From the NCBI GenBank assembly GCA_002328835.1, contig DCWN01000043.1:81740-145739 (forward strand): a stretch of 64,000 bases of DNA, in the 5' to 3' direction. The notes beneath the pieces are model-generated. The model searched no databases, had not been told where the DNA came from, and worked only from the letters and a program-made list of their open reading frames with translations. Numbering within the stretch: the first letter of the stretch is position 1; each line of letters starts with the position of its first letter. Source of the DNA: Acidobacteria bacterium UBA2161. Lineage in GTDB: Bacteria; Acidobacteriota; Vicinamibacteria; Vicinamibacterales; UBA823. Made by a program: the position numbers and the translations under genes. This document shows, one piece after another, positions 1 through 64,000 of this stretch.

Positions 1-1128
1 GTTCGCGTGGATGCCGATCTGGAAGTCGTGCCGGTGCGCATCCTCGACCGCTTCGTGGATCTCCTCCGGCGTCATCGTCAGGATGCCGTGGTCATCGGTG
101 CCGACGTAGGGCGTGCTCATGTACATCGTCCGGCCCGAGGCCGAGCCGTCGGCGCCGAACTTCACCGGGCCGATCCGAACCCACTCGTTGCCGAAGCCGG
201 TATAGAGGCCGCCCGCCTTGGCCGCCTCGAACAGCCCGCCCCGCACCAGCATCGTGATCCGGCAGCGCAGCTGCCCGTTCTGGAGCGCGTCCTGATAGGC
301 CCTCGCCGAGTCGGAGGAGGTCGACGCGTCGTGCACCGAGGTGAGGCCGGCAGCTGTCATCAGCTCGGTGATCAGCTCGACGCCCCGCCGCTGGTCGTCC
401 CGTGTGGTTTCCTCTCGAACGCCGACGCCGTTGAAGGCGCCGTTCGCCCGCTCCTCGACCAGGCCGGTCAATTCGCCGTCTGCACTGTGCTCGAACCGGC
501 CGCCCTGCGGGTCGGGCGTCTCCCGGGTCACGCCGGCCATCTGGAGCGCCTTCGAGTTGTACCAGGCGATGTGGCCGCCCCGGTGGCTTACACGCACCGG
601 GTTGTCCGGCGCCGCCTCGTCCAGGTCGAACCGGTTGATCCGGCGGCCGTCAATCACCTTCGTGTCGTCGTACTTGAAGCCGTCGATCCAGTGCTCCTCG
701 GATGGCATCGTTGCGGCCTTGTCGCGGACCGCGACGACGATTTCCTCGATGCTGCGGAGATCGAGGTTCACCTGGACCAGTTCGCGCGATCCGCCCGTCG
801 CCGGATGACAGTGCGCGTCGATGAAGCCGGGCGTCACGGTCATGCCCTCGGCGTCGATGACCTCCGTGCCGCTCGAGATCAGGTTCCGGATGTCGGCCGT
901 GCTGCCGACGGCGATGATCGTGCCGTCACGGACGGCGAACGCCTCGGCGCGTGGCTGGGCGGGGTCCATCGTGTAGACGCGGCCGTTGATGAGGGCCAGG
1001 TCGGCCGTCGCGCCCGGCCCGGCGGCCTGCGCCGCGTCCACCGTGCTACCCGGCCGCACACCGAGTCCGGCGGCGCCGACCAGCGCCGCGCTCATGCCGA
1101 GAAATTCACCGCGGGTATATGTCGCCAT
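1..1128 (-). CDS. amidohydrolase-family metal-dependent hydrolase (YtcJ-like); C-terminus runs off the window start
   Basis: My own minus-strand translation from the ATG at 1128..1126 gives MATYTRGEFLGMSAALVGAAGLG...LINGRVYTMD...TPGFIDAHCHP...QIGIHAN. The frame is open to position 1, so it is absent from the ORF track. The overlapping 1023-aa plus-strand ORF is a shadow. Confidence 0.75.
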   Translation of the reverse strand, partial: MATYTRGEFLGMSAALVGAAGLGVRPGSTVDAAQAAGPGATADLALINGRVYTMDPAQPRAEAFAVRDGTIIAVGSTADIRNLISSGTEVIDAEGMTVTPGFIDAHCHPATGGSRELVQVNLDLRSIEEIVVAVRDKAATMPSEEHWIDGFKYDDTKVIDGRRINRFDLDEAAPDNPVRVSHRGGHIAWYNSKALQMAGVTRETPDPQGGRFEHSADGELTGLVEERANGAFNGVGVREETTRDDQRRGVELITELMTAAGLTSVHDASTSSDSARAYQDALQNGQLRCRITMLVRGGLFEAAKAGGLYTGFGNEWVRIGPVKFGADGSASGRTMYMSTPYVGTDDHGILTMTPEEIHEAVEDAHRHDFQIGIHAN

Positions 1129-1275
1129 GACGTGTCTCCTGCTCGTGGCTGCTTTCTAGACCTTCCGTCGACGCAATGCAAGGTACGGCGGAAGGTCGGC
1201 CTGCCGTATGACGATGGTCATACTTCACGGAGGCAGGAGGCAGAAGGAGGCCGAAATGGAGGCGGCGGCAGTTGT

Positions 1276-2400
1276 CTAGGAGATCTTGCCGCGCGCCGCG
1301 ACCGGCAGCGTGTCGACGACGGTCGATCCCTCGACGAGCCGAACCGCGTCGACCAGGTTCGACACGACGCACGAGTGATTCGGCAGCACCCGGACCCGGT
1401 CGCCCGGCTCCAGCCGTGTGGCACCGGTCTGGACCTCGACCACCCCGTGCTCTTCGGAGAGCCTGGCGATGAGCAGGCTGTCGTCAGGCGCCAGGGCGTC
1501 GAGCCCGGCGAAGACGGCACCATAGCCTTTCGGCCTGACCATGCCTCGGCCGGTATCCGACGTCAGCGTCTTGCTGCCGCAATCGAGGACGATACGGTTG
1601 TCCGCCGGCTTGCTGACGACCGTGGCCATCACCGACAGCGCGCAATCCTCGAGCGACGCCGAACCGATCGCCACCTGGCTGCGGTCGTAGTAGACGTAGT
1701 TGCCGGGCCTGAGCTCGGTGATGTCCGGCTCGGTCGCGCTCAGCATCGCCGTCGCCGTGGAGCCGACGCTGATCTCGTCGACCGCGACACCCGCCCGACG
1801 GGCCTCAGCCGCCAGGGTCCTCAACAGTTCCGCCTCGTCCTTCGCCACGGCCGCGAGCTCGGCGGCGGAGGTCACGTCGCAGCTCTGACCGGCATGGCTC
1901 AGCAGACCGCGCAGGCGAAGCCCGGGCAGGGCGGCGACCTGCGTCAGGAACGGCACGGCCGTGGCCAGCGCGGGGTCGATGCCGCAGCGGTGGTAGCCAA
2001 CGTCCACCTTGACGAGAACATCGAGCTGCTTGCCGGCGGCGAGCATCGCCTCGGACCACTCGGTGGCGACCGCCGCGTGATCGACGACGATCGAGATCTG
2101 CGCGCGCTCCATGAGCGCCAGCAGCCGGTCACTATTCGACGGGTTGATCGGGTAGGGCAGCCGGATGTCCGTGAATCCGGCGTCAGCGAAGACCTCAGCC
2201 TCGCCGATCTTGGCGCAGGCGATGCCCGACGCGCCCGCGTCGACCTGCCACTTCGCGACCCGCGGGCTCTTGTGGGTCTTCGTGTGCGGCCTGAGCGTCA
2301 TTCCGCCTCGCGTGGCGGCGGTCTGCATCCGTTCGATGTTCGCCGTGAGTCGCCGCCGGTCGATCAGGACCTGGGGCGTCGGAAGGTCGGTGATCTGCAT
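1276..2400 (-). CDS. D-threonine aldolase / D-serine dehydratase-like PLP enzyme (alanine racemase N-terminal fold, DSD1 family)
   Basis: ORF 1276..2538 trimmed to the ATG at 2400 (MQITDLPTPQVLIDRRRL). It has the RPHTKTHK PLP-lysine context and a C-terminal beta-domain. Confidence 0.75.
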   Translation of the reverse strand: MQITDLPTPQVLIDRRRLTANIERMQTAATRGGMTLRPHTKTHKSPRVAKWQVDAGASGIACAKIGEAEVFADAGFTDIRLPYPINPSNSDRLLALMERAQISIVVDHAAVATEWSEAMLAAGKQLDVLVKVDVGYHRCGIDPALATAVPFLTQVAALPGLRLRGLLSHAGQSCDVTSAAELAAVAKDEAELLRTLAAEARRAGVAVDEISVGSTATAMLSATEPDITELRPGNYVYYDRSQVAIGSASLEDCALSVMATVVSKPADNRIVLDCGSKTLTSDTGRGMVRPKGYGAVFAGLDALAPDDSLLIARLSEEHGVVEVQTGATRLEPGDRVRVLPNHSCVVSNLVDAVRLVEGSTVVDTLPVAARGKIS

Positions 2401-2437
2401 CCGGCAAGGATACCGAACCGTGCGATACCATGCCCGT

Positions 2438-3016
2438 GTGAAGAACGTCTGCGTCTTCTGCGGTTCGAGTGCCGGGAGCGATCCCGCGTTTCGCGCGGCG
2501 GCGTGCGAGATGGGCGAGGCCTTGGTTCGCCGCGGCATCGGCCTCGTCTACGGCGGCGCGCGCATCGGCATGATGGGTGCCATCGCCGACCGCGTGCTGG
2601 AACTCGAGGGCGAGGTTATTGGCGTCATCCCCCGGGCACTGGCCGAGAAGGAGGTCGCGCACGCCGGCCTCAGCGAGCTTCATATCGTCGGTTCGATGCA
2701 CGAGCGGAAGGCGCTACTGACCGATCGATCCGACGCGTTCATCGCGATGCCGGGCGGCTACGGCACGCTCGACGAACTCTGCGAGGCGTTGACCTGGGGA
2801 CAGCTGGGCATCCACGCCAAGCCGGTGGGGCTGCTGAGCACGGCAGGCTACTTCGACCGGCTGCTCGCGTTCCTGGACCACGCACGCAGCGAGGGCTTCC
2901 TGCAGCCGGAGCACCGCGCGATGGTCACGGTGAGCGCCGACCCGGACGAGCTGCTGAACGGCCTTTCGGCATACACGCCGCCCGGCGTCGAGAAGCTGAT
3001 CGGCCTGGAAGGTTGA
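2438..3016 (+). CDS. LOG-family cytokinin riboside 5'-monophosphate phosphoribohydrolase-like protein
   Basis: GTG at 2438 in frame of ORF 2165..3016. Motifs seen: VCVFCGSS, GGARIGMMG, PGGYGTLDE. About 190 aa, as is typical for the family. Confidence 0.85.
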   Translation: MKNVCVFCGSSAGSDPAFRAAACEMGEALVRRGIGLVYGGARIGMMGAIADRVLELEGEVIGVIPRALAEKEVAHAGLSELHIVGSMHERKALLTDRSDAFIAMPGGYGTLDELCEALTWGQLGIHAKPVGLLSTAGYFDRLLAFLDHARSEGFLQPEHRAMVTVSADPDELLNGLSAYTPPGVEKLIGLEG

Positions 3017-3037
3017 ACGCGTACGCCCAGGTGGTTC

Positions 3038-3225
3038 GGGCGCGTGGCTGGGTGTTGCGGTGGTCGAGCCCTTCTTAGGGAGGCGGCCGCCGGGGTCTTC
3101 TGACGCCGGGACGGACCCCGTGAATGCCGAACTGGTCTATCAATGGCTCACACCCCGGAGAGACCCCGCCTTGCCTGTTCGACGGCCGACGACGGGATCG
3201 ACGGCGCAATGCCCAGCCGCGCGTC
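3038..3225 (+). repeat. Repeat family A, copy 1: long imperfect hairpin / MITE-like intergenic element
   Basis: Left arm CTGGGTGTTGCGGTGGTCGAGCCC is complementary to right arm GGGATCGACGGCGCAATGCCCAG. It shares the internal blocks GGGAGGCGGCCGCC and GGCTCACACC with the copies at 9247 and 16621. Confidence 0.8.
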
Positions 3226-3239
3226 GGGAGAAGACGCCG

Positions 3240-4823
3240 CTAGTAGATCCGCACCCGGCTCTGTTCCCGCAGGAACTGCTGGACGTAGTAGGGCCCGCCG
3301 GCGCCGCGGCCCGACGAGCCGCTGGCCTTCCAGCCGCCGAACGGGTTGATGCCGGGCCACGCGCCGGTCGTGGCGCCGGCTTGCCGGTTGGCGTACACGA
3401 CGCCGGCCTCGATGCCGTCGAAGAACCTGGCGATCTCGTCGTCGTCCTCGGTGAAGATCCCCGCGGTCAGTCCGTACTCCGTGTCGTTCGCCAGCGCCAT
3501 CGCCTGATCGAACGAGCCGACCTCGCCCACGACGGTGATCGGCACGAACAGCTCGTCGACGAATAGCCGGTGGTCGTTCGGCAGGCCGTCGATCACGGTG
3601 GGTTCGAGGAAGTAGCCGTGCCGGAACGGTTCCTCCGTCATCCGGCGCCCGCCCGTGAGGATCCGCCCGCCATCGCGCTTGGCCTCCTCGATCGCCTGCT
3701 CGTAGATCTTGACGGCCGCCTCGTTGATGACCGGGCCCATCCAGACGTCGCGCTCGAGCGGATTGCCCACCTTGATCTGCTTCGTCTTCTCGACGAGCTG
3801 CTCGACGAACCGGTCGCGGACCTCGGAGGCGACGTACACCCTCGAGCATGCCGAGCACTTCTGCCCCTGGGCGCCGAAGGCTGAGCGCCAGACGCCCTCG
3901 CTGGCCCGGTCGAGATCGGCCGACGGCATGACGATCGCCGGATTCTTGCCGCCCATTTCGGTGATCACCGGCCGCGGCGCCGGCCGGGCGCCGTTCACCC
4001 GGAAGAGCATCATGCCGACTTCCTTCGAGCCGGTGAACACGATCCCATCGATGCCGGGGTTTTCGGCGATCTCCTGGCCGACCGTGGAGCCCGGGCCGGT
4101 CACGACGTTGAAGACGCCGGACGGCACACCGGCCTCGGCAATGATGTCGTAGAGCCGCACGCCGAGCCGCGGCGTGTCGGTGGCCGGCTTGAGCACGACG
4201 GTGTTGCCCGCGACCAGCGCGCCGCCCGCCGGCCCGGCGGCCAACGCCATCGGGAAGTTGAACGGCGAGATGACGGCCCAGACGCCGTGCGGCCGCATCA
4301 CCGACGTGTTCTCCTCGCTGTCACTCAGCTTGTCCATCGTCTGGCTGAAGCCGTCGTGCGCCTCCAGCTGATCGCAGTAGTAGGTCATGAAGTCGGCGGC
4401 CTCCTCGATGTCGCCGACGCATTCCAGCCTGTTCTTGCCGGTCTCGTAGCCCATCCACGCCGCCAGCTCCCAGCGGTGCGTCCGGATGCCGTCGCCGATC
4501 TTCCGGACAATGGCGACGCGCTCGGTCCACGGGCGCGCGCTCCAGGCCGGGGCAGCCGCGCGAGCGGCGCGGACGGCGTCGCGCACATGGTCGGCCGTGC
4601 CCGTCTGGAACCGCGCCAGGACGGTCCGCGTGTCGATCGGGCTCAAGTCGTCGAACTGCTCGGCCGACTCGATCGCCTCGCCGTCGATGTACATCGGATA
4701 CGTCTTGCCGAGTTGCGGCTTGATCTGTTCGATCGCGTCATCGATGCCCCGATGGAGCGTCTCCATCTGATCCGCACTCATCGTGGCGTAGGTGATCTTC
4801 ATTTCTGGCTTCGGATCGGTCAT
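3240..4823 (-). CDS. aldehyde dehydrogenase, probably L-glutamate gamma-semialdehyde (1-pyrroline-5-carboxylate) dehydrogenase
   Basis: ORF 3240..4838, with ATG at 4823 preceded by GGGAG. Motifs seen: FNFP, VITEMGGKNP, FGAQGQKCSACSR (catalytic Cys). Confidence 0.8.
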   Translation of the reverse strand: MTDPKPEMKITYATMSADQMETLHRGIDDAIEQIKPQLGKTYPMYIDGEAIESAEQFDDLSPIDTRTVLARFQTGTADHVRDAVRAARAAAPAWSARPWTERVAIVRKIGDGIRTHRWELAAWMGYETGKNRLECVGDIEEAADFMTYYCDQLEAHDGFSQTMDKLSDSEENTSVMRPHGVWAVISPFNFPMALAAGPAGGALVAGNTVVLKPATDTPRLGVRLYDIIAEAGVPSGVFNVVTGPGSTVGQEIAENPGIDGIVFTGSKEVGMMLFRVNGARPAPRPVITEMGGKNPAIVMPSADLDRASEGVWRSAFGAQGQKCSACSRVYVASEVRDRFVEQLVEKTKQIKVGNPLERDVWMGPVINEAAVKIYEQAIEEAKRDGGRILTGGRRMTEEPFRHGYFLEPTVIDGLPNDHRLFVDELFVPITVVGEVGSFDQAMALANDTEYGLTAGIFTEDDDEIARFFDGIEAGVVYANRQAGATTGAWPGINPFGGWKASGSSGRGAGGPYYVQQFLREQSRVRIY

Positions 4824-5078
4824 CGTCGGGGCTCCCACCGGTCCCGTGTCTCGAGCAGTGCGGAGACAGGCGTCAGGAGAGAGAATCCTCGGGCGGCGTC
4901 TGTTCTCCAGCCTTCCCTGTCCCGTTCACCACTCGCGGCCGGTGACTCGCGGCGAGCCACCGTGGCCTGGCATTGTAGCGCGATCGTCTGCCGCCCGAGG
5001 GGCCGCGCCACGCGCGGCGGCTCCGATATATAATGCTCCGTTCGTTCGCGTCCTTCGGCGCCTTCCGAGGAGGAATCC

Positions 5079-5519
5079 ATGGCTCAAGCTCAGCCCCAGA
5101 ACTTCGGCAACCACGCGCGCCTGGTACCGGCGTTTCACTTCGTCGCGTTTCCGATTCTTGCCGTGAACCTGCTGTACTCGCTGTATCGGGCGGCGACCGG
5201 GTTCTCCTGGGACACGCTGCTGGCGGCGCTCGTCGCGCTCGCGCTGATCATCGTCATGCTCTGCGCCCGTCTGTTCGCCCTCTGGGCCCAGGACCGGGTC
5301 ATCCGGCTCGAGATGCGGCTGAAGATGTCCGCGCTGCTGCCCGACGACCTGAAGTCGCGCATCGGCGAACTCTCGACCGAGAGCCTGGTGGCGCTGCGCT
5401 TCGCCGGCGACGCCGAGCTGCCCGGCCTGGTGCGCCAGGTGCTCGACGGCAGCCTGAAGGCCCAGAAGGAGATCAAGCAGGCGATCACCGACTGGCAGGC
5501 GGACTACCAACGCGTCTAG
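5079..5519 (+). CDS. small two-TM membrane protein of unknown function (DUF6526-like by recollection)
   Basis: Strong SD GAGGAGG 6 nt before the ATG. Two hydrophobic helices, then an amphipathic C-terminal region. TATAAT at 5029-5034 upstream. Confidence 0.7.
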   Translation: MAQAQPQNFGNHARLVPAFHFVAFPILAVNLLYSLYRAATGFSWDTLLAALVALALIIVMLCARLFALWAQDRVIRLEMRLKMSALLPDDLKSRIGELSTESLVALRFAGDAELPGLVRQVLDGSLKAQKEIKQAITDWQADYQRV

Positions 5520-5684
5520 CGTTCGGCAGGCAGATGACCACACCGCGCACAGCGCGGTGTCGAGGCCCCGGCGCGGGGCGAGCGCCTGCGGCTGCTGCGA
5601 GGAGCGGAGCCGAGGAGCAGCGGCTCGTGGGGGTGGGGCCCCACGAGCACTGAGTGATGCAGTCCCCGCGCAGCGCACCCGGAA

Positions 5685-5708
5685 GTTCGGGGCGTAGCGC
5701 CGAGGTGA
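5685..5708 (+). repeat. Repeat family B, partial copy (3' module only): hairpin plus GAGGTGA ribosome-binding module
   Basis: GTTCGGGGCGTAGCGCCGAGGTGA is near-identical to 8477-8499 upstream of sdhB. Spacing from GAGG to the ATG is 5 nt in both. Confidence 0.7.
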
Positions 5709-5710
5709 AT

Positions 5711-6511
5711 ATGCCAACGATCGCGGCGCCGGTGCGCCGATTTGGAGAGACATCGCGATGCGACGCCTGGTGGGTGCAGCCCCTGGTCGTGGCGGCCGGG
5801 CTCGGCCTGTTCGTCGTCTACTCGACCTGGGCGGCGTTCCAGGGCGAGTACTACCACTCGGGGCCGTACCTCTCACCGTTCTACTCACCAGAGCTCTTCG
5901 GCGACTCGCCGCACGCCTGGTTCGGACCGAAGCCGGCCGTCTGGCCCGCCTGGCTGCCATGGTCGCCGGCCTTCCTCATTCTCGGCGTTCCAGTCGGGTT
6001 CCGTCTGACCTGCTACTACTACCGCGGTGCCTACTACAAGGCGTTCTGGGCCGATCCGCCCAATTGCGCCGTCGGTGAGCCGAGAGGGTCGTACCTCGGC
6101 GAACAGTCGTTCCCGCTGATCATCCAGAACGTCCACCGGTACTTCATGTACCTGGCGGTCGTGTTCATCGGCTTGCTGGCTCACGATGCGTGGAAGGGGC
6201 TCTGGTTCACCGATCCGGCGACCGGCGTCACGAGTTTCGGTGTCGGCGTCGGCAGTCTGGTTCTCATGATCAATGTCACGCTGCTCGGCGGCTACACGTT
6301 CGGCTGCCACTCACTGCGCCACCTGGTTGGCGGCCGGTCGGACCAGCTGTCGGCCGCCACGCCGCTGCGGCAGTCGACCTACGACTGCGTGAGCTGTCTG
6401 AACCGGCGGCACATGCTGTGGGCCTGGATGAGCCTGGTCTGGGTCGGCTTCACCGACGTGTACGTTCGGATGTGCGCGATGGGCATCTGGACCGACTTCC
6501 GGCTGCTGTGA
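5711..6511 (+). CDS. succinate dehydrogenase/fumarate reductase membrane anchor (single-subunit multi-TM cytochrome b type)
   Basis: ORF 5654..6511 trimmed to ATG 5711, after GAGGTGA. Multiple TM helices with conserved His (NVHRYF, LLAHDAW, CHSLRH). Sits directly upstream of sdhA/sdhB. The anchor-flavoprotein-FeS order matches actinobacterial Sdh1-type operons, by recollection. Confidence 0.65.
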   Translation: MPTIAAPVRRFGETSRCDAWWVQPLVVAAGLGLFVVYSTWAAFQGEYYHSGPYLSPFYSPELFGDSPHAWFGPKPAVWPAWLPWSPAFLILGVPVGFRLTCYYYRGAYYKAFWADPPNCAVGEPRGSYLGEQSFPLIIQNVHRYFMYLAVVFIGLLAHDAWKGLWFTDPATGVTSFGVGVGSLVLMINVTLLGGYTFGCHSLRHLVGGRSDQLSAATPLRQSTYDCVSCLNRRHMLWAWMSLVWVGFTDVYVRMCAMGIWTDFRLL

Positions 6512-6548
6512 GCGGTCGGACTACGTGTTGACGGCGGCGAAACAGACG

Positions 6549-8354
6549 ATGGACTACCAAACCCACGAGCATGACGTCCTGGTGATCGGCGCCGGTGGTG
6601 CCGGATTGCGGGCGGCCATCGAGGCGTCGGCCGCCGACGTGTCGGTCGGCTTGGTCTGCAAGTCGCTGCTGGGCAAGGCGCACACAGTCATGGCCGAGGG
6701 TGGCATGGCGGCCTCGCTCGGCAACGTCGACGACCGCGACGCCTGGAGCGTGCACTTCGCCGACACGATGCGCGGCGGGCAGTACATGAACAACGCGCGG
6801 ATGGCCGAGCTGCACGCCAAGGAGGCACCCGACCGAGTGCGCGAGCTGGAGGCCTGGGGCGCGGTGTTCGATCGGACGCCGGACGGTCGCATCCTGCAAC
6901 GCAACTTCGGCGGCCACAAGTATCCGCGGCTGGCCCACGTCGGCGACCGGACCGGCCTCGAGATGATCCGCACGCTGCAGGACCACGGGATCCACCAGGG
7001 GATCGACGTGCACATGGAGTGCACCGTGCTCACTCTGCTGAAGGACGGTGAACGCGTCATCGGGGCGTTCGCCTACGACCGCGAGCGCGGCCGCTTCCAG
7101 GTCTTTCATGCGCGTGCCGTGGTGCTGGCGACCGGCGGCATTGGCAAGGCCTTTCGAATAACCAGCAATTCCTGGGAATACACCGGGGATGGGCACGCCC
7201 TGGCTTACGATGCCGGGGCGGATCTCATCGACATGGAGTTCATCCAGTTCCATCCGACCGGGATGGTCTGGCCGCCCAGTGTGCGCGGCATCCTCGTCAC
7301 CGAGGGCGTGCGCGGAGAAGGTGGCGTCCTGAAGAACAAAGACGACCACCGGTTCATGTTCGACGACATCCCCGACCTGTACAAGAACCAGACCGCCGAC
7401 AACGAGGACGAAGGCTGGCGCTACACGCAGGGTGACAAGGAGGCCCGCCGGCCGCCGGAACTGTTGACCCGCGACCACGTCGCGCGGTGCATCGTCCGGG
7501 AGGTGCGCGAGGGGCGGGGCAGCGAACACGGCGGCGTCTATCTCGACATCGCGTGGATCAAGGAGCGACTGTCGAACGGCGCCGAGCACATCAAGAAGAA
7601 GCTGCCGAGCATGTACCACCAGTTCAAGCAGCTCGCCTCGATCGACATTACCGCCGAAGCGATGGAGGTCGGGCCGACGACGCACTACGTCATGGGCGGT
7701 GTGCGGGTCGACGCCGATACGCAGATGTCGAGCGTGCCGGGCCTGTTCGCGGCCGGCGAGTGCGCCGCCGGCCTCCACGGCGCCAATCGCCTCGGCGGCA
7801 ATTCGCTGTCGGACCTGCTGGTCTTCGGCAGGCGCGCGGGAGAGTATGCCGCGACGTTCGCGAAGGAGCACGACGCCGGCGCGGTGAACACCGACCAGGT
7901 CGAAGGTGTCGCCAGGCGCGCGCTCGAGCCGTTCGCGCGCGAAGGTGAGGGGCCGTACAAGGTGCAGCAGGAACTGCAGGGCACGATGCAAGATCTGGTC
8001 GGCATCGTTCGGCAGGACGACGAGATGCGCCGGGCGCTCGACGAGATTGCGAAGCTGCGCGAACGCGCCGACCGGGTCGCGGTCATCGGGAACCGGGAGT
8101 ACAACGCCGGGTGGCATACCGCGCTCGACCTGCCGCATCTGATGACGGTGTCAGAGGCGGTCACGCGGGCGGCGATCGAGCGGCAGGAGAGCCGCGGCGC
8201 GCACTTCCGGGAGGACCACCTCGGCAAGGACGAGGCCTGGGCCAAGATCAACCTGGTCGTCCGCAAGGTGGGTGATGGGTCGATGCAGGTGGTTCGCGAG
8301 CCGGTTCCCGCACTGCCGGCCGAACTGGCGAAGATCATCGAGGAGAATAGGTAG
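6549..8354 (+). CDS. sdhA: succinate dehydrogenase/fumarate reductase flavoprotein subunit
   Basis: Motifs seen: DVLVIGAGGAGLRAA, FHPTG, RGEGG, SRGAHFRED. The ATG at 6549 is preferred; the in-frame GTG at 6525 is possible. Confidence 0.92.
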   Translation: MDYQTHEHDVLVIGAGGAGLRAAIEASAADVSVGLVCKSLLGKAHTVMAEGGMAASLGNVDDRDAWSVHFADTMRGGQYMNNARMAELHAKEAPDRVRELEAWGAVFDRTPDGRILQRNFGGHKYPRLAHVGDRTGLEMIRTLQDHGIHQGIDVHMECTVLTLLKDGERVIGAFAYDRERGRFQVFHARAVVLATGGIGKAFRITSNSWEYTGDGHALAYDAGADLIDMEFIQFHPTGMVWPPSVRGILVTEGVRGEGGVLKNKDDHRFMFDDIPDLYKNQTADNEDEGWRYTQGDKEARRPPELLTRDHVARCIVREVREGRGSEHGGVYLDIAWIKERLSNGAEHIKKKLPSMYHQFKQLASIDITAEAMEVGPTTHYVMGGVRVDADTQMSSVPGLFAAGECAAGLHGANRLGGNSLSDLLVFGRRAGEYAATFAKEHDAGAVNTDQVEGVARRALEPFAREGEGPYKVQQELQGTMQDLVGIVRQDDEMRRALDEIAKLRERADRVAVIGNREYNAGWHTALDLPHLMTVSEAVTRAAIERQESRGAHFREDHLGKDEAWAKINLVVRKVGDGSMQVVREPVPALPAELAKIIEENR

Positions 8355-8397
8355 TGATGTCAGGCCGAGGTTCGGACGGTAGCCAGAAGGTGCGAGG

Positions 8398-8498
8398 GGG
8401 GATCAAGGCGCGCACGGCGCGCCTCGCGGGGACCGGAGTGGGGCACTCGGGGTCCCCGCGTAGGACCCCGCGGGGGTTCGGGGCGTAGCCCCGAGGTG
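8398..8498 (+). repeat. Repeat family B, full copy: multi-hairpin GC-rich element in the sdhA-sdhB spacer
   Basis: Hairpins: GGCGCGC-ACG-GCGCGCC (8407-8423); CGCGGGGACC...GGTCCCCGCG (8425-8460); ACCCC-GCG-GGGGT; CGGGGC-GTA-GCCCCG (8479-8493). An inverted near-identical copy lies at 31168-31263. Confidence 0.8.
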
Positions 8499-8501
8499 AT
8501 C

Positions 8502-9239
8502 ATGAAATCGGCAACCTTCAGGATCTGGCGCGGCAACGCCGAGGGCGGCGAGTTCAAGGACTACTCGACCGAGATCAGCGAAGGCATGGTCGTGCTGGAC
8601 GCCGTTCTGCAGATTCAGGCGGCGGAGGCGAACGACCTCGCGGTGCGCTGGAACTGCAAGGCGGGGAAGTGCGGCTCGTGCTCGGCCGAAGTGAACGGCA
8701 ACCCGCGCCTGATGTGCATGACCCGCATGGATACGGTGCCGACCGATCAGCCGATCACGATCGAGCCGATGCAGACCTTCCCGTCGATCAGGGATCTCGT
8801 GACCGACGTGTCGTGGAACTTCAAGGTCAAGCAGGGCATCCCGCCGTTCACGCCGCGGCCGGCCGACGCGCCGGACGGCACCTGGCGGATGCAGCAGCGC
8901 GACGTGAACCGGGTGCAGGAGTTCCGGAAGTGCATCGAGTGCTTCCTGTGCCAGGACGTCTGCCACGTGCTACGGGATCATCGGAAGCACGGCGAGTTCA
9001 TCGGGCCGCGCTTCCTGGTCTACGCGGCGGCGCTGGAGATGCACCCGCTGGACGTGGCGGACCGCGTCGAGGCACTGGCCGAGGCCGACGGGATCGGCTA
9101 CTGCAACATCACGAAGTGCTGCACGAAGGTTTGCCCCGAGGAGATCACGATCACCGACAACGCGCTCATCCCGCTCAAGGAACGCGTCGTCGACCGCCTC
9201 TACGACCCGATCTCCAAGCTGCTGCGCCTGTTTCGCTGA
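8502..9239 (+). CDS. sdhB: succinate dehydrogenase/fumarate reductase iron-sulfur subunit
   Basis: Cys clusters CKAGKCGSCSAEVNG, CIECFLCQDVC and CNITKCCTKVCP. ATG at 8502, 5 nt after GAGG; the track start at 8496 is an in-frame GTG. Confidence 0.9.
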   Translation: MKSATFRIWRGNAEGGEFKDYSTEISEGMVVLDAVLQIQAAEANDLAVRWNCKAGKCGSCSAEVNGNPRLMCMTRMDTVPTDQPITIEPMQTFPSIRDLVTDVSWNFKVKQGIPPFTPRPADAPDGTWRMQQRDVNRVQEFRKCIECFLCQDVCHVLRDHRKHGEFIGPRFLVYAAALEMHPLDVADRVEALAEADGIGYCNITKCCTKVCPEEITITDNALIPLKERVVDRLYDPISKLLRLFR

Positions 9240-9246
9240 TCGTCCT

Positions 9247-9440
9247 CGCGCGAGGTTGGGCGTTGCGGTAGTCGATCCCTCTTGTTGGGAGGCGGCCGCT
9301 CGGATCTTCTTTCGGGAGAATCCTCTCCGAGAGCGCCCGGGCGGTCGATCTCGGGCTCACACCGTGGAAGCATCTTGCTTCGCTTGACCGTCGGCCGCCG
9401 ACGGGATCGACGGCGCAACGCCCAATCTCGAGCCACGAGG
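9247..9440 (+). repeat. Repeat family A, copy 2
   Basis: Shares GCGCGAGGTTGGGCGTTGCGGTAGTCGATCCC ... GGGAGGCGGCCGC ... GGCTCACACC ... GGGATCGACGGCGCAACGCCCAA with the other copies, in the same orientation. Confidence 0.8.
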
Positions 9441-9487
9441 CGAGTTTTGCCAGAGGCTTAACCTTCCAGCTGCGGATCGACGCCGGG

Positions 9488-10405
9488 TCAGTGCACCCAG
9501 CGGTCGTCGCGGTCCGGCTCCTCCCAGAGCGCCGCTTCCTCCGCCTCCCACTGCTGGCGCCGTGCCTGGCGCCGCCGCCGGTGGGTCCAGATTGCCAGCA
9601 ACGCCAGGAGCGTGACGCTCGACCAGAGCGTGTAGCCGCTCGTCAGCCACGGCAGCCACCGTTCGACGACCGACTGGCCCAGCATGAAGTCCAGTTCGAC
9701 CGAGCGCAGCGACCGGCCCGTGGCGATCCGCAGCGCCGCGTCGAACGACCGGCCGACCGCGACCATCGACAGAATCTCGGCCGGCGCCGCGGCGCCGTGC
9801 TCCTGGATCAACCGGCGCACCAGGCCGCCGGAGATTGCATAGGCTCGTGCCGGCGAGGCCCCGCCTTCGAGGAACCGGCGGTCGAGGGTAGCCAGCGTCA
9901 GCCGGCCCTCGACCAGCCGGGTCCAGGCGAGGCGGGTGCGATCGTTGAGTCCCCACGGGCGTTCGACCGTGATCGCCAGGCCTTCGCCGAACCAGCGCGG
10001 CAACGGTCGGCCGCGCGCCGCTCTGCCAATCAGGATGTGCGCGATCTCGTGACGCAGCACCGACTCGAGCGAGTCGTTCGGGTACGAAGGCGTTCGGGTG
10101 GGAAAGAGGACGATGAGGTCGCGGGCCGCGACGGCGTAGCCGGCAACCCAGTTCGGCACGCCGTCGCGTTGGGCGGCCGATTCGGCCGCCAACTCCACGC
10201 GGATCGGCGCCGTCACCCCGCGGATGCCCGAGAGCCAGACTGTCTGCAGCAGCGGCGTCGGATCGTAGCTGCGGATGCGCGTCGCGATGCCGTTGAACTG
10301 CTCGGGCGCCACGACGTCGAGCCGCAGCGTCTGGGCGCCGGCCGATGTCGCCGCGAGCCAGACCGCGACCGTCCAGCCAGTGACCGGCACGCTCCGACCG
10401 CGCAT
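9488..10405 (-). CDS. putative secreted/membrane-anchored zinc metallopeptidase (MA clan, HExxH)
   Basis: N-terminal signal-like segment, HEIAH motif, C-terminal TM helix (LWSSVTLLALLAIW) followed by a charged tail. Confidence 0.6.
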   Translation of the reverse strand: MRGRSVPVTGWTVAVWLAATSAGAQTLRLDVVAPEQFNGIATRIRSYDPTPLLQTVWLSGIRGVTAPIRVELAAESAAQRDGVPNWVAGYAVAARDLIVLFPTRTPSYPNDSLESVLRHEIAHILIGRAARGRPLPRWFGEGLAITVERPWGLNDRTRLAWTRLVEGRLTLATLDRRFLEGGASPARAYAISGGLVRRLIQEHGAAAPAEILSMVAVGRSFDAALRIATGRSLRSVELDFMLGQSVVERWLPWLTSGYTLWSSVTLLALLAIWTHRRRRQARRQQWEAEEAALWEEPDRDDRWVH

Positions 10406-10452
10406 GCTCGCTACAGTATCACCGTGCCGCGCGGCGCTCGTCGCGGGGGCTG

Positions 10453-11523
10453 CTAGGTTCCGAGGACGCGCGCGATCTCGTCGCGGTCGGGTGTTTCGAG
10501 TGGGCGGGTCTCGCCGTTCACCTCGATCGTCACCCCGGCCGATTCCGGCCGCACTTCGGCAATGGTCTGCGCCGGGATGCTCCGCTCGGCGAGCGCGGTC
10601 ACGATCCGATCGGCGTCGGCCGGTGGCGCCCCGATCAGTAGGGCGCCCGAGGCGATGAGCCGCATCGGGTTGACGTCGAACGGGCGGCAGACCGCGGCGG
10701 TTTCCGGAAAGATCTGGACCCGGCCCGCCTCGAGATGCAGGCCCAGGGACGACGCGGCCGCGAGTTCACACAGCCCGCCGGCCAACCCGCCCTCGGTCGG
10801 GTCGTGCATCGCATGCACGCCGCCCGTGCCCACCGCGGTGCGGGCGGCCGTGACGACGCTGATGCCGGGCTCGAAGAGAAAGTTCTCGGCGCGCGCCAGC
10901 GTGTCGCCGTCCAGCTCCGATGCTAGGGCGTCGTGCTTCTCGCGGGCCAGCAGCGCCGTGCCTTCGATGGCGATGCCCTGGGTGAGCACGATCCGGTCGC
11001 CCACTTCGAGGCCGGTCTTCGTCACCAGGGCGTCGCGCGCCACCTCGCCGAGCAGCTGGCCGACGACAATCGGGCGTTCGAGTCCGGTCGTGATCTCCGT
11101 GTGCCCTCCGCAGACGGTGATCCCGAGCCCCGCGGCGGTGTCATGCACGTCGCGCATGATGTCGTCGACGAGCCTTGCGGTCGTGGCGTGCTCGGGCAGC
11201 AGCAGCACGATCGACAGCCAGCGCGGCGTGGCGCCCATGGCGGCGATGTCGTTGGCGTTGACGTGCACCGCGTACCATCCGATCCGATCCGTCGCGAAGG
11301 TGATCGGGTCAGTGGTGACCACCAGGCACTGGTCGCCGAAGGCGATCGCGGCCGCATCCTCGCCGAGTTGGGGTCCGACGATCACGCGCGGATCGGTACG
11401 CCGGAGTCCGGTGAGCATCGCATCCAGCTGCGCGGCCGGCAACTTGCCCGCCGCGACGCGGGAGCGCTGGTTGTCTGGGGGCACGAGGGCGCCGAGGGTA
11501 CCATCTGCCCCCGGAGTGGTCAA
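10453..11523 (-). CDS. AIR synthase-related protein (PurM/HypE/ThiL superfamily)
   Basis: GEDAAAI, TTDPITF and ANDIAAMGA motifs typical of the PurM-like N-domain. The track start is TTG, so the true start is uncertain. Confidence 0.7.
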   Translation of the reverse strand: MTTPGADGTLGALVPPDNQRSRVAAGKLPAAQLDAMLTGLRRTDPRVIVGPQLGEDAAAIAFGDQCLVVTTDPITFATDRIGWYAVHVNANDIAAMGATPRWLSIVLLLPEHATTARLVDDIMRDVHDTAAGLGITVCGGHTEITTGLERPIVVGQLLGEVARDALVTKTGLEVGDRIVLTQGIAIEGTALLAREKHDALASELDGDTLARAENFLFEPGISVVTAARTAVGTGGVHAMHDPTEGGLAGGLCELAAASSLGLHLEAGRVQIFPETAAVCRPFDVNPMRLIASGALLIGAPPADADRIVTALAERSIPAQTIAEVRPESAGVTIEVNGETRPLETPDRDEIARVLGT

Positions 11524-11600
11524 TTTGGGGCAGTGAACAGGGCGACGAACCGGCCTTCTCTGTATAATGAACTGTTTAGCGGTGCCCGGATACGAACACC

Positions 11601-12197
11601 ATGATTCAACGAGCCGTGACCTCGCGGCTGCCCACGCGCTACGGTGAATTCCTGCTGCATGCCTATGTCGAGGAGCGGGAGGATGAGGAACCCCGCGTCC
11701 ATCTGGCGTTGGTGCGTGGCACCGTCGAAGCCGAGCCGGCGCCGTTGCTCAGGATCCACTCGGAATGTCTGACCGGCGACCTGCTGGCCTCGGTTCGCTG
11801 CGACTGCGGTGAACAGCTCGACCAGGCGCTCGCGGCGATCGGCGAGGCGCCAGGCGGCATCCTGATCTACCTGCGCCAGGAAGGGCGGGGCATCGGCCTC
11901 GTGAACAAGCTGCGCGCGTACAACCTTCAGGACGACGGGCTGGATACCGTCGACGCCAACCTCCACCTCGGGTTCGATCCCGACGAGCGCGATTACTCGG
12001 CGGCCGTGGATATACTCGAGGATCTCGGTGTGCCGGCAGTCCGGCTGCTCACGAACAATCCGAACAAGATCGCAGCCTTCGAGCGGTCGCAGGTCCGGGT
12101 GGTGGAACGCCTTCCGCTGGTGGTGAGCGAAACGGCCGAGAATGCGAACTACCTCGAGACCAAGCGGCGGCGGCTCGGGCATCTGCCGGGCGCCTAA
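11601..12197 (+). CDS. ribA: GTP cyclohydrolase II
   Basis: Motifs seen: RIHSECLTGD..CDCG (zinc Cys), YLRQEGRGIGL, LLTNNP. Confidence 0.9.
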   Translation: MIQRAVTSRLPTRYGEFLLHAYVEEREDEEPRVHLALVRGTVEAEPAPLLRIHSECLTGDLLASVRCDCGEQLDQALAAIGEAPGGILIYLRQEGRGIGLVNKLRAYNLQDDGLDTVDANLHLGFDPDERDYSAAVDILEDLGVPAVRLLTNNPNKIAAFERSQVRVVERLPLVVSETAENANYLETKRRRLGHLPGA

Positions 12198-12296
12198 GCG
12201 CGTTGCCAGATTCGCTGGATGTCCAACTATCGGAGCGGGCTATAATCGAGAGAGCGGTATCGACCCGGCCACACGGCGCCGCCATCTGGAACCCAG

Positions 12297-13427
12297 GTGG
12301 CCGCCGATTCCGTCTTATCTGAGGTGAGCGTGTTGCGATCGGTTGTTCGTGCATCTTCCGTCGTCGGCCTGGCACTCCTGGTCTCGTTCGCTTCACCGGG
12401 CGCGGTCGAGGCACAGTTCGGCGCCGGCCCGAGCCCGGTGCGCTACACCGAGGCTCAGGCCCACACGATGCGTCGCTCGGTGCAACTGCCCGGCACCGTC
12501 GAATCGGCGTCGATGAGCATCGTCGCCAGCGAGATGGCGGGCCTCGTCACCGAATTGCCGGCGCGGGAGGGGATGGCGGTCAGCCAGGGCGACATCCTCG
12601 CCAGCCTGCGCAGTACGAATCTCGAGTTGCGGATGCAGGCCACCGAGTCTGAACTGCGCGAGGCCGAAGCTCGCGCCCAACTGGCCGAGCGGGAGCTGGA
12701 GCGGGCGCGCGACCTGTTCGCCGATGAGTTGTTCAGCCAGCAGCAGCTCGACGGCGCCGAGTTCGAGTTCAATGCGCGCATCGGCAAGCAGGCGCAACTC
12801 GAGGCCGACCTGGCGGTGCTGCAGGACGACCTGGAGCGGTCGGTGATCCGCGCGCCATTCGACGGCGTCGTCGTGGACGAGCAGACCGAGGTCGGCCAGT
12901 GGCTCACGGTAGGCGGACCGGTGGTCGAGTTGCACGCCCTTAGCCGGTTGGAAGTGGTTGTCGAAGTACCCGAGCGGTACTTCGGTGCGATCGAACGGGG
13001 CACGGTCGCCACGGTGCAAGTGGGGTCCCTCGATGGCCTCGAGGTCGAAGGGCGGGTCAACGCCATCATTCCCCGCGCCAGCACACAGGCCCGCACGTTT
13101 CCGGTCAAGGTGAGGATCGACAACTCGAAGAGCCGGATCGGCGTCGGCATGCTGACGCAGGTGGCGTTCCCGATCGGCGAGAGCTACGACGCGGTCGTCG
13201 TGCCGAAGGACGCGCTGGTCCTGCGCGGACCGCAACGGTTCGTCTACGTCATCGGCGACGACGACGCGGCGGCCATCTTGCCGGTCGAGGTCGGCTCGGG
13301 GGCCGGCCAGTGGATTGCCATCGAGGGGCCGGTGCCGGCCGGCAGCCGGGTGATCACGCGGGGCAACGAACGCTTGCAGCCAGGTCAGGCCGTGGCCGGC
13401 GAGGCGCTCGATTACCCGCTGCCGTAG
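12297..13427 (+). CDS. efflux transporter periplasmic adaptor (membrane fusion protein, HlyD/RND-MFP family)
   Basis: Signal/anchor segment, long coiled-coil hairpin (ESELREAEARAQLAERELERARDL), then beta-barrel and MP domains. The start may be an internal GTG/TTG near 12324-12333, after GAGGTGA. Confidence 0.8.
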   Translation: MAADSVLSEVSVLRSVVRASSVVGLALLVSFASPGAVEAQFGAGPSPVRYTEAQAHTMRRSVQLPGTVESASMSIVASEMAGLVTELPAREGMAVSQGDILASLRSTNLELRMQATESELREAEARAQLAERELERARDLFADELFSQQQLDGAEFEFNARIGKQAQLEADLAVLQDDLERSVIRAPFDGVVVDEQTEVGQWLTVGGPVVELHALSRLEVVVEVPERYFGAIERGTVATVQVGSLDGLEVEGRVNAIIPRASTQARTFPVKVRIDNSKSRIGVGMLTQVAFPIGESYDAVVVPKDALVLRGPQRFVYVIGDDDAAAILPVEVGSGAGQWIAIEGPVPAGSRVITRGNERLQPGQAVAGEALDYPLP

Positions 13428-13448
13428 CAGCCTGCTACCCTGCGCCGC

Positions 13449-14558
13449 ATGGAAGCCGCCTGGCTCAATCCACGCGAGCGGCGAGCTCTCGACGCCCCGG
13501 TCATTTCAGCGACAGAGCTCGACCGGGTTGCCGAGTTCTATCGATCCTGCCCGGCTCTCGAACCGACCCCTCTCCACAGACTCGCCGGCCTCGCCGAGGA
13601 ACTCGGTGTCGGCGAGCTGCTACTCAAGGACGAATCGGGCCGCTTCGGACTGAACGCATTCAAGATCCTGGGCGTCTCGTACGCCTTCCATCGGGCCATG
13701 GCGACGCGCGGAGACGGTGACACGCCCGTCGTCGCGTGCGCCTCGGCCGGGAACCACGGCCGAGCCGTGGCGCGAGCAGCCCGTGAGTTCAGGTGCGCGG
13801 CGCGAATCTACCTTCCGGCGGGTACGGCCCCCGCGCGCGTCGAGGCGATCGTCTCCGAGGGCGCCGACGTCACGGTGACCGACGTCGGCTACGAGGCGTC
13901 GATTCAGCAGGTGGCGCGTGACGCCGAACGCGAGGGCTGGCTGGTCATTTCGGACACCTCCTGGCCGGGCTACGACGAGGTGCCGCGCTGGATCATGGCG
14001 GGCTACACCTGGATGATGACCGAGGCCGAAGAGCAGTGGGCACCGTCGCCGCCTCCCGACGTCGTGATTGTTCAGGGCGGCGTCGGCGGCCTCGTCTGCG
14101 CCGGCGCCAGCTGGTTCGCGCAGCGCTACGGCGTGGAGCGGCCGCTCTTCATCGCGGCGGAGCCGGCCGCGGCGCCCTGCTTGCTCGAATCGGCGAAGGC
14201 CGGCGGACCGGTCGTGGCCGAGGAGCGCCAGACGATCATGGCCTGTCTCAAGTGTGCCGAGATCTCGCCGGTCATTTGGCCGGTCCTCGCCGATGCGGTT
14301 GACGCCGTCGTGGCGATCGACGATCGGCGCGCCGCATGGGCGATGCGACGCCTCGCGAATCCGGCACCGGGGGAGCCGGAGATCGTGTCAGGTGGTTCGG
14401 GCGCGTGCGGCCTCGGCGCGCTCCAGGCGATCGTGACGGACCAGGTCTTCGCGCCGGTCCGCGCCGCCGCCGGGCTCGGCCCCACGTCACGCGTCCTCGT
14501 CGTGAATACCGAAGGCGCAACCGACCCGGTGCTGTATCGATCGATCGTCGGCGACTGA
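13449..14558 (+). CDS. diaminopropionate ammonia-lyase-like PLP enzyme (tryptophan synthase beta fold)
   Basis: Motifs seen: LLLKDESGRFGLNAFKILG (PLP lysine), ASAGNHGRAVA, and the family's typical N-terminal extension. Confidence 0.75.
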   Translation: MEAAWLNPRERRALDAPVISATELDRVAEFYRSCPALEPTPLHRLAGLAEELGVGELLLKDESGRFGLNAFKILGVSYAFHRAMATRGDGDTPVVACASAGNHGRAVARAAREFRCAARIYLPAGTAPARVEAIVSEGADVTVTDVGYEASIQQVARDAEREGWLVISDTSWPGYDEVPRWIMAGYTWMMTEAEEQWAPSPPPDVVIVQGGVGGLVCAGASWFAQRYGVERPLFIAAEPAAAPCLLESAKAGGPVVAEERQTIMACLKCAEISPVIWPVLADAVDAVVAIDDRRAAWAMRRLANPAPGEPEIVSGGSGACGLGALQAIVTDQVFAPVRAAAGLGPTSRVLVVNTEGATDPVLYRSIVGD

Positions 14559-14658
14559 CCGGCATCGGCACCAGCTCTCGAACGTCGCTTGCTCGCCGCC
14601 CGGATCCCGGCGATGATACAGCCTCGCATCAGCCCACCATGAGCGAGGCCCAGACGGC

Positions 14659-16005
14659 ATGACGGCTCCGGTCACCCTACGCCGTGCGCTCGGCAGGTGG
14701 GATCTCACCGCGATCGGCATCAACCAGGTCATCGGCAGCGGCATCTTCCTGTTGCCGTCGGCCGTGACCCAGCAGGTGGGCACCTGGGCGGCGCTGGCGT
14801 TCGCCTTCGCGGGCCTGGCGTCGCTCCTCGTCGCACTCTGCTTCGCCGAGGTGGGGAGCCGCTTCGAGGTCACGGGCGGCCCGTACGTCTACACCCGCGC
14901 GGCGTTCGGCCGATTCGTCGGGTTCGAGGTCGGCTGGATGCAGTGGGTGACCCGGATCACGAGCTGGGCGGGCGTGGCCAACGGCATCCCCCTCGCGCTG
15001 GCCTTCTACTTTCCGGCGATGGCCACCGGGTTGCCGCACACACTGTTCATCCTCGGGCTCTTCGGTGCGCTGGCGGGGATCAACCTGCTCGGCGTCCGCC
15101 AGGGCGCCTGGGCGGTCAACTTCTTCACCGTCAGCAAGTTGCTGCCGCTGGGTCTCTTCATTCTGATCGGCCTGTTCTTCGTCCAGCCCGAGCCGTTCGC
15201 GATCTACCCCTCGGTGTCGTGGGCCGAGGGCTCGGCCGCGGGGTTGCTGCTGATCTTCGCCTTCGGCGGCTTCGACGTTGTCCCCGTGCCGGCCGGTGAG
15301 GCGTCGAACCCGCGCGGCCAGGTGCCGTTCGCGATGATCACGACGATCGCCGCGGTCACCGCTGTCATGCTGCTGGCGCAGGTCGTGACGATGGGGACCC
15401 TACCCGGGCTGAACGATTCGTCGACACCGCTCGCCGACGCCGCGTTCGTCTTCATGGGCGCGGGCGGCGCGTTGATGATTGGCCTGGGGTCGGTGATCTC
15501 GATGACCGGCAACAACGCCGGTCAGGTGTTGACCTCATCGCGCATGCTGTTCGCCCTGGCCGAGCACGGAGAGCTGCCCGCGCGGATCGCCGATGTGCAC
15601 CCGCGATATCGGACACCGCACGTCTCGATTCTCGCTTCCACCGGCATCGCCGTGGCGCTAGCGCTGTCCGGGTCGTTCGTGGCGCTGGCCACGGCGAGTG
15701 CCATTGCCCGCCTGGTCACCTACACCGGCGTGGCCGCGGCCACGCTGCGGCTGCGGAGCCCCGACCACGACGGCCGCGTGCGGCCGCCGACGTTCCGGAC
15801 GCCGCTTGGTGCGCTGGTACCCGTCCTGGCGATGGCGGTCTCGGTGATTATTCTCGTTGGCGCGTCACGCGAGCAGTTGATCGGCGGGGCGGCGGCTCTG
15901 GCGCTTGGCGCGGTCGTCTTCTTCCTGAACGATCGCGTCACCGGGGGGCCGGCGCGCCGCGAGTCGGTCTCGCACGAGGCGTCGGTCACACTGGATCGCG
16001 TCTGA
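14659..16005 (+). CDS. APC-family amino acid permease
   Basis: About 12 hydrophobic segments. N-terminal GINQVIGSGIFLLPS motif typical of amino acid/polyamine/organocation transporters. Confidence 0.85.
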   Translation: MTAPVTLRRALGRWDLTAIGINQVIGSGIFLLPSAVTQQVGTWAALAFAFAGLASLLVALCFAEVGSRFEVTGGPYVYTRAAFGRFVGFEVGWMQWVTRITSWAGVANGIPLALAFYFPAMATGLPHTLFILGLFGALAGINLLGVRQGAWAVNFFTVSKLLPLGLFILIGLFFVQPEPFAIYPSVSWAEGSAAGLLLIFAFGGFDVVPVPAGEASNPRGQVPFAMITTIAAVTAVMLLAQVVTMGTLPGLNDSSTPLADAAFVFMGAGGALMIGLGSVISMTGNNAGQVLTSSRMLFALAEHGELPARIADVHPRYRTPHVSILASTGIAVALALSGSFVALATASAIARLVTYTGVAAATLRLRSPDHDGRVRPPTFRTPLGALVPVLAMAVSVIILVGASREQLIGGAAALALGAVVFFLNDRVTGGPARRESVSHEASVTLDRV

Positions 16006-16043
16006 GACGACCAACCCCGACGGATGCGGATGGAGAAGCAGCG

Positions 16044-16580
16044 ATGACTTGCCTGGCTCGAGTGTTCGGTGTCGCCGCGGCGACCGTCGCGGCGTTTTCA
16101 GCGGCGGTGTCGGCCCAGGAGGCGATCTTCATTGTGCGGCACGCCGAGCGGACGGACCAGTCCTCCGACTCGACGCTGTCCGCGGAAGGCGAGAGCCGCG
16201 CGGAGCGGCTGGCCCGCCATCTGCGGGACGCCGGCATCGACGCGATCTACTCGACCAGCTTCCGGCGCACGCTCGGCACGGCGGCGCCGCTGGCTGAAGC
16301 ACTGGGCCTCGACGTGCAGACCGAGCCGACGCTCGGCCCGGCCCCGATGGGCTCGGACGACCGGGTGGGCCGCTACGTCGAAGAACTGGTCACGCGGCTC
16401 GGTGAGCGGCACGGCGCCGATCGCGTGGTCGTCGTCGGGCACTCGAACACACTACCGGCACTGCTCGCCGCGCTCGGCCATCCGGAACCGATCTCGATCG
16501 CCGGCGACGAGTACGACAATCTATTTGTTGTCTTGCCCCAGCCTGACAGTCCGCCGACCGTGCTGCGGATCCGGTTCTGA
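16044..16580 (+). CDS. histidine phosphatase (phosphoglycerate mutase-like) family protein, secreted
   Basis: Signal peptide, the catalytic IVRHAER motif, and VVVGHSNT. Confidence 0.8.
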   Translation: MTCLARVFGVAAATVAAFSAAVSAQEAIFIVRHAERTDQSSDSTLSAEGESRAERLARHLRDAGIDAIYSTSFRRTLGTAAPLAEALGLDVQTEPTLGPAPMGSDDRVGRYVEELVTRLGERHGADRVVVVGHSNTLPALLAALGHPEPISIAGDEYDNLFVVLPQPDSPPTVLRIRF

Positions 16581-16620
16581 AAGAGGCTGCGAGGCATCCC
16601 GCGCCCCTAAGGTCTGACTT

Positions 16621-16846
16621 GGGCGCGAGGGTGGGTGTTGCGCTGGTCGATCCCTTCTTAGGGAGGCGGCCGCCTGGATGGTCGACATGCGAGGAGGGGC
16701 TTCGCGCTCGCTCAGTCGGTTGAGCAGTGGCTCACACCTTAGAAGCACTCTGAGACCGACTGTTCGACGGACGCCGACGGGATCGACGGCGCAACACCCA
16801 GCCTCGTGACGAGAAACCGGCTCGGCGCAATGCCCAGCGTCGTGCC
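16621..16846 (+). repeat. Repeat family A, copy 3 (with a partial duplication of the right end)
   Basis: GGGCGCGAGGGTGGGTGTTGCGCTGGTCGATCCC ... GGGAGGCGGCCGCC ... GGCTCACACC ... GGGATCGACGGCGCAACACCCAGCCTCGTG. A second right-end fragment, CGGCGCAATGCCCAGCGTCGTGCCC, lies at about 16822-16846. Confidence 0.8.
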
Positions 16847-16855
16847 CAGAAGAGA

Positions 16856-17524
16856 TCAGACGAAGCTGACGAACTCGTCCAACGGCTTCTTCGTGATCGC
16901 CGGGACCTTTGCATCGTCGGCGGGGTAGCCGACGACCAGTAGCAGGAACGGGCGCTCGTGCGACGGGCGGCCGAGAATCTCGTTCAGGAACCCCATCGGG
17001 CTCGGCGTGTGCGTGAGCGACGCCAATCCGGCGTGGTGGAGCGCCATGATGAGGAATCCGGCCGCAATACCGACCGACTCCTGCACGTAGTAGTGCTTCA
17101 CCTTGCGCCCGTCGGGCAGCACGCCGAACGTCTCGCCGAAGATCGCGATCAGGTTCGGCGCGGTTTCCAGAAACGGCTTGTTCGAGTCGGTGCCGAGCGG
17201 CGCGAGCGCGTCGAGCCACTCCTGCGGCGCGCGGCCGCCGTAAAACGCCCGCTCTTCTTCCTCGGCGCCGGCGCGGATCTTCGACTTCACCGCCGGGTCC
17301 GAGACGACGACGAAGTGCCACGGTTGCAGGTTGGCACCGCTCGGCGCCGTTCCCGCGGCCCGCAGGCAGTTCTCGATCACCTCGCGCTCGACCGGGCGGT
17401 CGGAGTACTCACGAACGGTGCGGCGGTGCGTCGATTCTTCGTAGAACTCGAGCGCGCGGTGCCGCATCTCGTCCGTGGGCAGTTCGCGGTAATGGGGGAG
17501 CGGCAGGAACGTCGGAGTCGTCAT
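16856..17524 (-). CDS. nitroreductase-family flavoprotein (iodotyrosine deiodinase/BluB-like subgroup)
   Basis: ORF 16856..17644 trimmed to the ATG at 17524 ([12 protein letters not shown]). Motifs seen: [20 protein letters not shown]. Confidence 0.8.
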
Positions 17525-17797
17525 GATCAGTCTCTTGAGGTTCGCGATCGTCGAAGCGCGGCATTCTAGCACGCGGGGCGTACGTCGTTCGCCGTCCCGC
17601 GACCCGCGCAGCGGGGTGCACGCATCGGCACGAAACTGCACCATCGTGCATCGTACGACGTTCTCCGTCGTAGTCCAGCAGCGCTCACAACATCTTTAAC
17701 TACAATAGGTTGCACGGTCTCGCCGAATCGTCTGGAGTGCTCGAGGTCGTGCCTCCTCTTATTAATGTGGTGACCGCGATAAGATCGCTGGCCGACG

Positions 17798-18745
17798 ATG
17801 ACGAACGAGGCCCCTTCACACTTCGCAATTCTCGGTTCAGGCGCTGTCGGCGGGTACTACGGCGCGAAGCTGGCGCGCGCCGGCCACCGTGTCACGTTTC
17901 TCGCGCGCGGCGCGCATCTCGAGGCGATGCGCGAGCGCGGGTTGCAGATCCGCAGCGTGCTCGGCGACTTTGCGGTGCCCGCGGAAGCCACCAACGATCC
18001 GGCGTCGATCGGCCCGGTCGATGCGGTGCTGTTCACTGTGAAGACCTACGACAACGACACGGCATTGCCGATGCTGTCGCCGCTCGTCGGCGATGCGACG
18101 ACCGTCCTGACGCTGCAGAACGGCATCGATAGCTCCGATGAGGTGGCCGCCGTGGCCGGGGAGGAGCGAGTGCTGGGTGGGGCGACCTACATCGCGACCG
18201 CGCTCTCCGCACCCGGACTCATCGAGCAGACCGGCACACACCGAAAGATCGTCTTCGGCGAGGTCTTCGGCGACCGCTCGCGGGTGTCGGACCGCGTGTC
18301 GACGCTCGGCCAGCTCATGGAGGCTGCCGACATCGAGATCGAGACGGTGGCCGACGCCCGCCGTCGCCTCTGGGAGAAGCTCATCTACCTCTGCCCGTTC
18401 GCGTCGTTCACCGGAGCGGCGCGATCGCCGATCGGCAAGCTGTGGAGTGATGCCGATACCCGGGAGCGCTTCATGGCGGCGGTGAGAGAAGTCGAGGCGG
18501 TCGCCCGGGCCGAGGGCGTGAAGGTGAGCGACGAGGTGACCAAGGACATCCGTGCCTATATGGAGGCGCTGCCGCCGGCGACGCGCTCGTCGATGCTGAT
18601 CGATCTATCCCAGGGGAAGCGGATCGAGGTGGAGGCACTTCAAGGCACGATCGTCCGGCGGGGCCAGAGGCTGGGTGTCCCCACGCCGATCGTCGGCGCC
18701 CACTACGCGGTGCTCAAGCCGCATGCCGGGGGCGCGCCGGCGTGA
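17798..18745 (+). CDS. panE: 2-dehydropantoate 2-reductase
   Basis: Has ILGSGAVGGYYG (Rossmann), the ApbA/PanE N and C domains, and SSMLIDL. Confidence 0.8.
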   Translation: MTNEAPSHFAILGSGAVGGYYGAKLARAGHRVTFLARGAHLEAMRERGLQIRSVLGDFAVPAEATNDPASIGPVDAVLFTVKTYDNDTALPMLSPLVGDATTVLTLQNGIDSSDEVAAVAGEERVLGGATYIATALSAPGLIEQTGTHRKIVFGEVFGDRSRVSDRVSTLGQLMEAADIEIETVADARRRLWEKLIYLCPFASFTGAARSPIGKLWSDADTRERFMAAVREVEAVARAEGVKVSDEVTKDIRAYMEALPPATRSSMLIDLSQGKRIEVEALQGTIVRRGQRLGVPTPIVGAHYAVLKPHAGGAPA

Positions 18746-18758
18746 GGGCCTGCACCCG

Positions 18759-19532
18759 GTGACGACGGTCGCCGTAGGTTTCGTTCTTGGCTACCTCATC
18801 GGCTTGACCGGCGTCGGCGGCGGCGCGCTCATCGCGCCGACGCTGTACGCGATCCTGGGCCTGGGCTACCAGGCCGCCATCGCGGTCTCGCTCATCTACG
18901 CGGTCATCACGAAGATCATCAGCGCCGTCCAGCATCTCCGTCAGGGGTCGGTGCTCTGGCGCGTGACGCTCCTGTATGGGGTCCTGGGGATTCCGGGCGC
19001 CATCCTGGGTTCGCGGCTGGTCTACTGGGCGGGCGACGCGGCCGAAGGCATCTTCCCCTTCATCATGGCCGGCATGCTGGCGCTCGTCGCCTCGCTCATC
19101 GTCTGGGAAGCCGGTGCCGGCGCCCGCGGGCGGCCCAAGCCGTTCTCGCCGGTCGACCTCACCGCGCGCAGCGTGATGGTCGTCGCGGCCGTACAGTTCT
19201 TCGTCGGCATCCTGCTCGGGGCGACGTCGCTGGGCGCCGGCAGCTTCGTGATCCTCTCGATGCTCTACCTCTTCCGGATGCCCGCACGGCAGGTCGTGGG
19301 GTCGAACATCGTCATTGCGATCTTCATGGGCACACCGGCCTGGCTGACGCACTTCGCCGTGGTCGGGATCGACTGGAATCTGCTGGGCCTGCTGATGATT
19401 GGCTCGGTCTTCGGCTCGGTGCTTGGCGCCAAGTCGACGATGCTGGTGCCCGAGCAGCGCCTCAAGCAAGCCGTGGCCGGCCTGATCTACATCGGCGCGA
19501 TCGCGACGTTCGTCAAGGCCTGGACGGGCTGA
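18759..19532 (+). CDS. TauE/SafE-family sulfite/anion exporter
   Basis: Multi-TM protein with duplicated GxGGG-type motifs (LTGVGGGALIAP). GTG at 18759 just after the panE stop; an upstream ATG at 18723 is possible. Confidence 0.7.
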   Translation: MTTVAVGFVLGYLIGLTGVGGGALIAPTLYAILGLGYQAAIAVSLIYAVITKIISAVQHLRQGSVLWRVTLLYGVLGIPGAILGSRLVYWAGDAAEGIFPFIMAGMLALVASLIVWEAGAGARGRPKPFSPVDLTARSVMVVAAVQFFVGILLGATSLGAGSFVILSMLYLFRMPARQVVGSNIVIAIFMGTPAWLTHFAVVGIDWNLLGLLMIGSVFGSVLGAKSTMLVPEQRLKQAVAGLIYIGAIATFVKAWTG

Positions 19533-19577
19533 ATGCTTCTCGCGACCTGACGCGGTGGATGCGGTCGCCGGCGAAGA

Positions 19578-22163
19578 TCAGTGGCCGGCGGTCAGCAGGG
19601 CGTTGAAGAAGACCCGGAACGTGGCGTGTGACTGGGCCCGGTGCTGGGCCCGGAAGCCGATCAGGACGGCCCGGCCGTCTGCCACCGCGACGTCCACGAG
19701 CGCGGCCTGGCCGGCGATCCGCTCGCCGCCTTCCAGCCACCCGCTGAGAAGCGGGTCGCCCTGACCGTAGCGGGCCGCCACACGCGGATCGCCGGCAGCG
19801 CCAGCGTCCACCCGAAACGCCGCGCTCGAGGCGAAGAAGGCGGCAGTCTCGGCCGGCATGCCGAACCCGAGCGGATGGCCGGCCTCCAGGACCAGCGCCA
19901 GGATCGACCCCGGGCAGTAGAACTGGTCGGCCGACAGATCGCCGACTAGGTTCGTGATCGGCAGGTCGAGCGCCGAGATCGCCAGGCTCGTCGAGGAATC
20001 GAGCGCGACGAGTGTGCCGCCGTCCTCGACGAATTGCCGCAACGCGGCGACGCCGGGTGTGCCCAGGCCGCCGGCGAACTCCGGCGGCACCCGGTCGGCC
20101 GGGTGTCCATCGCGCAACTGACGTGATTCGGCGTCGGGCAGGATCACCACATCCACGCGGTCGTTCAGACGACCGGATCGGATGTCGGCGTCGCTGAGCG
20201 ATTCGTAGGCGAACTCGTGCTGCTCCAGGAGCCACCGGGTCCAGCCTTCGTCGATGTTGCTCACCCATGGCTTGTACAGGCCGATGCGTGCTCCGCCGAC
20301 CGCGCGAGTCGTGACGCGCACGGCGCCTCCCCGTACGTCGAGGCCGAGGTCTCGCGCCAGTTGAGCGACGATCGGCTCCGCCCGCTCGGAGGCTGGGACG
20401 ACGATCGCGCCCGCCGCGAATCGCCGGTCGCCGACGGTGACCGGCTCGACCGCCCATGCGGGTTCGAGCCCGGCCGCGCGCAGGCGGTTCACCGCAATCG
20501 CACCGCCATTGCCAGAGCCTTCGATGACGAAGTGCGCGGCGTCGCCGAGTTCTTCGACGCTGCCCGCCTCGACTTCGGCTCGCATCAGCCTGACCAGCGC
20601 CGGCGGTTCGAACGCGTCGGCAACCGTGTCGACCCGAACGCCCATCTGGAGCGGCAGCGTCCAGCCGGCGACGTCGTAGGGCCGCTCGGGCGGCCCGCCG
20701 GGCGAGAGCCGGCGAACCGGATACGCCTGGCGCTCCAGGAGCGTCTTGACGTAGGCCCGGAAGGGCTGGGCCATGAGCACCAGATCGGTGCCGGCCGGAT
20801 ACTCGACATCGCCCGCGCGGAAGGCGGTGCGGGCGCGACGCACCTCGACTCCGCCATCGACCAGTAGATTCGTCAGCGTCGCCGCGGCCGCCGGGTCGTG
20901 CTGCTCTCGCGGAATGACGAACGCAAACGGAGATCCCGCCCGGCCGGCTTCGACCGCGCGACGCCCCATCGCGTAGAAGTTGTCCACCAGGTCCTGGCGG
21001 TATCTCGCGCTCGCCGTCAGGAGGCCCCGCGCGGCGGAGAGGTCGTACTCGATGATGTCGCGGAGCGTCCAGACGCCGCCCGGCCACGGGTTGGGAAAGT
21101 TGGTCTGCGCGCGATAGTCGGGCAGGCCACGCCACGATCCGATCAGGTCGGACGCGGGAACGGTGACCGGATAGGACAGGCGCGCGCTCGCGGCTTCCGT
21201 CAGCAAGCACACGGTGTTGTGCCCGAGCGGCGCCGAGTCTTCGTACCCCGGCCAGTAGTAGTCGTACAACGCGTTGGAGACGACGCCCGAGCGCCCGGCC
21301 CGCTCCAGTTCGAGGGCCATCGCCTGTCCCAGCAGGCCGGCTTCGCGCCAGATGAGGGGGTCGTAGTTTGGATCGAGCGGCGCGTAGTTCGGCGGGACGA
21401 AGAACCGCGGACCGCTCGGTCCCATCTGGTGCATCGAGAGAAACACCTGAGGATGCCACCGGCCGTAGAAGAACGCGGCGAGCGACCGGTTCTCGGCCAT
21501 GTTCAGCATGAACGCATCGCGGTTGATGTCGTGCCCGACGTATTCGTGGTACAGCCACGGCATCGGTGACGCTTCATGGTCGGTGCCACGGTTCCGGTCG
21601 TGCCAGTCGACGACCAGGCGATGGCCGTCGGGGTTGAGCGATGGCAACAGGACGAGCACGACACGGTCGAGCACGTCGAGCGTGGCCGTGTCGTCGGCCG
21701 TGGCCAGTTCGTAGAGCAGCTCGCTCGCAGCCTGGCTGGCGCCGATCTCGGTCGAATGAATGCTGCAGCCGATGGCCACGATGACCGGCTGCTCGGCCGC
21801 GAGCGCCGCGGCCTCGGTCGGGTCGGTGATGCGCGGGTCGGCGAGGCGCTTGTTCACCGCCTGGATTTCATCGAGCCGCTGCAGGTTCCGCGGTGAACTG
21901 ACAAACGCCGCGATGATCCGATTCCCGTCGGTGGTAGCGCCGACGTCACCGATGACGACCCGATCGGAGGCGTCCGCGACGGCGCGCGCGTACGCCACGA
22001 TCTCCGGCCAATCCGCCAGGCGACCGGGCGTCCCCAGCTGAAAGCCGAAGAATCGCTCCGGGGAGGGCTGGGCCGAGGCTGGCGCCGCCGCGCTGCTTGT
22101 GAGGAGCACAGCGAGCAGCAGCGACGCGTATCCGATGCGCGAGCGCGAGACGCTCAACGGCAT
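19578..22163 (-). CDS. large secreted M14-family zinc carboxypeptidase-like protein
   Basis: ORF trimmed to the ATG at 22163 (MPLSVSRSRIGYASLLLAVLL signal). Motifs seen: IHSTEIG (HxxE zinc motif), NPDGH. Confidence 0.75.
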   Translation of the reverse strand: MPLSVSRSRIGYASLLLAVLLTSSAAAPASAQPSPERFFGFQLGTPGRLADWPEIVAYARAVADASDRVVIGDVGATTDGNRIIAAFVSSPRNLQRLDEIQAVNKRLADPRITDPTEAAALAAEQPVIVAIGCSIHSTEIGASQAASELLYELATADDTATLDVLDRVVLVLLPSLNPDGHRLVVDWHDRNRGTDHEASPMPWLYHEYVGHDINRDAFMLNMAENRSLAAFFYGRWHPQVFLSMHQMGPSGPRFFVPPNYAPLDPNYDPLIWREAGLLGQAMALELERAGRSGVVSNALYDYYWPGYEDSAPLGHNTVCLLTEAASARLSYPVTVPASDLIGSWRGLPDYRAQTNFPNPWPGGVWTLRDIIEYDLSAARGLLTASARYRQDLVDNFYAMGRRAVEAGRAGSPFAFVIPREQHDPAAAATLTNLLVDGGVEVRRARTAFRAGDVEYPAGTDLVLMAQPFRAYVKTLLERQAYPVRRLSPGGPPERPYDVAGWTLPLQMGVRVDTVADAFEPPALVRLMRAEVEAGSVEELGDAAHFVIEGSGNGGAIAVNRLRAAGLEPAWAVEPVTVGDRRFAAGAIVVPASERAEPIVAQLARDLGLDVRGGAVRVTTRAVGGARIGLYKPWVSNIDEGWTRWLLEQHEFAYESLSDADIRSGRLNDRVDVVILPDAESRQLRDGHPADRVPPEFAGGLGTPGVAALRQFVEDGGTLVALDSSTSLAISALDLPITNLVGDLSADQFYCPGSILALVLEAGHPLGFGMPAETAAFFASSAAFRVDAGAAGDPRVAARYGQGDPLLSGWLEGGERIAGQAALVDVAVADGRAVLIGFRAQHRAQSHATFRVFFNALLTAGH

Positions 22164-22266
22164 GATCACCTCGACGTTCGTCTTGGAAACGCGGCACCGG
22201 CCGTCCGGCCGCCGCGAAGGTGCGGCCATCATAGCAAACCTTCCTGGACGGCCGGCCGACGGGAAC

Positions 22267-23290
22267 TTAGAGGCTGGGCGACTGTTCGCGGACGTCCTGC
22301 AGCAGCTGTTTCGAGAGGATCACGACGGGTGCGTCGCCGTCCGGCTCGTCCGAGCGATCGCGCTTGGCAATTCGGACACGCTGGATGCGACAACCCGACG
22401 GGTAGGCGACGAGGGCAACCGGCGCCGGCACCGAGAGCGTGCGCAGCAGGCCGTCGGCGTCGTCCGCCGGCTCGGCGGGGGCGCTCGTACCGACCGGCAG
22501 CGGCCCTGCGCGGTCGGTTCGCAGCGCCCAGGCCGCGAGCCGTCGCGCCGGATTCGAGGCCGGTCGCGGGGGCCTCGGGGTGGGCCGAGGGCGAACCCCC
22601 TCCGGCGCCACCGTCGGTGGCGGCGTGTCGACGGACGCCGGCGAGTCGGTTTCGGGAGCGGCCGAACTGGACCGCTCGAAAGGATGGAGGTCCTTCCTCA
22701 ACATGCCGATCGTCTTCACGAACCACGACTGCGCCGCCGCGGTTCCGCTCTGCTCGATCGGCGTGGGCTCCTCGATGGGTGCCTGCCGGCGGGCGCCGTC
22801 GTTCACGACCTCGACCATCGATTCGAGCCGATCGTCGAGTGCCTGCAGCAACGGATCGTCGACCGCGGCGTCGTCGGTCTCCGGCTTCGGCGGTTGCGGC
22901 TCGGCCTCGTCGACGATCTCGCCGGAGATTGCGTCCGACCCCGAAGCCGGGGCGGCGAGTACCGCGGAGAGTTCGATCTCCTCCTACCCCGCCTGTTTCG
23001 CCGGGGCGACCGGGGTGGTTGTGACCACCGGTGCGGCCGGCGCGGGGGTCGCCTCCCCGCGCCGCTGCTCGGCGGCCACGGCCGCCCGTTCCGCGGCCTC
23101 GACGTCGCGCCGCGCCTGCTCCCGCGCGCGCTCCGCATCCTTGCGCTGTCGTTCGGCGTCGCTCGCGGCCTGCTCGGCGGCTTCCACGTCGCGGCGTGCC
23201 TGTTCGCGCACCGCCTCAGCGGCCTTGCGTTGCTGCTCGGCTTCTTCGACGGTGCGCGCGGCGGCCGCGCCGGAACTGCTGACCGCGTCG
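22267..23290 (-). pseudogene. Pro-rich / coiled-coil hypothetical protein, interrupted by an in-frame TAG (22984-22986) and lacking a credible 5' end
   Basis: Track ORFs 22267..22851 and 22984..23391 are in the same frame. Reading across the TAG gives ...PAKQAG*EEIELSAVLAAPASG... with coding-like GC3 on both sides. Confidence 0.4.
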
Positions 23291-23611
23291 ATGTCAGCTG
23301 TCGGACTGGCGATCGTCGTGGGAGGCAAGCTCTCCCTCGGTCGGAGCTTCGGCCTGCTGCCCGCACACCGTGGCATCGTCGTGTCCGGCATGTACCGCCT
23401 CGTCCGGCATCCGATCTATCTCGGGTACCTCGTGACACATCTGGCGTTCCTCTGCGCGCATCCGCTGGCCTGGAACCTTACGGTCCTCGCCGCCGCAGAT
23501 CTGGCGCTCGTCGTCCGGGCGTCGCTCGAGGAGCGGACGCTGGTGAGGGATCCCGATTACGCGCGGTACCGGGCCGGCGTGCGCTGGCGCCTCGTGCCGG
23601 GCCTGCTGTAG
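23291..23611 (+). pseudogene. isoprenylcysteine carboxyl methyltransferase (ICMT/PEMT)-family fragment, C-terminal half only
   Basis: Family core present: GRSFGLLPAHRGIVVSGMYRLVRHPIYLGYL...EERTLVRDPDYARYRAGVRWRLVP. The N-terminal TM helices are missing; the upstream in-frame sequence is an antisense shadow of the coiled-coil ORF. Confidence 0.5.
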
Positions 23612-23637
23612 CGGTTAAGCGGGAGAGGGCAGCGGGG

Positions 23638-23913
23638 TCAAGCCTGGCGCAGCACCGCGACCGTCGCGCCCAGATGGCTGTCGGGTGCATCGGCGAAGCT
23701 CTCGACCAGGGCGTGTCGTTCCAGAGCTGCCTGGACGATCCCTCGCTGCGTCCCCACGCCTCGGCCGTGAATGATCCGGATTTCCATGAGGCCGGCCGCG
23801 TGGGCCGCGTGCACGTACTCGTCGACGACCGATTTCACGTCACGCGGCGCGAAGGGGTGGAGGTCGAGTAAGCCGTCGATCGGCAGGCGATGCGCCCGGC
23901 CGTCGTCATTCAC
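23638..23913 (-). CDS. Smr (small MutS-related) domain protein
   Basis: LDLHP...[11 protein letters not shown] is Smr-like. The GTG start overlaps the queF stop (GTGA). Confidence 0.75.
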
Positions 23914-24293
23914 GAGGTGGCGTCAGGCCCGGCATCGTCGTAGGTGGCAGTCACCGACGTCGTGATGCCCCCACGCACCGAGAAATCACCGACGACTTTC
24001 ATCCGTCTCGGGCGGCAGGTGGCGACGAGGTCGTCGAGGATCTGGTTGGTCGCCGCCTCGTAAAAAATCCCTTTGTTCCGGTATTCGATGAGGTAATATT
24101 TCAGCGCCTTCAGCTCGATGCACTGCTGGTCGGGCACGTAGGTGATCCGGATCTCGCCGAAGTCCGGCAGCCCAGTCTTGGGACACACTGACGTGAACTC
24201 CGGGCAATGGATCGCGATCTCGTAATTGCGGTCGGGACGAGGGTTAGGGAAAGTCTCGATCGCGGCGCCTGGCATATCGAAGGATCTTAGCAC
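23910..24293 (-). CDS. queF: NADPH-dependent 7-cyano-7-deazaguanine (preQ0) reductase
   Basis: Motifs seen: [15 protein letters not shown] (catalytic Cys), [13 protein letters not shown]. Alternative ATG start at 24275. Confidence 0.88.
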
Positions 24294-24298
24294 TGGCG

Positions 24299-24314
24299 TG
24301 GCACGAGGCTTGCG
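24299..24314 (+). promoter_or_regulatory. sigma-54 (-24/-12) promoter candidate facing the HU-family gene
   Basis: TGGCACGAGGCTTGCG matches TGGCACG-N4-TTGC at all conserved positions with correct spacing. It is intergenic. Confidence 0.55.
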
Positions 24315-24334
24315 CCAGCGAAATCACGGCATCA

Positions 24335-24363
24335 TTGACACCGGCACAGCCGCGAGCTAGCAT
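24335..24363 (+). promoter_or_regulatory. sigma-70-type promoter candidate (TTGACA-17-TAGCAT)
   Basis: Consensus -35, a 17-nt spacer and a 4/6 -10 match, about 90 nt upstream of the HU start. A hairpin GCGGTTT-N8-AAACCGC at 24367-24388 follows. Confidence 0.45.
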
Positions 24364-24454
24364 ACGGCGGTTTTTGGGTTGAAACCGCGACCGTCGCCCG
24401 CGCGCGCGATGGTCGGCAGGATCTACTTTGCGCGCTCAAGTCAGGGGGACGCCG

Positions 24455-24757
24455 ATGGCCGACGCCCGAAGGATGGGCAAGTCCGAACTCTTCTCGCACT
24501 TCGCGGAGCGGTTCCAGATAAAACGGGCTCAGGCTCGTGAGATCTTCGACGAGTTGAATTCGCTCGCCGAATCGGAGCTGAAGCGAGCAGGCGAGTTCGT
24601 GCTGCCGGGAATGTGCAAGCTGGTAGTGCAGAAGCGGAAGGCGCGGTTGGGCCGCAATCCCGCCACGGGTGAGACGATCAAGATTCCCGCGAAGACCGTC
24701 GTGAAGGCGCGAATCGCGAAGCAGTTGAAGGACACCGTACTTCCGGTGAAGAAGTAG
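24455..24757 (+). CDS. HU/IHF-family DNA-binding protein
   Basis: ATG at 24455 after AGGGGGA. Typical HU arm: FVLPGMCKLVVQKRKARLGRNPATGETIKIPAKTVVK. Confidence 0.85.
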   Translation: MADARRMGKSELFSHFAERFQIKRAQAREIFDELNSLAESELKRAGEFVLPGMCKLVVQKRKARLGRNPATGETIKIPAKTVVKARIAKQLKDTVLPVKK

Positions 24758-24801
24758 TCGGTCGGCCGTTACAGCATCGCGTCCTCGACTTCGTCCGGCT
24801 G

Positions 24802-24833
24802 GGTCTCGATGGCCGTCCTGTGGCATCGAGACC
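24802..24833. terminator. candidate bidirectional hairpin between the convergent HU and sigma-54 activator genes
   Basis: GGTCTCGATG-N12-CATCGAGACC, a 10-bp stem. There is no U-tract, so this is weak. Confidence 0.3.
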
Positions 24834-24857
24834 TGGCCCGGCGACCTACCGATAGCG

Positions 24858-26249
24858 TCAGGCTCCGCGTAGCCGTCGGGCGAGTTCCCTGATGTCCAGC
24901 CGCCCCATCTTGTGTTTCAGCGTGCTGAGCGGGATTCCTAGGTAGCGAGCCGTCGCCGAGACGTTCCACTCCGAGCGTTCGAGCGCGCGCAGGATGAAGT
25001 TTCGCTCGAACGTGTCGCACGCCTCCTGGAGCCGGTTCTCGTTGCCGTCCGTACCGGCTGTGTCCAGGCGCGCCAGGTGATACTCGATCGGCAAGTCCTC
25101 GTCGGTGATCCAGGGCTTGTCGCTGAACGCGATGAGCCGCTCGATCAGGTTCTCCAATTCGCGGATATTGCCGGGCCACCAGTGGCTCGAGAGCAGTTTG
25201 ATGGCCGAGTCCGACACACCCTCCACGGCCTTCTTGAATCTCCCGTTGTAGCGCTCGACGAACTGCCGGCAGAGGTCCGGGATATCCTCGGGCCGCTCGC
25301 GCAGCGGCGGCATCCGGATCGGAATGACGTTGATCCTGTAGAAGAGGTCCTCCCGGAAGCGGCCGTCCTTGACCGCCTTCTCCAGATCGACGTTCGTCGC
25401 GACGATGAGCCGGAAGTCCGTCTGAATCGGCTTCTGGCTGCCGATCCGCTCGATCTCGCCTTCCTGAATCGCCCGAAGCAGCTTGGCCTGCAAGTCGATC
25501 CGGAGTTCGCCAATCTCGTCGAGGAAGAGGGTGCCGCCGGTGGCGAGTTCGAACTTGCCTAGCTGCTGTCGGTGCGCGCCGGTGAACGAACCGCGCTCGT
25601 GGCCGAAGAGCGTACTCTCGACCAGGTCGGCCGGGATCGCGGCCAGGTTGACCGGAATGAACGGCCCCGAGGCGTGGTCGGACTTGCGGTGGATGAGCCG
25701 GGCCAGCAACTCCTTGCCGGTGCCGCTCTCGCCCAGAATCAGGACCGTGGCTGAGAGCTGCGACACCTTGTCGACGAGACCCACGATGTCGCGGAGCGAC
25801 TTACTCGATCCAATGACCAGCTCCGGTGCGTCCTGGTCGGCGACCTGCGCCGTGAGCGAGACGACCTGACGGCTCAGTTCCTGACGCTCGACCGCGAGGC
25901 GCACGAGTGACTGCAGTGCGTCGTGCGCCACATCCTTCGTGACGTAGTGGAAGGCGCCGTGCTTCATCGACTGCACGACGGTCTCGACCTCGTCGATCGC
26001 CGAGATCATGATGACCTCGACGTCGGCGTAGTTCTCTCTGGCGATCTGCAGCAGCTCGAACCCGCTGATGCCCGGCTGGCGAACGTCGACGAGCATCACG
26101 TTCACGGCCTGCTCGCGGAGGTCGGCGATCGCCTCTTCCGCGCTCAGCGCGGATACGACGTGGTAATCGGTCTTGAGCGGCGTGGTCAGCGCGGCACGTG
26201 CCGAGTCGTCGTCGTCGACGATGAGCACCGTCTTCTGCTTGCGGGTCAT
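24858..26249 (-). CDS. sigma-54-dependent response regulator (NtrC family: REC + AAA+ + Fis-type HTH)
   Basis: Motifs seen: LIVDDDD...MLVDV (receiver Asp), GESGTGKE (Walker A), ERGSFTGA (GAFTGA-type sigma-54 contact loop), and the C-terminal HTH ARYLGIPLSTLKHKM. Confidence 0.9.
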   Translation of the reverse strand: MTRKQKTVLIVDDDDSARAALTTPLKTDYHVVSALSAEEAIADLREQAVNVMLVDVRQPGISGFELLQIARENYADVEVIMISAIDEVETVVQSMKHGAFHYVTKDVAHDALQSLVRLAVERQELSRQVVSLTAQVADQDAPELVIGSSKSLRDIVGLVDKVSQLSATVLILGESGTGKELLARLIHRKSDHASGPFIPVNLAAIPADLVESTLFGHERGSFTGAHRQQLGKFELATGGTLFLDEIGELRIDLQAKLLRAIQEGEIERIGSQKPIQTDFRLIVATNVDLEKAVKDGRFREDLFYRINVIPIRMPPLRERPEDIPDLCRQFVERYNGRFKKAVEGVSDSAIKLLSSHWWPGNIRELENLIERLIAFSDKPWITDEDLPIEYHLARLDTAGTDGNENRLQEACDTFERNFILRALERSEWNVSATARYLGIPLSTLKHKMGRLDIRELARRLRGA

Positions 26250-26319
26250 GATCGGGATGCACGCCGTTGAAGGATTCGGTATTGTAGGTCTCGCTCCGAG
26301 GCCGGTGCAAGGCTCGGAC

Positions 26320-26325
26320 TACAAT
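26320..26325 (+). promoter_or_regulatory. -10 box (TACAAT) 9 nt upstream of the E1alpha ATG
   Basis: GGACTACAATAGCGTGCGAATG. No SD between the box and the ATG, implying a very short or absent leader. Confidence 0.35.
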
Positions 26326-26334
26326 AGCGTGCGA

Positions 26335-27432
26335 ATGCCCACGTCGACGGCCACGCGACCATCGGAGGATCTGACTCGGGACGATCGTCTCGAGCTGTAC
26401 TACTTTGCCCGGTTGACGCGCGACATCGAGGAGCGCCTCGCGGTGCTCTATCGTCAGAACAAGGTCGTCGGCGGTCTGTACCGCAGCCTCGGCCAGGAAG
26501 GCGAGTCGGTGGCGTCTGCCTACGCGCTCGCCGAGGACGACGCCGTGGCCGCCCTCATCCGGAACCTGGGCTCGCTGATCGTGCAGGGCATCCGTCCGCG
26601 CGCCGTCTTCTCCCAGTACATGGCCAAGGGCACGTCGCCGACCCGCGGGCGCGATCTCAATCTGCATTTTTCGCACATTCCCGACGACGGCGGCCCGATC
26701 GTCGTCGGGCCGATCAGCATGCTGGGCGACCTGGTGCCGGTCATGGCCGGGGTCGGTCTGGGTGCCCGGATGCAGGGCCGCTCGCTCGTCGGCATGACCT
26801 ACATCGGTGACGGTGGCACCAGCACCGGGGCGTTTCATGAAGGGATGAACTTCGCGGCGGTCCAGAAGCTTCCTCTGGTGGTCATCGCCGAGGACAACAA
26901 GTACGCCTACTCGACCCCGGTGAGCCAGCAGATGGCCCTCGCGCGGATCGACCAGCGCGCCGATGCTTATGGCATCCCGCATGAGATGGTCGACGGCAAC
27001 GATATGTTGGCCGTGTACGACGCCGCCAGACGGGCCGTCGTTCGGGCGCGCCAGGGTGACGGGCCGTCGCTCGTCGGCGTCGACACGATGCGGATGCGGG
27101 GGCACGCCGAGCACGATGACATGCGCTACATGTCGAAGCCGCTGCTCGATGCCTGGAAGGCCCGGGACCCGATCGCGCGCTACCGCGACCACCTCATCGA
27201 GACCGAAATCGCGACCGAGACCGATCTGGCCGACATCGACGCGATGAGCCTGGCGTACGCCGAGGCCGAGGCCGAACTGGCCGAGGCCGAGCCGGCGCCC
27301 GATCCGGACACGGCGGCGGGCGGCGTCTTCGCCGGTGAACACTTCCAGCCGACGGTGGATATCGTGCACTCGCCATTCCGGAAGAAGCGCGGGGCGCCGC
27401 GCCATGCCCCGGCGGCCGAGGCGAGGTCCTGA
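26335..27432 (+). CDS. 2-oxoacid dehydrogenase E1 component, alpha subunit (PDH/BCKDH heterotetrameric type)
   Basis: ORF 26173..27432 trimmed to ATG 26335. TPP motif YIGDGGTSTGAFHEGMNFAAV...IAEDNKYA. Confidence 0.88.
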   Translation: MPTSTATRPSEDLTRDDRLELYYFARLTRDIEERLAVLYRQNKVVGGLYRSLGQEGESVASAYALAEDDAVAALIRNLGSLIVQGIRPRAVFSQYMAKGTSPTRGRDLNLHFSHIPDDGGPIVVGPISMLGDLVPVMAGVGLGARMQGRSLVGMTYIGDGGTSTGAFHEGMNFAAVQKLPLVVIAEDNKYAYSTPVSQQMALARIDQRADAYGIPHEMVDGNDMLAVYDAARRAVVRARQGDGPSLVGVDTMRMRGHAEHDDMRYMSKPLLDAWKARDPIARYRDHLIETEIATETDLADIDAMSLAYAEAEAELAEAEPAPDPDTAAGGVFAGEHFQPTVDIVHSPFRKKRGAPRHAPAAEARS

Positions 27433-28406
27433 TGGCGGAGAGAACCTACCTCGAGGCGATCCGGCAGGGCCTGGCCGAGGAGATGGCCAGGGACGAGCGC
27501 GTGTACGCGATCGGCGAGGACATCGGGGCCTATGGCGGTGCGTTCAAAGTGACCGAGGGCCTGCTCGATCGATTTGGGGCCGAACGCGTGATCGACACGC
27601 CGATATCGGAGACCGCGATCATCGGCGCGGCGATTGGCTCGGCCTATGTCGGGATGCGGCCAGTTGCCGAGCTGCAGTTCATCGACTTTGTAGCGTGTTG
27701 CTTCAACATTCTGACGAACTTCGCTGCCAAGAGCCGCTACCGGTGGGGCGCCGGCGTGCCGATGGTCGTGCGCGGGCCGTGCGGCGGCGGCGTCAGTGGC
27801 GGACCGTTTCACTCGGCTAATCCGGAGGCGCACTTTCTCCATACGCCGGGCCTCAAGATCGTCGAGCCCTCGACGGCGTACGATGCGAAGGGGCTGATCA
27901 AGGCCGCGGTTCGCGATGATGATCCCGTGCTCTTCCTCGAGCACAAGTTTCTCTATCGGCGTGTGAAGGACGAGGTGCCCGACGCGGACTACGTGGTGCC
28001 GATCGGCCAGGCCGTGGTGCGCCGGCCCGGCGACGACGTCACGGTCGTGACCTTCGGCGCGATGACCTACACGGCGCTCGAGGCGGCGGAGCAACTCGCC
28101 CAGCGAGACGTGGAGGTCGAGGTCATCGACCTCCGGACGCTCTCACCGCTCGATCATGAGACCGTGCTCAAGTCACTCGCGAAGACGAACAAGATCGTGG
28201 TGTTGCACGAGGCGCAGCGGACCGGCGGAATCGGCGCCGAGATCGCCGCGGCCATCACCGAACGCGGCTTCGAGCATCTCGACGCGCCGCCCGTGCGGCT
28301 GGCGTCACTCGACACACCGGTGCCGTACAATCCCGCCCTGGAGGCGGCGTTCCGTCCGGGCGTCGAGCAGATCGTCGCCGCGGTCGGGCAATTGGTGGAA
28401 TACTGA
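27432..28406 (+). CDS. 2-oxoacid dehydrogenase E1 component, beta subunit
   Basis: TGATG overlap with E1alpha. Transketolase-like pyrimidine-binding and C-terminal domains (DTPISETAIIGAAIG). Confidence 0.9.
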   Translation: MAERTYLEAIRQGLAEEMARDERVYAIGEDIGAYGGAFKVTEGLLDRFGAERVIDTPISETAIIGAAIGSAYVGMRPVAELQFIDFVACCFNILTNFAAKSRYRWGAGVPMVVRGPCGGGVSGGPFHSANPEAHFLHTPGLKIVEPSTAYDAKGLIKAAVRDDDPVLFLEHKFLYRRVKDEVPDADYVVPIGQAVVRRPGDDVTVVTFGAMTYTALEAAEQLAQRDVEVEVIDLRTLSPLDHETVLKSLAKTNKIVVLHEAQRTGGIGAEIAAAITERGFEHLDAPPVRLASLDTPVPYNPALEAAFRPGVEQIVAAVGQLVEY

Positions 28407-28485
28407 GGACTGAAGACTGAAGGATACCCGTGGCGGCCGGCTGCGCGTTCCCCCCGGTCGCGCGGGTCGTCTGAGGACCAGAGGC

Positions 28486-29778
28486 ATGTCAACCGATGTC
28501 GTGATGCCCCAGATGGGCGAATCGATCGCCGAGGGCACCATCGTACGCTGGCTCCGCAAGGTCGGCGATGAGATCGATCGTGACGAACCGCTGTTCGAGA
28601 TCTCGACCGACAAGGTCGATGCCGAGATCCCGTCACCGGCCGCCGGAATCCTCATCGCGATCAAGGTGCAGGAAGGCGAGACGGTGCCGATCAACAGCGT
28701 CGTTGCCGTGATCGGCGAGTCGGACGACGTCGCGAGCGCCGCTCCGCCGGCGGAGGCCGCGCCCGCGACACCCGCGCCGCCGGCCCCGAGTTCGCTCGCC
28801 GCGGCCGATCCCTCGGCGGCTGGTGCCGTCGAGCGCGTCCGCTCGTCGCCGCTCGTTCGTCGCCTTGCGCGCGAGCATGGAGTCGACCTGTCCCAGGTGA
28901 CCGGCTCCGGGTCGGGTGGCCGGGTGACGAAGCAGGACATCCTCGCCCACATCGATCGTCGCCCGGCCAAGGTGTCACCGGCACCGCCGGGCACTGACGC
29001 GCCGCGTCCTCGTGTCGCCCCGGTCGCATCGGTCGACGCTGCACCCGGGGTCTCGGCCGAGGGGACCGCGCCCACGTTCGAGGCGGGCCAGTCGAGCGTG
29101 GCAGTGCCGATGACGGTCATGCGTCAGCGCATCGCCGAGCACATGGTGGCCAGCCGGCGGACGTCGGCCCATGTGCACTCGATCTTCGAGGTCGACTTCA
29201 GCCGGGTCCAGCAGCTCCGCAAGGCGCATGGCGCTCGGTACGACCGGTCCGGCGCGAAACTCACGCTCATGCCGTTCATCGCCAAGGCGGTGATCGACGC
29301 GTTGCGGGCGATGCCGATCGTCAATACGTCGGTGGACGGCGACCGGGTCGTCTACAAGCGCGACATCAATCTGGGTGTGGCGGTGGCGCTCGAGAGTGGA
29401 TTGATCGTTCCGGTCGTCAAGAACGCCGACGAGAAGAACCTGCTCGGCCTCAGCCGTGCCATCGCCGATCTGGCCGGCCGGGCCCGTGCCAGGCAGCTGG
29501 TCCCGGCCGACGTGCAGGACGGCACCTTCACGATCACGAACCCGGGCGGGCTCGGCGCGGTGTTCGGTTTGCCGATCATCAATCAGCCGCAGGTGGCGAT
29601 TCTCGGGGTCGGCTCGCTCGAGAAGCGGCCGGTCGTCGTCAACGACGCCATCGCCATCAGATCGATCGCCTACCTGACCCTCGGATTCGATCACCGCCTG
29701 ATCGACGGCGTGGTCGCGGATCAGTTCATGGGGCACGTCAAACGTGGCCTGGAACAGTTCGAGGAATCGATCGTCTGA
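28486..29778 (+). CDS. dihydrolipoamide acyltransferase (E2) with a single lipoyl domain
   Basis: Lipoyl-lysine context EISTDKVDAEIPSP, subunit-binding domain SPLVRRLAREHGVDL, catalytic LGFDHRLIDG. Confidence 0.9.
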   Translation: MSTDVVMPQMGESIAEGTIVRWLRKVGDEIDRDEPLFEISTDKVDAEIPSPAAGILIAIKVQEGETVPINSVVAVIGESDDVASAAPPAEAAPATPAPPAPSSLAAADPSAAGAVERVRSSPLVRRLAREHGVDLSQVTGSGSGGRVTKQDILAHIDRRPAKVSPAPPGTDAPRPRVAPVASVDAAPGVSAEGTAPTFEAGQSSVAVPMTVMRQRIAEHMVASRRTSAHVHSIFEVDFSRVQQLRKAHGARYDRSGAKLTLMPFIAKAVIDALRAMPIVNTSVDGDRVVYKRDINLGVAVALESGLIVPVVKNADEKNLLGLSRAIADLAGRARARQLVPADVQDGTFTITNPGGLGAVFGLPIINQPQVAILGVGSLEKRPVVVNDAIAIRSIAYLTLGFDHRLIDGVVADQFMGHVKRGLEQFEESIV

Positions 29779-29809
29779 CGGCCGCATTTGGCGCGGCCGG
29801 CTCGACGCC

Positions 29810-30475
29810 ATGAAACCCCTCGATGTCCGCCGGCTCGGCACCGTGGCCTACGGCGACGCAGTCGACCTGCAGCGTGCCTTGGTCGACGATCGCCGCCACG
29901 GGCGGGTCGACGATCTGCTGCTGCTACTCGAGCATCCGCCGGTGATCACGCGCGGTGCAAGCGCGCGCAATCGTCGCGACCACGTCCTGGCCGATCCGGC
30001 CACGCTCGAGGCCGAAGCGATCGACGTGGTCGACACCGGCCGGGGTGGCGACGTGACCTACCATGGCCCTGGCCAGCTCGTCGGATATCCGATCCTCGAT
30101 CTCAAGCCCGACCGATGCGACGTGCACCGGTATGTGCGCGACCTGGAGGAGGTCATGATCCGCGCCGCGGCGGCGTTTGGTGTCGCAGCCGAGCGGGTCG
30201 ACGGCCTCACCGGTGTCTGGGTGGGTGATGCGAAGCTCGGCGCCATCGGCGTCAGGATCTCCCGGTGGATCACCAGTCACGGATTCGCCATCAACGTCGA
30301 TCCCGATCTCTCCGGATTCGGCCACATCGTTCCGTGTGGCATCGGCGACCGTGGCGTCACGTCGCTATCCGCGGCGCTCGGCCGGCCCGTGACCGTTGAT
30401 GCCGCTGGCGATGCCATTGCCAGCAGCTTCGGCGACGTCTTCCAGCGCACCGTCCGCCTCGCCGTACCCGCCTGA
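29810..30475 (+). CDS. lipB: lipoyl(octanoyl) transferase
   Basis: Trimmed to ATG 29810. Motifs seen: RGGDVTYHGPGQLVGYPI, KLGAIGVRISRWITSHGFAINV, VPCGI. Confidence 0.88.
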   Translation: MKPLDVRRLGTVAYGDAVDLQRALVDDRRHGRVDDLLLLLEHPPVITRGASARNRRDHVLADPATLEAEAIDVVDTGRGGDVTYHGPGQLVGYPILDLKPDRCDVHRYVRDLEEVMIRAAAAFGVAAERVDGLTGVWVGDAKLGAIGVRISRWITSHGFAINVDPDLSGFGHIVPCGIGDRGVTSLSAALGRPVTVDAAGDAIASSFGDVFQRTVRLAVPA

Positions 30476-30555
30476 TCGCGCAAACTCGGCCTGCTTCGAG
30501 GCCCGGGAATAAACCTCCGCCGGTCGGGTGTTCTTGGCTAGTGACGGAGGAAATA

Positions 30556-31278
30556 ATGCGTGATGTGGTGGCGGAACGAGCGTTGATCGAACGCTTGCAG
30601 GCCGGCGACGCGGCGGCGGTGGCTGATCTCGAGTCGGCCTATGGCGCCAAGATCTGCCAGCTCGCGTTTCGGTACATGAAGAACCGCGAGGATGCGGAAG
30701 AGGTGACCCAGGACGTCTTGATGAAGGTATTCAAGAAGGTATCGGCCTTCCGAGGCGATGCTGCCCTGACCTCCTGGATCTACCGGATCACGTTCAACAC
30801 GGCGATGTCCCGGCTGCGGAACGCCAAGTTCAGCCGTCCCCTGGAAGTGCTCGAGGACGATCGGTCCTTCTTCAGCGAGTCGGGCGAGCGGGAATCCTAC
30901 AAGCGCGAACCGGCCGACTGGTCGATGCTGGCTGACGATGAGCTGATGCGAAGCGAGCTTCGCCAGCGGCTGGTCGAAGCGCTGGGTGAGCTACCGACGA
31001 TCTACCGGACGCCGGTCCTGCTGCGCGATATCCAGGGGCTGTCGACCCAGGAAGCCAGCGCCGTGCTTCGGGTGAAGACCCAGACGCTCAAGTCGCGCCT
31101 GCACCGCGGTCGGTTGATCCTGCGCGAGAAGCTGGGCGAGTTCGCCGACGGCCTCGGCTTGACTAGGTCGGGGCTTCGCCCCGAACCCCCGCGCGGGTCT
31201 CCGCGGGGACCCCGAGTGCCCCACTCCGATCCGCGCGAGGCGCGCCGTGCGCGCCCTGGTCTCAACGTAGCGAGCTGA
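30556..31278 (+). CDS. ECF-type sigma-70 family RNA polymerase sigma factor with a repeat-derived C-terminal extension
   Basis: GGAGG 7 nt before the ATG at 30556. Region 2 (EDAEEVTQDVLMKVF, SWIYRITFN) and region 4 (LRDIQGLSTQEASAVLRVKTQTLKSRLHRGR). The last roughly 40 codons lie inside repeat B copy 3. Confidence 0.8.
   Translation: MRDVVAERALIERLQAGDAAAVADLESAYGAKICQLAFRYMKNREDAEEVTQDVLMKVFKKVSAFRGDAALTSWIYRITFNTAMSRLRNAKFSRPLEVLEDDRSFFSESGERESYKREPADWSMLADDELMRSELRQRLVEALGELPTIYRTPVLLRDIQGLSTQEASAVLRVKTQTLKSRLHRGRLILREKLGEFADGLGLTRSGLRPEPPRGSPRGPRVPHSDPREARRARPGLNVAS
31168..31263 (-). repeat. Repeat family B, full copy in inverted orientation
   Basis: The reverse complement aligns almost base for base with 8404-8493 (GGCGCGCACGGCGCGCCTCGCG...GGAGTGGGGCACTCGGGGTCCCCGCG...GGGGGTTCGGGGCG.AGCCCCGA). 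Confidence 0.8.
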
Positions 31279-31305
31279 ACTCTGGGCGGAAGGCGCCCTA
31301 TCTGA

Positions 31306-32154
31306 TTATGCCCGCGCGCGGGCGTCGTCGAATTCCACCTGCTCACCTGGGCTGAGGCTGGGCACGACGTGCTCCCGCACGCCGGTCGAGCCCACCTTGA
31401 CCAGCGTCGCAAGCACCGCGGCCGTCGGCCGCTGATCGACTGCGACAAAGCAGCTGAACGTGGGCCGACCCCGGCTGCCCGCGATCGCCTCACAGAGATC
31501 GCTGGCGGCCGACGCCAGTCCGAATGGTCCAGGCGGCCAGAGATGCGGCACCCGCGCTTTGAGCCGTCCGATCGCCTGATCCGAAAGCACGCTGGCCAGC
31601 GGAGCCGTGGCGATGGTCGCGCTGCCCCACGTGACGACGGTCGCGTGCGGCGGCAGACCCAGCACCGAGAGCGTGACGTCGCGCGCGGCGCAGTCGGCTT
31701 CGAGGGCGACGATTGCCCGCACGGCTGAGGCCAGGGCTCGCGGCGCCGACCCGATCAGCCGGCACCGTTCGGCCGCGCCGTCCCGGACCGCCTGCTGCAT
31801 CAACCCACGCTGGCTAGCGCCCGCGCAGACGACGACGGCGTCGCGGTCCTGGTCGAGCAGGCGGCGCAGCCGGGCCAGGCCCACCTCGCCGTTCCATTCC
31901 GCCGGCCGTGGGCCGGCCGCGTCGGCCATCACCACCACGTCGGCCCCGATCGCCATCGCCAGGTCACCGCTGGTGGTCAACCGCGTATCGGAGCGCTCGA
32001 TGGAACACGACTGCCGGATGTCGAGCGCCTTGCCTGCGGCGACGTCGGATGCGTCGTCCACGAGCCGGATCTCGTTGATCCGATCGCGCGCGGCGAGCGT
32101 ATGGGCGATCGTGCCGCCGAGATCGCCCGCTCCGATGATGGCTACACTAGACAT
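31306..32154 (-). CDS. lactate/malate dehydrogenase-family protein, divergent
   Basis: Rossmann start VAIIGAGDLGGTIAH..RLVD and overall LDH/MDH layout, but it is short (282 aa) with non-canonical substrate-binding positions. Confidence 0.6.
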   Translation of the reverse strand: MSSVAIIGAGDLGGTIAHTLAARDRINEIRLVDDASDVAAGKALDIRQSCSIERSDTRLTTSGDLAMAIGADVVVMADAAGPRPAEWNGEVGLARLRRLLDQDRDAVVVCAGASQRGLMQQAVRDGAAERCRLIGSAPRALASAVRAIVALEADCAARDVTLSVLGLPPHATVVTWGSATIATAPLASVLSDQAIGRLKARVPHLWPPGPFGLASAASDLCEAIAGSRGRPTFSCFVAVDQRPTAAVLATLVKVGSTGVREHVVPSLSPGEQVEFDDARARA

Positions 32155-32196
32155 GTGGCGACTGTCGGACAGGGTATTCTATCTGGGGATGGTGAG

Positions 32197-32916
32197 ATGA
32201 CGGACACAGAACAACTGAGCGGGAAGGTCGCCATCGTCACGGGCGGCTCGAGTGGCATCGGTCTGGCGATCGCGTCGACGTTTCACGCACACGGCGCCAG
32301 CGTGATGATCGGCGCGCGGGATGGCGCGCGCGTGGAGCGCGCGCGGAAAGCGCTGGGTGACGAACGCGTCGACGGCGCGCCGCTCGATGTCCGCGACCCG
32401 GCCCAGGTCGAGGCCGTCGTGGCGCGCGCGGTCGAGCGGTTCGGCGGGCTGGACATCCTGATCAACAACGCCGGGGTGGGCGGATTCGAGAAAATCGCCG
32501 ATCAGTCGCTGGACGAGTGGCGCGGCATCATCGATACGAACCTGTCGGGCGTGTTCTACTGCTGCCGGGCGGCGATTCCGCATCTGCGCGAGCACGGCGG
32601 CGGGTTCATCGTCAACATCAGCAGCCTCGCTGGCAAGAACGCGTTCAAGGGTGGCGGGGCCTACTGCGCCTCCAAGGCCGCGCTCAATATGTTCAGTGAG
32701 GTGCTGATGCAGGAGGTCCGACACGACGATATTCGGGTCAGCTACGTGATGCCGGGCTCGGTGACCACGGCCTTCGACGGAGGCCGAGCCAGTGCGGGTG
32801 CTGACTGGAAGATGACCGCGGAGGACGTCGCCGAGGTCGTGCTGGACGTCGTGTCCATCAACCGGCGCACGCTGGCCAGCCGCGTGGAGATGCGGCCGTC
32901 GAAACCGAACAAGTGA
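32197..32916 (+). CDS. short-chain dehydrogenase/reductase (SDR)
   Basis: Trimmed to ATG 32197. Motifs seen: TGGSSGIGLAIA, NNAG, YCASKAA (YxxxK). Confidence 0.88.
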   Translation: MTDTEQLSGKVAIVTGGSSGIGLAIASTFHAHGASVMIGARDGARVERARKALGDERVDGAPLDVRDPAQVEAVVARAVERFGGLDILINNAGVGGFEKIADQSLDEWRGIIDTNLSGVFYCCRAAIPHLREHGGGFIVNISSLAGKNAFKGGGAYCASKAALNMFSEVLMQEVRHDDIRVSYVMPGSVTTAFDGGRASAGADWKMTAEDVAEVVLDVVSINRRTLASRVEMRPSKPNK

Positions 32917-32943
32917 CCTGCCTGGACGCGTGATCTCCGCCCC

Positions 32944-33933
32944 ATGACCGACAGCCTCGGACACTACGCGCTTCTCGAGCACGTTGGCACCGGCGGCCTG
33001 GGCGAGCTGTACCGTGCGCGCGACACGCAGCACGGCCGGACGACGGCCGTCAAGGTCGTCCGTCCCGCCCTGGTTCGGGATCCCGCCGCCCGGGGTGAGT
33101 TTCTCCAGCGGACCGCGCTACTGCGCGAGCTTTCCCACCCGAACATCGCCAGCGTGTACGACGTCGGCGACGACTCGGGCAAGGTGTTCCTGGCCGTCGA
33201 GTGGGTCAAGGGAGAGCCCCTCAAGTCGCTGGTGACCGGCCATCCGCTCAAGGTTCGGCGTGCGGTCGACTTCGGTGCCGAGCTCGCCAACGCGCTGGCG
33301 GATGCGCACGCGCGCGACCACTTGCACGGCGACGTCACCGCCGATACGGTGGTCATCACACCGACCGAGCACGCGAAACTTCTCGACTACGGCCTCGCCG
33401 AATGGACCACGGGCGGCGCCGCCCGCCGGCGCGCCGCGGCGAAATCGAGTGATACGGACGAGGCCACCCTGCGCGCCGCGGCCTACGTTGCGCCGGAACA
33501 GGTCGGTCGCGGTAGCGGCGCCACCGTCGCGGCGGAGCTGTTCTCGCTGGGTGTCGTGCTTTACGAGATGTTGACCGGTCGGCTGCCGTTCGTGGCCGAC
33601 TCGGTGGCGGGCGTGCTCGAGCTGGCGGCCGCGTCACGACTGACGCCACCGAGCCAGGTCAACACCAGGGTTCCGGCCGATCTCGACCGCATCATCACCC
33701 AGGCCCTGGCCTCAGACCCCGAGGTCCGCTACCAGAGTGCCGCGTCGTTGGCGGCCGAGCTGAGAAGCGTCGCGGTGATCCTCGACATCCGCGAGGGCGA
33801 CCGCGAGCCGCCGACCGCCCTGCGCCGGCCGCGGCGTCGGCCCCGGCGCCGATCTCGATGGCCATTCGCGGTCGCGGCGATCGTCGCCGCGGCCGCCGCC
33901 GGGGTGTTCTGGCGCGGCTGCCCGCCCTTCTAA
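32944..33933 (+). CDS. Hanks-type Ser/Thr protein kinase homologue with a degenerate catalytic loop (probable pseudokinase), C-terminal TM anchor
   Basis: GTGGLG, AVKVV, DYG and APE are present, but the catalytic loop reads HLHGDVTADT instead of HRDxKxxN. C-terminal TM segment WPFAVAAIVAAAAAGVFW. Confidence 0.75.
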   Translation: MTDSLGHYALLEHVGTGGLGELYRARDTQHGRTTAVKVVRPALVRDPAARGEFLQRTALLRELSHPNIASVYDVGDDSGKVFLAVEWVKGEPLKSLVTGHPLKVRRAVDFGAELANALADAHARDHLHGDVTADTVVITPTEHAKLLDYGLAEWTTGGAARRRAAAKSSDTDEATLRAAAYVAPEQVGRGSGATVAAELFSLGVVLYEMLTGRLPFVADSVAGVLELAAASRLTPPSQVNTRVPADLDRIITQALASDPEVRYQSAASLAAELRSVAVILDIREGDREPPTALRRPRRRPRRRSRWPFAVAAIVAAAAAGVFWRGCPPF

Positions 33934-34059
33934 CCAGGACTCACCTGGGTTGGTCTGGCACCGGGCTGGGCGGCGAGGGTAAGGCGCGACGAGGGAGCTT
34001 GGTGGGCCCAAGTGACCGAGGAGCAACGCCGGCCTCGCCGTCCAGAACATGCCAGACCC

Positions 34060-35028
34060 TCACGCCTCCGCGAGGATGCCCTGCAAGCGGTCGAAGTCGA
34101 TGTTCGCGCCCGACACGAGCGCCACGGTCGGATCGGGGCCGGGCTCGACGCGTCGTTCGAGCAGCGCGGCCACGGCCGCGATTCCCGCGCCCTCGGCAAT
34201 CAGATGTTCGTGGGCGATCAGCCCACGGATGCCACGCCTGAGCGCCGCTTCGCTGACCAGCACCGTCGCGTCGACACGGTCTCGAACGATCGCGAAGGTC
34301 ATCGCGTCGGCGTCGAGGTTGCCGCTCAACCCGTCGGCGATCGTGTCGCCCACCGTGATCTCCGTGATCCGTCCAGCCGCGAGGCTCGTCTGAAACGGAT
34401 GCGATGCCTCGACCTCGACGCCGACGATCCGGACGGTCGGCGCCAACGCCTTGACCGCGATCGCGATGCCGCTCACGAGCCCACCGCCGCCCACCGGCAC
34501 AAGAATCTGTCTGGCCTCGGGCGCGTCCTCGACGAGTTCCAGGCCGATCGTGCCCGCCCCGGCGATGACATCGGCGTCGTTGTAGGGCGAGATGAACGTG
34601 GCGCCGGTCTCTCGCGCGAACGCCTTGGCTAGCCGCTCGGCGTCGTCGTAGGCTGGCGCCCTGTCCTCGAGGTCGGCGCCGTGGCGGCGGATCGCGTCGC
34701 GCTTCGTCCGCGGCGCCTCACGCGAAGTGAAGACCGTCAAGGCCACGCCGAGCTGCTCGGCGGCCCACGCCATGGCGCGCCCGTGGTTGCCCGCCGACAC
34801 GGTGACGACGCGCGGCGCCGGGCCCTGAGTTCGCTCCAGTAGGCCGCCGATCGCGTTCAATGCCCCGCGCAGCTTGAAGGAACTGGTCGTCTGGAGTGAC
34901 TCGGCCTTCAGAAGAATCTGTCCGCCGGTCGCGTCCGAGAGCCACGGCGACGGACCCAGCGGCGTTCGCCGGACGTGGTCGGCGATGCGCGTGCGCGCCG
35001 CCTTGATGTCGTCGAGGGTGATCGACAT
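34060..35028 (-). CDS. threonine ammonia-lyase (threonine/serine dehydratase, short form without ACT domains)
   Basis: SFKLRGA PLP-lysine motif, GNHG, and a glycine-rich GGGGLVSG loop. Confidence 0.85.
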   Translation of the reverse strand: MSITLDDIKAARTRIADHVRRTPLGPSPWLSDATGGQILLKAESLQTTSSFKLRGALNAIGGLLERTQGPAPRVVTVSAGNHGRAMAWAAEQLGVALTVFTSREAPRTKRDAIRRHGADLEDRAPAYDDAERLAKAFARETGATFISPYNDADVIAGAGTIGLELVEDAPEARQILVPVGGGGLVSGIAIAVKALAPTVRIVGVEVEASHPFQTSLAAGRITEITVGDTIADGLSGNLDADAMTFAIVRDRVDATVLVSEAALRRGIRGLIAHEHLIAEGAGIAAVAALLERRVEPGPDPTVALVSGANIDFDRLQGILAEA

Positions 35029-35075
35029 GATGGTGGCGCGATTCTATACTCTCGGGGCGCCGCACGAGACGAGCC

Positions 35076-35723
35076 ATGCTGCTTGAGAGCCGAGCCGTCG
35101 GGCCGTTCTTCAAGAACGGATTTGTCCTCGGATGCGAGACCACGCGCGAGGGCGTGATCATCGATCCGGGTGATGAGGTGGAGGAGTTGCTGGCGATCGT
35201 CGAGCGCGACAAGCTGACGATCCGCTACATCTTGCTGACCCACGGCCACGTCGACCACGTGACCGGCGTGGCCGGTGCGAAGGCGGCCCTCGGCGCGCCG
35301 GTCTGCCTGCACCGGGACGACCTGTTCCTGTATGAAGAGGCGGTGCGGCAGGGCGCGATGTTCGGTCTCGAGGTCGAGCCGCCGCCGCCGATCGATCACT
35401 ACTACGACGGCCCAGGGCCGTGGCGCTTCGGCGAATACGAGGCCGTCGTGCACCACACGCCCGGCCATTGCCCGGGCGGTGTCTGTCTGCAGGTGGGGAA
35501 GTCCGGCACCGCGGGCCGGATGCTGTTCGTGGGCGATACGCTCTTCGCCGGCTCGATTGGCCGCACCGATCTGCCCGGCGGCGACCACGCGTTGCTGCTC
35601 AGGTCGATAAGGGAGGTGCTACTGCCGTTCGGCGACGAGGCCGAGGTCTATCCCGGCCACGGACCGAAAACGACGATCGGCCAGGAACGCCGGACGAACC
35701 CGTTTCTGGTGGGAGCGATCTGA
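35076..35723 (+). CDS. MBL-fold metallo-hydrolase (glyoxalase II-like)
   Basis: Motifs seen: THGHVDH, HTPGH, GDTLFAGSIGRTD. Confidence 0.85.
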   Translation: MLLESRAVGPFFKNGFVLGCETTREGVIIDPGDEVEELLAIVERDKLTIRYILLTHGHVDHVTGVAGAKAALGAPVCLHRDDLFLYEEAVRQGAMFGLEVEPPPPIDHYYDGPGPWRFGEYEAVVHHTPGHCPGGVCLQVGKSGTAGRMLFVGDTLFAGSIGRTDLPGGDHALLLRSIREVLLPFGDEAEVYPGHGPKTTIGQERRTNPFLVGAI

Positions 35724-35846
35724 CCGAACGCCGGGCGCGGCGCGCCGACGGCACTGGCGCCTGGCAGTCGTCGTTCAGCCGAGGGGCCGTCGACGTGCTG
35801 TGGAACTCGCTGGCGACCGCATGCCGGTGCTCGGCCCCAGCGACTC

Positions 35847-36152
35847 CTAGCCTTCCGCTTGCTCCTCGGCCACGGTCAGTTCCACGCGGCCGATGCGCAG
35901 CTTATCGCCCGCGGCCAGCACCTTGCGCTTCACCTGCTGGCCGTTGACGAAGGTGCCGTTCGTGCTGTCGAGGTCCTCGACCTCGAGGCGGCCGTCGGTG
36001 TTGATGATCCGGCAGTGCAGCCGAGAGACCAGTCCGCGGTCGAGGGTGAAGTCGGCTGTCTGGGCGCGGCCGAACGTCTTCATCCCACCGGGCAGCAGCC
36101 GAAACGTCAGCGTCTCGTCGTCGTCCGTCTCGACGGTGCGCAGCACCCACAT
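35847..36152 (-). CDS. small standalone FHA-domain protein
   Basis: GR..TADFTL...VSRLHCRI....LEVEDLDSTNGTFVNG is the FHA core. It starts 13 nt after the pntB stop on the same strand. Confidence 0.85.
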   Translation of the reverse strand: MWVLRTVETDDDETLTFRLLPGGMKTFGRAQTADFTLDRGLVSRLHCRIINTDGRLEVEDLDSTNGTFVNGQQVKRKVLAAGDKLRIGRVELTVAEEQAEG

Positions 36153-36165
36153 TGGTTCGCGCGCC

Positions 36166-37563
36166 TCAGGCTTCCTTGATTGCCGTGATCAGGTCGAGGA
36201 TCGCCTTCTTGCCGTCAGAGAAGAACATCAGCGTGTTGTCGGCGGCAAACAGCGGGTTGGGAATGCCAGCGAAGCCTGGGCTGAGGCTCCGCTTGATGAC
36301 AACGGCGGTGCGCGCCTTGTCCACTTCGAGGATCGGCATGCCGGCGATCGGGCTCGTCGGATCGGTGTTGGCAACCGGATTGACGACGTCGTTCGCGCCG
36401 ATGACGATCGCGACGTCGGTCTGCGCGAAGGTCGGGTTGATATCGTCCATCTCACGCAGCTTGTCGTAGGCCACATCGGCTTCGGCTAGCAGGACGTTCA
36501 TGTGGCCGGGCATCCGGCCCGCCACCGGGTGGATCGCGAACTCGACCTCGGTGCCCTTCGACTCCAACAGGTCAGCCAGTTCGCACACGGCGTGCTGCGC
36601 CTGGGAGACGGCCAGGCCGTAGCCCGGCACGATCACGACGCGCCGGGCGCCGTCGAGGAGCATGGCGACCTCTTCCGGCGACGACGACTTGACCTTGCCG
36701 GCGTAGACCTCGTCGGCCGAGGCGCCGCCCACGGCTTCCGGGCCGATCGCGCCGGTCAGGACATTGGCCAGCGACCGGTTCATCGCCTTGCACATGATCC
36801 GCGTCAGAATCAGTCCCGACGCCCCCACGAGCGATCCGGTGATGATGAGCGCGTTGTTGTTCAGGACGAACCCGGTCGAGGCGGCGGCGAGGCCGGAGTA
36901 GGAGTTCAGCAGCGCAATTGCGACCGGCATGTCGGCGCCGCCGATCGGGATAGTGAGGAGTAGCCCGCCCACGGATGCCAGGGCCACCAGGACCCAGTAG
37001 AGACCGGTCGCACTCGGGTCGTCGACGATCATGTAGCCGACGACGAGCGCGGCGAGCCCGATCAGGCTGTTGACCGCCTGCTGACCGGGGAAGTGGATCG
37101 GCTTGCCGGGCAGCACCAGTTCCTGCAGCTTGTCGAAGGCGACCAGGCTTCCGAAGAACGTCACGCCGCCGATGAGTCCAGACGCGACCGTGGCGACCGT
37201 CATCTGCGTGCTCGGGTCGGCCGCGTCGAAGAGCGCGGCGCCGGCGACGAAGACCGAGGCACCGCCACCGAAGCCGTTCAACAGCGCGACCATCTGCGGC
37301 ATCGCCGTCATCTCGATCCTGAGTGCGATCGCGGCGCCGATGCCTCCGCCCACGACGATGCCCGCCAGAATCACGCCGAGCCCCTGCACGCCAGAGCCGA
37401 ACACCTCCGCGCTGGCTACCGTGGCGATTATCGCCAGCAGCATGCCGCTTGCGCCGTAGAGGTTGCCGCGCACAGCCGTGCGTGGATGGGTCAGTCCCTT
37501 GATCCCGAGGATGAACAGGACCGACGCCGCGAGATACGCCAGATTGATGAGAGCCGAGTTCAA
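36166..37563 (-). CDS. pntB: NAD(P) transhydrogenase subunit beta
   Basis: N-terminal multi-TM domain plus the C-terminal NADP(H)-binding domain III (VIVPGYGLAVSQAQH, GANDVVNP). Confidence 0.92.
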   Translation of the reverse strand: MNSALINLAYLAASVLFILGIKGLTHPRTAVRGNLYGASGMLLAIIATVASAEVFGSGVQGLGVILAGIVVGGGIGAAIALRIEMTAMPQMVALLNGFGGGASVFVAGAALFDAADPSTQMTVATVASGLIGGVTFFGSLVAFDKLQELVLPGKPIHFPGQQAVNSLIGLAALVVGYMIVDDPSATGLYWVLVALASVGGLLLTIPIGGADMPVAIALLNSYSGLAAASTGFVLNNNALIITGSLVGASGLILTRIMCKAMNRSLANVLTGAIGPEAVGGASADEVYAGKVKSSSPEEVAMLLDGARRVVIVPGYGLAVSQAQHAVCELADLLESKGTEVEFAIHPVAGRMPGHMNVLLAEADVAYDKLREMDDINPTFAQTDVAIVIGANDVVNPVANTDPTSPIAGMPILEVDKARTAVVIKRSLSPGFAGIPNPLFAADNTLMFFSDGKKAILDLITAIKEA

Positions 37564-37567
37564 TGCG

Positions 37568-37846
37568 TCAGTCCTTCTTCTGGAACATGGCGAGCATGCG
37601 ATGAGTCACGAGGAAACCGCCGACGACGTTCGTGGCGGCCAGCACGATCGCGGCGAATCCCAGCACCGTCGTCAGGGTGCTCGGTGTCGCGGCCGCGATC
37701 ATCGCGCCGATGATCGTGATGCCCGAGATAGCGTTCGATCCGGACATCAAGGGCGTGTGCAGGAGCGGCGGCACCTTCGTGATGATTTCGAAGCCCACGA
37801 AGACGGCGAGCATGAAGATCGTGAGGAGCGGGATGAAGGCGTCCAT
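37568..37846 (-). CDS. pntAB: NAD(P) transhydrogenase subunit alpha, part 2 (membrane segment)
   Basis: A 92-aa three-helix membrane protein between the alpha-1 and beta subunits. One-nt TGATG overlap with alpha part 1. Confidence 0.88.
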   Translation of the reverse strand: MDAFIPLLTIFMLAVFVGFEIITKVPPLLHTPLMSGSNAISGITIIGAMIAAATPSTLTTVLGFAAIVLAATNVVGGFLVTHRMLAMFQKKD

Positions 37847-39021
37847 CAGGAGCCGGTCCTTTCGCTGTCGGATGCGCCCAGCAGATCGCGCAGGCGGGCA
37901 TTGACGACCGCGCCGTCACGCGATATGAGCGTGTCGCTCGTAATCTGATCCTCCATGTCGAGCGCGAGCTTGCCGTCGTCGACGAGGTGGAGCAGGAATG
38001 TCGTGATGTTCTTCGCGTACATCTGGCTGGCGTGGTGCGGCACGCTGGCGGCCAGATTCGTCGGCCCGATCAGCGTCACGCCCTTGTGCACCGTCGGACG
38101 CCCAGCCTTCGTCAGTTCGCAGTTGCCGCCCTGCTCGGCCGCGAGGTCGACGATGACAGAGCCGGTGGCCATGCCATCGACCATCGTCTCGGTGATCAGT
38201 GTCGGCGCCTTCTTGCCCGGCACCAGCGCCGTCGTGACGACGACGTCGGCCCCGGCGATCACCTTGCCCATCGCCTCCTGCTGCCGCCGGTAGAAGTCCG
38301 CGTCCTGCGCCTTGGCGTAGCCGCCCTTGTCCTCGGAGTCATCGGTCTCGAGGTCGAGCTCGACGAACTTTGCACCGAGGCTCTCGACCTGTTCCTTGAC
38401 GGCCGGTCGGACGTCGTAGGCCTCGACGTTGGCGCCGAGTCGGCGGGCGGTGGCGATGGCCTGCAGGCCGGCGACGCCCGCGCCCAGGATGAGGACGCGC
38501 GCCGGCTTCAGCGTGCCGGCCGCGGTCATCAGCATCGGGAACATCCGAGGCGCCGTGCCCGCGGCCAGCAAGACCGCCTTGTAGCCGGTCACGGTGGCCA
38601 TCGACGACAGCACGTCCATGCTCTGGGCGCGCGTGATGCGAGGAATCAGTTCCAGCGAGAACGCGATCACGCCGTGTTCGGCCAGGCTCTTGGCCTGGTC
38701 CAGTGCCGCCAGCGGCTCCGAGAGCCCGATGACTGCCTGCCCCTGCCGGAGCAATTCGAGGTCGGCCGTGCCGGCCTCGGGATTTGCCCCGAGGGTGCGC
38801 ACCTGGAGGACGATGTCGGCGTCGGCGAAGACTTGACGCCGGTCAGTTGCCAGCCGCGCGCCCTTCTCGGTAAACGCCGCGTCCGGGTATCCGGCGTCGT
38901 CGCCCGCCGTGGGCTCGATGAGGACGTCCAGGCCGGCTTTGGTAAGTGCGGGAACGACCGATGGGACGATGGCGACGCGCCGTTCGCCAGGGAATGTTTC
39001 TTTCGGAATTCCGACGATCAT
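37846..39021 (-). CDS. pntAA: NAD(P) transhydrogenase subunit alpha, part 1 (domain I)
   Basis: Alanine dehydrogenase/PNT fold with ILGAGVAGLQAI, the NAD(H)-binding motif. Confidence 0.92.
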   Translation of the reverse strand: MIVGIPKETFPGERRVAIVPSVVPALTKAGLDVLIEPTAGDDAGYPDAAFTEKGARLATDRRQVFADADIVLQVRTLGANPEAGTADLELLRQGQAVIGLSEPLAALDQAKSLAEHGVIAFSLELIPRITRAQSMDVLSSMATVTGYKAVLLAAGTAPRMFPMLMTAAGTLKPARVLILGAGVAGLQAIATARRLGANVEAYDVRPAVKEQVESLGAKFVELDLETDDSEDKGGYAKAQDADFYRRQQEAMGKVIAGADVVVTTALVPGKKAPTLITETMVDGMATGSVIVDLAAEQGGNCELTKAGRPTVHKGVTLIGPTNLAASVPHHASQMYAKNITTFLLHLVDDGKLALDMEDQITSDTLISRDGAVVNARLRDLLGASDSERTGS

Positions 39022-39125
39022 GAGTTCGTGGTCTCGTGCATGATGGCAATACTGATGTGACTCACTCCAACCCCGTATTATATGCCGCTTGCCACGCCCG
39101 CTGGCATCGTCTTGCGCGAGGCGAG

Positions 39126-40808
39126 CTACCGTCGGGGCGGCATCATCTCGTGCAGTCTACCCGCCAGCGCGGCAATCAGTTCGGCGCTCACGGTCTTGTC
39201 CTCGAGCGTGTCGTACTCATCGACTTCACCGGTCACGGCGGGGATCAGCAGGTGATTCAGGGCTTCGAACCGGAGCAACTCGGTGGCCACCTGCCGGTCG
39301 CGCGCCTGGCCCATCTCAGCCAGCCGGTCGGCGTGGCCCGGCACGATCTGTCGATCGAGGCCGCCGTGGACAACGACCATCGGCTGGCGCAGATCCTGAA
39401 TGATGTCGGCCGGCCAGAATTCGAGATAGCTTCGAAACCAGGGCGTCTCCGCCTGGGCTCGCATGGTCAGCGGGATCCCCTCCCAGCCTCCACCCCGCAT
39501 GACTGCTGCGTGAATCCGCTGCTGCAACTCGATCTTCTCCGCGCGTTCCGCTTCCGGGAGGTCGAGTTGCGCGAGCGTCTGCGCCTGCTGTTCGATGACG
39601 AAGTCTGCCCCGCGCGTCGAGGGCGCCGCCAGCAAACCGAGCGCCGCGATCCGGCGCTCCTCCCTTGCGGCCAGCATGGCGATCCAGCCGCTCTCGTCGT
39701 GTCCGACGACGGCGATCCGTTGATCGTCCACGTCGTCGCGGTCGCGCAGGTAGCGCACGACCGACCTGACGTCCCCGGCATAGTCCGACAGCCTGGCGCT
39801 CTCGACCCGCCCCCCGCTCTGGCCGATCCCGCGCTTGTCGTAGCGAACGACGAGGAAGCCGGCGTCCGACAACCCGCCGGCCAGCTGGCCGTAGACGGGC
39901 ACGCCCGAATGCGTCTCGTCGCGATCGACCGAGCCCGAGCCCGGCACGAGAATGACCGCCGGCCACTCCGGGTCGTCGTCGTCGGTCTCTGCCCCGGGAG
40001 CGGGCAGCGTGATCGTGGCGGCGAGATTGAAGCCCGAGGCGCCGATGTGCTCGTCCTCGTCGCGCGGGTTCCTGACGGCTTGCTGCCGGGCCGAGAGCGA
40101 GACGATGTCCTGGCGGGCGATGTCGAGCCCGATGGTCGGCATGCTGATTCGCACGAGCCGGCGGCCGGCGTCCGACCAGATCTCGGCGTCGAACGGGTTG
40201 CCGCGATTGAGGAACGTCACGTGATGCCGGTGGGCCTCGATTGTCCCGTCAGCCGTGGCGATCCGCTGCTCGGTCGTCGTGTTCAGCCGGACGACGATCT
40301 CGGCCTGCGGCGCGATGTAGGCCGGAATGGCCGTGCCCGGCGAGGCTGCCGACAGGCGCGTGGCGAGCGCCTCGTACGACGCGAAGAAATTCGTCGGCAG
40401 GACGACGGCGCCCGCCGAGATCGGATCGCTTTTCGTTCGAGCCTCCCCCGCTTCGAGGATCTCGCTGGCCGCACTCGTGTCGGTGAACGTCGTTTGCACG
40501 CCGTAGGGCTGACCGGCCAGCACCGCATCGATTGACAGCGCCTGCGGCTGCCAGGCGTCGTTGTAGCGCATCTCGAACCGGCGGATCGCCAGGTCGAGCG
40601 GCCCGGAGACGCGGCCCGTCGAGCTGATCCTCCAGCCGCCGTCGACTTCGTCGACGCTGATCTCCTCGGTGCCGACGAGAGAGAGCTGCACGAAGATGCT
40701 GAAGGTGGACTGACCCGGGGTCGGGCGAAGGTCTTCCTGCGCGGCGGCCGCCAGAGAGTACAGTGTCGTCGCCAGGAGGGCGACGGTACAATGAACCGGC
40801 GCGCGCAT
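39126..40808 (-). CDS. secreted alpha/beta-hydrolase with a large N-terminal beta-rich domain
   Basis: Signal peptide, then a C-terminal alpha/beta fold (VILVPGSGSVDRD, VVGHDESGWIA nucleophile elbow). Confidence 0.7.
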   Translation of the reverse strand: MRAPVHCTVALLATTLYSLAAAAQEDLRPTPGQSTFSIFVQLSLVGTEEISVDEVDGGWRISSTGRVSGPLDLAIRRFEMRYNDAWQPQALSIDAVLAGQPYGVQTTFTDTSAASEILEAGEARTKSDPISAGAVVLPTNFFASYEALATRLSAASPGTAIPAYIAPQAEIVVRLNTTTEQRIATADGTIEAHRHHVTFLNRGNPFDAEIWSDAGRRLVRISMPTIGLDIARQDIVSLSARQQAVRNPRDEDEHIGASGFNLAATITLPAPGAETDDDDPEWPAVILVPGSGSVDRDETHSGVPVYGQLAGGLSDAGFLVVRYDKRGIGQSGGRVESARLSDYAGDVRSVVRYLRDRDDVDDQRIAVVGHDESGWIAMLAAREERRIAALGLLAAPSTRGADFVIEQQAQTLAQLDLPEAERAEKIELQQRIHAAVMRGGGWEGIPLTMRAQAETPWFRSYLEFWPADIIQDLRQPMVVVHGGLDRQIVPGHADRLAEMGQARDRQVATELLRFEALNHLLIPAVTGEVDEYDTLEDKTVSAELIAALAGRLHEMMPPRR

Positions 40809-40852
40809 CGCTCCTCAGCATACCACTGCGTCTCGCTCGCCGATCGACCCAG

Positions 40853-41884
40853 ATGTCGAACACAACCATGAAGCAGTCCTACCAGACGCTGAGGTCGGGC
40901 GCCGCCCGCGTCGCGCTCGGCGCGCGCGGCACGATCGCGTTCACCGGCAGTGACCGCGCCGCGTTTCTCCAGGGGCTGTTGACGAACGACATCGAGGCGC
41001 TCGAGGCCGGCGGCGGCTGCTACGCGGCCTACCTCACGCCGCAGGGGCGGATGGTTGCCGACATGCGCCTGCTGGCGCTTGGCGACCGGCTCCTGATGGA
41101 CGTCGACCGCCAGTCGGCGGGCTCGCTGGCGTCGCGATTCTCGATGCTCGTTTTCTCGGAGGCGGTCGACGTGGCCGATGAATCCGCGGCCTGGCATCGG
41201 GTCGGCGTGCGCGGGCCCGCGAGCGCGGCCCGCGTGGAGGAGGTGCTGGACCGATCGGGCGACATCGCCGACTCGCCGCCGAACGGGCTCGCGGCCTACC
41301 GCGACCTCGACAACGGCTGGTGGGCGCTCGACGGCGAGCCGGTTCTGGCCGCGAGCAACGACGAGTTGGGCGTCCCCGGAATCGACCTCTGGATCGCCTC
41401 GACCCACGGCGCCCGGATGGACGACCGGCTGGCCTCGGCCGGGCTCGAACCGGCCGACGCGGACGCGGTGGAGGCGCTGCGCGTGGAAGCCGGAACGCCG
41501 CGGTTCGGTGCCGACATGGACGACGAGACGATTCCGCTCGAGGCCGGCATCCGCGCACGCGCCATCAGCGAAACGAAAGGGTGCTACGTCGGTCAGGAGG
41601 TCATCATCAGGATCCTGCACCGCGGCCAGGGGCGCGTCGCCCGGCGGCTGGTCGGGTTGGCGTTCGCCCCGGATCTGGACGCGGCGCCGGGCGCCGGCCT
41701 TGAGGTTCACGGCAACGGTGAGCCGGTCGGCAAGGTGACGAGCGTGGCGTGGTCGCCGAGGCTCGCCCGACCGATCGCGCTGGCTTACGTGCGCCGCGAG
41801 CACGCGGCGCCCGGAACCTCGGTCGAGGTGGCGTCGGGCACGTCGCGTGTCGAGGCGGAGGTCACGGCGCTGCCGTTTCCGTGA
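40853..41884 (+). CDS. YgfZ/GcvT-like folate-binding protein
   Basis: Trimmed to ATG 40853. Motifs seen: DRAAFLQGLLTNDI, LTPQGR, KGCYVGQE. Confidence 0.8.
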   Translation: MSNTTMKQSYQTLRSGAARVALGARGTIAFTGSDRAAFLQGLLTNDIEALEAGGGCYAAYLTPQGRMVADMRLLALGDRLLMDVDRQSAGSLASRFSMLVFSEAVDVADESAAWHRVGVRGPASAARVEEVLDRSGDIADSPPNGLAAYRDLDNGWWALDGEPVLAASNDELGVPGIDLWIASTHGARMDDRLASAGLEPADADAVEALRVEAGTPRFGADMDDETIPLEAGIRARAISETKGCYVGQEVIIRILHRGQGRVARRLVGLAFAPDLDAAPGAGLEVHGNGEPVGKVTSVAWSPRLARPIALAYVRREHAAPGTSVEVASGTSRVEAEVTALPFP

Positions 41885-42263
41885 GCTTGGCGACGAGGGC
41901 CGCGTCGGCCGGCGGGAACTGGAGCTGTCTGAGTTCGCGACGCGTGACCCACCGCACGGCCTGTTCGAGCTGCGGGTGCGGCTCACCCGTCAGTCGGCAG
42001 CCGAAGAAGTGCAGCCGGACGATCCGGTCGGCGTAGGCGTGCTCGACGCAATCGAGTTCATCGTCAACGTCGATCTCGACGTCGAGTTCTTCGCGCATCT
42101 CCCGCCGAAGCGCGTCGGTGAGCGATTCGCCCGGTTCCTGCTTGCCGCCCGGAAACTCCCAGTAGTCTCCCAGATGCGCGCCGGCCGCTCGCTGCGACAC
42201 CAGGAATCGGCCCTGCCGTTCGACGACGGCCGCCACGACGACGAGCAGGGACGGCTCGCTCAC
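41862..42263 (-). CDS. Nudix hydrolase, MutT-like (8-oxo-dGTP diphosphatase type)
   Basis: The GTG at 42263 overlaps the MutY-like stop (GTGA). Intact Nudix box GGKQEPGESLTDALRREMREELDV. Confidence 0.8.
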   Translation of the reverse strand: MSEPSLLVVVAAVVERQGRFLVSQRAAGAHLGDYWEFPGGKQEPGESLTDALRREMREELDVEIDVDDELDCVEHAYADRIVRLHFFGCRLTGEPHPQLEQAVRWVTRRELRQLQFPPADAALVAKLTETAAP

Positions 42264-42967
42264 TTCTTGCGCTTTCCAGCCGCCCGTCCGTCGATCGGAC
42301 CGGTGCGGCAGAGCGTGGCCAGCGGGCAGGGCCGGCAGCGCGGCCGCCGCGCGGTGCACACGGTCGCGCCGAAGTCCATGAGCCCCTGGTTGAAGTCGAA
42401 GACGTGGCGCCGCGGGAGCAGGGCGTCCGACAACCGCCAGAGGTGGCGCTGCATCGCGTGGCCACGGGGGTCGCCCTTGCCGACGAAGATACGGTAGAGC
42501 ACCCGGGCGACGTTGGTGTCGAGAATTGCCGCCCGTCGGCCGAACGCGAAGCTCAGAACCGCGCCGGCGGTATAGCGGCCGATGCCCTTGAAACCGCGGA
42601 GCGCCGCCTCGTCATCGGGCAGTGTGCCGCCGTAGCGTGCCACCGATTCGCGCGCGATGGCGTGCAGTCGCTTCGGCCGGACGTTGTAGCCGAGCGGGTA
42701 CCAGGTGCGGACCACGTCGCGGGCGCGGGCCGCGGCCAACGCTTCGAACGTCGGATACTTGTTCAGCCACTCGGCGTACTTCGGCGCCACCCGATCGACC
42801 TGCGTCTGCTGCAGCATGACCTCCGACACGAGAATGCGGTAGGGATCGCGCGTGTGTCGCCACGGCAGGTCGCGGCCGTAGCTGCGGTACCAGGTGAGGA
42901 GCCTGCGTCGGAAGCGCTGCCGGGCGGCGGGTGACGGCACCGTCCTCCGTGTGGCGTCACTGGGCAT
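42260..42967 (-). CDS. A/G-specific adenine glycosylase catalytic domain (MutY-like, lacking the C-terminal 8-oxoG-recognition domain)
   Basis: Motifs seen: SEVMLQQTQV (MutY-type Glu), HhH GIGRYTAGAV, LDTNV (catalytic Asp), FeS loop CTARRPRCRPCPLATLC. Only 235 aa. Confidence 0.8.
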   Translation of the reverse strand: MPSDATRRTVPSPAARQRFRRRLLTWYRSYGRDLPWRHTRDPYRILVSEVMLQQTQVDRVAPKYAEWLNKYPTFEALAAARARDVVRTWYPLGYNVRPKRLHAIARESVARYGGTLPDDEAALRGFKGIGRYTAGAVLSFAFGRRAAILDTNVARVLYRIFVGKGDPRGHAMQRHLWRLSDALLPRRHVFDFNQGLMDFGATVCTARRPRCRPCPLATLCRTGPIDGRAAGKRKK

Positions 42968-43001
42968 CGCGGTCCGTGCGCGGCGGGCGCGAGCGCCGCA
43001 C

Positions 43002-43007
43002 TATAAT
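43002..43007 (+). promoter_or_regulatory. -10 box (TATAAT) 6 nt upstream of a GTG start codon; leaderless-type promoter
   Basis: CACTATAATCGGGGCGTGTCG. No room for a 5'UTR or SD. Confidence 0.45.
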
Positions 43008-43013
43008 CGGGGC

Positions 43014-43553
43014 GTGTCGATCTACACGCGCACCGGTGACGCCGGCGAGACCGGGCTGTTCGACGGCACGAGGGTATCGAAGTCCGATCCGCGGGTCGAC
43101 GCCTGCGGCGAGATCGACGAGGTCCATGCCCTGCTCGGCCTGGCGCGGGCGCTCCTGACAGATCACGATTTCGTCGAGATGGTGACCGCCCTGCAGCGCG
43201 ACCTGTTGGCCATCGGTGCGCGCCTGGCCGATCCGGGCCATCGGATTGCCGATCGCGTCACCAAGATCGACCTGGACGCGCGTGCCGTGGAGCGACTGGA
43301 GTCGTGGATCGACCGGCTCGACACCGACCTGCCCGAGACGCGGCGCTTCGTGCTGGCGGGCGGCACGCCGGCCGGCGCGGCCCTGCACGTCGCGCGCTCG
43401 GTCTGTCGCCGGGCGGAGCGTCGGATCGTCGGCCTCGGTGCCGGCACCGTCGAGCCCGACGTGCTCCGCTACGTGAACCGGCTGTCCGACGTGCTCTTCA
43501 CGCTGGCCCGCGCGGTGAACGCGCGCGCGCGGACGCCCGAGGTCGAGTGGTGA
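43014..43553 (+). CDS. ATP:cob(I)alamin adenosyltransferase, PduO type
   Basis: GTG start. Motifs seen: SIYTRTGDAGETGL, RVDACGEIDE, VLAGG. Confidence 0.85.
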   Translation: MSIYTRTGDAGETGLFDGTRVSKSDPRVDACGEIDEVHALLGLARALLTDHDFVEMVTALQRDLLAIGARLADPGHRIADRVTKIDLDARAVERLESWIDRLDTDLPETRRFVLAGGTPAGAALHVARSVCRRAERRIVGLGAGTVEPDVLRYVNRLSDVLFTLARAVNARARTPEVEW

Positions 43554-43569
43554 TCGCCTAGAACCGGTT

Positions 43570-44076
43570 CTAGCCCGACGCCGTCGCGCCATCCCGCTCC
43601 ACGAGATACTGTTTCACGCGGTCGAAGATCCGCCGCGCCAGTTCCTGAGAGATCCGCTCCCGGATCGCGCCGCATGCCACCATCGTCGTTCCGTCGAGTG
43701 TTTCGATTGCCACGTCCCAGCGATCGTGCGCGATTCCCTCGGGCCGGTCTTCGAACGCGGCCGAGACCGCCGTGGCTGACCGCTGGAATTGCCGGGATTC
43801 GTAGGCCGTAATCGGCGTGCCGTTGATGAGCACGCGGGCAGCGGTGATGCGCCCCTTGTCGAGCGTCGTCGCTCCGTAGGAGAAGGTCTCGTCCGCTTCG
43901 CTGAACAGTGTCATCTCGGTGCCCGACGGCACCTCGGCGACGATCTGCCGTCCGTGTTCCAGTTCGTGCGCCAGCTGGGCGCGCCGGCGCTTGCGAAACC
44001 CGTGCAAGGCGGTGCCCAGGCTCGCCGCCGTCACGAGTAGCAGAATGGCGGCGGCGGCGGCGATAAGCTCTTGCAT
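43570..44076 (-). CDS. hypothetical membrane-anchored protein
   Basis: Trimmed to the ATG at 44076 (MQELIAAAAAILLLVTAASLG). One N-terminal TM helix and no recognisable motif. Confidence 0.5.
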   Translation of the reverse strand: MQELIAAAAAILLLVTAASLGTALHGFRKRRRAQLAHELEHGRQIVAEVPSGTEMTLFSEADETFSYGATTLDKGRITAARVLINGTPITAYESRQFQRSATAVSAAFEDRPEGIAHDRWDVAIETLDGTTMVACGAIRERISQELARRIFDRVKQYLVERDGATASG

Positions 44077-44309
44077 CGGCCTGAGAACGCGTCTCACGGA
44101 GAGGTTGGCGGCAACGGGCGGGCGGCGGAAGGACGCCGCGGCCGAGTCTCGCACGATTCCCTCGGCTTGACAACGAGGGGCGCGACGCACGGCACCTCGC
44201 GTCGGCGGCGTTTGCTGATCGGCGTCTGCCGGGCAGCGTTTGCCGTGCCGGGGCCAGCCGGGTACGATCGCGGGCTGGAACCGATCGGGAACCCGTCAGT
44301 CGGAGATCG

Positions 44310-45503
44310 ATGAAGTCCGTCATCGTCCACTATCAAGAGATCGCGCTGAAGGGCGGCAATCGGCCCTGGTTCATCTCGCGGCTGGTCCGCAACCTGCGCG
44401 CGCTCACGGCCGACCTGGGCGTTGCGAAGGTGCGGGCGCTCATGGGGCGGATCGAGCTGGAGCTGGAGCCCCACGTCGATTGGGTGGCGCTCGCCGACCG
44501 GTTGAGCCGCGTCTTCGGTCTAGCGAACTTCGCCCGGGCCGGGCGAGTGGCTAGCGGCGATGTGGACGAGATCGCGGCGGCCGTGCTGGCCGATCTCGAT
44601 GACCGGCAGCCGGCGACGTTCAGGGTGTCCGCGCGGCGCGCCGACAAGCGCTATCCGCTCACCTCACCCCAAGTCGAGCGGGAGGTCGGCGGGCGGATCA
44701 AGCAGGCGAAGGGCTGGACGGTGAATCTGTCAGCGCCCGAACTGACGGTGCGCCTGGAAATCCTGACCGACGAGACGTTCTACTCGTTCGAGAAGACGCG
44801 CGGCGCGGGGGGGCTGCCGAGCGGCGTGAGCGGGCGCGTGGCGTGCCTGCTCTCTGGCGGCATCGACTCGCCGGTCGCGGCGTACCGGCTGATGAAGCGT
44901 GGCTGCCGCGTGCACTTCATCCACTTCCACAGCTACCCGATTCTCTCGAAGGCGTCGCAGGACAAGGTTCGCGAGATCGCCGCTCTGCTCACGCGGTCGC
45001 AGCTCCGCTCGCGGCTGACGATGGTGGCGTTCGGTGAGATCCAGCGGCAAGTCGTGCTGACGGTGCCGCTGCCGCTCCGCGTGGTGATCTACCGTCGGTT
45101 GATGCTCCGGATCGCGGACCGGCTCGCGCGCGAGTCGCGCGCCCGCGCCTTGGTGACCGGAGAGGTCGTGGGACAGGTGGCCTCGCAGACGCTCGAGAAC
45201 CTGGCCGTGATCAACGACGTGACGCGCCTACCCGTCCTGCGGCCGCTGATCGGCCTCGACAAGAACGAGATCTCGGACGAGGCGATCCGGATCGGCACCT
45301 ATCCGATCTCGATCATTCCCGACCAGGACTGCTGTCAGCTGTTCACGCCGAAGCACCCGGCGACACGGGCCAGCATCGCAGAGGCCGAGGCCGCCGAAGC
45401 CGGCCTGCCGGTCGACGAGATCGTCGAGCAGGCCGTCGCGGAGGCGGAGGTCGAGCATCTGAGCTATCCGCCGAAGCCAACCGCCGTGCTGTCCGCGGGC
45501 TGA
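44310..45503 (+). CDS. thiI: tRNA uracil 4-sulfurtransferase (no rhodanese domain)
   Basis: N-terminal ferredoxin-like and THUMP domains, plus the PP-loop LLSGGIDSPVAAY. Confidence 0.88.
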   Translation: MKSVIVHYQEIALKGGNRPWFISRLVRNLRALTADLGVAKVRALMGRIELELEPHVDWVALADRLSRVFGLANFARAGRVASGDVDEIAAAVLADLDDRQPATFRVSARRADKRYPLTSPQVEREVGGRIKQAKGWTVNLSAPELTVRLEILTDETFYSFEKTRGAGGLPSGVSGRVACLLSGGIDSPVAAYRLMKRGCRVHFIHFHSYPILSKASQDKVREIAALLTRSQLRSRLTMVAFGEIQRQVVLTVPLPLRVVIYRRLMLRIADRLARESRARALVTGEVVGQVASQTLENLAVINDVTRLPVLRPLIGLDKNEISDEAIRIGTYPISIIPDQDCCQLFTPKHPATRASIAEAEAAEAGLPVDEIVEQAVAEAEVEHLSYPPKPTAVLSAG

Positions 45504-45506
45504 CCG

Positions 45507-45950
45507 TTATCCGGTCTGCAGTAGCTCGGTGCCGGTCAGCGGTCCGATGCACGTCGAACCGGCGTAGTCGACCCGGATCGTGTTGCCTTGGAGGCGGGCC
45601 ACGCCGGTCAGCTGGAAGGCACAGGTCAATCCCTGGGGCGTCGTCGCCAGGCCGCTCACCGAGAGTTGCAGCGTGTCGCCGCTGAGTTGGCCGGTCCCGT
45701 CGCCGGTCAGCAGGATGCCGTCACAGTTTGCCGAGAACGTGCCGCTGAGGCCGTCGCCGTCGGGCGCGAGGCTCCAGTCGAAGTCCTGGCATGCGTCGGT
45801 CACCTGCTGGAGGTCGGCCGACCGCCACCTGCCGAGGTACCCTTCGAGTTGGTCAGACGACGAGGTCGGGGAGCTGGCCCGCTGCAGGTCGCAGCCGCCC
45901 GTCAAAATCGTGATCGCAGCCAACAGGGTTGTAACGGTTCGTCGCCCCAT
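45507..45950 (-). CDS. lipoprotein of unknown function
   Basis: ATG at 45950. Lipobox LTGGC, and four further Cys residues that suggest disulfides. Confidence 0.6.
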   Translation of the reverse strand: MGRRTVTTLLAAITILTGGCDLQRASSPTSSSDQLEGYLGRWRSADLQQVTDACQDFDWSLAPDGDGLSGTFSANCDGILLTGDGTGQLSGDTLQLSVSGLATTPQGLTCAFQLTGVARLQGNTIRVDYAGSTCIGPLTGTELLQTG

Positions 45951-46025
45951 GGTGCCCTCCACCGCCCTGAAATGGGCTCGAAAGCAACGTGAGGCGAACT
46001 AGAGTGCAAGCGCGCTGCCAGTTGG

Positions 46026-46562
46026 CTACTGGAACCCGTGCCGGTGGAGGTGTCCGTCGAGATAGTCGCGTAGCGCCTCCCGCGTGCTGCGGAACGCGAG
46101 TTCATCCCACGGGAGCTCGTCTCGAGTGAAGAGCCGGATCTCGAGTGACTCGTCGCAATGGCAGAGCGTGCCCCCGGTCGCCGTCGCGGCATACACGGCG
46201 ATGACCGGCGCACGGCCGGCGTACGAATAGATGCTGACCAGCCCGTCGAGTCGGACGGCGAGCCCGGCCTCTTCGAGCGCCTCGCGGATCGCCGCGGCCT
46301 TGATCTCCTCGCCGCGGTCGACGTAGCCCCCGGGAAAGACCCACTTGCCGTAGCCGGGTTCGATGGCCCGCCGCACGAGCACGATCCGCTCGTCGTCCAT
46401 CGCGATGATCGTGCCGACCGCCAGCTTCGGGTCGAGATAGACGATGTGATCGCACGTCACGCAGACGAGCCGCTCGGGTTCGCCGGGCTTGAGCCGCCGC
46501 CGCTCGAGCGCGTCGCCGCACAGCGGGCAGAAGCGGTAGGCAGGTTCTTCGGCTGGCGTCAT
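46026..46562 (-). CDS. Nudix hydrolase with an N-terminal zinc ribbon
   Basis: Trimmed to the ATG at 46562. CPLCG...CVTCD zinc ribbon and Nudix box GGYVDRGEEIKAAAIREALEEAGL. Confidence 0.85.
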   Translation of the reverse strand: MTPAEEPAYRFCPLCGDALERRRLKPGEPERLVCVTCDHIVYLDPKLAVGTIIAMDDERIVLVRRAIEPGYGKWVFPGGYVDRGEEIKAAAIREALEEAGLAVRLDGLVSIYSYAGRAPVIAVYAATATGGTLCHCDESLEIRLFTRDELPWDELAFRSTREALRDYLDGHLHRHGFQ

Positions 46563-46590
46563 CGGGTCAGGGCCGTGGGTTCGCCTCACG

Positions 46591-46596
46591 TATAAT
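46591..46596 (+). promoter_or_regulatory. -10 box (TATAAT) 7 nt upstream of the def ATG; leaderless-type promoter
   Basis: CACGTATAATCGGCGGGATG. Confidence 0.45.
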
Positions 46597-46603
46597 CGGC
46601 GGG

Positions 46604-47128
46604 ATGTCCATCCTGAGAGTCGCGCGCATGGGCAACCCCGTGCTGCGCGAGCCGGCGCGCCAGGTCGATCCCTCCGAGCTGCGAACGCCGGCGGTGCAGA
46701 AGCTTATCGACGACATGATCCAGACGATGGTCGAGTATCAGGGCATCGGCCTCGCGGGCCCGCAGGTGCACGAGCGGCGCCGGATCTTCGTGGCCGGAGT
46801 GGAGAACGGCGACGACCCGACGCGGCTGACCGTCGTCGTCAACCCCGAACTGACGCTGCGGGGTGATCCGCAAGTCGAAGACTGGGAAGGCTGCCTGAGC
46901 ATTCCCGATCTGCGCGGCAAGGTGCCACGCGCGCCAGAGGTCGAGTTGAACGCGCTCGACCGGCACGGTGAGCCGCTGCGGCTGACGGCCCACGGCTTCG
47001 CCGCGCGCGTCATCCAGCACGAGACGGACCACCTCGACGGCGTGCTGTTCGTCGATCGCATGCGGTCGTTCGACTCCCTGACTCATCTCGACGAGTTCTC
47101 CCGCTTCTGGACTCCAGAGCAGGAGTAG
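46604..47128 (+). CDS. def: peptide deformylase
   Basis: Motifs seen: GIGLAGPQV, EGCLSIP, HETDHLDG. Confidence 0.92.
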   Translation: MSILRVARMGNPVLREPARQVDPSELRTPAVQKLIDDMIQTMVEYQGIGLAGPQVHERRRIFVAGVENGDDPTRLTVVVNPELTLRGDPQVEDWEGCLSIPDLRGKVPRAPEVELNALDRHGEPLRLTAHGFAARVIQHETDHLDGVLFVDRMRSFDSLTHLDEFSRFWTPEQE

Positions 47129-47167
47129 TCCACCGATCGACGCGCTTCCGCGGCGACTCCCGACGCT

Positions 47168-48808
47168 TCATGACTCACGGCGTTTCTTTTCGCTGGCGCG
47201 CTCGGCCTTGAGGCGCTCCAGGTCCACCTCCGAGTGATCCGTGAACCGCATCGCCTCGGCCACGGCGCGATGTCCCGCCTGCTCGGCGATCAGCGTGTGC
47301 ATCGCCTGGCAGACCCGCCGGTAGGCCGGGTGGCCCTGCGGCGCGCTGCGCAGCTCGATGACGTGCATCGCTTCGCGGGCGTTCATCTGCATGTAGAACC
47401 GGACGCGGTAGGCCATGGCGACCGCGTAGGGCGCCACCCGCTCGAGGCCCGCGTCGTGCAGCGCGTCGTGCAACGCGGCCGACGATTCCATGACTTCGCG
47501 CCAGTCGGCCAGCGCTCCGGCCTCCTCGAGCGCCGCGGGTTCGGTGAACCCGTGGGTGGGCGTCAGATCTTGCCACTCGATCGTCAGCAGTCGATGGCGC
47601 TGCAGATCGCGAAACGCGCCGTAGTCCGACAGCACGTCGAACCGATACCCGGTCCGTTCGAAGGCGCGCCCCGGCTTGTGGCGCCGATTGGTCCGGTCGC
47701 CGATATAGGCGGCCAGCACCGCCGCGCGGTCGGCTGACGACATCTGCCGCGCGACGTCGAGCAGTTGATCGTCCGGGAGGTCCGAGGCAGCGTACAGTGC
47801 GGCCGCGACGATCTTCACCTCGCCGTCCGGATCGAAGTCGACCAGGGTCACCTCGTCGCGCGTCGAGCGGTCGATGCCGTCCAGGACGGTGTCGGAGACA
47901 CCTCTGATCGCGGATCGCGTCTCGCTCAAGTACTCGCTCCAGCGACCGCCGCGGTCGGGTCGGTCGACCCGGGTGAGGAACGCCGGGATCACCTTGCGCA
48001 ACTCGGCGAGCATCGCGTCGGCGTAGCGTCGTGCCTCGGCCAGCGGATGCGCGCGCATCTGGAGCAGCATCGCCTCGTAGGCCTGGCCCGAACCGAAAAT
48101 GCCGACGTTCGACTGGGTCGCCGCCGGCAGCAGGCCCCGGAGCGTGTCGAGAGCCTTGGCGCGGATCGCCGCGCGATAGACGCCGTCGGAATCGTCGGGG
48201 TCCTTCGGATGCCGCGCCCGGTAGTAGGCCTGCATCGGTTCGACCCATTGCGCATACACCTCGAACGCCCGGTCCAGGGTCTGGGCGAAGCGCGCGCGGA
48301 TCGGCGTGCCGTCGAGTTCCTCCGGCACCAGATACTTCCAGCGACCGCCCGGCCGATCGGTATACGGCACGTAGCGCGTCGACTGCTCGAGGTAGGCGGC
48401 CAGCCGGCCGCGCTCCAGAATCTTCGTCAGCAGGTTCGACGCGCTCTCGCACGCGACATGGGCGCCACCCAACTGCGCAACCGAGTCGTCGCCGTACTCG
48501 CTAAAGACACGCGTGAAGAGCCGCTCGGCGCGCTCCACGCCGACGGCCGGCGTCTCGGCATCCGCGGCGCCGACGTTGTCCGAGAACTCGTCGAGGAACA
48601 ACCGCCGCAGCGACTTCGCCGACCGCGAGTAGCGCGCGAAGAGGGCGCCCTTGACCACGTCGGGGAGGTTGGTCAGCGCGAAGACCGGTCCGTCGAGATT
48701 CGTGAAGTACGGGGCGAGGCGCCGACGTTCGTCCTCGGTGAACGATTCGGCGGGCGAGCGGGCTTCGGGCACGCCGTATAATAGTCGGGCTGCGCGAGAA
48801 CGCGTCAA
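47168..48808 (-). CDS. thyX: FAD-dependent thymidylate synthase, long (about 540 aa) two-domain form
   Basis: A ThyX-like fold appears twice. The C-terminal half carries QRHRLLT (RHRxxS/T ThyX motif). The track start is TTG; an in-frame GTG at 48772 is an alternative. Confidence 0.7.
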   Translation of the reverse strand: MTRSRAARLLYGVPEARSPAESFTEDERRRLAPYFTNLDGPVFALTNLPDVVKGALFARYSRSAKSLRRLFLDEFSDNVGAADAETPAVGVERAERLFTRVFSEYGDDSVAQLGGAHVACESASNLLTKILERGRLAAYLEQSTRYVPYTDRPGGRWKYLVPEELDGTPIRARFAQTLDRAFEVYAQWVEPMQAYYRARHPKDPDDSDGVYRAAIRAKALDTLRGLLPAATQSNVGIFGSGQAYEAMLLQMRAHPLAEARRYADAMLAELRKVIPAFLTRVDRPDRGGRWSEYLSETRSAIRGVSDTVLDGIDRSTRDEVTLVDFDPDGEVKIVAAALYAASDLPDDQLLDVARQMSSADRAAVLAAYIGDRTNRRHKPGRAFERTGYRFDVLSDYGAFRDLQRHRLLTIEWQDLTPTHGFTEPAALEEAGALADWREVMESSAALHDALHDAGLERVAPYAVAMAYRVRFYMQMNAREAMHVIELRSAPQGHPAYRRVCQAMHTLIAEQAGHRAVAEAMRFTDHSEVDLERLKAERASEKKRRES

Positions 48809-48827
48809 CCTCGCGCCGTCGTGGCCG

Positions 48828-49286
48828 ATGCCCCCGACCTTCCATCATTCGATCACCGTCCGCTTCCGCGACTGCGACGAACTGGGACACGTCAACAACG
48901 CGGTCTACTTCACCTACCTGGAGGAGGCTCGCTGGGCCTTCTTTCGACATATCCAGGAGCGGCTCCTGGCGCACGGCTGGAACCAGGGGGCCGATGTGCC
49001 GACCCAGCCGGGGACGATTCTGGCGCACGCCGAGTGTGACTACCGCTCGGAAGCCAAGTACGGCGATGTCCTGGAGGTTGGCGTGACGGTGGCCTCGGTC
49101 GGCCGCTCGAGTTTCGGCTACGAGTACGAAGTGGTCGACGCGGTGACCGGGCGGCTCGTGGCGAACGCCAAGTCCGTGCAGGTGTCGTACGACGCCGCCG
49201 CGAAGCGATCGATTCCCATTCCCGACGCGCTGCGCGCCACGCTCGAGGAGTGCCTCGCTGACCCTGCCGCGCAGGAGTCGAGATGA
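48828..49286 (+). CDS. acyl-CoA thioesterase (hotdog fold, YbgC/4HBT family)
   Basis: Trimmed to ATG 48828. Has VRFRDCDELGHVNNAVYFTYLEEAR, with the catalytic Asp near the N-terminus. Confidence 0.8.
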   Translation: MPPTFHHSITVRFRDCDELGHVNNAVYFTYLEEARWAFFRHIQERLLAHGWNQGADVPTQPGTILAHAECDYRSEAKYGDVLEVGVTVASVGRSSFGYEYEVVDAVTGRLVANAKSVQVSYDAAAKRSIPIPDALRATLEECLADPAAQESR

Positions 49287-49501
49287 CCAAACCGACCGTG
49301 CAGATCTTCGGCAAGGACACCTGACCGTACACCTCTGCCGCCCGTGAGGACTACGGCACGCGAGGCTTCGAAGTCGACTACGTCAATGTCAAGGCTGACG
49401 CCGATGGGTTCCGCCGGATGCTGGAGCATTCCGCGGGGCGGCGCGACGTGCCGGTCATCGTCGACGGCGGCCAGGTGACGATCGGCTTCGGCGGCACCTG
49501 A
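49283..49501 (+). CDS. glutaredoxin-like (YruB/NrdH-type) small redox protein with in-frame UGA at 49322-49324; candidate selenoprotein (U-P-Y-T motif)
   Basis: The ATG overlaps the thioesterase stop (ATGA). The read-through product is MTKPTVQIFGKDT[U]PYTSAAREDYGTRGFEVDYVNVKADADGFRRMLEHSAGRRDVPVIVDGGQVTIGFGGT. It has the Grx layout, with the TGA where the first Cys of CPYC sits and a conserved cis-Pro (VPV). Confidence 0.6.
49325..49360 (+). promoter_or_regulatory. candidate bacterial SECIS-like hairpin immediately 3' of the in-frame UGA
   Basis: There are two alternative folds. Fold 1: CCGUA(49325-29)/UACGG(49352-56) plus CCUC/GAGG. Fold 2: U36-G40 paired with C54-A58, then C41C42/G48G49, giving a CGUGA apical loop about 18 nt after the UGA and a 4-nt bulge. 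Confidence 0.35.
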
Positions 49502-49538
49502 GGGGTCTGACGGCTGCCGGTGGCAGCTGTTCTGCGGC

Positions 49539-50339
49539 ATGCGCTACGAAGTGATCCCGGCGCACAATCCGGGCCCCTACACCGGGGACGGCAACAACAC
49601 CTACTACCTGCCCGGTGCGACACCAGTGCTGATTGATGCTGGCACCGGCGATCCACGCCATCTCGACGGCGTGGCCGCCGCGGTCGCGGCCATGCCTGGC
49701 GGCGCGCCGCTGCAAGTGCTGGTCACGCACGGCCACGCCGATCACGCATCGGGCATCGACGCGCTGCAGGCTCGGTGGCCCGCGGCGACGGCGGCCAAGA
49801 TGCCCTGGCCCGAGCGGGACCGACACTACGCGGCGTCGTGGTCGCCGCTTGCCGACGGCGATTTGGTCCCCGCCGGCGACGGCACACTCCGGGCCGTGCA
49901 CACGCCGGGGCATGCTCCGGACCATCTCTGCTTCCTCGATGAGGTGTCGGGCCTGATGTTCGCGGGGGATCTGGCCGTCAGCGGCGGCACGGTGATGATT
50001 CCCGGGAGCGCGGGCGGCGATCTGTCCGCGTACCTCGCATCGCTCGACCGCGTCCTGAAGCTCGGGCCCGTGCGACTACTGCCGGCGCACGGGCCGGCAG
50101 TCGACGACCCCGCGTCACTCATTCAGAGCTACCTCGACCACCGTCAGCTACGAGAAGACCAGATCCTCGCCGCCCTTCGCGGTGGCGTGGACACCATCGA
50201 CGCCTTGGTGGCGCACGTCTACCCGGGCCTGGACGCCGCGCTCGTGCCGGCGGCGCGCGAGAGCGCGACCGCGCATCTCGAGAAGCTCAGGTCCGAGCAG
50301 CAGATTCGCTGCGAGGCCGACCGCTGGAGCGTCAACTGA
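49539..50339 (+). CDS. MBL-fold metallo-hydrolase (LACTB2-like, with a C-terminal winged-helix-like tail)
   Basis: Motifs seen: THGHADH, HTPGHAPDH, PAHGP. Confidence 0.8.
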   Translation: MRYEVIPAHNPGPYTGDGNNTYYLPGATPVLIDAGTGDPRHLDGVAAAVAAMPGGAPLQVLVTHGHADHASGIDALQARWPAATAAKMPWPERDRHYAASWSPLADGDLVPAGDGTLRAVHTPGHAPDHLCFLDEVSGLMFAGDLAVSGGTVMIPGSAGGDLSAYLASLDRVLKLGPVRLLPAHGPAVDDPASLIQSYLDHRQLREDQILAALRGGVDTIDALVAHVYPGLDAALVPAARESATAHLEKLRSEQQIRCEADRWSVN

Positions 50340-50384
50340 CGCCCGGCGTTCACTGCACTCTGGCTTGTGAAACAATCTGACTCC

Positions 50385-51170
50385 ATGGGCGCGAATCCAA
50401 AGGGCTATGCGAATCCCGAACTGGTCATCGCGCCGAGCGAACTGACCGCGCTGCTGGATTCGACGACTGAGGCAGCCGCGCCCGCCCTCCTCGACGTGCG
50501 TCCCGCCGAGGATTTCGCCGCCGGCCATCTCCCCGGGGCCTGCCATTTCGATCTGTACGGCCTCACCCTGCTCGACACCGATCCTGCGCCGCTCGACGCG
50601 TTCATGTTCATGATCAAGACGCTGCTCGCCAGCCGCGGCGTCTCCGCCGACGCTCCCGCGATCGTCTATGACGACAAGACGGGCATGCGCGCGGCGCGCG
50701 CATTCTGGTTTCTCGACTACTTCGGACACCGCCAGGCGCGCGGCTGGGAAGTGGCCCAAGGCCAGTCCGAACGGTTGGCCACCTGGCGGGACCTCGCCGA
50801 CCGCCTGGGGCAACCTGGCGTCGTGATGCTCGATACACGGACCGACGGCGAGTATGCCGGGACCACGAAGCGCGCGCGGCGCGGCGGCGCCGTGCCCGGT
50901 GCCGTGCACGTCGAATGGACCCGCAGTCTGGACGCCGACGGCGAGTTCAAGCCCGCAGCGGCCTTGCAGGCGATGTACGACGCCGCGGGTGTCACGGCCG
51001 ACAAGGAGATTCTCGCCTACTGCCACGGTGGCTACCGCTCCGCCCACAGCTATCTCGCCCTGCGGCTGCTCGGCTACCCGCGGGTCCGCAACTACGTCGG
51101 GTCGTGGAAGGAATGGGGCGACAGGGAAGACCTGCCGATCGAGCAGCCGGTGTCCGAACCGGCGGGTTGA
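50385..51170 (+). CDS. two-domain rhodanese sulfurtransferase (thiosulfate/3-mercaptopyruvate type)
   Basis: Active-site loop YCHGGYRS in the second rhodanese domain. ATG at 50385; the track start at 50367 is GTG. Confidence 0.8.
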   Translation: MGANPKGYANPELVIAPSELTALLDSTTEAAAPALLDVRPAEDFAAGHLPGACHFDLYGLTLLDTDPAPLDAFMFMIKTLLASRGVSADAPAIVYDDKTGMRAARAFWFLDYFGHRQARGWEVAQGQSERLATWRDLADRLGQPGVVMLDTRTDGEYAGTTKRARRGGAVPGAVHVEWTRSLDADGEFKPAAALQAMYDAAGVTADKEILAYCHGGYRSAHSYLALRLLGYPRVRNYVGSWKEWGDREDLPIEQPVSEPAG

Positions 51171-51191
51171 TCGGCTCCAACGAAAGGCCGC

Positions 51192-52583
51192 ATGAACGCC
51201 GTCATCGACTTCATCCATACGAACCGCGACCGCTACGTCGACGAACTGAAGGCCTACCTTGCCATCCCCAGCATCAGCGCGCTGCCGGAGCATGCCGCCG
51301 ACGTGCGGCAGTGCGCTGAATGGACCGCCGAGGAGATGCGCCGCATCGGGTTGCACGACGTGGTGCTGCACGAGACGCCCGGCCATCCGATCGTCTACGG
51401 CGAATGGCTCGGTGCGGAAGGTGCGCCGACGATCCTCTTCTACGGGCACTACGACGTGCAGCCCGTCGACCCGCTCGATCTCTGGGAATCGCCGCCGTTC
51501 GAGGCGACGGTGCGCGGCGGTGAGATCTATGCTCGCGGCGCGGCCGACGACAAGGGTCAGGTGTTCATGCACTTCAAGGCGATTGAGGCGCACCTGCGCC
51601 AGACGTCGAAGCTGCCCGTGAATATCAAGGTCGTGCTGGAGGGTGAAGAGGAGGTTGGCAGCGACAACCTCGACGCCTTCATCAACGAACACGTCGAGCT
51701 GCTGGCTGCGGACGTCGTCGTCATTTCTGATTCGCCGATGTTCGACCGCGGCGTGCCTTCGATCTGCTACGGGCTGCGCGGCTTGACGTACTTCCAGATC
51801 GACCTGCGCGGCACGAAGAGCGACCTCCATTCGGGATCGTTTGGCGGCGCGGTCGCGAATCCGGCGTTCGTGCTGGGCCAGGTGCTGGCCCAGATGAAGG
51901 ATCGTGGTGGCCGCGTGAAGATTCCGGGCTTCTACGACGCCGTGCGACCGCTACGCGACGAAGAGCGCGCCGAGTTCCAGAAACTGCCGTTCAACGAGAA
52001 GCAGTATCGTAAGGTACTCGGTGCGCCGAAACTGTTTGGAGAGAAGGATTACTCGACGCTGGAGCGCGTCTGGGCTAGGCCCACGTTCGAGGTGCACGGC
52101 CTACTGTCCGGGTTCACCGACGACGGGGCCAAGACGGTGATTCCGGCGGTCGCGATGGCGAAAGTCAGCATGCGGCTCGTGCCCGATCAGCAACCTGACG
52201 TGATTGCCAAGCTCTTCGAGGATTATGTGCGCAAGGTTACCCCGCGGACCGTGGAGTTGACCGTGACCCGGATGCACGGTGGACAGCCCTGGATGACCGA
52301 CTTCGACAATCCCTACGTGCAAGCGGCCGCCCGCGCGGTCGAACTAGGCTTCGGCCAGCGGCCGGTCTTCAACCGGGAGGGTGGGTCGATTCCGGTGGTG
52401 GCGACCTTCCAGCAGGTGCTCGACCTGCCATCGGTGCTTTTTGGCATCGGGCTGCCCGACGAGCATGCACACGCACCGAACGAACGGCTGGATCTCGGCA
52501 ATTTTCACAGTGGCATCATCGCGTCGGCGTTCCTGTACGACGAAATCGGCCGCCTGAGTGGCGAGCCGGCGCCGACAGGGTAG
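51192..52583 (+). CDS. M20-family dipeptidase
   Basis: Motifs seen: GHYDVQP, ARGAADDKG, EGEEEVGS, and the C-terminal HAPNE. Confidence 0.85.
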   Translation: MNAVIDFIHTNRDRYVDELKAYLAIPSISALPEHAADVRQCAEWTAEEMRRIGLHDVVLHETPGHPIVYGEWLGAEGAPTILFYGHYDVQPVDPLDLWESPPFEATVRGGEIYARGAADDKGQVFMHFKAIEAHLRQTSKLPVNIKVVLEGEEEVGSDNLDAFINEHVELLAADVVVISDSPMFDRGVPSICYGLRGLTYFQIDLRGTKSDLHSGSFGGAVANPAFVLGQVLAQMKDRGGRVKIPGFYDAVRPLRDEERAEFQKLPFNEKQYRKVLGAPKLFGEKDYSTLERVWARPTFEVHGLLSGFTDDGAKTVIPAVAMAKVSMRLVPDQQPDVIAKLFEDYVRKVTPRTVELTVTRMHGGQPWMTDFDNPYVQAAARAVELGFGQRPVFNREGGSIPVVATFQQVLDLPSVLFGIGLPDEHAHAPNERLDLGNFHSGIIASAFLYDEIGRLSGEPAPTG

Positions 52584-52623
52584 GATGTGCGATAGCACCC
52601 TACAGAAGGCGGGACAGCGAACC

Positions 52624-53295
52624 ATGCCAAGGCTGACCTCATTCGCGCCGGTCGTCGTCGGCGCCGCGGTGCTGCTGGCCGTACCCGGCTGCGGCGGCGG
52701 CGCGGGTGACGACGCCGACGCCGATGCGGTCGGCCTCCTCACGGCCGGCTACGACCCGGAGTCGGGCCGGCTCCAGCTGATCGAGTATGACGCCGACGAG
52801 AACGGCACCGTCGACACCCGCACCTACATGGATGGCTCCCTGTTGTTGCGCGTGGAGATCGACAACGACGAGGACGGCCGCGTCGACCGCTGGGAGTACT
52901 ACGATGCCGACCGCAATCTCGAGCGGGTCGGGATCTCCAGCCTGGCCGACGGCGTCGTAGATTCGTGGTTGTTCGAGGGGGCCGACGGGCGCGTGGCGCG
53001 GATCGAGGTCTCGACCTTGCGAGACGGCACTGTCGACCGCTGGGAGTTCTACGAAGACGATGCGCTGGCGCGGGTAGAGCAGGACACGACCGCCGACGGC
53101 GTCCCGGATCGTTGGGAAACCTTTACTGACGGGCGCGTAGCAACCATGGCGTTTGACGACAACGGCGACGATCGCCCCGACCGACGCCTGTCGTATGACC
53201 CGGAAGGCCGGTTATCGACGATCGAGAGCGATCCCGATGAGACCGGCGCGTATACCTCGACGGTCGAGGTGCCGGTTCCGCCAGGTGAAGGCTAG
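52624..53295 (+). CDS. lipoprotein built from repeated D-G-x-x-D-x-W-E-x-Y/F modules
   Basis: ATG at 52624 and lipobox AVPGC. About 6-7 repeats, e.g. EDGRVDRWEYY, RDGTVDRWEFY, ADGVPDRWETF. Confidence 0.65.
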   Translation: MPRLTSFAPVVVGAAVLLAVPGCGGGAGDDADADAVGLLTAGYDPESGRLQLIEYDADENGTVDTRTYMDGSLLLRVEIDNDEDGRVDRWEYYDADRNLERVGISSLADGVVDSWLFEGADGRVARIEVSTLRDGTVDRWEFYEDDALARVEQDTTADGVPDRWETFTDGRVATMAFDDNGDDRPDRRLSYDPEGRLSTIESDPDETGAYTSTVEVPVPPGEG

Positions 53296-53303
53296 GCAGA
53301 GTC

Positions 53304-54011
53304 ATGTCCCTTCGCATCGCGTTTGACATCGACGGCGTGTTCGCCGATCTCGAGAGCGCCTACGGCAAGGTCGTCCGGACGCTCTTCAGTGAGACGCCGG
53401 CGGATTCCGAGCCGCCGGACGCTGCCGAGCCGGCCGATGATCTGGCCGCTTCCGACGACATCGAACCTGTGCATCCGCCGGGCCTCACGCTCAGCAGGTG
53501 GCAGGAATCGGAGGTGTGGCGCGAGATCGAGGAGACCGAGAACTTCTGGGCCTCGCTGCCGCCCCTCGAGCCAGGCATCCTGAAGCGGGTGCAGGATCTG
53601 GCCGAGCGGCATCGCTGGGAGATCTTCTTCGTGACCCAACGGCCGGATACCGCCGGGGAGACCGTGCAGCGCCAGACCCAGCGATGGCTGATCGAGCAGG
53701 GCTTCGATCTTCCGAGCGTCGTCGTGATGTCGTCGTCGCGTGGTCGACTGGCTGAGGCGATGCGGCTCGACTACCTCATTGACGATTCACCATTGCACTG
53801 TGCCGACGCCGCGTCCGAATCGGACACGAAGCCGGTGCTCGTCGTCAGGCATGATGATCCCCAGAGGCGACGCGGGGCTCGCGAAATGGGTATCGCGATC
53901 GTGCCCACGGTCGCGGCGGCGCTCGATCTGCTCGAGCAGGCCCAGGAGATGGGCGACCAGCCCGGTTTCTGGAAGCGGCTGACCGATTCGTTCCGCGGCA
54001 GCCGCGGCTGA
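53304..54011 (+). CDS. HAD-superfamily hydrolase, 5'(3')-deoxyribonucleotidase-like
   Basis: IAFDIDGV (DxDG nucleophile motif), FFVTQRP, and a YLIDDSP-type motif IV. Confidence 0.65.
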   Translation: MSLRIAFDIDGVFADLESAYGKVVRTLFSETPADSEPPDAAEPADDLAASDDIEPVHPPGLTLSRWQESEVWREIEETENFWASLPPLEPGILKRVQDLAERHRWEIFFVTQRPDTAGETVQRQTQRWLIEQGFDLPSVVVMSSSRGRLAEAMRLDYLIDDSPLHCADAASESDTKPVLVVRHDDPQRRRGAREMGIAIVPTVAAALDLLEQAQEMGDQPGFWKRLTDSFRGSRG

Positions 54012-54045
54012 CGTCCGCCGGGCGCGACCGTTCCCGCCGCTGGGG

Positions 54046-54924
54046 TTAGTTCAGACTCGCAACTCGCCGTCGCAGCATCTTGATGTGTTCCCAGATCTGC
54101 GCGTGTTCTTCCTGGTGCTCCGAGGGCGCATCGCGGCCACCCGGCCGACCCGTGATGTGTAGGTAGGCCTCGAGGTCGCGAAGCGCTCCCGAGAAGTCGC
54201 GCATGTGGTACGCCAGCAGGCCGCGGTCCCGAAGGTCCGCGACGCCCGCGGGGTTCACCGCGAGCAGCAGTTCGGTGACCCCGCGCGCCTGAGGAAACGA
54301 GCGCAGTCGCACGTACATCCGCTTCAGGTTGCCGAGGACCCGCACCAACATCTGCCGCGGGCTCGCGGCATCGAGCAACCGAAGATCGAATTCTGCGTCG
54401 TCGCCCAGATGCTGGCGCAGGAGTTCGCGGCAATCACTCTCGTTCAGGCGCCGGCCGCCGTCAAACGGGTCGATGATCAGCGGGATCCGGCTCCGGCCCT
54501 TCGGATCGGCGGTGCTCCTCACCAGGAAACGTCCCGGAAAGCCGACGCCCGCCGCGTCCACGCCGGCGCGCCGCGCGACCTCGAGGAAGACCAGGGCGAG
54601 CGTCACCGGGATTCCGGTCCGCCGCTCGAGTACATGGTGGAGACAGCTGTTCCGCGGGTCCTCGTAGTCGTCCCGGTTGCCCGTGAAGCCCTGATCCTGA
54701 AACAGGTAGCCGGCGAGCTGCTCGAACTGGTCCGCGGTCTCGGTGACGCCGTCGAGGCGCTGCCGGGCTTCCTCGCCCAGGCGGTCGAGGCGCGAGAGAT
54801 ACGCCTCGGGGTCCAGTCGCGGGTATTCGAGGCGGCCGATGAGCAGCGCGGCGCGCGCCAGATTCGGCGGCTCGCTACTGGCGGCGCCGGTGAAGTCGCG
54901 CGCCAGTTGATGGATGTCGACCAT
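54046..54924 (-). CDS. SirB1-family protein (transglutaminase-like N-domain + TPR-like C-domain)
   Basis: Has YEDPRNSCLHHVLERRTGIPVTLALVFLEVARR, the family core. Confidence 0.7.
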   Translation of the reverse strand: MVDIHQLARDFTGAASSEPPNLARAALLIGRLEYPRLDPEAYLSRLDRLGEEARQRLDGVTETADQFEQLAGYLFQDQGFTGNRDDYEDPRNSCLHHVLERRTGIPVTLALVFLEVARRAGVDAAGVGFPGRFLVRSTADPKGRSRIPLIIDPFDGGRRLNESDCRELLRQHLGDDAEFDLRLLDAASPRQMLVRVLGNLKRMYVRLRSFPQARGVTELLLAVNPAGVADLRDRGLLAYHMRDFSGALRDLEAYLHITGRPGGRDAPSEHQEEHAQIWEHIKMLRRRVASLN

Positions 54925-54941
54925 GCGGAAACCGATGTGCG

Positions 54942-55577
54942 TCAGCCCTGTGGTAGCCGCTCACCGGCGCGAACCGCCCAGTCGAGCTGGTTCTCGGGCG
55001 GCGGGAACGGGCAGTCGAAGCGCTCGTCGAAGTAGCAGAACGGATGATACGCCAAGTTGAAGTCGAGGTCGTAGATGCCTGTCGGCGTGACGCTCAAATC
55101 GAGATACCGCCCGGCCGGGTAGGTCTCCTCGCCGTTGGTCGGATCGCCAAACGGCACGAAGAGACTGTCGTTGTTGGGGGCGCCGACTTCGACGAAGGCC
55201 GACAGCGTCATCGGTTCGCCTTGCAGGTGAAATCCCAGGATGCCCACGCGCCGCATTGCCCGCCGCTTGCCGGTCGAGGTGGGAATCTCGAACACGGCCT
55301 GCTCGTCGTCGAGACGGAGGGACGCGGGGACGCGGTAGCCGACGTCGGGCACGTAGTAGCTGAGCGGCAGCAGCAACTCGCGCCGGGAGACCGGCACCGG
55401 CGAGTCAGCGCTGTTCTCGAACGCCTGGTCCTTTGCCGTCCGCGCGGCAAGCATCATGTCGACGTACGACAGGTCGTCTGGCGGCGGAGCGCTGCACGCG
55501 CCAACGGCCAGCAGTGCGATCGCGCTGTACCGCGCTGCCGCCGACCATCCCGGTGCCGTCTTCATGACCTGCGTCAT
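54942..55577 (-). CDS. DUF1684-domain protein, secreted/lipoprotein-like
   Basis: C-terminal NLAYHPFCYFDERFDCPFPPPEN is characteristic of DUF1684. The 4-nt overlap makes it the last gene of the beta-oxidation operon. Confidence 0.7.
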   Translation of the reverse strand: MTQVMKTAPGWSAAARYSAIALLAVGACSAPPPDDLSYVDMMLAARTAKDQAFENSADSPVPVSRRELLLPLSYYVPDVGYRVPASLRLDDEQAVFEIPTSTGKRRAMRRVGILGFHLQGEPMTLSAFVEVGAPNNDSLFVPFGDPTNGEETYPAGRYLDLSVTPTGIYDLDFNLAYHPFCYFDERFDCPFPPPENQLDWAVRAGERLPQG

Positions 55578-57349
55578 CCCTCGAACATATATCCTGCTCT
55601 GGACACGGCGGCTTCCGCAAGTCGGCGGCGCGCGGCGACCGTGTTGGCGGGCGTTCCGCGCAACAGCCGCCGCAGCGCCCCGAGTTGCGTCCGCAGCGCG
55701 TCACCGCTGGACATCGCCGCCAGCGCTTCCCGTGCCGCCGCCTCCGACCGCGTCGCCGCCGCCTGGACCGCCACCTGTGCCGCATCGGCGTGCAGGCTCG
55801 CCCTGGACGTGTCCGCCGCTGCCGAGGCCCGCAGCGTCACGCTCTCCGCGGAGAAGGCGTCCATGACGATGTCGGCCGTGAATGAGAGCACCTCCTGCTG
55901 GTCGCGCAGCGAGTCGCCGAAGGTTTGCATCGCGACGCCGAGAACGAGGAGGACGACCTTCTTGAGCGAAGCGCTGACGCGCTTCGCGCCCGCAAGCGGA
56001 TCGTCGCTCGGCGCGTCGACCGGTGCCGGTTGGAGGATCTCCTCCTGGAGCTGCTTGGCGGCCGGAATGAGTGCCAGGCGTCCGGCCAGCGCCCGCCGCG
56101 CCAGCATCCCCGGAATCAGCAGCCGGTTGATCTCGTTGGTGCCCTCGAAGATCCGGTTCACGCGCGCGTCGCGGTAGTGGCGCTCGGCGGGATAGTCCTC
56201 GACGAACCCGTTCCCGCCATGCACCTGAATGTTCTCGTCGAGCAGGTAGTCGAGCATCTCGCTGCCGGCCACCTTGAGAATGGAGGCCTCGATGGCGAAC
56301 TCCTCGAACGCCGCCAGCTTCGCCTCTCCCGAGGGTCCGGCCTGCTCGCCGATCCGCGCCTCGATAGCGCCGGCGACACGATAGAGCATGCTCTCCACGG
56401 CGTAGGCCCGGGCCGACATCTCGCCCAGCTTGTGCTTGATGGCGCCGAACTCCGCGATCGCCTGTCCGAACTGCTTCCGTTCTGCCGCGTAGCGAGCCGA
56501 TTCGGCCAGCGCTGTCTTCGCCCCGCCGCTCGTCGACGCGCAGAGCTTGAAGCGACCGTAGTTGAGGACGTTGAACGCGACCTTGTGACCTAATCCGATC
56601 TCACCGAGCAGGTTGTCGGCGGGCACCTGCGCGTCCTGGAGGATGACCGGCGTCGTGGACGACCCCCGGAGACCGAGCTTGTGCTCTTCCTGGCCGGTAC
56701 TGACACCCGGCGCGGTGCGTTCGACGATGAATGCCGAAAACTGCTCGCCGTCCACCTTGGCGAACACGATGAAGAGGTCGGCGAAACCGCCGTTCGTGAT
56801 CCACATCTTCTCGCCGTTCAACACGAAGCTGCCGTCGGCCTGACGGGTTGCGCGGGTCTTGGCGCTCAGCGCATCCGAGCCGGAGCTCGACTCGCTGAGT
56901 GCGTACGCCCCGACCGTCTCCCCGCTGACGAGTCCCGGAAGGTAGCGAGCGCACTGCGGATCACTGCCGAAGAACAGCAATGGAATGATGGCGAGGTTGC
57001 ACTGGGCGCCGAAGGTGGCGCCGAATGATGCCGAGGCCGCCAGGCTCTCGGCCACGATCACGGCGGCCACCGTGTCCAGTTCGACGCCGCCGTAGGTCTC
57101 GGGCGCGTCGACGCCGAGCAGGCCCAGCTCACCGCACCGGTGGAGGAGTTGCCGGACGCACGCCCAGTCCTTCTGCTCCATCCGCTCCAATGCCGGCAGC
57201 ACCTCGTTCGCGACGAACTCGCGCGTCGTCTGCGCCATGAGCCGGTGTTCGTCGCTGCAGCGCTCGGGGGTGAAGACCCTGCCGGTGGGCGTCTCGCCCA
57301 GGAGCCAGCCGCCGCCCTGTTTCTCCGTGTGTGCCATGGTCGTCGTCAT
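55574..57349 (-). CDS. long-form acyl-CoA dehydrogenase (about 590 aa)
   Basis: ACAD N, middle and C domains (WITNGGFADLF, YRDARVNRIFEGTNEI) plus a C-terminal extension. Confidence 0.88.
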   Translation of the reverse strand: MTTTMAHTEKQGGGWLLGETPTGRVFTPERCSDEHRLMAQTTREFVANEVLPALERMEQKDWACVRQLLHRCGELGLLGVDAPETYGGVELDTVAAVIVAESLAASASFGATFGAQCNLAIIPLLFFGSDPQCARYLPGLVSGETVGAYALSESSSGSDALSAKTRATRQADGSFVLNGEKMWITNGGFADLFIVFAKVDGEQFSAFIVERTAPGVSTGQEEHKLGLRGSSTTPVILQDAQVPADNLLGEIGLGHKVAFNVLNYGRFKLCASTSGGAKTALAESARYAAERKQFGQAIAEFGAIKHKLGEMSARAYAVESMLYRVAGAIEARIGEQAGPSGEAKLAAFEEFAIEASILKVAGSEMLDYLLDENIQVHGGNGFVEDYPAERHYRDARVNRIFEGTNEINRLLIPGMLARRALAGRLALIPAAKQLQEEILQPAPVDAPSDDPLAGAKRVSASLKKVVLLVLGVAMQTFGDSLRDQQEVLSFTADIVMDAFSAESVTLRASAAADTSRASLHADAAQVAVQAAATRSEAAAREALAAMSSGDALRTQLGALRRLLRGTPANTVAARRRLAEAAVSRAGYMFEG

Positions 57350-57380
57350 GTCCGCTGCCTCTCTCGGTCGTGCCCGTCCG

Positions 57381-58580
57381 TTACATCCCCTCGCGGGGCT
57401 CGACGCGTTCGAAGATGCCGGCGGCGCCCATGCCGCCGCCGACGCACATCGTCACCAGGCCGTACCCGGCGCGGCGCCGGCGCATCTCGTGGAGCAGGCT
57501 GGTGGTGAGCTTGGCGCCGGTGCATCCGAGTGGATGCCCCAGCGCGATCGCGCCCCCGTTGACGTTCAGCCGCTCCGGGTCGATCGGGAGTTCGCGCAGG
57601 CAGGCGAGGACCTGCGCCGCGAACGCTTCGTTCAGTTCGACCAGGTCGATCTGGTCGAGCGTGAGCCCGGTCATGTCCAGCACTTTCCGCACGGCCGGCA
57701 CCGGGCCGATGCCGAACCGCTCGGGCTCGACGCCCGCGGTCACGAACCCGAGGAACCGGGCCAGTGGCACCGCGCCGATCTGCCGCGCCCGCTCGGCCGA
57801 CGTCACGACCAGTGCCGCGGCGCCGTCGCTGGTCTGCGACGAGTTGCCGGCGGTGACCGTCCCATCGGTATGAAACGCCGGCCGCAGCTGACCGAGCGCC
57901 TCGAGCGACGTGTCGCGGCGCGGGCCTTCGTCGACCGCGAACGTGTGCTCGGTCACCTCCGGCCTCGGGCCACCGTTCGTCGCGGCCAGCCTTACCGTCA
58001 CCGGCACCGTTTCGTCCGCGAAGCGATTCGCGTCGATCGCGTCGATCGCGCGCTCGTGGCTTCGCAGCGCAAACGCGTCCTGGTCCGCTCGCGTGATCGC
58101 GGCCTCGCGCGCGTGATTCTCCGCGACCAGTCCGGTCGTCAGATAGACGTCGGGGTACGACTCGACCAGTGCCGGATTCGGCGCCACGCGATGCCCGCCC
58201 ATCGGCACGAGGCTCATCGACTCGGCGCCGCCCGCCACGATCGTCGTCGCGAACCCACACATGATCCGCTCGGCGGCCTGCGCGATCGCCTGGAGCCCCG
58301 ACGAGCAGAACCGGTTGACCGTGATCGCCGAGGCCTGGATCGGGAGGCCCGCGCGCAGTGAGGCGATTCGCGCCACGTTGAGGCCCTGCTCGGCCTCGGG
58401 CATCGCGCAGCCGAGAATGACGTCTTCGATGTCGTCACCCGTGACACCGTCGACGCGGCGCACGGCCTCGGCGATGACCGTCGCGGCCAGCTCGTCGGGC
58501 CGTGTGGTCCGTAGCCCACCCCGCGGCGCCTTGCCGACCGGCGTACGGACGGCGGAGACGATGACGGCCTCGTGCATCAC
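57381..58580 (-). CDS. acetyl-CoA C-acyltransferase (3-ketoacyl-CoA thiolase)
   Basis: Motifs seen: NRFCSSGLQA (nucleophile Cys), GHPLGCTGA, CVGGGMG. Confidence 0.92.
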   Translation of the reverse strand: MMHEAVIVSAVRTPVGKAPRGGLRTTRPDELAATVIAEAVRRVDGVTGDDIEDVILGCAMPEAEQGLNVARIASLRAGLPIQASAITVNRFCSSGLQAIAQAAERIMCGFATTIVAGGAESMSLVPMGGHRVAPNPALVESYPDVYLTTGLVAENHAREAAITRADQDAFALRSHERAIDAIDANRFADETVPVTVRLAATNGGPRPEVTEHTFAVDEGPRRDTSLEALGQLRPAFHTDGTVTAGNSSQTSDGAAALVVTSAERARQIGAVPLARFLGFVTAGVEPERFGIGPVPAVRKVLDMTGLTLDQIDLVELNEAFAAQVLACLRELPIDPERLNVNGGAIALGHPLGCTGAKLTTSLLHEMRRRRAGYGLVTMCVGGGMGAAGIFERVEPREGM

Positions 58581-59215
58581 GGCGCTCCCTTCCAGTCGCC
58601 CAGTAAATCCTCGATGGCGTCACCGACTTCCAGGGTCTTGCCGTCGAACAGATGATCGGCACCGTCGATGACGACCAGTTCCTTCGGTTCGTTGAGTTCG
58701 CCGTAGAGCCGCCACATGTCCTTCAGTGCGCACAGCTCGTCGCGTTCGCCCTGGATGAAGAACTTCGGTTTCGAACTGCAGCGCAACTCGGCGAACGACT
58801 GGTGCGCCACCGGCGGTGCGATGCCGAACACCAGGGCCACCCGATCGCTGGTGGCACCGACGGTGAGCGCGACCCAGGCGCCGAACGAGAACCCGGCGGC
58901 CCAGAGCTCGACCGTGGGGTAGCGTCCGGCCATCAGCTCGAGCGCGGCCCGAAAGTCGTCGCGTTCGCCGTCGCCGCCGTCGTGGATGCCGTCCGAGACG
59001 CCCACGCCCCGGAAGTTGAAGCGCAGCACGGCGCAGCCGATCCGCTGGAAGGCCTTGGCGGCGCGGAATACGACCTTGGTGTGCATCGTGCCGCCGTACT
59101 CCGGATGCGGGTGGGCCATGACCACGGCGGCGAGTGGCTCGCGCCCGCCGTCGGGCTCGTCGAGGAGCGCCTCTAGCCGTCCCGCCGGGCCGGCGAATTC
59201 GAAGGTTCGCGACAC
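58577..59215 (-). CDS. alpha/beta hydrolase (small, about 210 aa)
   Basis: GFSFGA nucleophile elbow. Four-nt overlap with the thiolase start. Confidence 0.75.
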   Translation of the reverse strand: MSRTFEFAGPAGRLEALLDEPDGGREPLAAVVMAHPHPEYGGTMHTKVVFRAAKAFQRIGCAVLRFNFRGVGVSDGIHDGGDGERDDFRAALELMAGRYPTVELWAAGFSFGAWVALTVGATSDRVALVFGIAPPVAHQSFAELRCSSKPKFFIQGERDELCALKDMWRLYGELNEPKELVVIDGADHLFDGKTLEVGDAIEDLLGDWKGAP

Positions 59216-59237
59216 CTGTCAGGCCTCCTGTCTCACG

Positions 59238-60008
59238 TTAGCTGGCATGCCGTTCGACGAAGCCCGCTACGATTGCCGCGAACCGTTCGGGGCGCGTGGC
59301 GAAGCCGATATGTCCGGTGCGATCGAGTACCGCGGTGCCCGCCCCGGCGATTGCCTCGGCAAACTCCAGCGTGGCGGTGACCGGGACGACTTGATCGAGG
59401 CTCCCCTCGCCGGTGACCACCAGTGTCGGCACCGCGATGTCGGCGCAGTCGACCCGGAAGTCGATCCTCCCCATGAGGCTGACTCTCGCGGCCATCCGGA
59501 CCGGCGAAAACGGCGCCCGGGCGACCCTGAGCGTGTGCTCGATCGCGAACGCCAGGCGCTCCCGAGGCGTGTCGAACGCCGACCGGACCTCGGGCCAGAG
59601 CCGGCCCGGCGACCCGGCGACGAAGACGGGGGCCATCAGGCGCGGCATGCGCAGGTAGCGTTCGGTTCGCGGGTCCGGTCGCCACGACGGCGAAGGCGTC
59701 GAGACGAGCGTCAGCGAACGGACCCGGTCGGCCCGGCGAGCGGCGTAGCGCAGCGCGATCAGGCCGCCGAACGACACGCCGCAGAGATGCGCGGCGTCGA
59801 GACCGGCCTCGGTGAGCACGCCGTCGAGTTGATCGATGAGGCTGTCGAACCCGCCGGTGTCCGCGGCGCCGAGCGAGTAGGTGACGACGCGGCACCGCGT
59901 CGCCAGGGCGTCGACCGACGGCGCCATCCACTCCCAGCGGCCCTGCATGCCGGGGACGAGCACCAGTGGCGAGCCGTGGCCGGCGTCGACGATCGTTGGG
60001 GGCATCAC
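59238..60008 (-). CDS. alpha/beta hydrolase
   Basis: Motifs seen: LVLVPG, GVSFGG elbow, TGH near the C-terminus. Confidence 0.8.
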   Translation of the reverse strand: MMPPTIVDAGHGSPLVLVPGMQGRWEWMAPSVDALATRCRVVTYSLGAADTGGFDSLIDQLDGVLTEAGLDAAHLCGVSFGGLIALRYAARRADRVRSLTLVSTPSPSWRPDPRTERYLRMPRLMAPVFVAGSPGRLWPEVRSAFDTPRERLAFAIEHTLRVARAPFSPVRMAARVSLMGRIDFRVDCADIAVPTLVVTGEGSLDQVVPVTATLEFAEAIAGAGTAVLDRTGHIGFATRPERFAAIVAGFVERHAS

Positions 60009-60024
60009 CAGTCTCGATTCGGTG

Positions 60025-62340
60025 TCAGTTCCGCAGGGTCTTGCCGGTCTTCAAGGTGTGCCGGATCCGATCCAGCGTCTTGGCCTCGCCGCACAGGCTC
60101 AGGAACGCCTCGCGCTCCAGGTCCAGCAGGTAGTCCTCGGAGACCTCGGTCGGATGCGGCAGTGGGCCACCCGACACGATTCCGGCCAGGGCGCGCCCGA
60201 TTCGTGCGTCGTGGGCGCTGATCTGGCCGGCGCGGTGCGCCAGATGGACGCCCAGTTTCAGCGCGGCCCCGACACCCTCGCTGCCCACCTTGACTCGCCT
60301 CGGGGCGGCCGGCTGATAGCCCGCGCGGACCATGTCGAGCCCGCGCCGCTTGGCGTCGGCCAGCAGGCGTTCCCGATTCATCGTGATGCCGTCGCGCTCG
60401 GCGAGGTAGCCGAGGCGGACCGCGTCTGGCGCGCTGGTCGACACCGCCGCGAGGCCGATCGTCTCGAACACCTGGCGTGAGGCCACGGTCGGGTCGGCGG
60501 CATCCTCGAGCGTGGTCGCCGCCGACGCGCGGGCCACCATCTCCTTGGTGCCGCCGCCCGCCGGAATCAACCCGACCCCGGTCTCCACCAGTCCGACGTA
60601 GCACTCCGCCGCGGCCTGCACGGTGTCGGCGTGCAGCACGACCTCGCAGCCCCCACCGAGCGTCAGACCGGCCGGCGCCGCCACCACCGGAACCGGTGCG
60701 CGCTGCAAGCCGATCGTCGCGGCCTGGAACGAACGGACCATCAGGTCGACCTCGTCCCAGTTGCCCTCTTCGGCCTCCATCAGCAGCAGGAGCAAGTTCG
60801 CGCCGGCCGAGAAGTCCCGTCCGTCGTTGCCGACGACTAGCGCCTCGAACCTGGCCGCGGCCTCGGCGGCGGCGAGCCGGGTCATGTCGATCGTGTCGCT
60901 GCCGATGACGTTGAGCTTCGAGTGGAACTCCAGCGCCAGGACGCCGTCGCCGATATCGACCAGGCTCGCCCCGGAGTTCGATTTCACGACCTGGGTCCTG
61001 TCCCTGGCCGAGGAGAGGATGAGCAGCTCCGGGTCGGCCGGTGGCAGGTTTCCGCTCCGGAAGGTGGCCGCTGTCGTATCACCCCGTGACAGGAGTTCGG
61101 CGACGAGGGGCGGGGGGGCGGTCTCGCCGCACGCGTCCATGACCCGCGCCGGGCCGATCGCGTCCAGCATCTCGAACGGACCCAGCTCCCAGCCATAGCC
61201 CCAGCGCATGGCGCGGTCGACGTCGTCGATCGACTCGGCGATGTCCGGCGCGACGCGCGCGGCGTACACGAGCGTGGCGCCCAGGGTCCGGCGAAGGAAC
61301 TCGCCGACGCGGTCGTCGCCGAGAAACAGCGTCCGGATCCGCGTTCGTAGATCGGCGATGCCTTGCGACGCGTCCAGCGCGGCGAGCGTCGGCGCCCGTC
61401 GAGCCCGATACTCGCGGGTGCCCGGATCGAGCGTCAGAATCTCGGACCGGCCGGCGGCACGCGTCTTCTGGTAGAATCCGCGTCCGGTCTTCTCGCCCAG
61501 CGCCCCGCTGTCCACGAGCGCGTCGACCAGCGAGGGCAGCTCGAAGGCGCGCCGTTCGGCCTCATCGTCCGCGAACTGCTGACGTAGGTTACGGGCGACC
61601 TCCGCGAGTACGTCGATACCCGACAGGTCGATCGTCCGGAAGGTTGCGCTCTTGGGCCGGCCAATGGCCGGACCGGTCATCGCGTCGATCTCCTCGATCG
61701 TGTAGCCGTCGGCCAATGCGTCGAGCGCCCGCGCGGCGCCGAACAACCCGATCCGGTTCGCGATGAAGTTCGGCGTATCCCGCGCGATGACGACGCCCTT
61801 GCCGAGACGGACTTCGGCAAACCGGCGGACGAGCGCGACGACCTGCCCATCGGTGTGGGCGGTCGGGACGAGCTCCATCAACGGCAGGTACCGGGGTGGG
61901 TTGAAGAAGTGAGTGCCCAGCCAGTGCGCCCGGAATTCCTCGGAGCGCCCCTGGGCGATGGCGTCGATTGACAGGCCGGAGGTGTTCGAGCTGACGATCG
62001 TCCCCGAGCGGCGGTGCGCCTCGATCCGTTCCAGCAGCGCCCGCTTGGCATCGAGGCGCTCGACGATGGCTTCGATGATCCAGTCAACCCCGGCGAGCTG
62101 GTCGGCCTCGGTGTCGAAGCCGCCGACGGCGATCCGCTGCGCGGACGTCTCGGAAAAGTGCGGCGCCGGACGCAGCCGCGCGATCCGCTCGAGCCCAGCG
62201 CACGCTGTGTCGCGGTCGAGGTCGAGTAGCAGGGTCGGCAGCCCGGCGTTGGCCATGTGTGCGGCGAGTTGCGCGCCCATCGTGCCGGCGCCGAGAACGG
62301 CCACCGACTGGATCGATCGAGTCGTCCTCCCAGCCGTCAT
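60025..62340 (-). CDS. bifunctional 3-hydroxyacyl-CoA dehydrogenase / enoyl-CoA hydratase (FadN-type domain order)
   Basis: The true start is the ATG at 62340 (MTAGRTTRSIQSVAVLGAGTMGAQLA). The N-terminal part of the 994-aa track ORF is a shadow over the TetR gene. C-terminal crotonase domain (GLTLGGGCEV). Confidence 0.88.
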   Translation of the reverse strand: MTAGRTTRSIQSVAVLGAGTMGAQLAAHMANAGLPTLLLDLDRDTACAGLERIARLRPAPHFSETSAQRIAVGGFDTEADQLAGVDWIIEAIVERLDAKRALLERIEAHRRSGTIVSSNTSGLSIDAIAQGRSEEFRAHWLGTHFFNPPRYLPLMELVPTAHTDGQVVALVRRFAEVRLGKGVVIARDTPNFIANRIGLFGAARALDALADGYTIEEIDAMTGPAIGRPKSATFRTIDLSGIDVLAEVARNLRQQFADDEAERRAFELPSLVDALVDSGALGEKTGRGFYQKTRAAGRSEILTLDPGTREYRARRAPTLAALDASQGIADLRTRIRTLFLGDDRVGEFLRRTLGATLVYAARVAPDIAESIDDVDRAMRWGYGWELGPFEMLDAIGPARVMDACGETAPPPLVAELLSRGDTTAATFRSGNLPPADPELLILSSARDRTQVVKSNSGASLVDIGDGVLALEFHSKLNVIGSDTIDMTRLAAAEAAARFEALVVGNDGRDFSAGANLLLLLMEAEEGNWDEVDLMVRSFQAATIGLQRAPVPVVAAPAGLTLGGGCEVVLHADTVQAAAECYVGLVETGVGLIPAGGGTKEMVARASAATTLEDAADPTVASRQVFETIGLAAVSTSAPDAVRLGYLAERDGITMNRERLLADAKRRGLDMVRAGYQPAAPRRVKVGSEGVGAALKLGVHLAHRAGQISAHDARIGRALAGIVSGGPLPHPTEVSEDYLLDLEREAFLSLCGEAKTLDRIRHTLKTGKTLRN

Positions 62341-63005
62341 CCGCGTTCCCCGCTGGTGCCGTCGGACGAAGCCATGCCTCGGACGAAGATGTCGACGACC
62401 GTGTCGGCCGAGTCCTCGAGACGCTTGGGGCGCTGGCTGAGGATCCAGTCGGTGGCCATTTCGTCGAGCGCGCCGAACAGGATCTTCGAGGCGACGGTCG
62501 GGTTCACGTCGGCTCGCATCGCTCCCGTGGACTGGCCGCGGGCGATCGCGTCGCGGATGACGCCGAGGTACTCCCGCAGCTGAGCCGCGGAGAACCGTTC
62601 CATGAACTTCGTCGATTGCCGCAGCTCGACCTGGAAGACGACAGCCAGATCGCGGTTCCGCCCCAGGCGCCCGAGGTGTAGGTGCGCCAGTCGACGGAGT
62701 TGTTCGATCGGATCGTCGACCGCCTCCGCGCCCGCGCGGGCCTCGGCGACCGCTACACGCATCGTGCGCTCGAACAGCGATGCCAGAACGTCGTCCTTGC
62801 TGCTGAAGTAGAGGTAGACCGTGCCCGCGGCAACGCCGGCCGCTCGGGCGACGTCGGCGACCTGCGCCTGGAAGAATCCGCGCTGGGCGAAGACGCGGGT
62901 CGCGGCGTCGAGAATCGCCTCGCGCTTGTCGCGCCCGCCCGGCGCACGGGCAGGGGACGAAGGATGAGAAGTCGTAGAGAGGGTCATTCCTGAATGAACG
63001 TTCAT
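62337..63005 (-). CDS. TetR/AcrR-family transcriptional regulator (FadR-like)
   Basis: HTH REAILDAATRVFAQRGFFQAQVADVARAAGVAAGTVYLYF. ATGA overlap with the downstream dehydrogenase/hydratase. Alternative start at 62987. Confidence 0.88.
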   Translation of the reverse strand: MNVHSGMTLSTTSHPSSPARAPGGRDKREAILDAATRVFAQRGFFQAQVADVARAAGVAAGTVYLYFSSKDDVLASLFERTMRVAVAEARAGAEAVDDPIEQLRRLAHLHLGRLGRNRDLAVVFQVELRQSTKFMERFSAAQLREYLGVIRDAIARGQSTGAMRADVNPTVASKILFGALDEMATDWILSQRPKRLEDSADTVVDIFVRGMASSDGTSGERG

Positions 63006-63008
63006 TCA
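62991..63008. promoter_or_regulatory. perfect 18-bp palindromic operator overlapping the promoter/start of the TetR gene
   Basis: TGAATGAACGTTCATTCA lies directly downstream of a minus-strand TATAAT (63013..63008). Confidence 0.65.
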
Positions 63009-63210
63009 TTATATAGGCCCATGGGGCACGGTATGACAGGGCACGACTGTCAGCGGGTTCACTACAGGCCCGGACCGGGGCGGCCGATAGATCGCAACGA
63101 CGAGCAGCGCCGATATCTCCGCGTGTGGCCGCCGTAAACTTCTGAAAATACGGTGTTTACCGTGTTGACGAGATTCGCTCGCGGGCGCTGCTGAAGTGAG
63201 GACCTAGGCG

Positions 63211-64000
63211 ATGATGACGACGAAGGTAGGCAAGACGGGCGCGATTGCCCGACGGCCGGCCGTCTGGTGCGCGTTGGCGCTGGCACTGGCCACAGTGCTG
63301 GCGGCTCCCGCCGTGGCCCAGCAGTACACCGGCCGGATCGACTTCACCGTGGTCGACAACACCGGAGGTGTCTTGCCGGGCGCCCGCGTCGAAGTGTCCG
63401 GAGCGCAGACCCGTCTGGGCTGAGCCAATGCCGTCGGCACGGCGGCCCTGATCAACCTGACGGTTGGCGCCTACGAGGCCACGGTCTCCCTCGACGGGTT
63501 CCAGACGGTCCGAATCCCCGTGGTCGTCGTCGATACGGGCGGCAACGTCGACCTGCGGGTCAGCCTGGCGGTGGCCACCGTGCAGGAGGATGTCATCGTC
63601 CGACCCGAGGTTCCGGTCGTCGAGCCGAAGAAGCTGACGACGGGTGCGCTCATCAGCAACGACGAGCTTCAGCTCATTCCCACGGCACGCGACCCGTGGG
63701 TCGTCCTGCAGACGGTTCCGAGCGTCGTCGTCGACCGCGTCAACGTCGGCGGCAACGAGTCGGGCCAGCAGTCGCAGTACATCGCGCGGGGCGCCAACGC
63801 CGACGACAATACCTGGTATCTAGACGGCGTCCCGGTCACCGACCTGGCCGCCGTGGGCTCGTCGACCTTCTACTACGACCACGACATCTTCGAGCAGATG
63901 AACATCGTCACCGGTGGGTCGGAGATCACGAATGCGACCCCCGGCGTGCAGCTCAGCGGGACGGTCAAGTCGGGGACGAACGTCTTTCACGGGACCGTCC
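63211..64000 (+). pseudogene. TonB-dependent receptor (CarboxypepD_reg-like domain + plug), interrupted by an in-frame TGA at 63421-63423; 3' end beyond the window
   Basis: Signal peptide and GRIDFTVVDNTGGVLPGARVEVSG upstream of the TGA. The same frame continues ANAVGTAALINLTVGAYEATVSLDGFQ...DPWVVLQTVPSVVVDRVNVGGNESGQQ (plug) to the window end. Confidence 0.6.

Follow-up and report, generated by a model that had tools for sequence, protein, structure and literature searches.

The window analysed in this study, a stretch of 64,000 nucleotides, corresponds to positions 81740 to 145739 of contig C27 of the source genome (G000; 3.63 Mb, 67% GC, 44 contigs). It contains three full copies of a palindromic intergenic repeat of approximately 190 bp, hereafter family A, at the places where a sequence-only reading of the same DNA had put three long-hairpin repeats (Table 1). 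As that reading claimed, the left arm is the reverse complement of the right arm in all three copies, the interior islands GGGAGGCGGCCGC and GGCTCACACC are invariant or almost so among them, and each copy fills a gap between convergent genes. Pfam agrees with the neighbors that had been named for all three pairs; the name of the gene that converges on copy 2 is tentative, since its Peptidase_MA_2 match of 28.9 bits is below the Pfam cut-off of 32.4 bits. Two hairpin-plus-Shine-Dalgarno motifs of another repeat family, D14, are located directly before start codons, in a region that comprises the SdhB-like gene and the DNA upstream of it. A related motif precedes the gene at C31:51460 of G000, and the motif may be a translation leader.

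Table 1. Family-A copies, neighboring genes, and other repeats in the window (positions are those of the window; R1, covariance model of family A)
Feature	Position	Strand	Details
LOG-family gene, stop codon	3014-3016		Pfam LOG/Lysine_decarbox
Family-A copy 1	3039-3225	+	187 nt; R1 179.7 bits
Copy 1, left arm	3039-3071	+	GGCGCGTGGCTGGGTGTTGCGGTGGTCGAGCCC; pairs with 3194-3225
Copy 1, right arm	3194-3225	+	GGGATCGACGGCGCAATGCCCAGCCGCGCGTC
Aldehyde dehydrogenase gene, stop codon	3240-3242	-	Pfam Aldedh
Hairpin-plus-Shine-Dalgarno motif (D14)	5680-5713		GGTTCGGGGCGTAGCSCCGAGGTGA..ATG
Hairpin-plus-Shine-Dalgarno motif (D14)	8471-8504		GGTTCGGGGCGTAGCSCCGAGGTGA..ATG
SdhB-like iron-sulfur subunit gene, stop codon	9237-9239		Pfam Fer2_3
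Family-A copy 2	9247-9434	+	R1 180.5 bits
Peptidase_MA_2 gene (tentative)		-	
Histidine phosphatase gene, stop codon	16578-16580		Pfam His_Phos_1
Family-A copy 3	16622-16810	+	R1 179.4 bits
Solo partial right arm	16824-16846	+	GGCGCAATGCCCAGCGTCGTGCC; 13 nt past copy 3
Nitroreductase gene, stop codon	16856-16858	-	Pfam Nitroreductase

The consensus of family A starts with (CTT)GGCGCGAGGCTGGGCGTTGCGGTAGTCGATCCC and ends with GGGATCGACGGCGCAATGCCCAGYCTCGCGCC, and the inner arm sequences are GGGCGTTGCGGTAGTCGATCCC and GGGATCGACGGCGCAATGCCC. The terminal stem runs on through GGCGGCC/GGCCGCC and comprises approximately 36 pairs in three helices, while the arms, 33 to 45 bp in length, are not self-complementary. 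When 22 copies were compared with 500 shuffles and with slid controls, the terminal stem was found to be 98.0% paired with nine pairs changed on both sides, which none of the 500 shuffles reached, and pairing fell to 30-48% in the slid controls. The compensatory changes in the arms that the sequence-only reading proposed to look for are indeed present. The outer helix, which pairs columns 5-24 with 181-200, contains eight of the nine doubly changed pairs, and the inner helices are invariant.

In the interior of approximately 100 nt, averaged pair probabilities give no consensus helix, and the single-sequence MFE folds disagree among copies. The hand-built interior helices P2-P4 (UCGACCG/CGGUCGA, ACG-loop-CGU, and a stem around GGCUCACA) were rejected: they are 74.4% paired versus 73.1% in shuffles, their pairing and double-change measures are reached by 57-110 of 500 shuffles, and their pair-type and covariation measures are reached by 13-14 of 500. 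Family A has no coding capacity. A small ORF behind the Shine-Dalgarno-like GGGAGG was considered and dropped, as only about half of the copies have a suitably spaced AUG or GUG (judged by eye), and an IHF-like site around ATCAATGGCTCA was rejected because it is unconserved across copies. No sigma-70-like promoter was seen at copy 1, and no intrinsic terminator (hairpin and U tract) was found on either strand of positions 2950-3300, a result that leaves U-tract-independent termination possible.

These observations bear on the idea that family A is a family of free-standing structured non-coding RNA genes that share a conserved fold and act in trans, a possibility that we consider highly improbable. 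The long stable fold of copy 1 (z = -3.35 on the + strand), the covariation in the terminal stem, and the conserved single-stranded islands, including GGGAGG, are all consistent with it. However, the interior has no supported helix, no promoter-like site was seen at copy 1, and Rfam gave no match at either the gathering or the E-value threshold, in agreement with the earlier failure to match the element to any named RNA family. Moreover, the element is confined to one species cluster, its copies are lost or inverted at orthologous sites, and eight of the nine doubly changed pairs are in the outer stem, where they may be explained by arm-to-arm conversion at the DNA level. Neither covariation beyond the terminal stem nor a conserved position and orientation at orthologous loci, by which a structured RNA would be recognized, was observed; free-standing RNA genes are already largely refuted, and the structured RNA proposed by the sequence-only reading is not supported.

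Conservation along the element is far from uniform. The mean pairwise identity is 0.91 and 0.93 in the two inner arms, 0.88 in the GGGAGGCGGCCGCC island, and 0.84 in UGGCUCACAC, whereas it is 0.53 and 0.52 in the two variable stretches of the interior; i.e., the inner arms and islands are 6 to 7 times better conserved than the interior, in copies that diverge independently. Judged from the aligned copies, such unevenness is not expected of dead copies that simply decay neutrally, and selection or concerted evolution would be needed. The two strands also differ. On the + strand, the stem mismatches include 47 cells of the G.U type (14 pairs) versus 9 cells of the A.C type (5 pairs), and this strand gives the more stable of the two folds in 20 of the 22 copies under RNA parameters (mean difference of 10 kcal/mol) and in 21 of 22 under DNA parameters. 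The excess of G.U-type mismatches and the better folding hint at a strand-specific single-stranded form of family A; the asymmetry is partly inherited from the master copy and is thus only suggestive.

A search of G000 with nhmmer and R1 revealed 20 full-length copies of 192-196 nt and approximately 10 more truncated copies or solo arms, so the family extends far beyond the three copies in the window and far beyond chance. The twentieth copy (C38:130900-131090) is partly N-masked in the assembly and is complete on a Tara Oceans contig (L137:7882-8074), where it is the copy nearest to the family consensus. Two full copies are preceded, a few bases upstream, by a partial duplicate of their own left arm (C27:31690-31720 and C7:44740-44765), in parallel with the duplicate right arm of copy 3. 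The "same orientation always" of the sequence-only reading holds within the window and fails genome-wide, where 10 copies are on the + strand and 10 are on the - strand in contig coordinates; relative to the local GC skew, the 20 copies also divide 10:10, which indicates no replication-strand bias. The pairwise identity among the copies has a mean of 0.725 and never exceeds 0.85, and no recent pair (>90% identical) was found; the star-like pattern of similarity suggests one old burst followed by independent divergence.

Family A has a narrow range. R1 matches 2 of 101 related genomes, namely, G000 itself and, weakly, G001, a same-genus relative ("Acidobacteria bacterium NP133") that is 99% complete. 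A 20-mer scan of 185,579 species genomes led to only two relatives, G001 and G101, whose flanking DNA is approximately 90% identical to that of G000. G101 (JASLOV01 contigs; incomplete assembly) contains two full copies, one weaker full-length match, and one mini copy, and a partial left-arm duplicate corresponding to that at C27:31690 is also present in it. Although G101 is labelled "Dehalococcoidia bacterium Arabian11_MAG_43", its contigs L056, L063, and L064 are mostly 85-93% identical to acidobacterial G000 across kilobases, and by this similarity the MAG is either mislabelled or holds mis-binned acidobacterial contigs. Among 401 Acidobacteriota genomes including G000, a 22-nt arm pattern (up to three mismatches) is multi-copy in G000 only. 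In a metagenome scan, only Tara Oceans contigs from the same organism matched, and blastn of family A against a plasmid collection gave no match.

The flanks of 19 copies were searched for in G001 and G101, and the junctions were read. G001 has a full copy at none of 13 comparable sites; arm remnants are found at seven and others are empty, within flanks that are mostly 77-97% identical to those of G000. At the copy 1 site, the two genes abut in G001, and the extra DNA of G000, which consists of 26 nt, the element, and 13 nt, provides the TGA stop codon of the LOG gene. The C27:56259 site has only 17 unaligned nt in G001 and no arm remnant, the copy 2 site retains only a 16-nt left-arm fragment, and the C27:31721 and C7:116277 sites hold short remnants. 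The second partial right end that had been noticed at copy 3 is real: at this site, G001 has a solo right arm only, which is orthologous to 16824-16846, and G101 has an inverted, truncated copy fused to the solo right arm. The solo right arm of G001 at the C7:44766 site carries the same rare CACGTT variant as the copy in G000, the left arm of which compensates for it, and this copy is therefore older than the split of the two genomes and was deleted in G001. At the C13 site, G001 has a right arm beside other repeats, and at the C29 site it has both arms, inverted, around a different interior that consists of two small GTAG-tagged hairpins. The whole copy at the C27:31721 site is inverted in G101 after an identical 30-nt flank, and the copy at C31:160495 is the only one there that is co-oriented with its counterpart in G000. 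The latter pair is truly orthologous, given the rare GTCAGGGTGT variant common to both genomes, and approximately half of its outer-stem positions differ on both arms between the genomes, while the arms stay complementary. Of four informative orthologous sites, three thus have the element in inverted orientation, and at one of these (copy 3 in G101) only a truncated copy is present. Read from these junctions, the turnover of family A takes place at the DNA level, by loss, inversion, and arm-to-arm homogenization.

Several repeat families cluster in the same gaps as family A. A palindromic repeat of approximately 140 nt, repeat B (GGGGCGAGGGCGCCGGGCTCAGAC...GGCGCCCTCATCCCC), is located directly upstream of four family-A copies of G000 (C26:6097, C13:20974, C7:32835, and C25:15915) in the same relative orientation, and at C10:49572-49674 of G001 it occupies the site of the C2:39945 family-A copy of G000. 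A further repeat of approximately 90 nt adjoins the C31:51152 copy of G000 and has at least eight copies in G001 and several in G101.

With a crude GC3-based gene finder, supplemented by a check of the junction stop codons by hand, 18 of the 20 copies were placed in convergent gaps, compared with 16% of all intergenic gaps of G000 called by the same gene finder. This placement raises the question of a domesticated regulatory module, in which family A would serve convergent gene pairs as a selected bidirectional terminator, insulator, or mRNA 3'-end stabilizer and the invariant inner arms and islands would form the putative binding site of a host protein. The better conservation of these parts in independently diverging copies, the length held at 192-196 nt, the wobble pairs and stability that favor the + strand, and the retention of 20 full copies in G000 versus none at the 13 sites examined in G001 are all in accordance with such a module. 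On the other hand, no U tract or consensus terminator was seen at copy 1, the orientation flips between orthologous sites, the same gene pairs lack the element in G001, and small GC-rich hairpins already adjoin some copies; we therefore regard a module of this type as unlikely.

The mode of mobilization was examined at the copies and in the databases. Exact direct repeats of at least 3 bp did not exceed the null at the family-A copies, nor was there excess similarity with mismatches for k = 3-10; since the copies are old, short target-site duplications could have eroded. In G000, a pair of arms never encloses a stretch longer than the element of approximately 190 nt. The cognate transposase for which the sequence-only reading suggested a search did not come to light, as no IS with matching ends was found in G000, the two relatives, 400 other Acidobacteriota genomes, or the plasmid collection; MAGs are often devoid of IS copies. 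Because no transposase, target-site duplication, or recent copy pair was found, it is the old presence and absence of copies that points to mobility.

G000 has one REP-associated tyrosine transposase (RAYT; C33:16348-16899, equivalent to L142:1384-1935), which matches Pfam Y1_Tnp and NCBIfam NF047646 (111 bits; cut-off of 80). A REPIN-like population mobilized by this enzyme, with the long hairpin as the single-stranded DNA substrate, would fit several features of family A: no RAYT or Y1 transposase was detected in G001, which has no full copy; the lack of a target-site duplication is expected of HUH enzymes; approximately half of the copies carry GTAG at the internal loop of the left arm (GTGG or CTGG in the others); and the + strand is favored under DNA folding parameters too. 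Nevertheless, this origin is very unlikely. The RAYT flanks show no similarity to the family-A consensus or model and contain no inverted repeats, no REPs, and no sequence with copies elsewhere in G000, and the arms of family A are not themselves short GTAG-tagged palindromes. In the three genomes compared, G000 has the RAYT and 20 copies, G001 has remnants and no RAYT, and G101 has at least three copies with no RAYT or Y1 transposase detected in its incomplete assembly. An orientation bias relative to the GC skew is also absent.

The RAYT island has a lower GC content (61%) and is not syntenic in G001. The nearest homologue of the RAYT (65% identical) has classical GTAG REPs on its flanks, together with a sequence resembling a small hairpin repeat of this genus, GTAGGGCRGTCCTTCAGGGC. 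The GTAG-tagged REP family GTAGGGCRGTCCTTCAGGGC(YGCC) is represented in this genus by 18 copies in G001 (e.g., C5:123821-123879, C12:104759, C32:114213, C32:143179, and C14:14668) and 3 in G000 (including C18:89631 and C21:2732), with none in G101, and one G001 copy is located 34 nt past the end of synteny with the RAYT locus of G000. Given the lack of family-A arms at the RAYT, the GTAG REPs of its homologue, and the GTAGGGCRGTCCTTCAGGGC copy at the synteny break, the enzyme probably serves the GTAGGGCRGTCCTTCAGGGC REPs and not family A. Five G001 copies of this REP family occupy four sites orthologous to family-A copies.

Among known systems, the ERIC/YPAL sequences, which are long imperfect palindromes of 127-167 bp in enterobacteria, resemble family A in many respects. 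Both are non-coding, combine better-conserved with variable parts, occur as tens of dispersed intergenic copies in either orientation in transcribed regions near gene ends, include truncated and internally rearranged variants, and are expected to form RNA hairpins in read-through transcripts. Unlike ERIC/YPAL, family A is from another phylum and limited to one species cluster, shows no sequence similarity to them, is far more tightly restricted to convergent gaps (18 of 20), and has no detected target-site duplication. Correia/NEMIS and RUP are bacterial MITEs. They share with family A the terminal inverted repeats, small size, lack of an ORF, intergenic location, and presence or absence between relatives, and they can give neighbors stop codons or hairpins, as with the TGA of the LOG gene here. 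Of the hallmarks of MITEs, which are non-autonomous derivatives of DDE insertion sequences, family A has the terminal inverted repeats, the small size, the absence of an ORF, and the dispersed copies, whereas, in contrast to Correia/NEMIS and RUP, neither a target-site duplication nor a cognate IS with matching ends was found for it.

REPINs are head-to-head REP dimers associated with RAYT (Bertels & Rainey 2011, PMC3116915; Di Nocera et al. 2013, PMC3733652); REP, RAYT, TIRYT, and TIRtron are used here as defined in the latter study. Like family A, REPINs form a long hairpin from two inverted arms, lack a target-site duplication, and also occur as solo arms and in clusters, and REPIN/RAYT systems are patchy among close relatives, in genomes with a single RAYT gene. 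Family A differs in its arms of 33-45 nt, which are not self-palindromic, in its 100-nt interior, in a GTAG that is internal and found in only about half of the copies, and in a RAYT without flanking arms. A REP is a palindrome of 20-40 nt with GTAG at one end, which the arms are not, and the RAYT of G000 is not flanked by family A in the way that a RAYT is by its own repeats. In Acidobacteria, moderately abundant long inverted repeats, the TIR families, have been described beside TIRYT tyrosine transposases; they occur as singles, dimers, or clusters, and it was proposed that they are spread by Y1 transposases (PMC3733652). Family A likewise has long inverted repeats, moderate abundance, and a similar arrangement, but the Y1 gene of G000 has no flanking TIRs at all, and the GGGGWSAS motif was not seen in the family-A arms when inspected by eye.

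Taken together, family A is best explained, with a probability of approximately 0.7, as a lineage-specific group of palindromic repeats that are non-coding, intergenic, and of one kind with MITEs, REPINs, and ERIC/YPAL. It adds a previously uncatalogued family to a well-known class of selfish or semi-domesticated repeats and is not a structured RNA. It is also neither an ordinary MITE, since it has no target-site duplication and no partner IS, nor a REPIN, since its arms are not GTAG palindromes and the RAYT is not flanked by them. Of the choice offered by the sequence-only reading, namely, a MITE or a structured RNA or terminator module, what stands is a mobile or recombining DNA repeat, as seen from the 20 dispersed non-coding copies, the solo arms, and the absence, truncation, and inversion at orthologous sites; the ordinary MITE does not stand, and the same is true of the structured RNA.

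We infer the following history for these palindromic repeats. Family A would have expanded once, in an old burst, in the ancestor of a marine Vicinamibacterales-type acidobacterium and its closest relatives, and the copies would have survived almost only where they were harmless, in the promoter-free gaps of convergent genes. Later they would have disappeared, shrunk to solo arms, been invaded by other repeats, or flipped, and recombination between the inverted arms of the element itself is the likely cause of this turnover. Template switching in quasipalindromes is an established source of mutations. In the nearly perfect outer 13 bp of family A, such switching or arm-to-arm recombination would flip the element and create "compensatory" changes, and it could keep these 13 bp complementary without selection on an RNA. 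Read-through from either flanking gene would produce an RNA that folds into an interrupted hairpin of approximately 45 bp (about -105 kcal/mol), which would act as a 3'-end barrier or as an RNase III target. In such read-through transcripts, family A may have a passive role as a hairpin or terminator.

The 6- to 7-fold better conservation of the arms and islands, together with the loss of full copies in G001 versus their retention in G000, leaves some room for the host to maintain family A as a barrier between convergent genes, either protein-bound or at the RNA level, although we consider such a role improbable. In its most specific form, which is also improbable, the copies would not be dead transposon relics; a protein would bind the inner arms and the GGGAGGCGGCCGCC and UGGCUCACAC islands, and the + strand hairpin would form a bidirectional barrier to transcription or RNA decay that prevents the overlap of convergent transcripts, maintained in this lineage and lost in its sister. 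If a protein were found to bind the arms, or if the arms turned out to terminate transcription in both directions, family A would be a clean case of repeat domestication. As a palindromic repeat family, it aids annotation by accounting for long "structured" intergenic hairpins and for some contig breaks, and it can serve as a strain marker in an uncultured marine acidobacterium. With its near-exclusive location in convergent gaps, its arms and islands that outconserve the interior, and all stages of loss, inversion, and replacement in the sister genomes, including replacement by a GTAG REP family at the same sites, family A is a reasonable small model for the persistence of palindromic repeats.

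Follow-up and report, generated by a model that had tools for sequence, protein, structure and literature searches.

A probable two-selenocysteine glutaredoxin-fold gene of UXX-star selenoprotein family 1 in a marine member of the Acidobacteriota

Introduction

The closest described counterparts of the gene reported here are the proteins of UXX-star selenoprotein family 1 (profile NF041114; alternative name 'Distant Grx-like protein 1'), which a 2026 review enters as UxxT proteins with 2 selenocysteine (Sec) residues and credits to Zhang and Gladyshev 2008 (PMC13188914). Our gene lies in a 64-kb stretch of DNA, the whole of which was analyzed and is referred to as the window, and it belongs to this already catalogued family, sharing the same hidden Markov model (HMM), the UxxT motif, two predicted Sec residues, a U-X-X-stop ending, a length of about 70 residues, and the glutaredoxin fold. 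Nothing of substance differs, and the window gene is a marine Acidobacteriota (Vicinamibacterales-like) instance; neither the family nor its two Sec residues are new. The UXX-star naming is reportedly associated with Haft and Tolstoy 2025.

Three other systems are instructive for comparison. The selenoprotein glutaredoxin cGrx1 of Clostridium oremlandii (PDB 7C10; Kim et al. 2011, cited in PMC13188914) likewise has a glutaredoxin fold of ~75 residues with Sec in place of the nucleophilic Cys, but its motif, U-x-x-C, includes a resolving Cys, and it has only one Sec and keeps the normal C-terminal helix, whereas the window protein has U-P-Y-T, lacks both the resolving Cys and the C-terminal helix, and bears a second predicted Sec on its tail. 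The NrdH and YruB proteins are similar in size and have the same fold, but they carry a C-x-x-C dithiol and no Sec. Mammalian thioredoxin reductase (TrxR) resembles the window protein in having Sec near the C-terminus on a flexible Gly-rich tail (-Gly-Cys-Sec-Gly), although TrxR is a large flavoenzyme with a Cys-Sec selenenylsulfide in the tail itself, whereas the partner in the window protein would be a Sec or Cys within a 75-residue glutaredoxin fold. We regard the TrxR parallel as an analogy of mechanism only, without homology.

Results and Discussion

Gene organization

We propose, with a probability of roughly 0.85, that positions 49283 to 49510 code for a 75-residue glutaredoxin-fold UXX-star protein with two Sec residues, each specified by a UGA with its own SECIS, and that the product is a probable redox shuttle (Table 1). 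The gene itself is almost certainly real and a selenoprotein gene. Its ATG (at 49283) and the TGA stop of the upstream thioesterase gene share the sequence ATGA, and a public gene call for the thioesterase (152 amino acids) has equivalent coordinates. Following UGA1 there are 58 open codons before the next TGA, and the GC content by codon position in the gene (0.64, 0.48, and 0.85) is typical of coding sequence in a window of 68% GC. An earlier reading of this DNA, made from the sequence alone and without database searches, had described the overlapping start, the in-frame TGA, and the open frame with its coding-like third-position GC, and had quoted a read-through translation, all of which we find to be accurate. 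That sequence-only reading placed the gene at 49283 to 49501, and whereas the start stands, the end does not: its last codon is that of the second predicted Sec, and the C-terminal codons TGA GGG GTC TGA (49499 to 49510) carry the frame to 75 residues. Exact-sequence lookup of the product with X or C in place of U returned no record.

Table 1. Coordinates of the UXX-star gene, its predicted recoding elements, and its flanking genes
Feature	Position	Strand	Details
4HBT-type thioesterase gene, upstream	48828..49286	+	Pfam 4HBT_2, 3.5e-26
AGGAG, Shine-Dalgarno-like	49273..49277	+	5 nt 5' of the ATG; read directly from the sequence
UXX-star selenoprotein family 1 gene	49283..49510	+	75 codons plus stop; NF041114, Pfam Glutaredoxin; predicted product MTKPTVQIFGKDT-U-PYTSAARED…GFGGT-U-GV-stop
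UGA1, predicted Sec14	49322..49324	+	nucleophilic position of C-P-Y-C, here U-P-Y-T
Candidate coding-region SECIS, UGA1	49332..49365	+	Sec-specific codon constraint
UGA1 candidate, possible lower stem	49332-49335 / 49362-49365
UGA1 candidate, outer stem	49336-49340 / 49354-49358
UGA1 candidate, mini-stem	49342-49343 / 49348-49349		CC/GG
UGA1 candidate, GUGA loop	49344-49347		G at +23 and U at +24 relative to the UGA
UGA2, predicted Sec73	49499..49501	+	third residue from the C-terminus, U-G-V-stop
True stop, TGA	49508..49510	+
Predicted SECIS hairpin, UGA2	49509..49531	+	10-bp stem 49509-49518 / 49522-49531; apical loop GGU 49519-49521
MBL-fold hydrolase gene, downstream	49539..50339	+	Pfam Lactamase_B and BLACT_WH; 28 nt past the stop

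Family membership and predicted fold

When U is scored as C, the product reaches 115.7 bits against NF041114 ("UXX-star selenoprotein family 1"), well over the curated equivalog cutoff of 72, and spans profile positions 1 to 70 of 70; the tail fills profile positions 68 to 70, and the score is 106.7 bits without it. NCBI names the relatives 'UXX-star (seleno)protein family 1', and the U-P-Y-T at residues 14 to 17 fits the UxxT motif given in the review. The same U-to-C substitution gives 34.1 bits against Pfam Glutaredoxin (PF00462; cutoff 22.9), and in an alignment with Escherichia coli Grx3, residue 14 coincides with Cys11, the nucleophile of C-P-Y-C, Thr17 with the resolving Cys14, and the V-P of the product with the T-V-P of the cis-Pro loop. 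Thus, the earlier description of a glutaredoxin-like protein with a UGA where the first Cys of CPYC normally lies is well founded. Its placement in the YruB/NrdH family is not, because those models score far under their cutoffs (TIGR02196, 32.3 versus 88.55; TIGR02194, 18.7 versus 85.75; NF007657, 19.2 versus 131).

An AF2 model of a natural Cys form with 74% identity, lacking the U-G-V tail, has a pLDDT of 89.6 and a predicted beta-alpha-beta-alpha-beta-beta order in which the tail is of low confidence and a C-terminal helix is absent after beta4. Its best PDB matches are small glutaredoxins, including cGrx1 (7C10; TM 0.79), Archaeoglobus fulgidus Grx, and NrdH (1H75; TM 0.75). The product nonetheless departs from a classical dithiol glutaredoxin, with Thr at the resolving position and an end only 4 residues past G-F-G-G.

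Redox or metal chemistry

The two Sec residues probably either form a redox-active diselenide or bind metal. Sec14 within U-P-Y-T would take the position of the glutaredoxin nucleophilic Cys, with Thr replacing the resolving Cys, and Sec73 would sit within a C-terminal G-G-T-U-G-V tail. Because there is no C-terminal helix and the flexible Gly-rich tail would directly follow the GG motif lining the glutaredoxin active site, we infer that Sec73 probably reaches Sec14. The pair could then alternate between the two free selenols and an intramolecular diselenide (a selenenylsulfide in Cys14 forms), and the protein would serve as a small redox shuttle working on its own, by analogy with the mobile GCUG tail in mammalian TrxR. 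It is plausible, and we suggest it tentatively, that this is a natural bacterial diselenide oxidoreductase with a reversible Sec14-Sec73 diselenide (selenenylsulfide in Cys14 forms), in which a TrxR-like tail is joined to a minimal glutaredoxin fold and one short mRNA carries two unlike SECIS elements, a coding one with a GUGA loop and an untranslated one with a GGUC loop.

Alternatively, with the same recoding, the two selenolates could serve as ligands for a soft metal or metalloid (Hg, As, Cu, Se), and the protein could be a chaperone or detoxifier instead; metal binding has been suggested for UXX-star proteins (PMC13188914), and the absent resolving Cys and flexible tail suit chelation too. 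The genes directly 3' of the UXX-star gene in the window code for a rhodanese (a sulfur/selenium transferase fold) and an MBL-fold hydrolase, which could fit such a role. However, this synteny is kept in the closest relatives only, genes for metal resistance or transport do not recur next to the UXX-star gene across phyla, and the fold and active-site position are those of thiol-disulfide oxidoreductases. We thus consider a dedicated metal ligand somewhat unlikely. More generally, no gene neighbor hinting at a substrate is conserved across phyla, and the recurring flanking families are lineage specific.

The C-terminal UGA

We return here to the two-Sec protein as the preferred reading. All 65 complete loci (64 homologues and the window) end in TGA-X-X-stop, the tail after UGA2 is conserved as [GAE] then [VIF], and residue 73 is never Cys among the loci compared. 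The homologous true stop in the first 33 loci is TGA in 16, TAG in 16, and TAA in 1. These patterns bear on whether the protein could instead be a single-Sec product of 72 residues ending at UGA2, as given at exactly those coordinates in two public NCBI metagenome-assembled genome (MAG) records. Because UGA is also a stop codon, termination at UGA2 should occur to some extent in vivo, but the invariant ending, the 9 bits that the three tail positions add to the family HMM score, the 2 Sec given for the family in the review (PMC13188914), and the SECIS-type hairpin that follows UGA2 at the right spacing, with GGU(C) as its loop, make the shorter product very improbable.

The hairpin begins 11 nt from the U of UGA2 and therefore lies past the true stop codon, overlapping it by 2 nt with the rest in the 3' untranslated spacer. 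Requiring a stem score of at least 15 and a loop start at +20 to +26, we find such a hairpin in 32 of 33 loci, compared with 5.3% of 12,514 control TGAs; when the loop must also contain GT, the figures are 26 of 33 and 1.0%. Out of sample, 23 of 26 loci have the hairpin and 21 of 26 have it with a GT-containing loop. The loop reads GGTC in 14 loci and GGT in another 6. The stem cells are paired in 97% and 84% of cases, compared with 26 to 58% when the partners are slid, and changes on both sides of the stem are seen for 8 of 8 and 6 of 8 pairs, although the alignments are anchored on the hairpins themselves and the pairing is thereby inflated; the unbiased support for the UGA2 SECIS is in the background-rate controls.

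The geometry and the GGUC loop fit the E. coli minimal SECIS ggttgcaGGTCtgcacc, which works from the 3'-UTR with a penultimate UGA (PMC3834832; PMC8659212), and for TrxR expressed in bacteria the SECIS must lie 3' of the stop codon (PMC3834832). As in the E. coli fdhF-type element, the UGA2 hairpin starts ~11 nt after the UGA and presents G-U in the apical loop at about +23/+24, and many UGA2 elements have an identical GGUC loop. It differs from the fdhF type in that no equivalent of the bulged U17 is evident, the element is untranslated, and there is no Rfam match. The Rfam SECIS models gave no match at the gathering threshold across the whole window or at a permissive threshold across 49250 to 49600, and the only Rfam match, a flavivirus frameshift element on the wrong strand (E = 4.7), is attributed to chance.

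It is highly improbable that the hairpin is instead an intrinsic terminator or an mRNA-stability element. It is GC rich and immediately follows the stop codon, and its folding energy (-15.9 kcal/mol by RNAfold) is not significant alone (z = -1.58; 18 of 200 shuffles fold as well). However, it is not terminator-like because no T-run follows, a terminator scan was empty, and the next gene begins 8 nt past the hairpin on the same strand; moreover, the GGU(C) loop is kept, the stem covaries, and the distance is fixed relative to UGA2 rather than to the stop. We therefore favor a SECIS, and UGA2 would be recoded through this strong hairpin.

The internal UGA

The sequence-only reading raised the question of whether homologues carry Cys or another UGA at residue 14, and both are found: among 66 loci (65 homologues and the window), 58 have TGA and 8 have Cys (TGC or TGT), and hundreds of Cys14 forms are present in protein databases. 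The loci span Acidobacteriota, Methylomirabilota, Planctomycetota, Anaeromyxobacter, Binatia, Thermodesulfobacteriota, and others. None has an extra stop or a frameshift, every length variant being a multiple of 3, and the column variability by codon position (0.21, 0.16, and 0.37) has the third-position excess of a frame under purifying selection downstream of UGA1. Both TGAs are present in four independent assemblies that are identical across the gene, so they are not sequencing errors. Although Cys forms of the protein exist, TGC or TGT is a single substitution from TGA, and Sec machinery is not seen in the window, we exclude the view that such a change killed a glutaredoxin-like gene whose remaining frame is decaying, since no locus has a further stop or frameshift, the same TGA is shared across several phyla with purifying selection beyond it, Sec forms have extra constraint of their own 3' of it, and a second conserved TGA has its own covarying SECIS. 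The earlier interpretation of UGA1 as a Sec codon, for which a pseudogene was named as the simplest alternative, is thus upheld, and the frameshifts or stops in relatives that would have spoken against it are absent among the loci.

Constraint specific to Sec forms is also what points to an RNA element at UGA1. The stretch CCCGTGAGG is near-invariant in Sec forms; in Cys-form proteins the sequence after CPYT varies freely. For the Arg 3' of UGA1, 47 of 49 Sec forms use CGT, versus 2 of 7 Cys forms, and for the second Ala, 46 of 49 Sec forms use GCC, versus 2 of 8 Cys forms (Fisher p = 1e-4 and 6e-5), and CGT accounts for only 8.5% of Arg codons in the window. We conclude that this synonymous constraint marks a putative coding SECIS, for which we give a candidate fold (Table 1). 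In that fold 94% and 87% of cells are paired, compared with 14 to 57% with the partners slid, mostly as invariant pairs; the only pairs that covary are 15-37 in the Tyr-Gly group and, in the Tyr-Ala group, 15-36 and 18-33. An alternative inner stem, pairing positions 22 to 25 with 31 to 34, may form instead. The candidate differs from the fdhF type in its weak interrupted stem and its GUGA loop.

Structure prediction adds little at this site, as RNAalifold returned no consensus structure for the UGA1 region and folding of 49325 to 49360 was no more stable than that of shuffled sequences (z = +0.84 and -0.15). Thermodynamics alone backs neither SECIS, because neither 3' region significantly beats shuffles. 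The hairpins that the sequence-only reading drew across 49325 to 49360 therefore lack the stability of a distinct structure, and only the comparative analysis points to an RNA element here. In the mechanism that we envisage, each UGA would be recoded through its own SelB-type SECIS, and the UGA1 element, being within the coding sequence, would lock the peptide to PYTSAARED and keep G-U at +23/+24.

Selenocysteine machinery

No tRNA-Sec is present in the window, which has no tRNAs, or in 32 homologue loci, and none of the 29 open reading frames (ORFs) scanned in the window qualifies as SelA, SelB, or SelD. An AIR-synthase-like ORF at 10453 to 11523 was considered as SelD and rejected, as it scores under the SelD, HypE, and ThiL cutoffs and is without the SelD N-terminal motif. 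With no selA, selB, selD, or tRNA-Sec in the window, the Sec-decoding trait of the genome is deduced from the gene itself. A custom scan for further selenoprotein genes in the window looked for an in-frame TGA together with a SECIS-like hairpin and coding signal, and UGA2 of this gene was its only hit.

Implications

The gene illustrates how readily such proteins escape annotation. Prodigal-type calls drop it entirely, JGI labels Cys forms 'glutaredoxin 3' and ends them early, at the UGA near the C-terminus, and the NCBI MAG records at the locus appear to give a product of 72 residues rather than 75; a genuine selenoprotein is nonetheless recoverable by a tool-free read of raw sequence. No new category is opened, as both the family and its pair of Sec residues were already catalogued. 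The family is widespread in soil, groundwater, and marine Acidobacteriota, Methylomirabilota, Planctomycetota, and Myxococcota. The contrast between Sec and Cys forms in codon use at UGA1 shows an embedded SECIS constraining protein sequence, and spending two Sec residues on 75 amino acids is costly, implying that selection for selenium chemistry is strong.

Gene model and family identity

The gene starts at an ATG within ATGA that overlaps the stop of the upstream ORF, a 4HBT thioesterase as had been proposed, and an AGGAG motif lies 5 nt upstream of this ATG. An in-frame TGA (UGA1) is followed by 58 open codons up to a further TGA (UGA2), a layout that the sequence-only reading described exactly, and the codon-position GC (0.64, 0.48, and 0.85) is coding-like and typical for a window of 68% GC. 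The product was taken to be glutaredoxin-like, and with U scored as C it reaches 34.1 bits against a Pfam Glutaredoxin threshold of 22.9; profiles of the NrdH/YruB type, to which it had been assigned, fall below their HMM cutoffs. It also matches NF041114, the NCBIfam equivalog model for UXX-star selenoprotein family 1 (cutoff, 72 bits), with 106.7 bits over profile positions 1 to 67 of 70.

The sequence-only reading ended the product at UGA2 after 72 residues, which is three codons short and misses a second selenocysteine (Sec). Past this supposed stop the window reads TGA GGG GTC TGA (U-G-V-stop), and including the U-G-V tail raises the NF041114 score to 115.7 bits and covers the entire profile; the true gene thus codes for 75 residues with Sec14 and Sec73, and UGA2 is the family-defining second Sec codon rather than a stop. 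For the family 1 entry, a review (PMC13188914) credits Zhang and Gladyshev 2008, and for the related UXX-star families it cites Haft and Tolstoy 2025. The gene is therefore a member of an already curated and published family, a good catch and no discovery. Protein databases hold hundreds of relatives, and the best matches are Cys14 forms ending at '…GFGG[TS]', named 'glutaredoxin 3' by JGI and 'UXX-star (seleno)protein family 1' from Vicinamibacterales by NCBI.

Features of the window discussed here, with coordinates
Feature	Coordinates	Strand	Description
Selenoprotein gene	49283-49510		75 residues
UGA1	49322-49324		Sec14 codon
UGA1 candidate fold, outer stem	49336-49340 / 49354-49358		4-5 bp
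UGA1 candidate fold, inner part	49342-49349		CC/GG mini-stem with GUGA loop
UGA2	49499-49501		Sec73 codon
UGA2 hairpin	49509-49518 / 49522-49531		10-bp stem, apical loop GGU; starts 11 nt from the U of UGA2
Antisense ORF	49118-49540	-	140 codons; GC3 0.76
ThyX ORF (Thy1 domain)	47168-48808	-	about 534-546 residues
AIR-synthase-fold protein	10453-11523	-	adjoins GTP cyclohydrolase II
Tandem-rhodanese gene	50367-51170

Two MAG records, GCA_002687695.1 and GCA_003453375.1 (loci L068 and L070, 2745-2963), carry a 72-residue product with the same bounds as the sequence-only reading; it probably reflects read-through of UGA1 with termination at UGA2, and it is 3 residues shorter than the family model. 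No gene is called here in the two ENA assemblies. The antisense ORF spans the whole selenoprotein gene, has a GC3 below that of real genes in this region, and resembles a high-GC shadow ORF, of a kind that might lead gene callers astray.

Conservation across loci

Homologous loci were collected by a scan of species-representative genomes (32 loci) and a metagenome scan (34 more), and the genome records place their hosts in groups that include Acidobacteriota, Methylomirabilota, Planctomycetota, Anaeromyxobacter, Binatia, Thermodesulfobacteriota, and a distant Dehalococcoidia member. At the DNA level, a C-terminal TGA-X-X-stop is present in all 65 complete loci, the window counted, and at residue 14 there are 58 loci with TGA and 8 with TGC or TGT, the two states for which the sequence-only reading proposed to look. 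The selenoprotein reading is supported. The alternative that a Cys codon has mutated to a stop in a pseudogene is incompatible with this pattern of conserved TGAs in an open frame: no locus has an extra stop between UGA1 and UGA2, the distance between them is 174, 177, or 180 nt only, and column variability by codon position (0.21, 0.16, and 0.37) is highest at the third. The further stops and frameshifts that had been named as refuting a selenoprotein are thus absent from this interval. Sequencing error is excluded, since four independent assemblies of the organism (a Tara Oceans marine metagenome, a second ENA assembly, GCA_002687695.1, and GCA_003453375.1) are identical throughout the gene, both TGAs included.

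The tail is one residue longer in five loci (L012, L025, L032, L036, and L042), reading G-F-D-G-G-[GY]-U-[AE]-V or G-Y-A-G-G-T-U-E-V. One of them, the Dehalococcoidia member L032, has 32% identity and a C-A-Y-S motif and is perhaps a member of a different UXX-star family (2 or 3). At about 820-835 in locus L040, the U-G-V tail and its TGA are followed at once by TAG, a tandem stop behind the C-terminal Sec.

Evidence for SECIS elements

The hairpin following UGA2 shares 2 nt with the true stop and otherwise occupies the 28-nt spacer ahead of the next gene. A stem score of at least 15 with a loop starting at +20 to +26 was found in 32 of 33 first-set loci compared with 5.3% of 12,514 control TGAs within those loci, and a GT-containing loop in addition in 26 of 33 compared with 1.0% of controls; for non-identical metagenome loci outside the first set the counts are 23/26 and 21/26. 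GGTC loops occur in 14 loci and GGT loops in 6, and the stems are wholly different among loci. In loop-anchored alignments, 97% and 84% of stem cells are paired versus 26-58% with slid partners, and 8/8 and 6/8 stem pairs show double-sided changes, although these alignments were fitted to each locus's own hairpin and the background rates are therefore the fair control. There is no T-run behind the hairpin, and a terminator scan gave no match. The geometry matches that of the E. coli SECIS, whose upper stem-loop is spaced 11 nt from the UGA and carries G23 and U24 in its loop (PMC8659212). An untranslated SECIS just beyond a stop has experimental precedent in E. coli, where Sec-containing thioredoxin reductase was made from a penultimate-UGA construct with the minimal SECIS ggttgcaGGTCtgcacc in the 3'-UTR (PMC3834832).

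The evidence for UGA1 is weaker and of another kind. Hairpins had been drawn directly 3' of it, and the region shows Sec-specific nucleotide constraint, but its folding energy is no better than that of shuffles and RNAalifold gives no consensus. Among 49 unique Sec forms, the nucleotides are near-invariant through …GCC CGU GAG GA…, with Arg as CGT in 47/49 (CGT makes up only 8.5% of the window's Arg codons), the second Ala as GCC in 46/49, and Glu as GAG in 48/49. This constraint is relaxed in the 8 Cys forms (CGT in 2/7 Arg codons, GCC in 2/8; Fisher p = 1e-4 and 6e-5, respectively, ignoring phylogenetic non-independence), and the residue after C-P-Y-T varies freely in Cys forms and is fixed as S in Sec forms. 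The conserved G and U at +23 and +24 occupy the positions of E. coli's SelB-contacting G23 and U24.

In the candidate fold, Tyr-Gly and Tyr-Ala variants differ by one nucleotide in the register of the outer stem; pairing reaches 94% and 87% of cells versus 14-57% with slid partners, but most pairs are invariant, with compensatory change only at the outermost pair 15-37 (Tyr-Gly) and at pairs 15-36 and 18-33 (Tyr-Ala). A rival inner stem may instead pair positions 22-25 with 31-34; covariation is absent from it, and 22 of 25 loci cannot form its fifth pair. We treat a UGA1 SECIS as probably present, with the fold as a candidate.

Genomic context

The neighboring genes code for the thioesterase, an MBL-fold hydrolase, a tandem rhodanese, and an M20 peptidase, an arrangement kept in close relatives only. 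No flanking family recurs across phyla among the homologous loci, and the lineage-limited neighbors thus do not arbitrate between redox and metal-ligation functions. In GCA_002687695.1 (L068, 3847-4661) the tandem-rhodanese gene is split into two calls of 118 and 153 aa, and the locus loses ungapped register with the window, which suggests that this assembly contains an indel or frameshift. The window contains no tRNA, no recognizable selA, selB, or selD, and, by a custom scan, no second selenoprotein gene, and no tRNA-Sec lies near the homologues; the Sec-decoding capacity of the genome is inferred from the selenoprotein gene itself. The AIR-synthase-fold protein is a PurM-like superfamily member that scores below the HypE, SelD, and ThiL cutoffs (107 versus 252, 92 versus 125, and 91 versus 184). 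The N-terminal Cys/Sec-Lys motif of SelD is missing from it, and no in-frame TGA precedes it. The ThyX ORF is about twice the usual length with two matched Thy1 stretches and may be a tandem or fused ThyX.

All six Anaeromyxobacter-type loci (L015, L022, L024, L026, L029, and L030) have a tRNA-Leu(CAA) on the opposite strand about 1 kb downstream, and their flanks repeatedly contain a sigma-54-type regulator and a TPR-like membrane protein as well; this synteny is lineage-specific. The clade holds both Sec14 and Cys14 forms, and retention of the CGT-GAG codons in the Cys forms L022 and L024 suggests a recent Sec-to-Cys switch.

Fold and proposed mechanism

E. coli Grx3 is the best sequence match among solved structures, and in the alignment residue 14 falls at the nucleophilic Cys11 of C-P-Y-C, the redox position to which the sequence-only reading had assigned the UGA, with Thr17 opposite the resolving Cys14 and V-P at the cis-Pro loop. 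A natural Cys14 homologue, 74% identical to the window protein, was modeled (pLDDT 89.6, pTM 0.79) with a beta1-alpha1-beta2-alpha2-beta3-beta4 topology, no helix past beta4, and low-confidence final residues. Its best structural matches are small glutaredoxins, namely C. oremlandii cGrx1 (7C10, TM 0.79), A. fulgidus Grx, B. cereus BC3987, and NrdH. By alignment, G-F-G-G would be the glutaredoxin GG motif, which lines the active-site groove, and the window protein ends 4 residues beyond it.

A redox role is suggested by U-P-Y-T lacking a resolving Cys, the absence of a C-terminal helix, and an invariant Sec carried on a Gly-rich tail, a combination from which Sec73 is the putative resolving residue for Sec14. 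Alternatively, as raised in the literature, the selenolates may ligate a metal or metalloid (PMC13188914). In the redox reading, the tail would work in the manner of thioredoxin reductase's mobile GCUG tail, with Sec14 and Sec73 forming a reversible diselenide, and a selenenylsulfide forming in the Cys14 members of the family.
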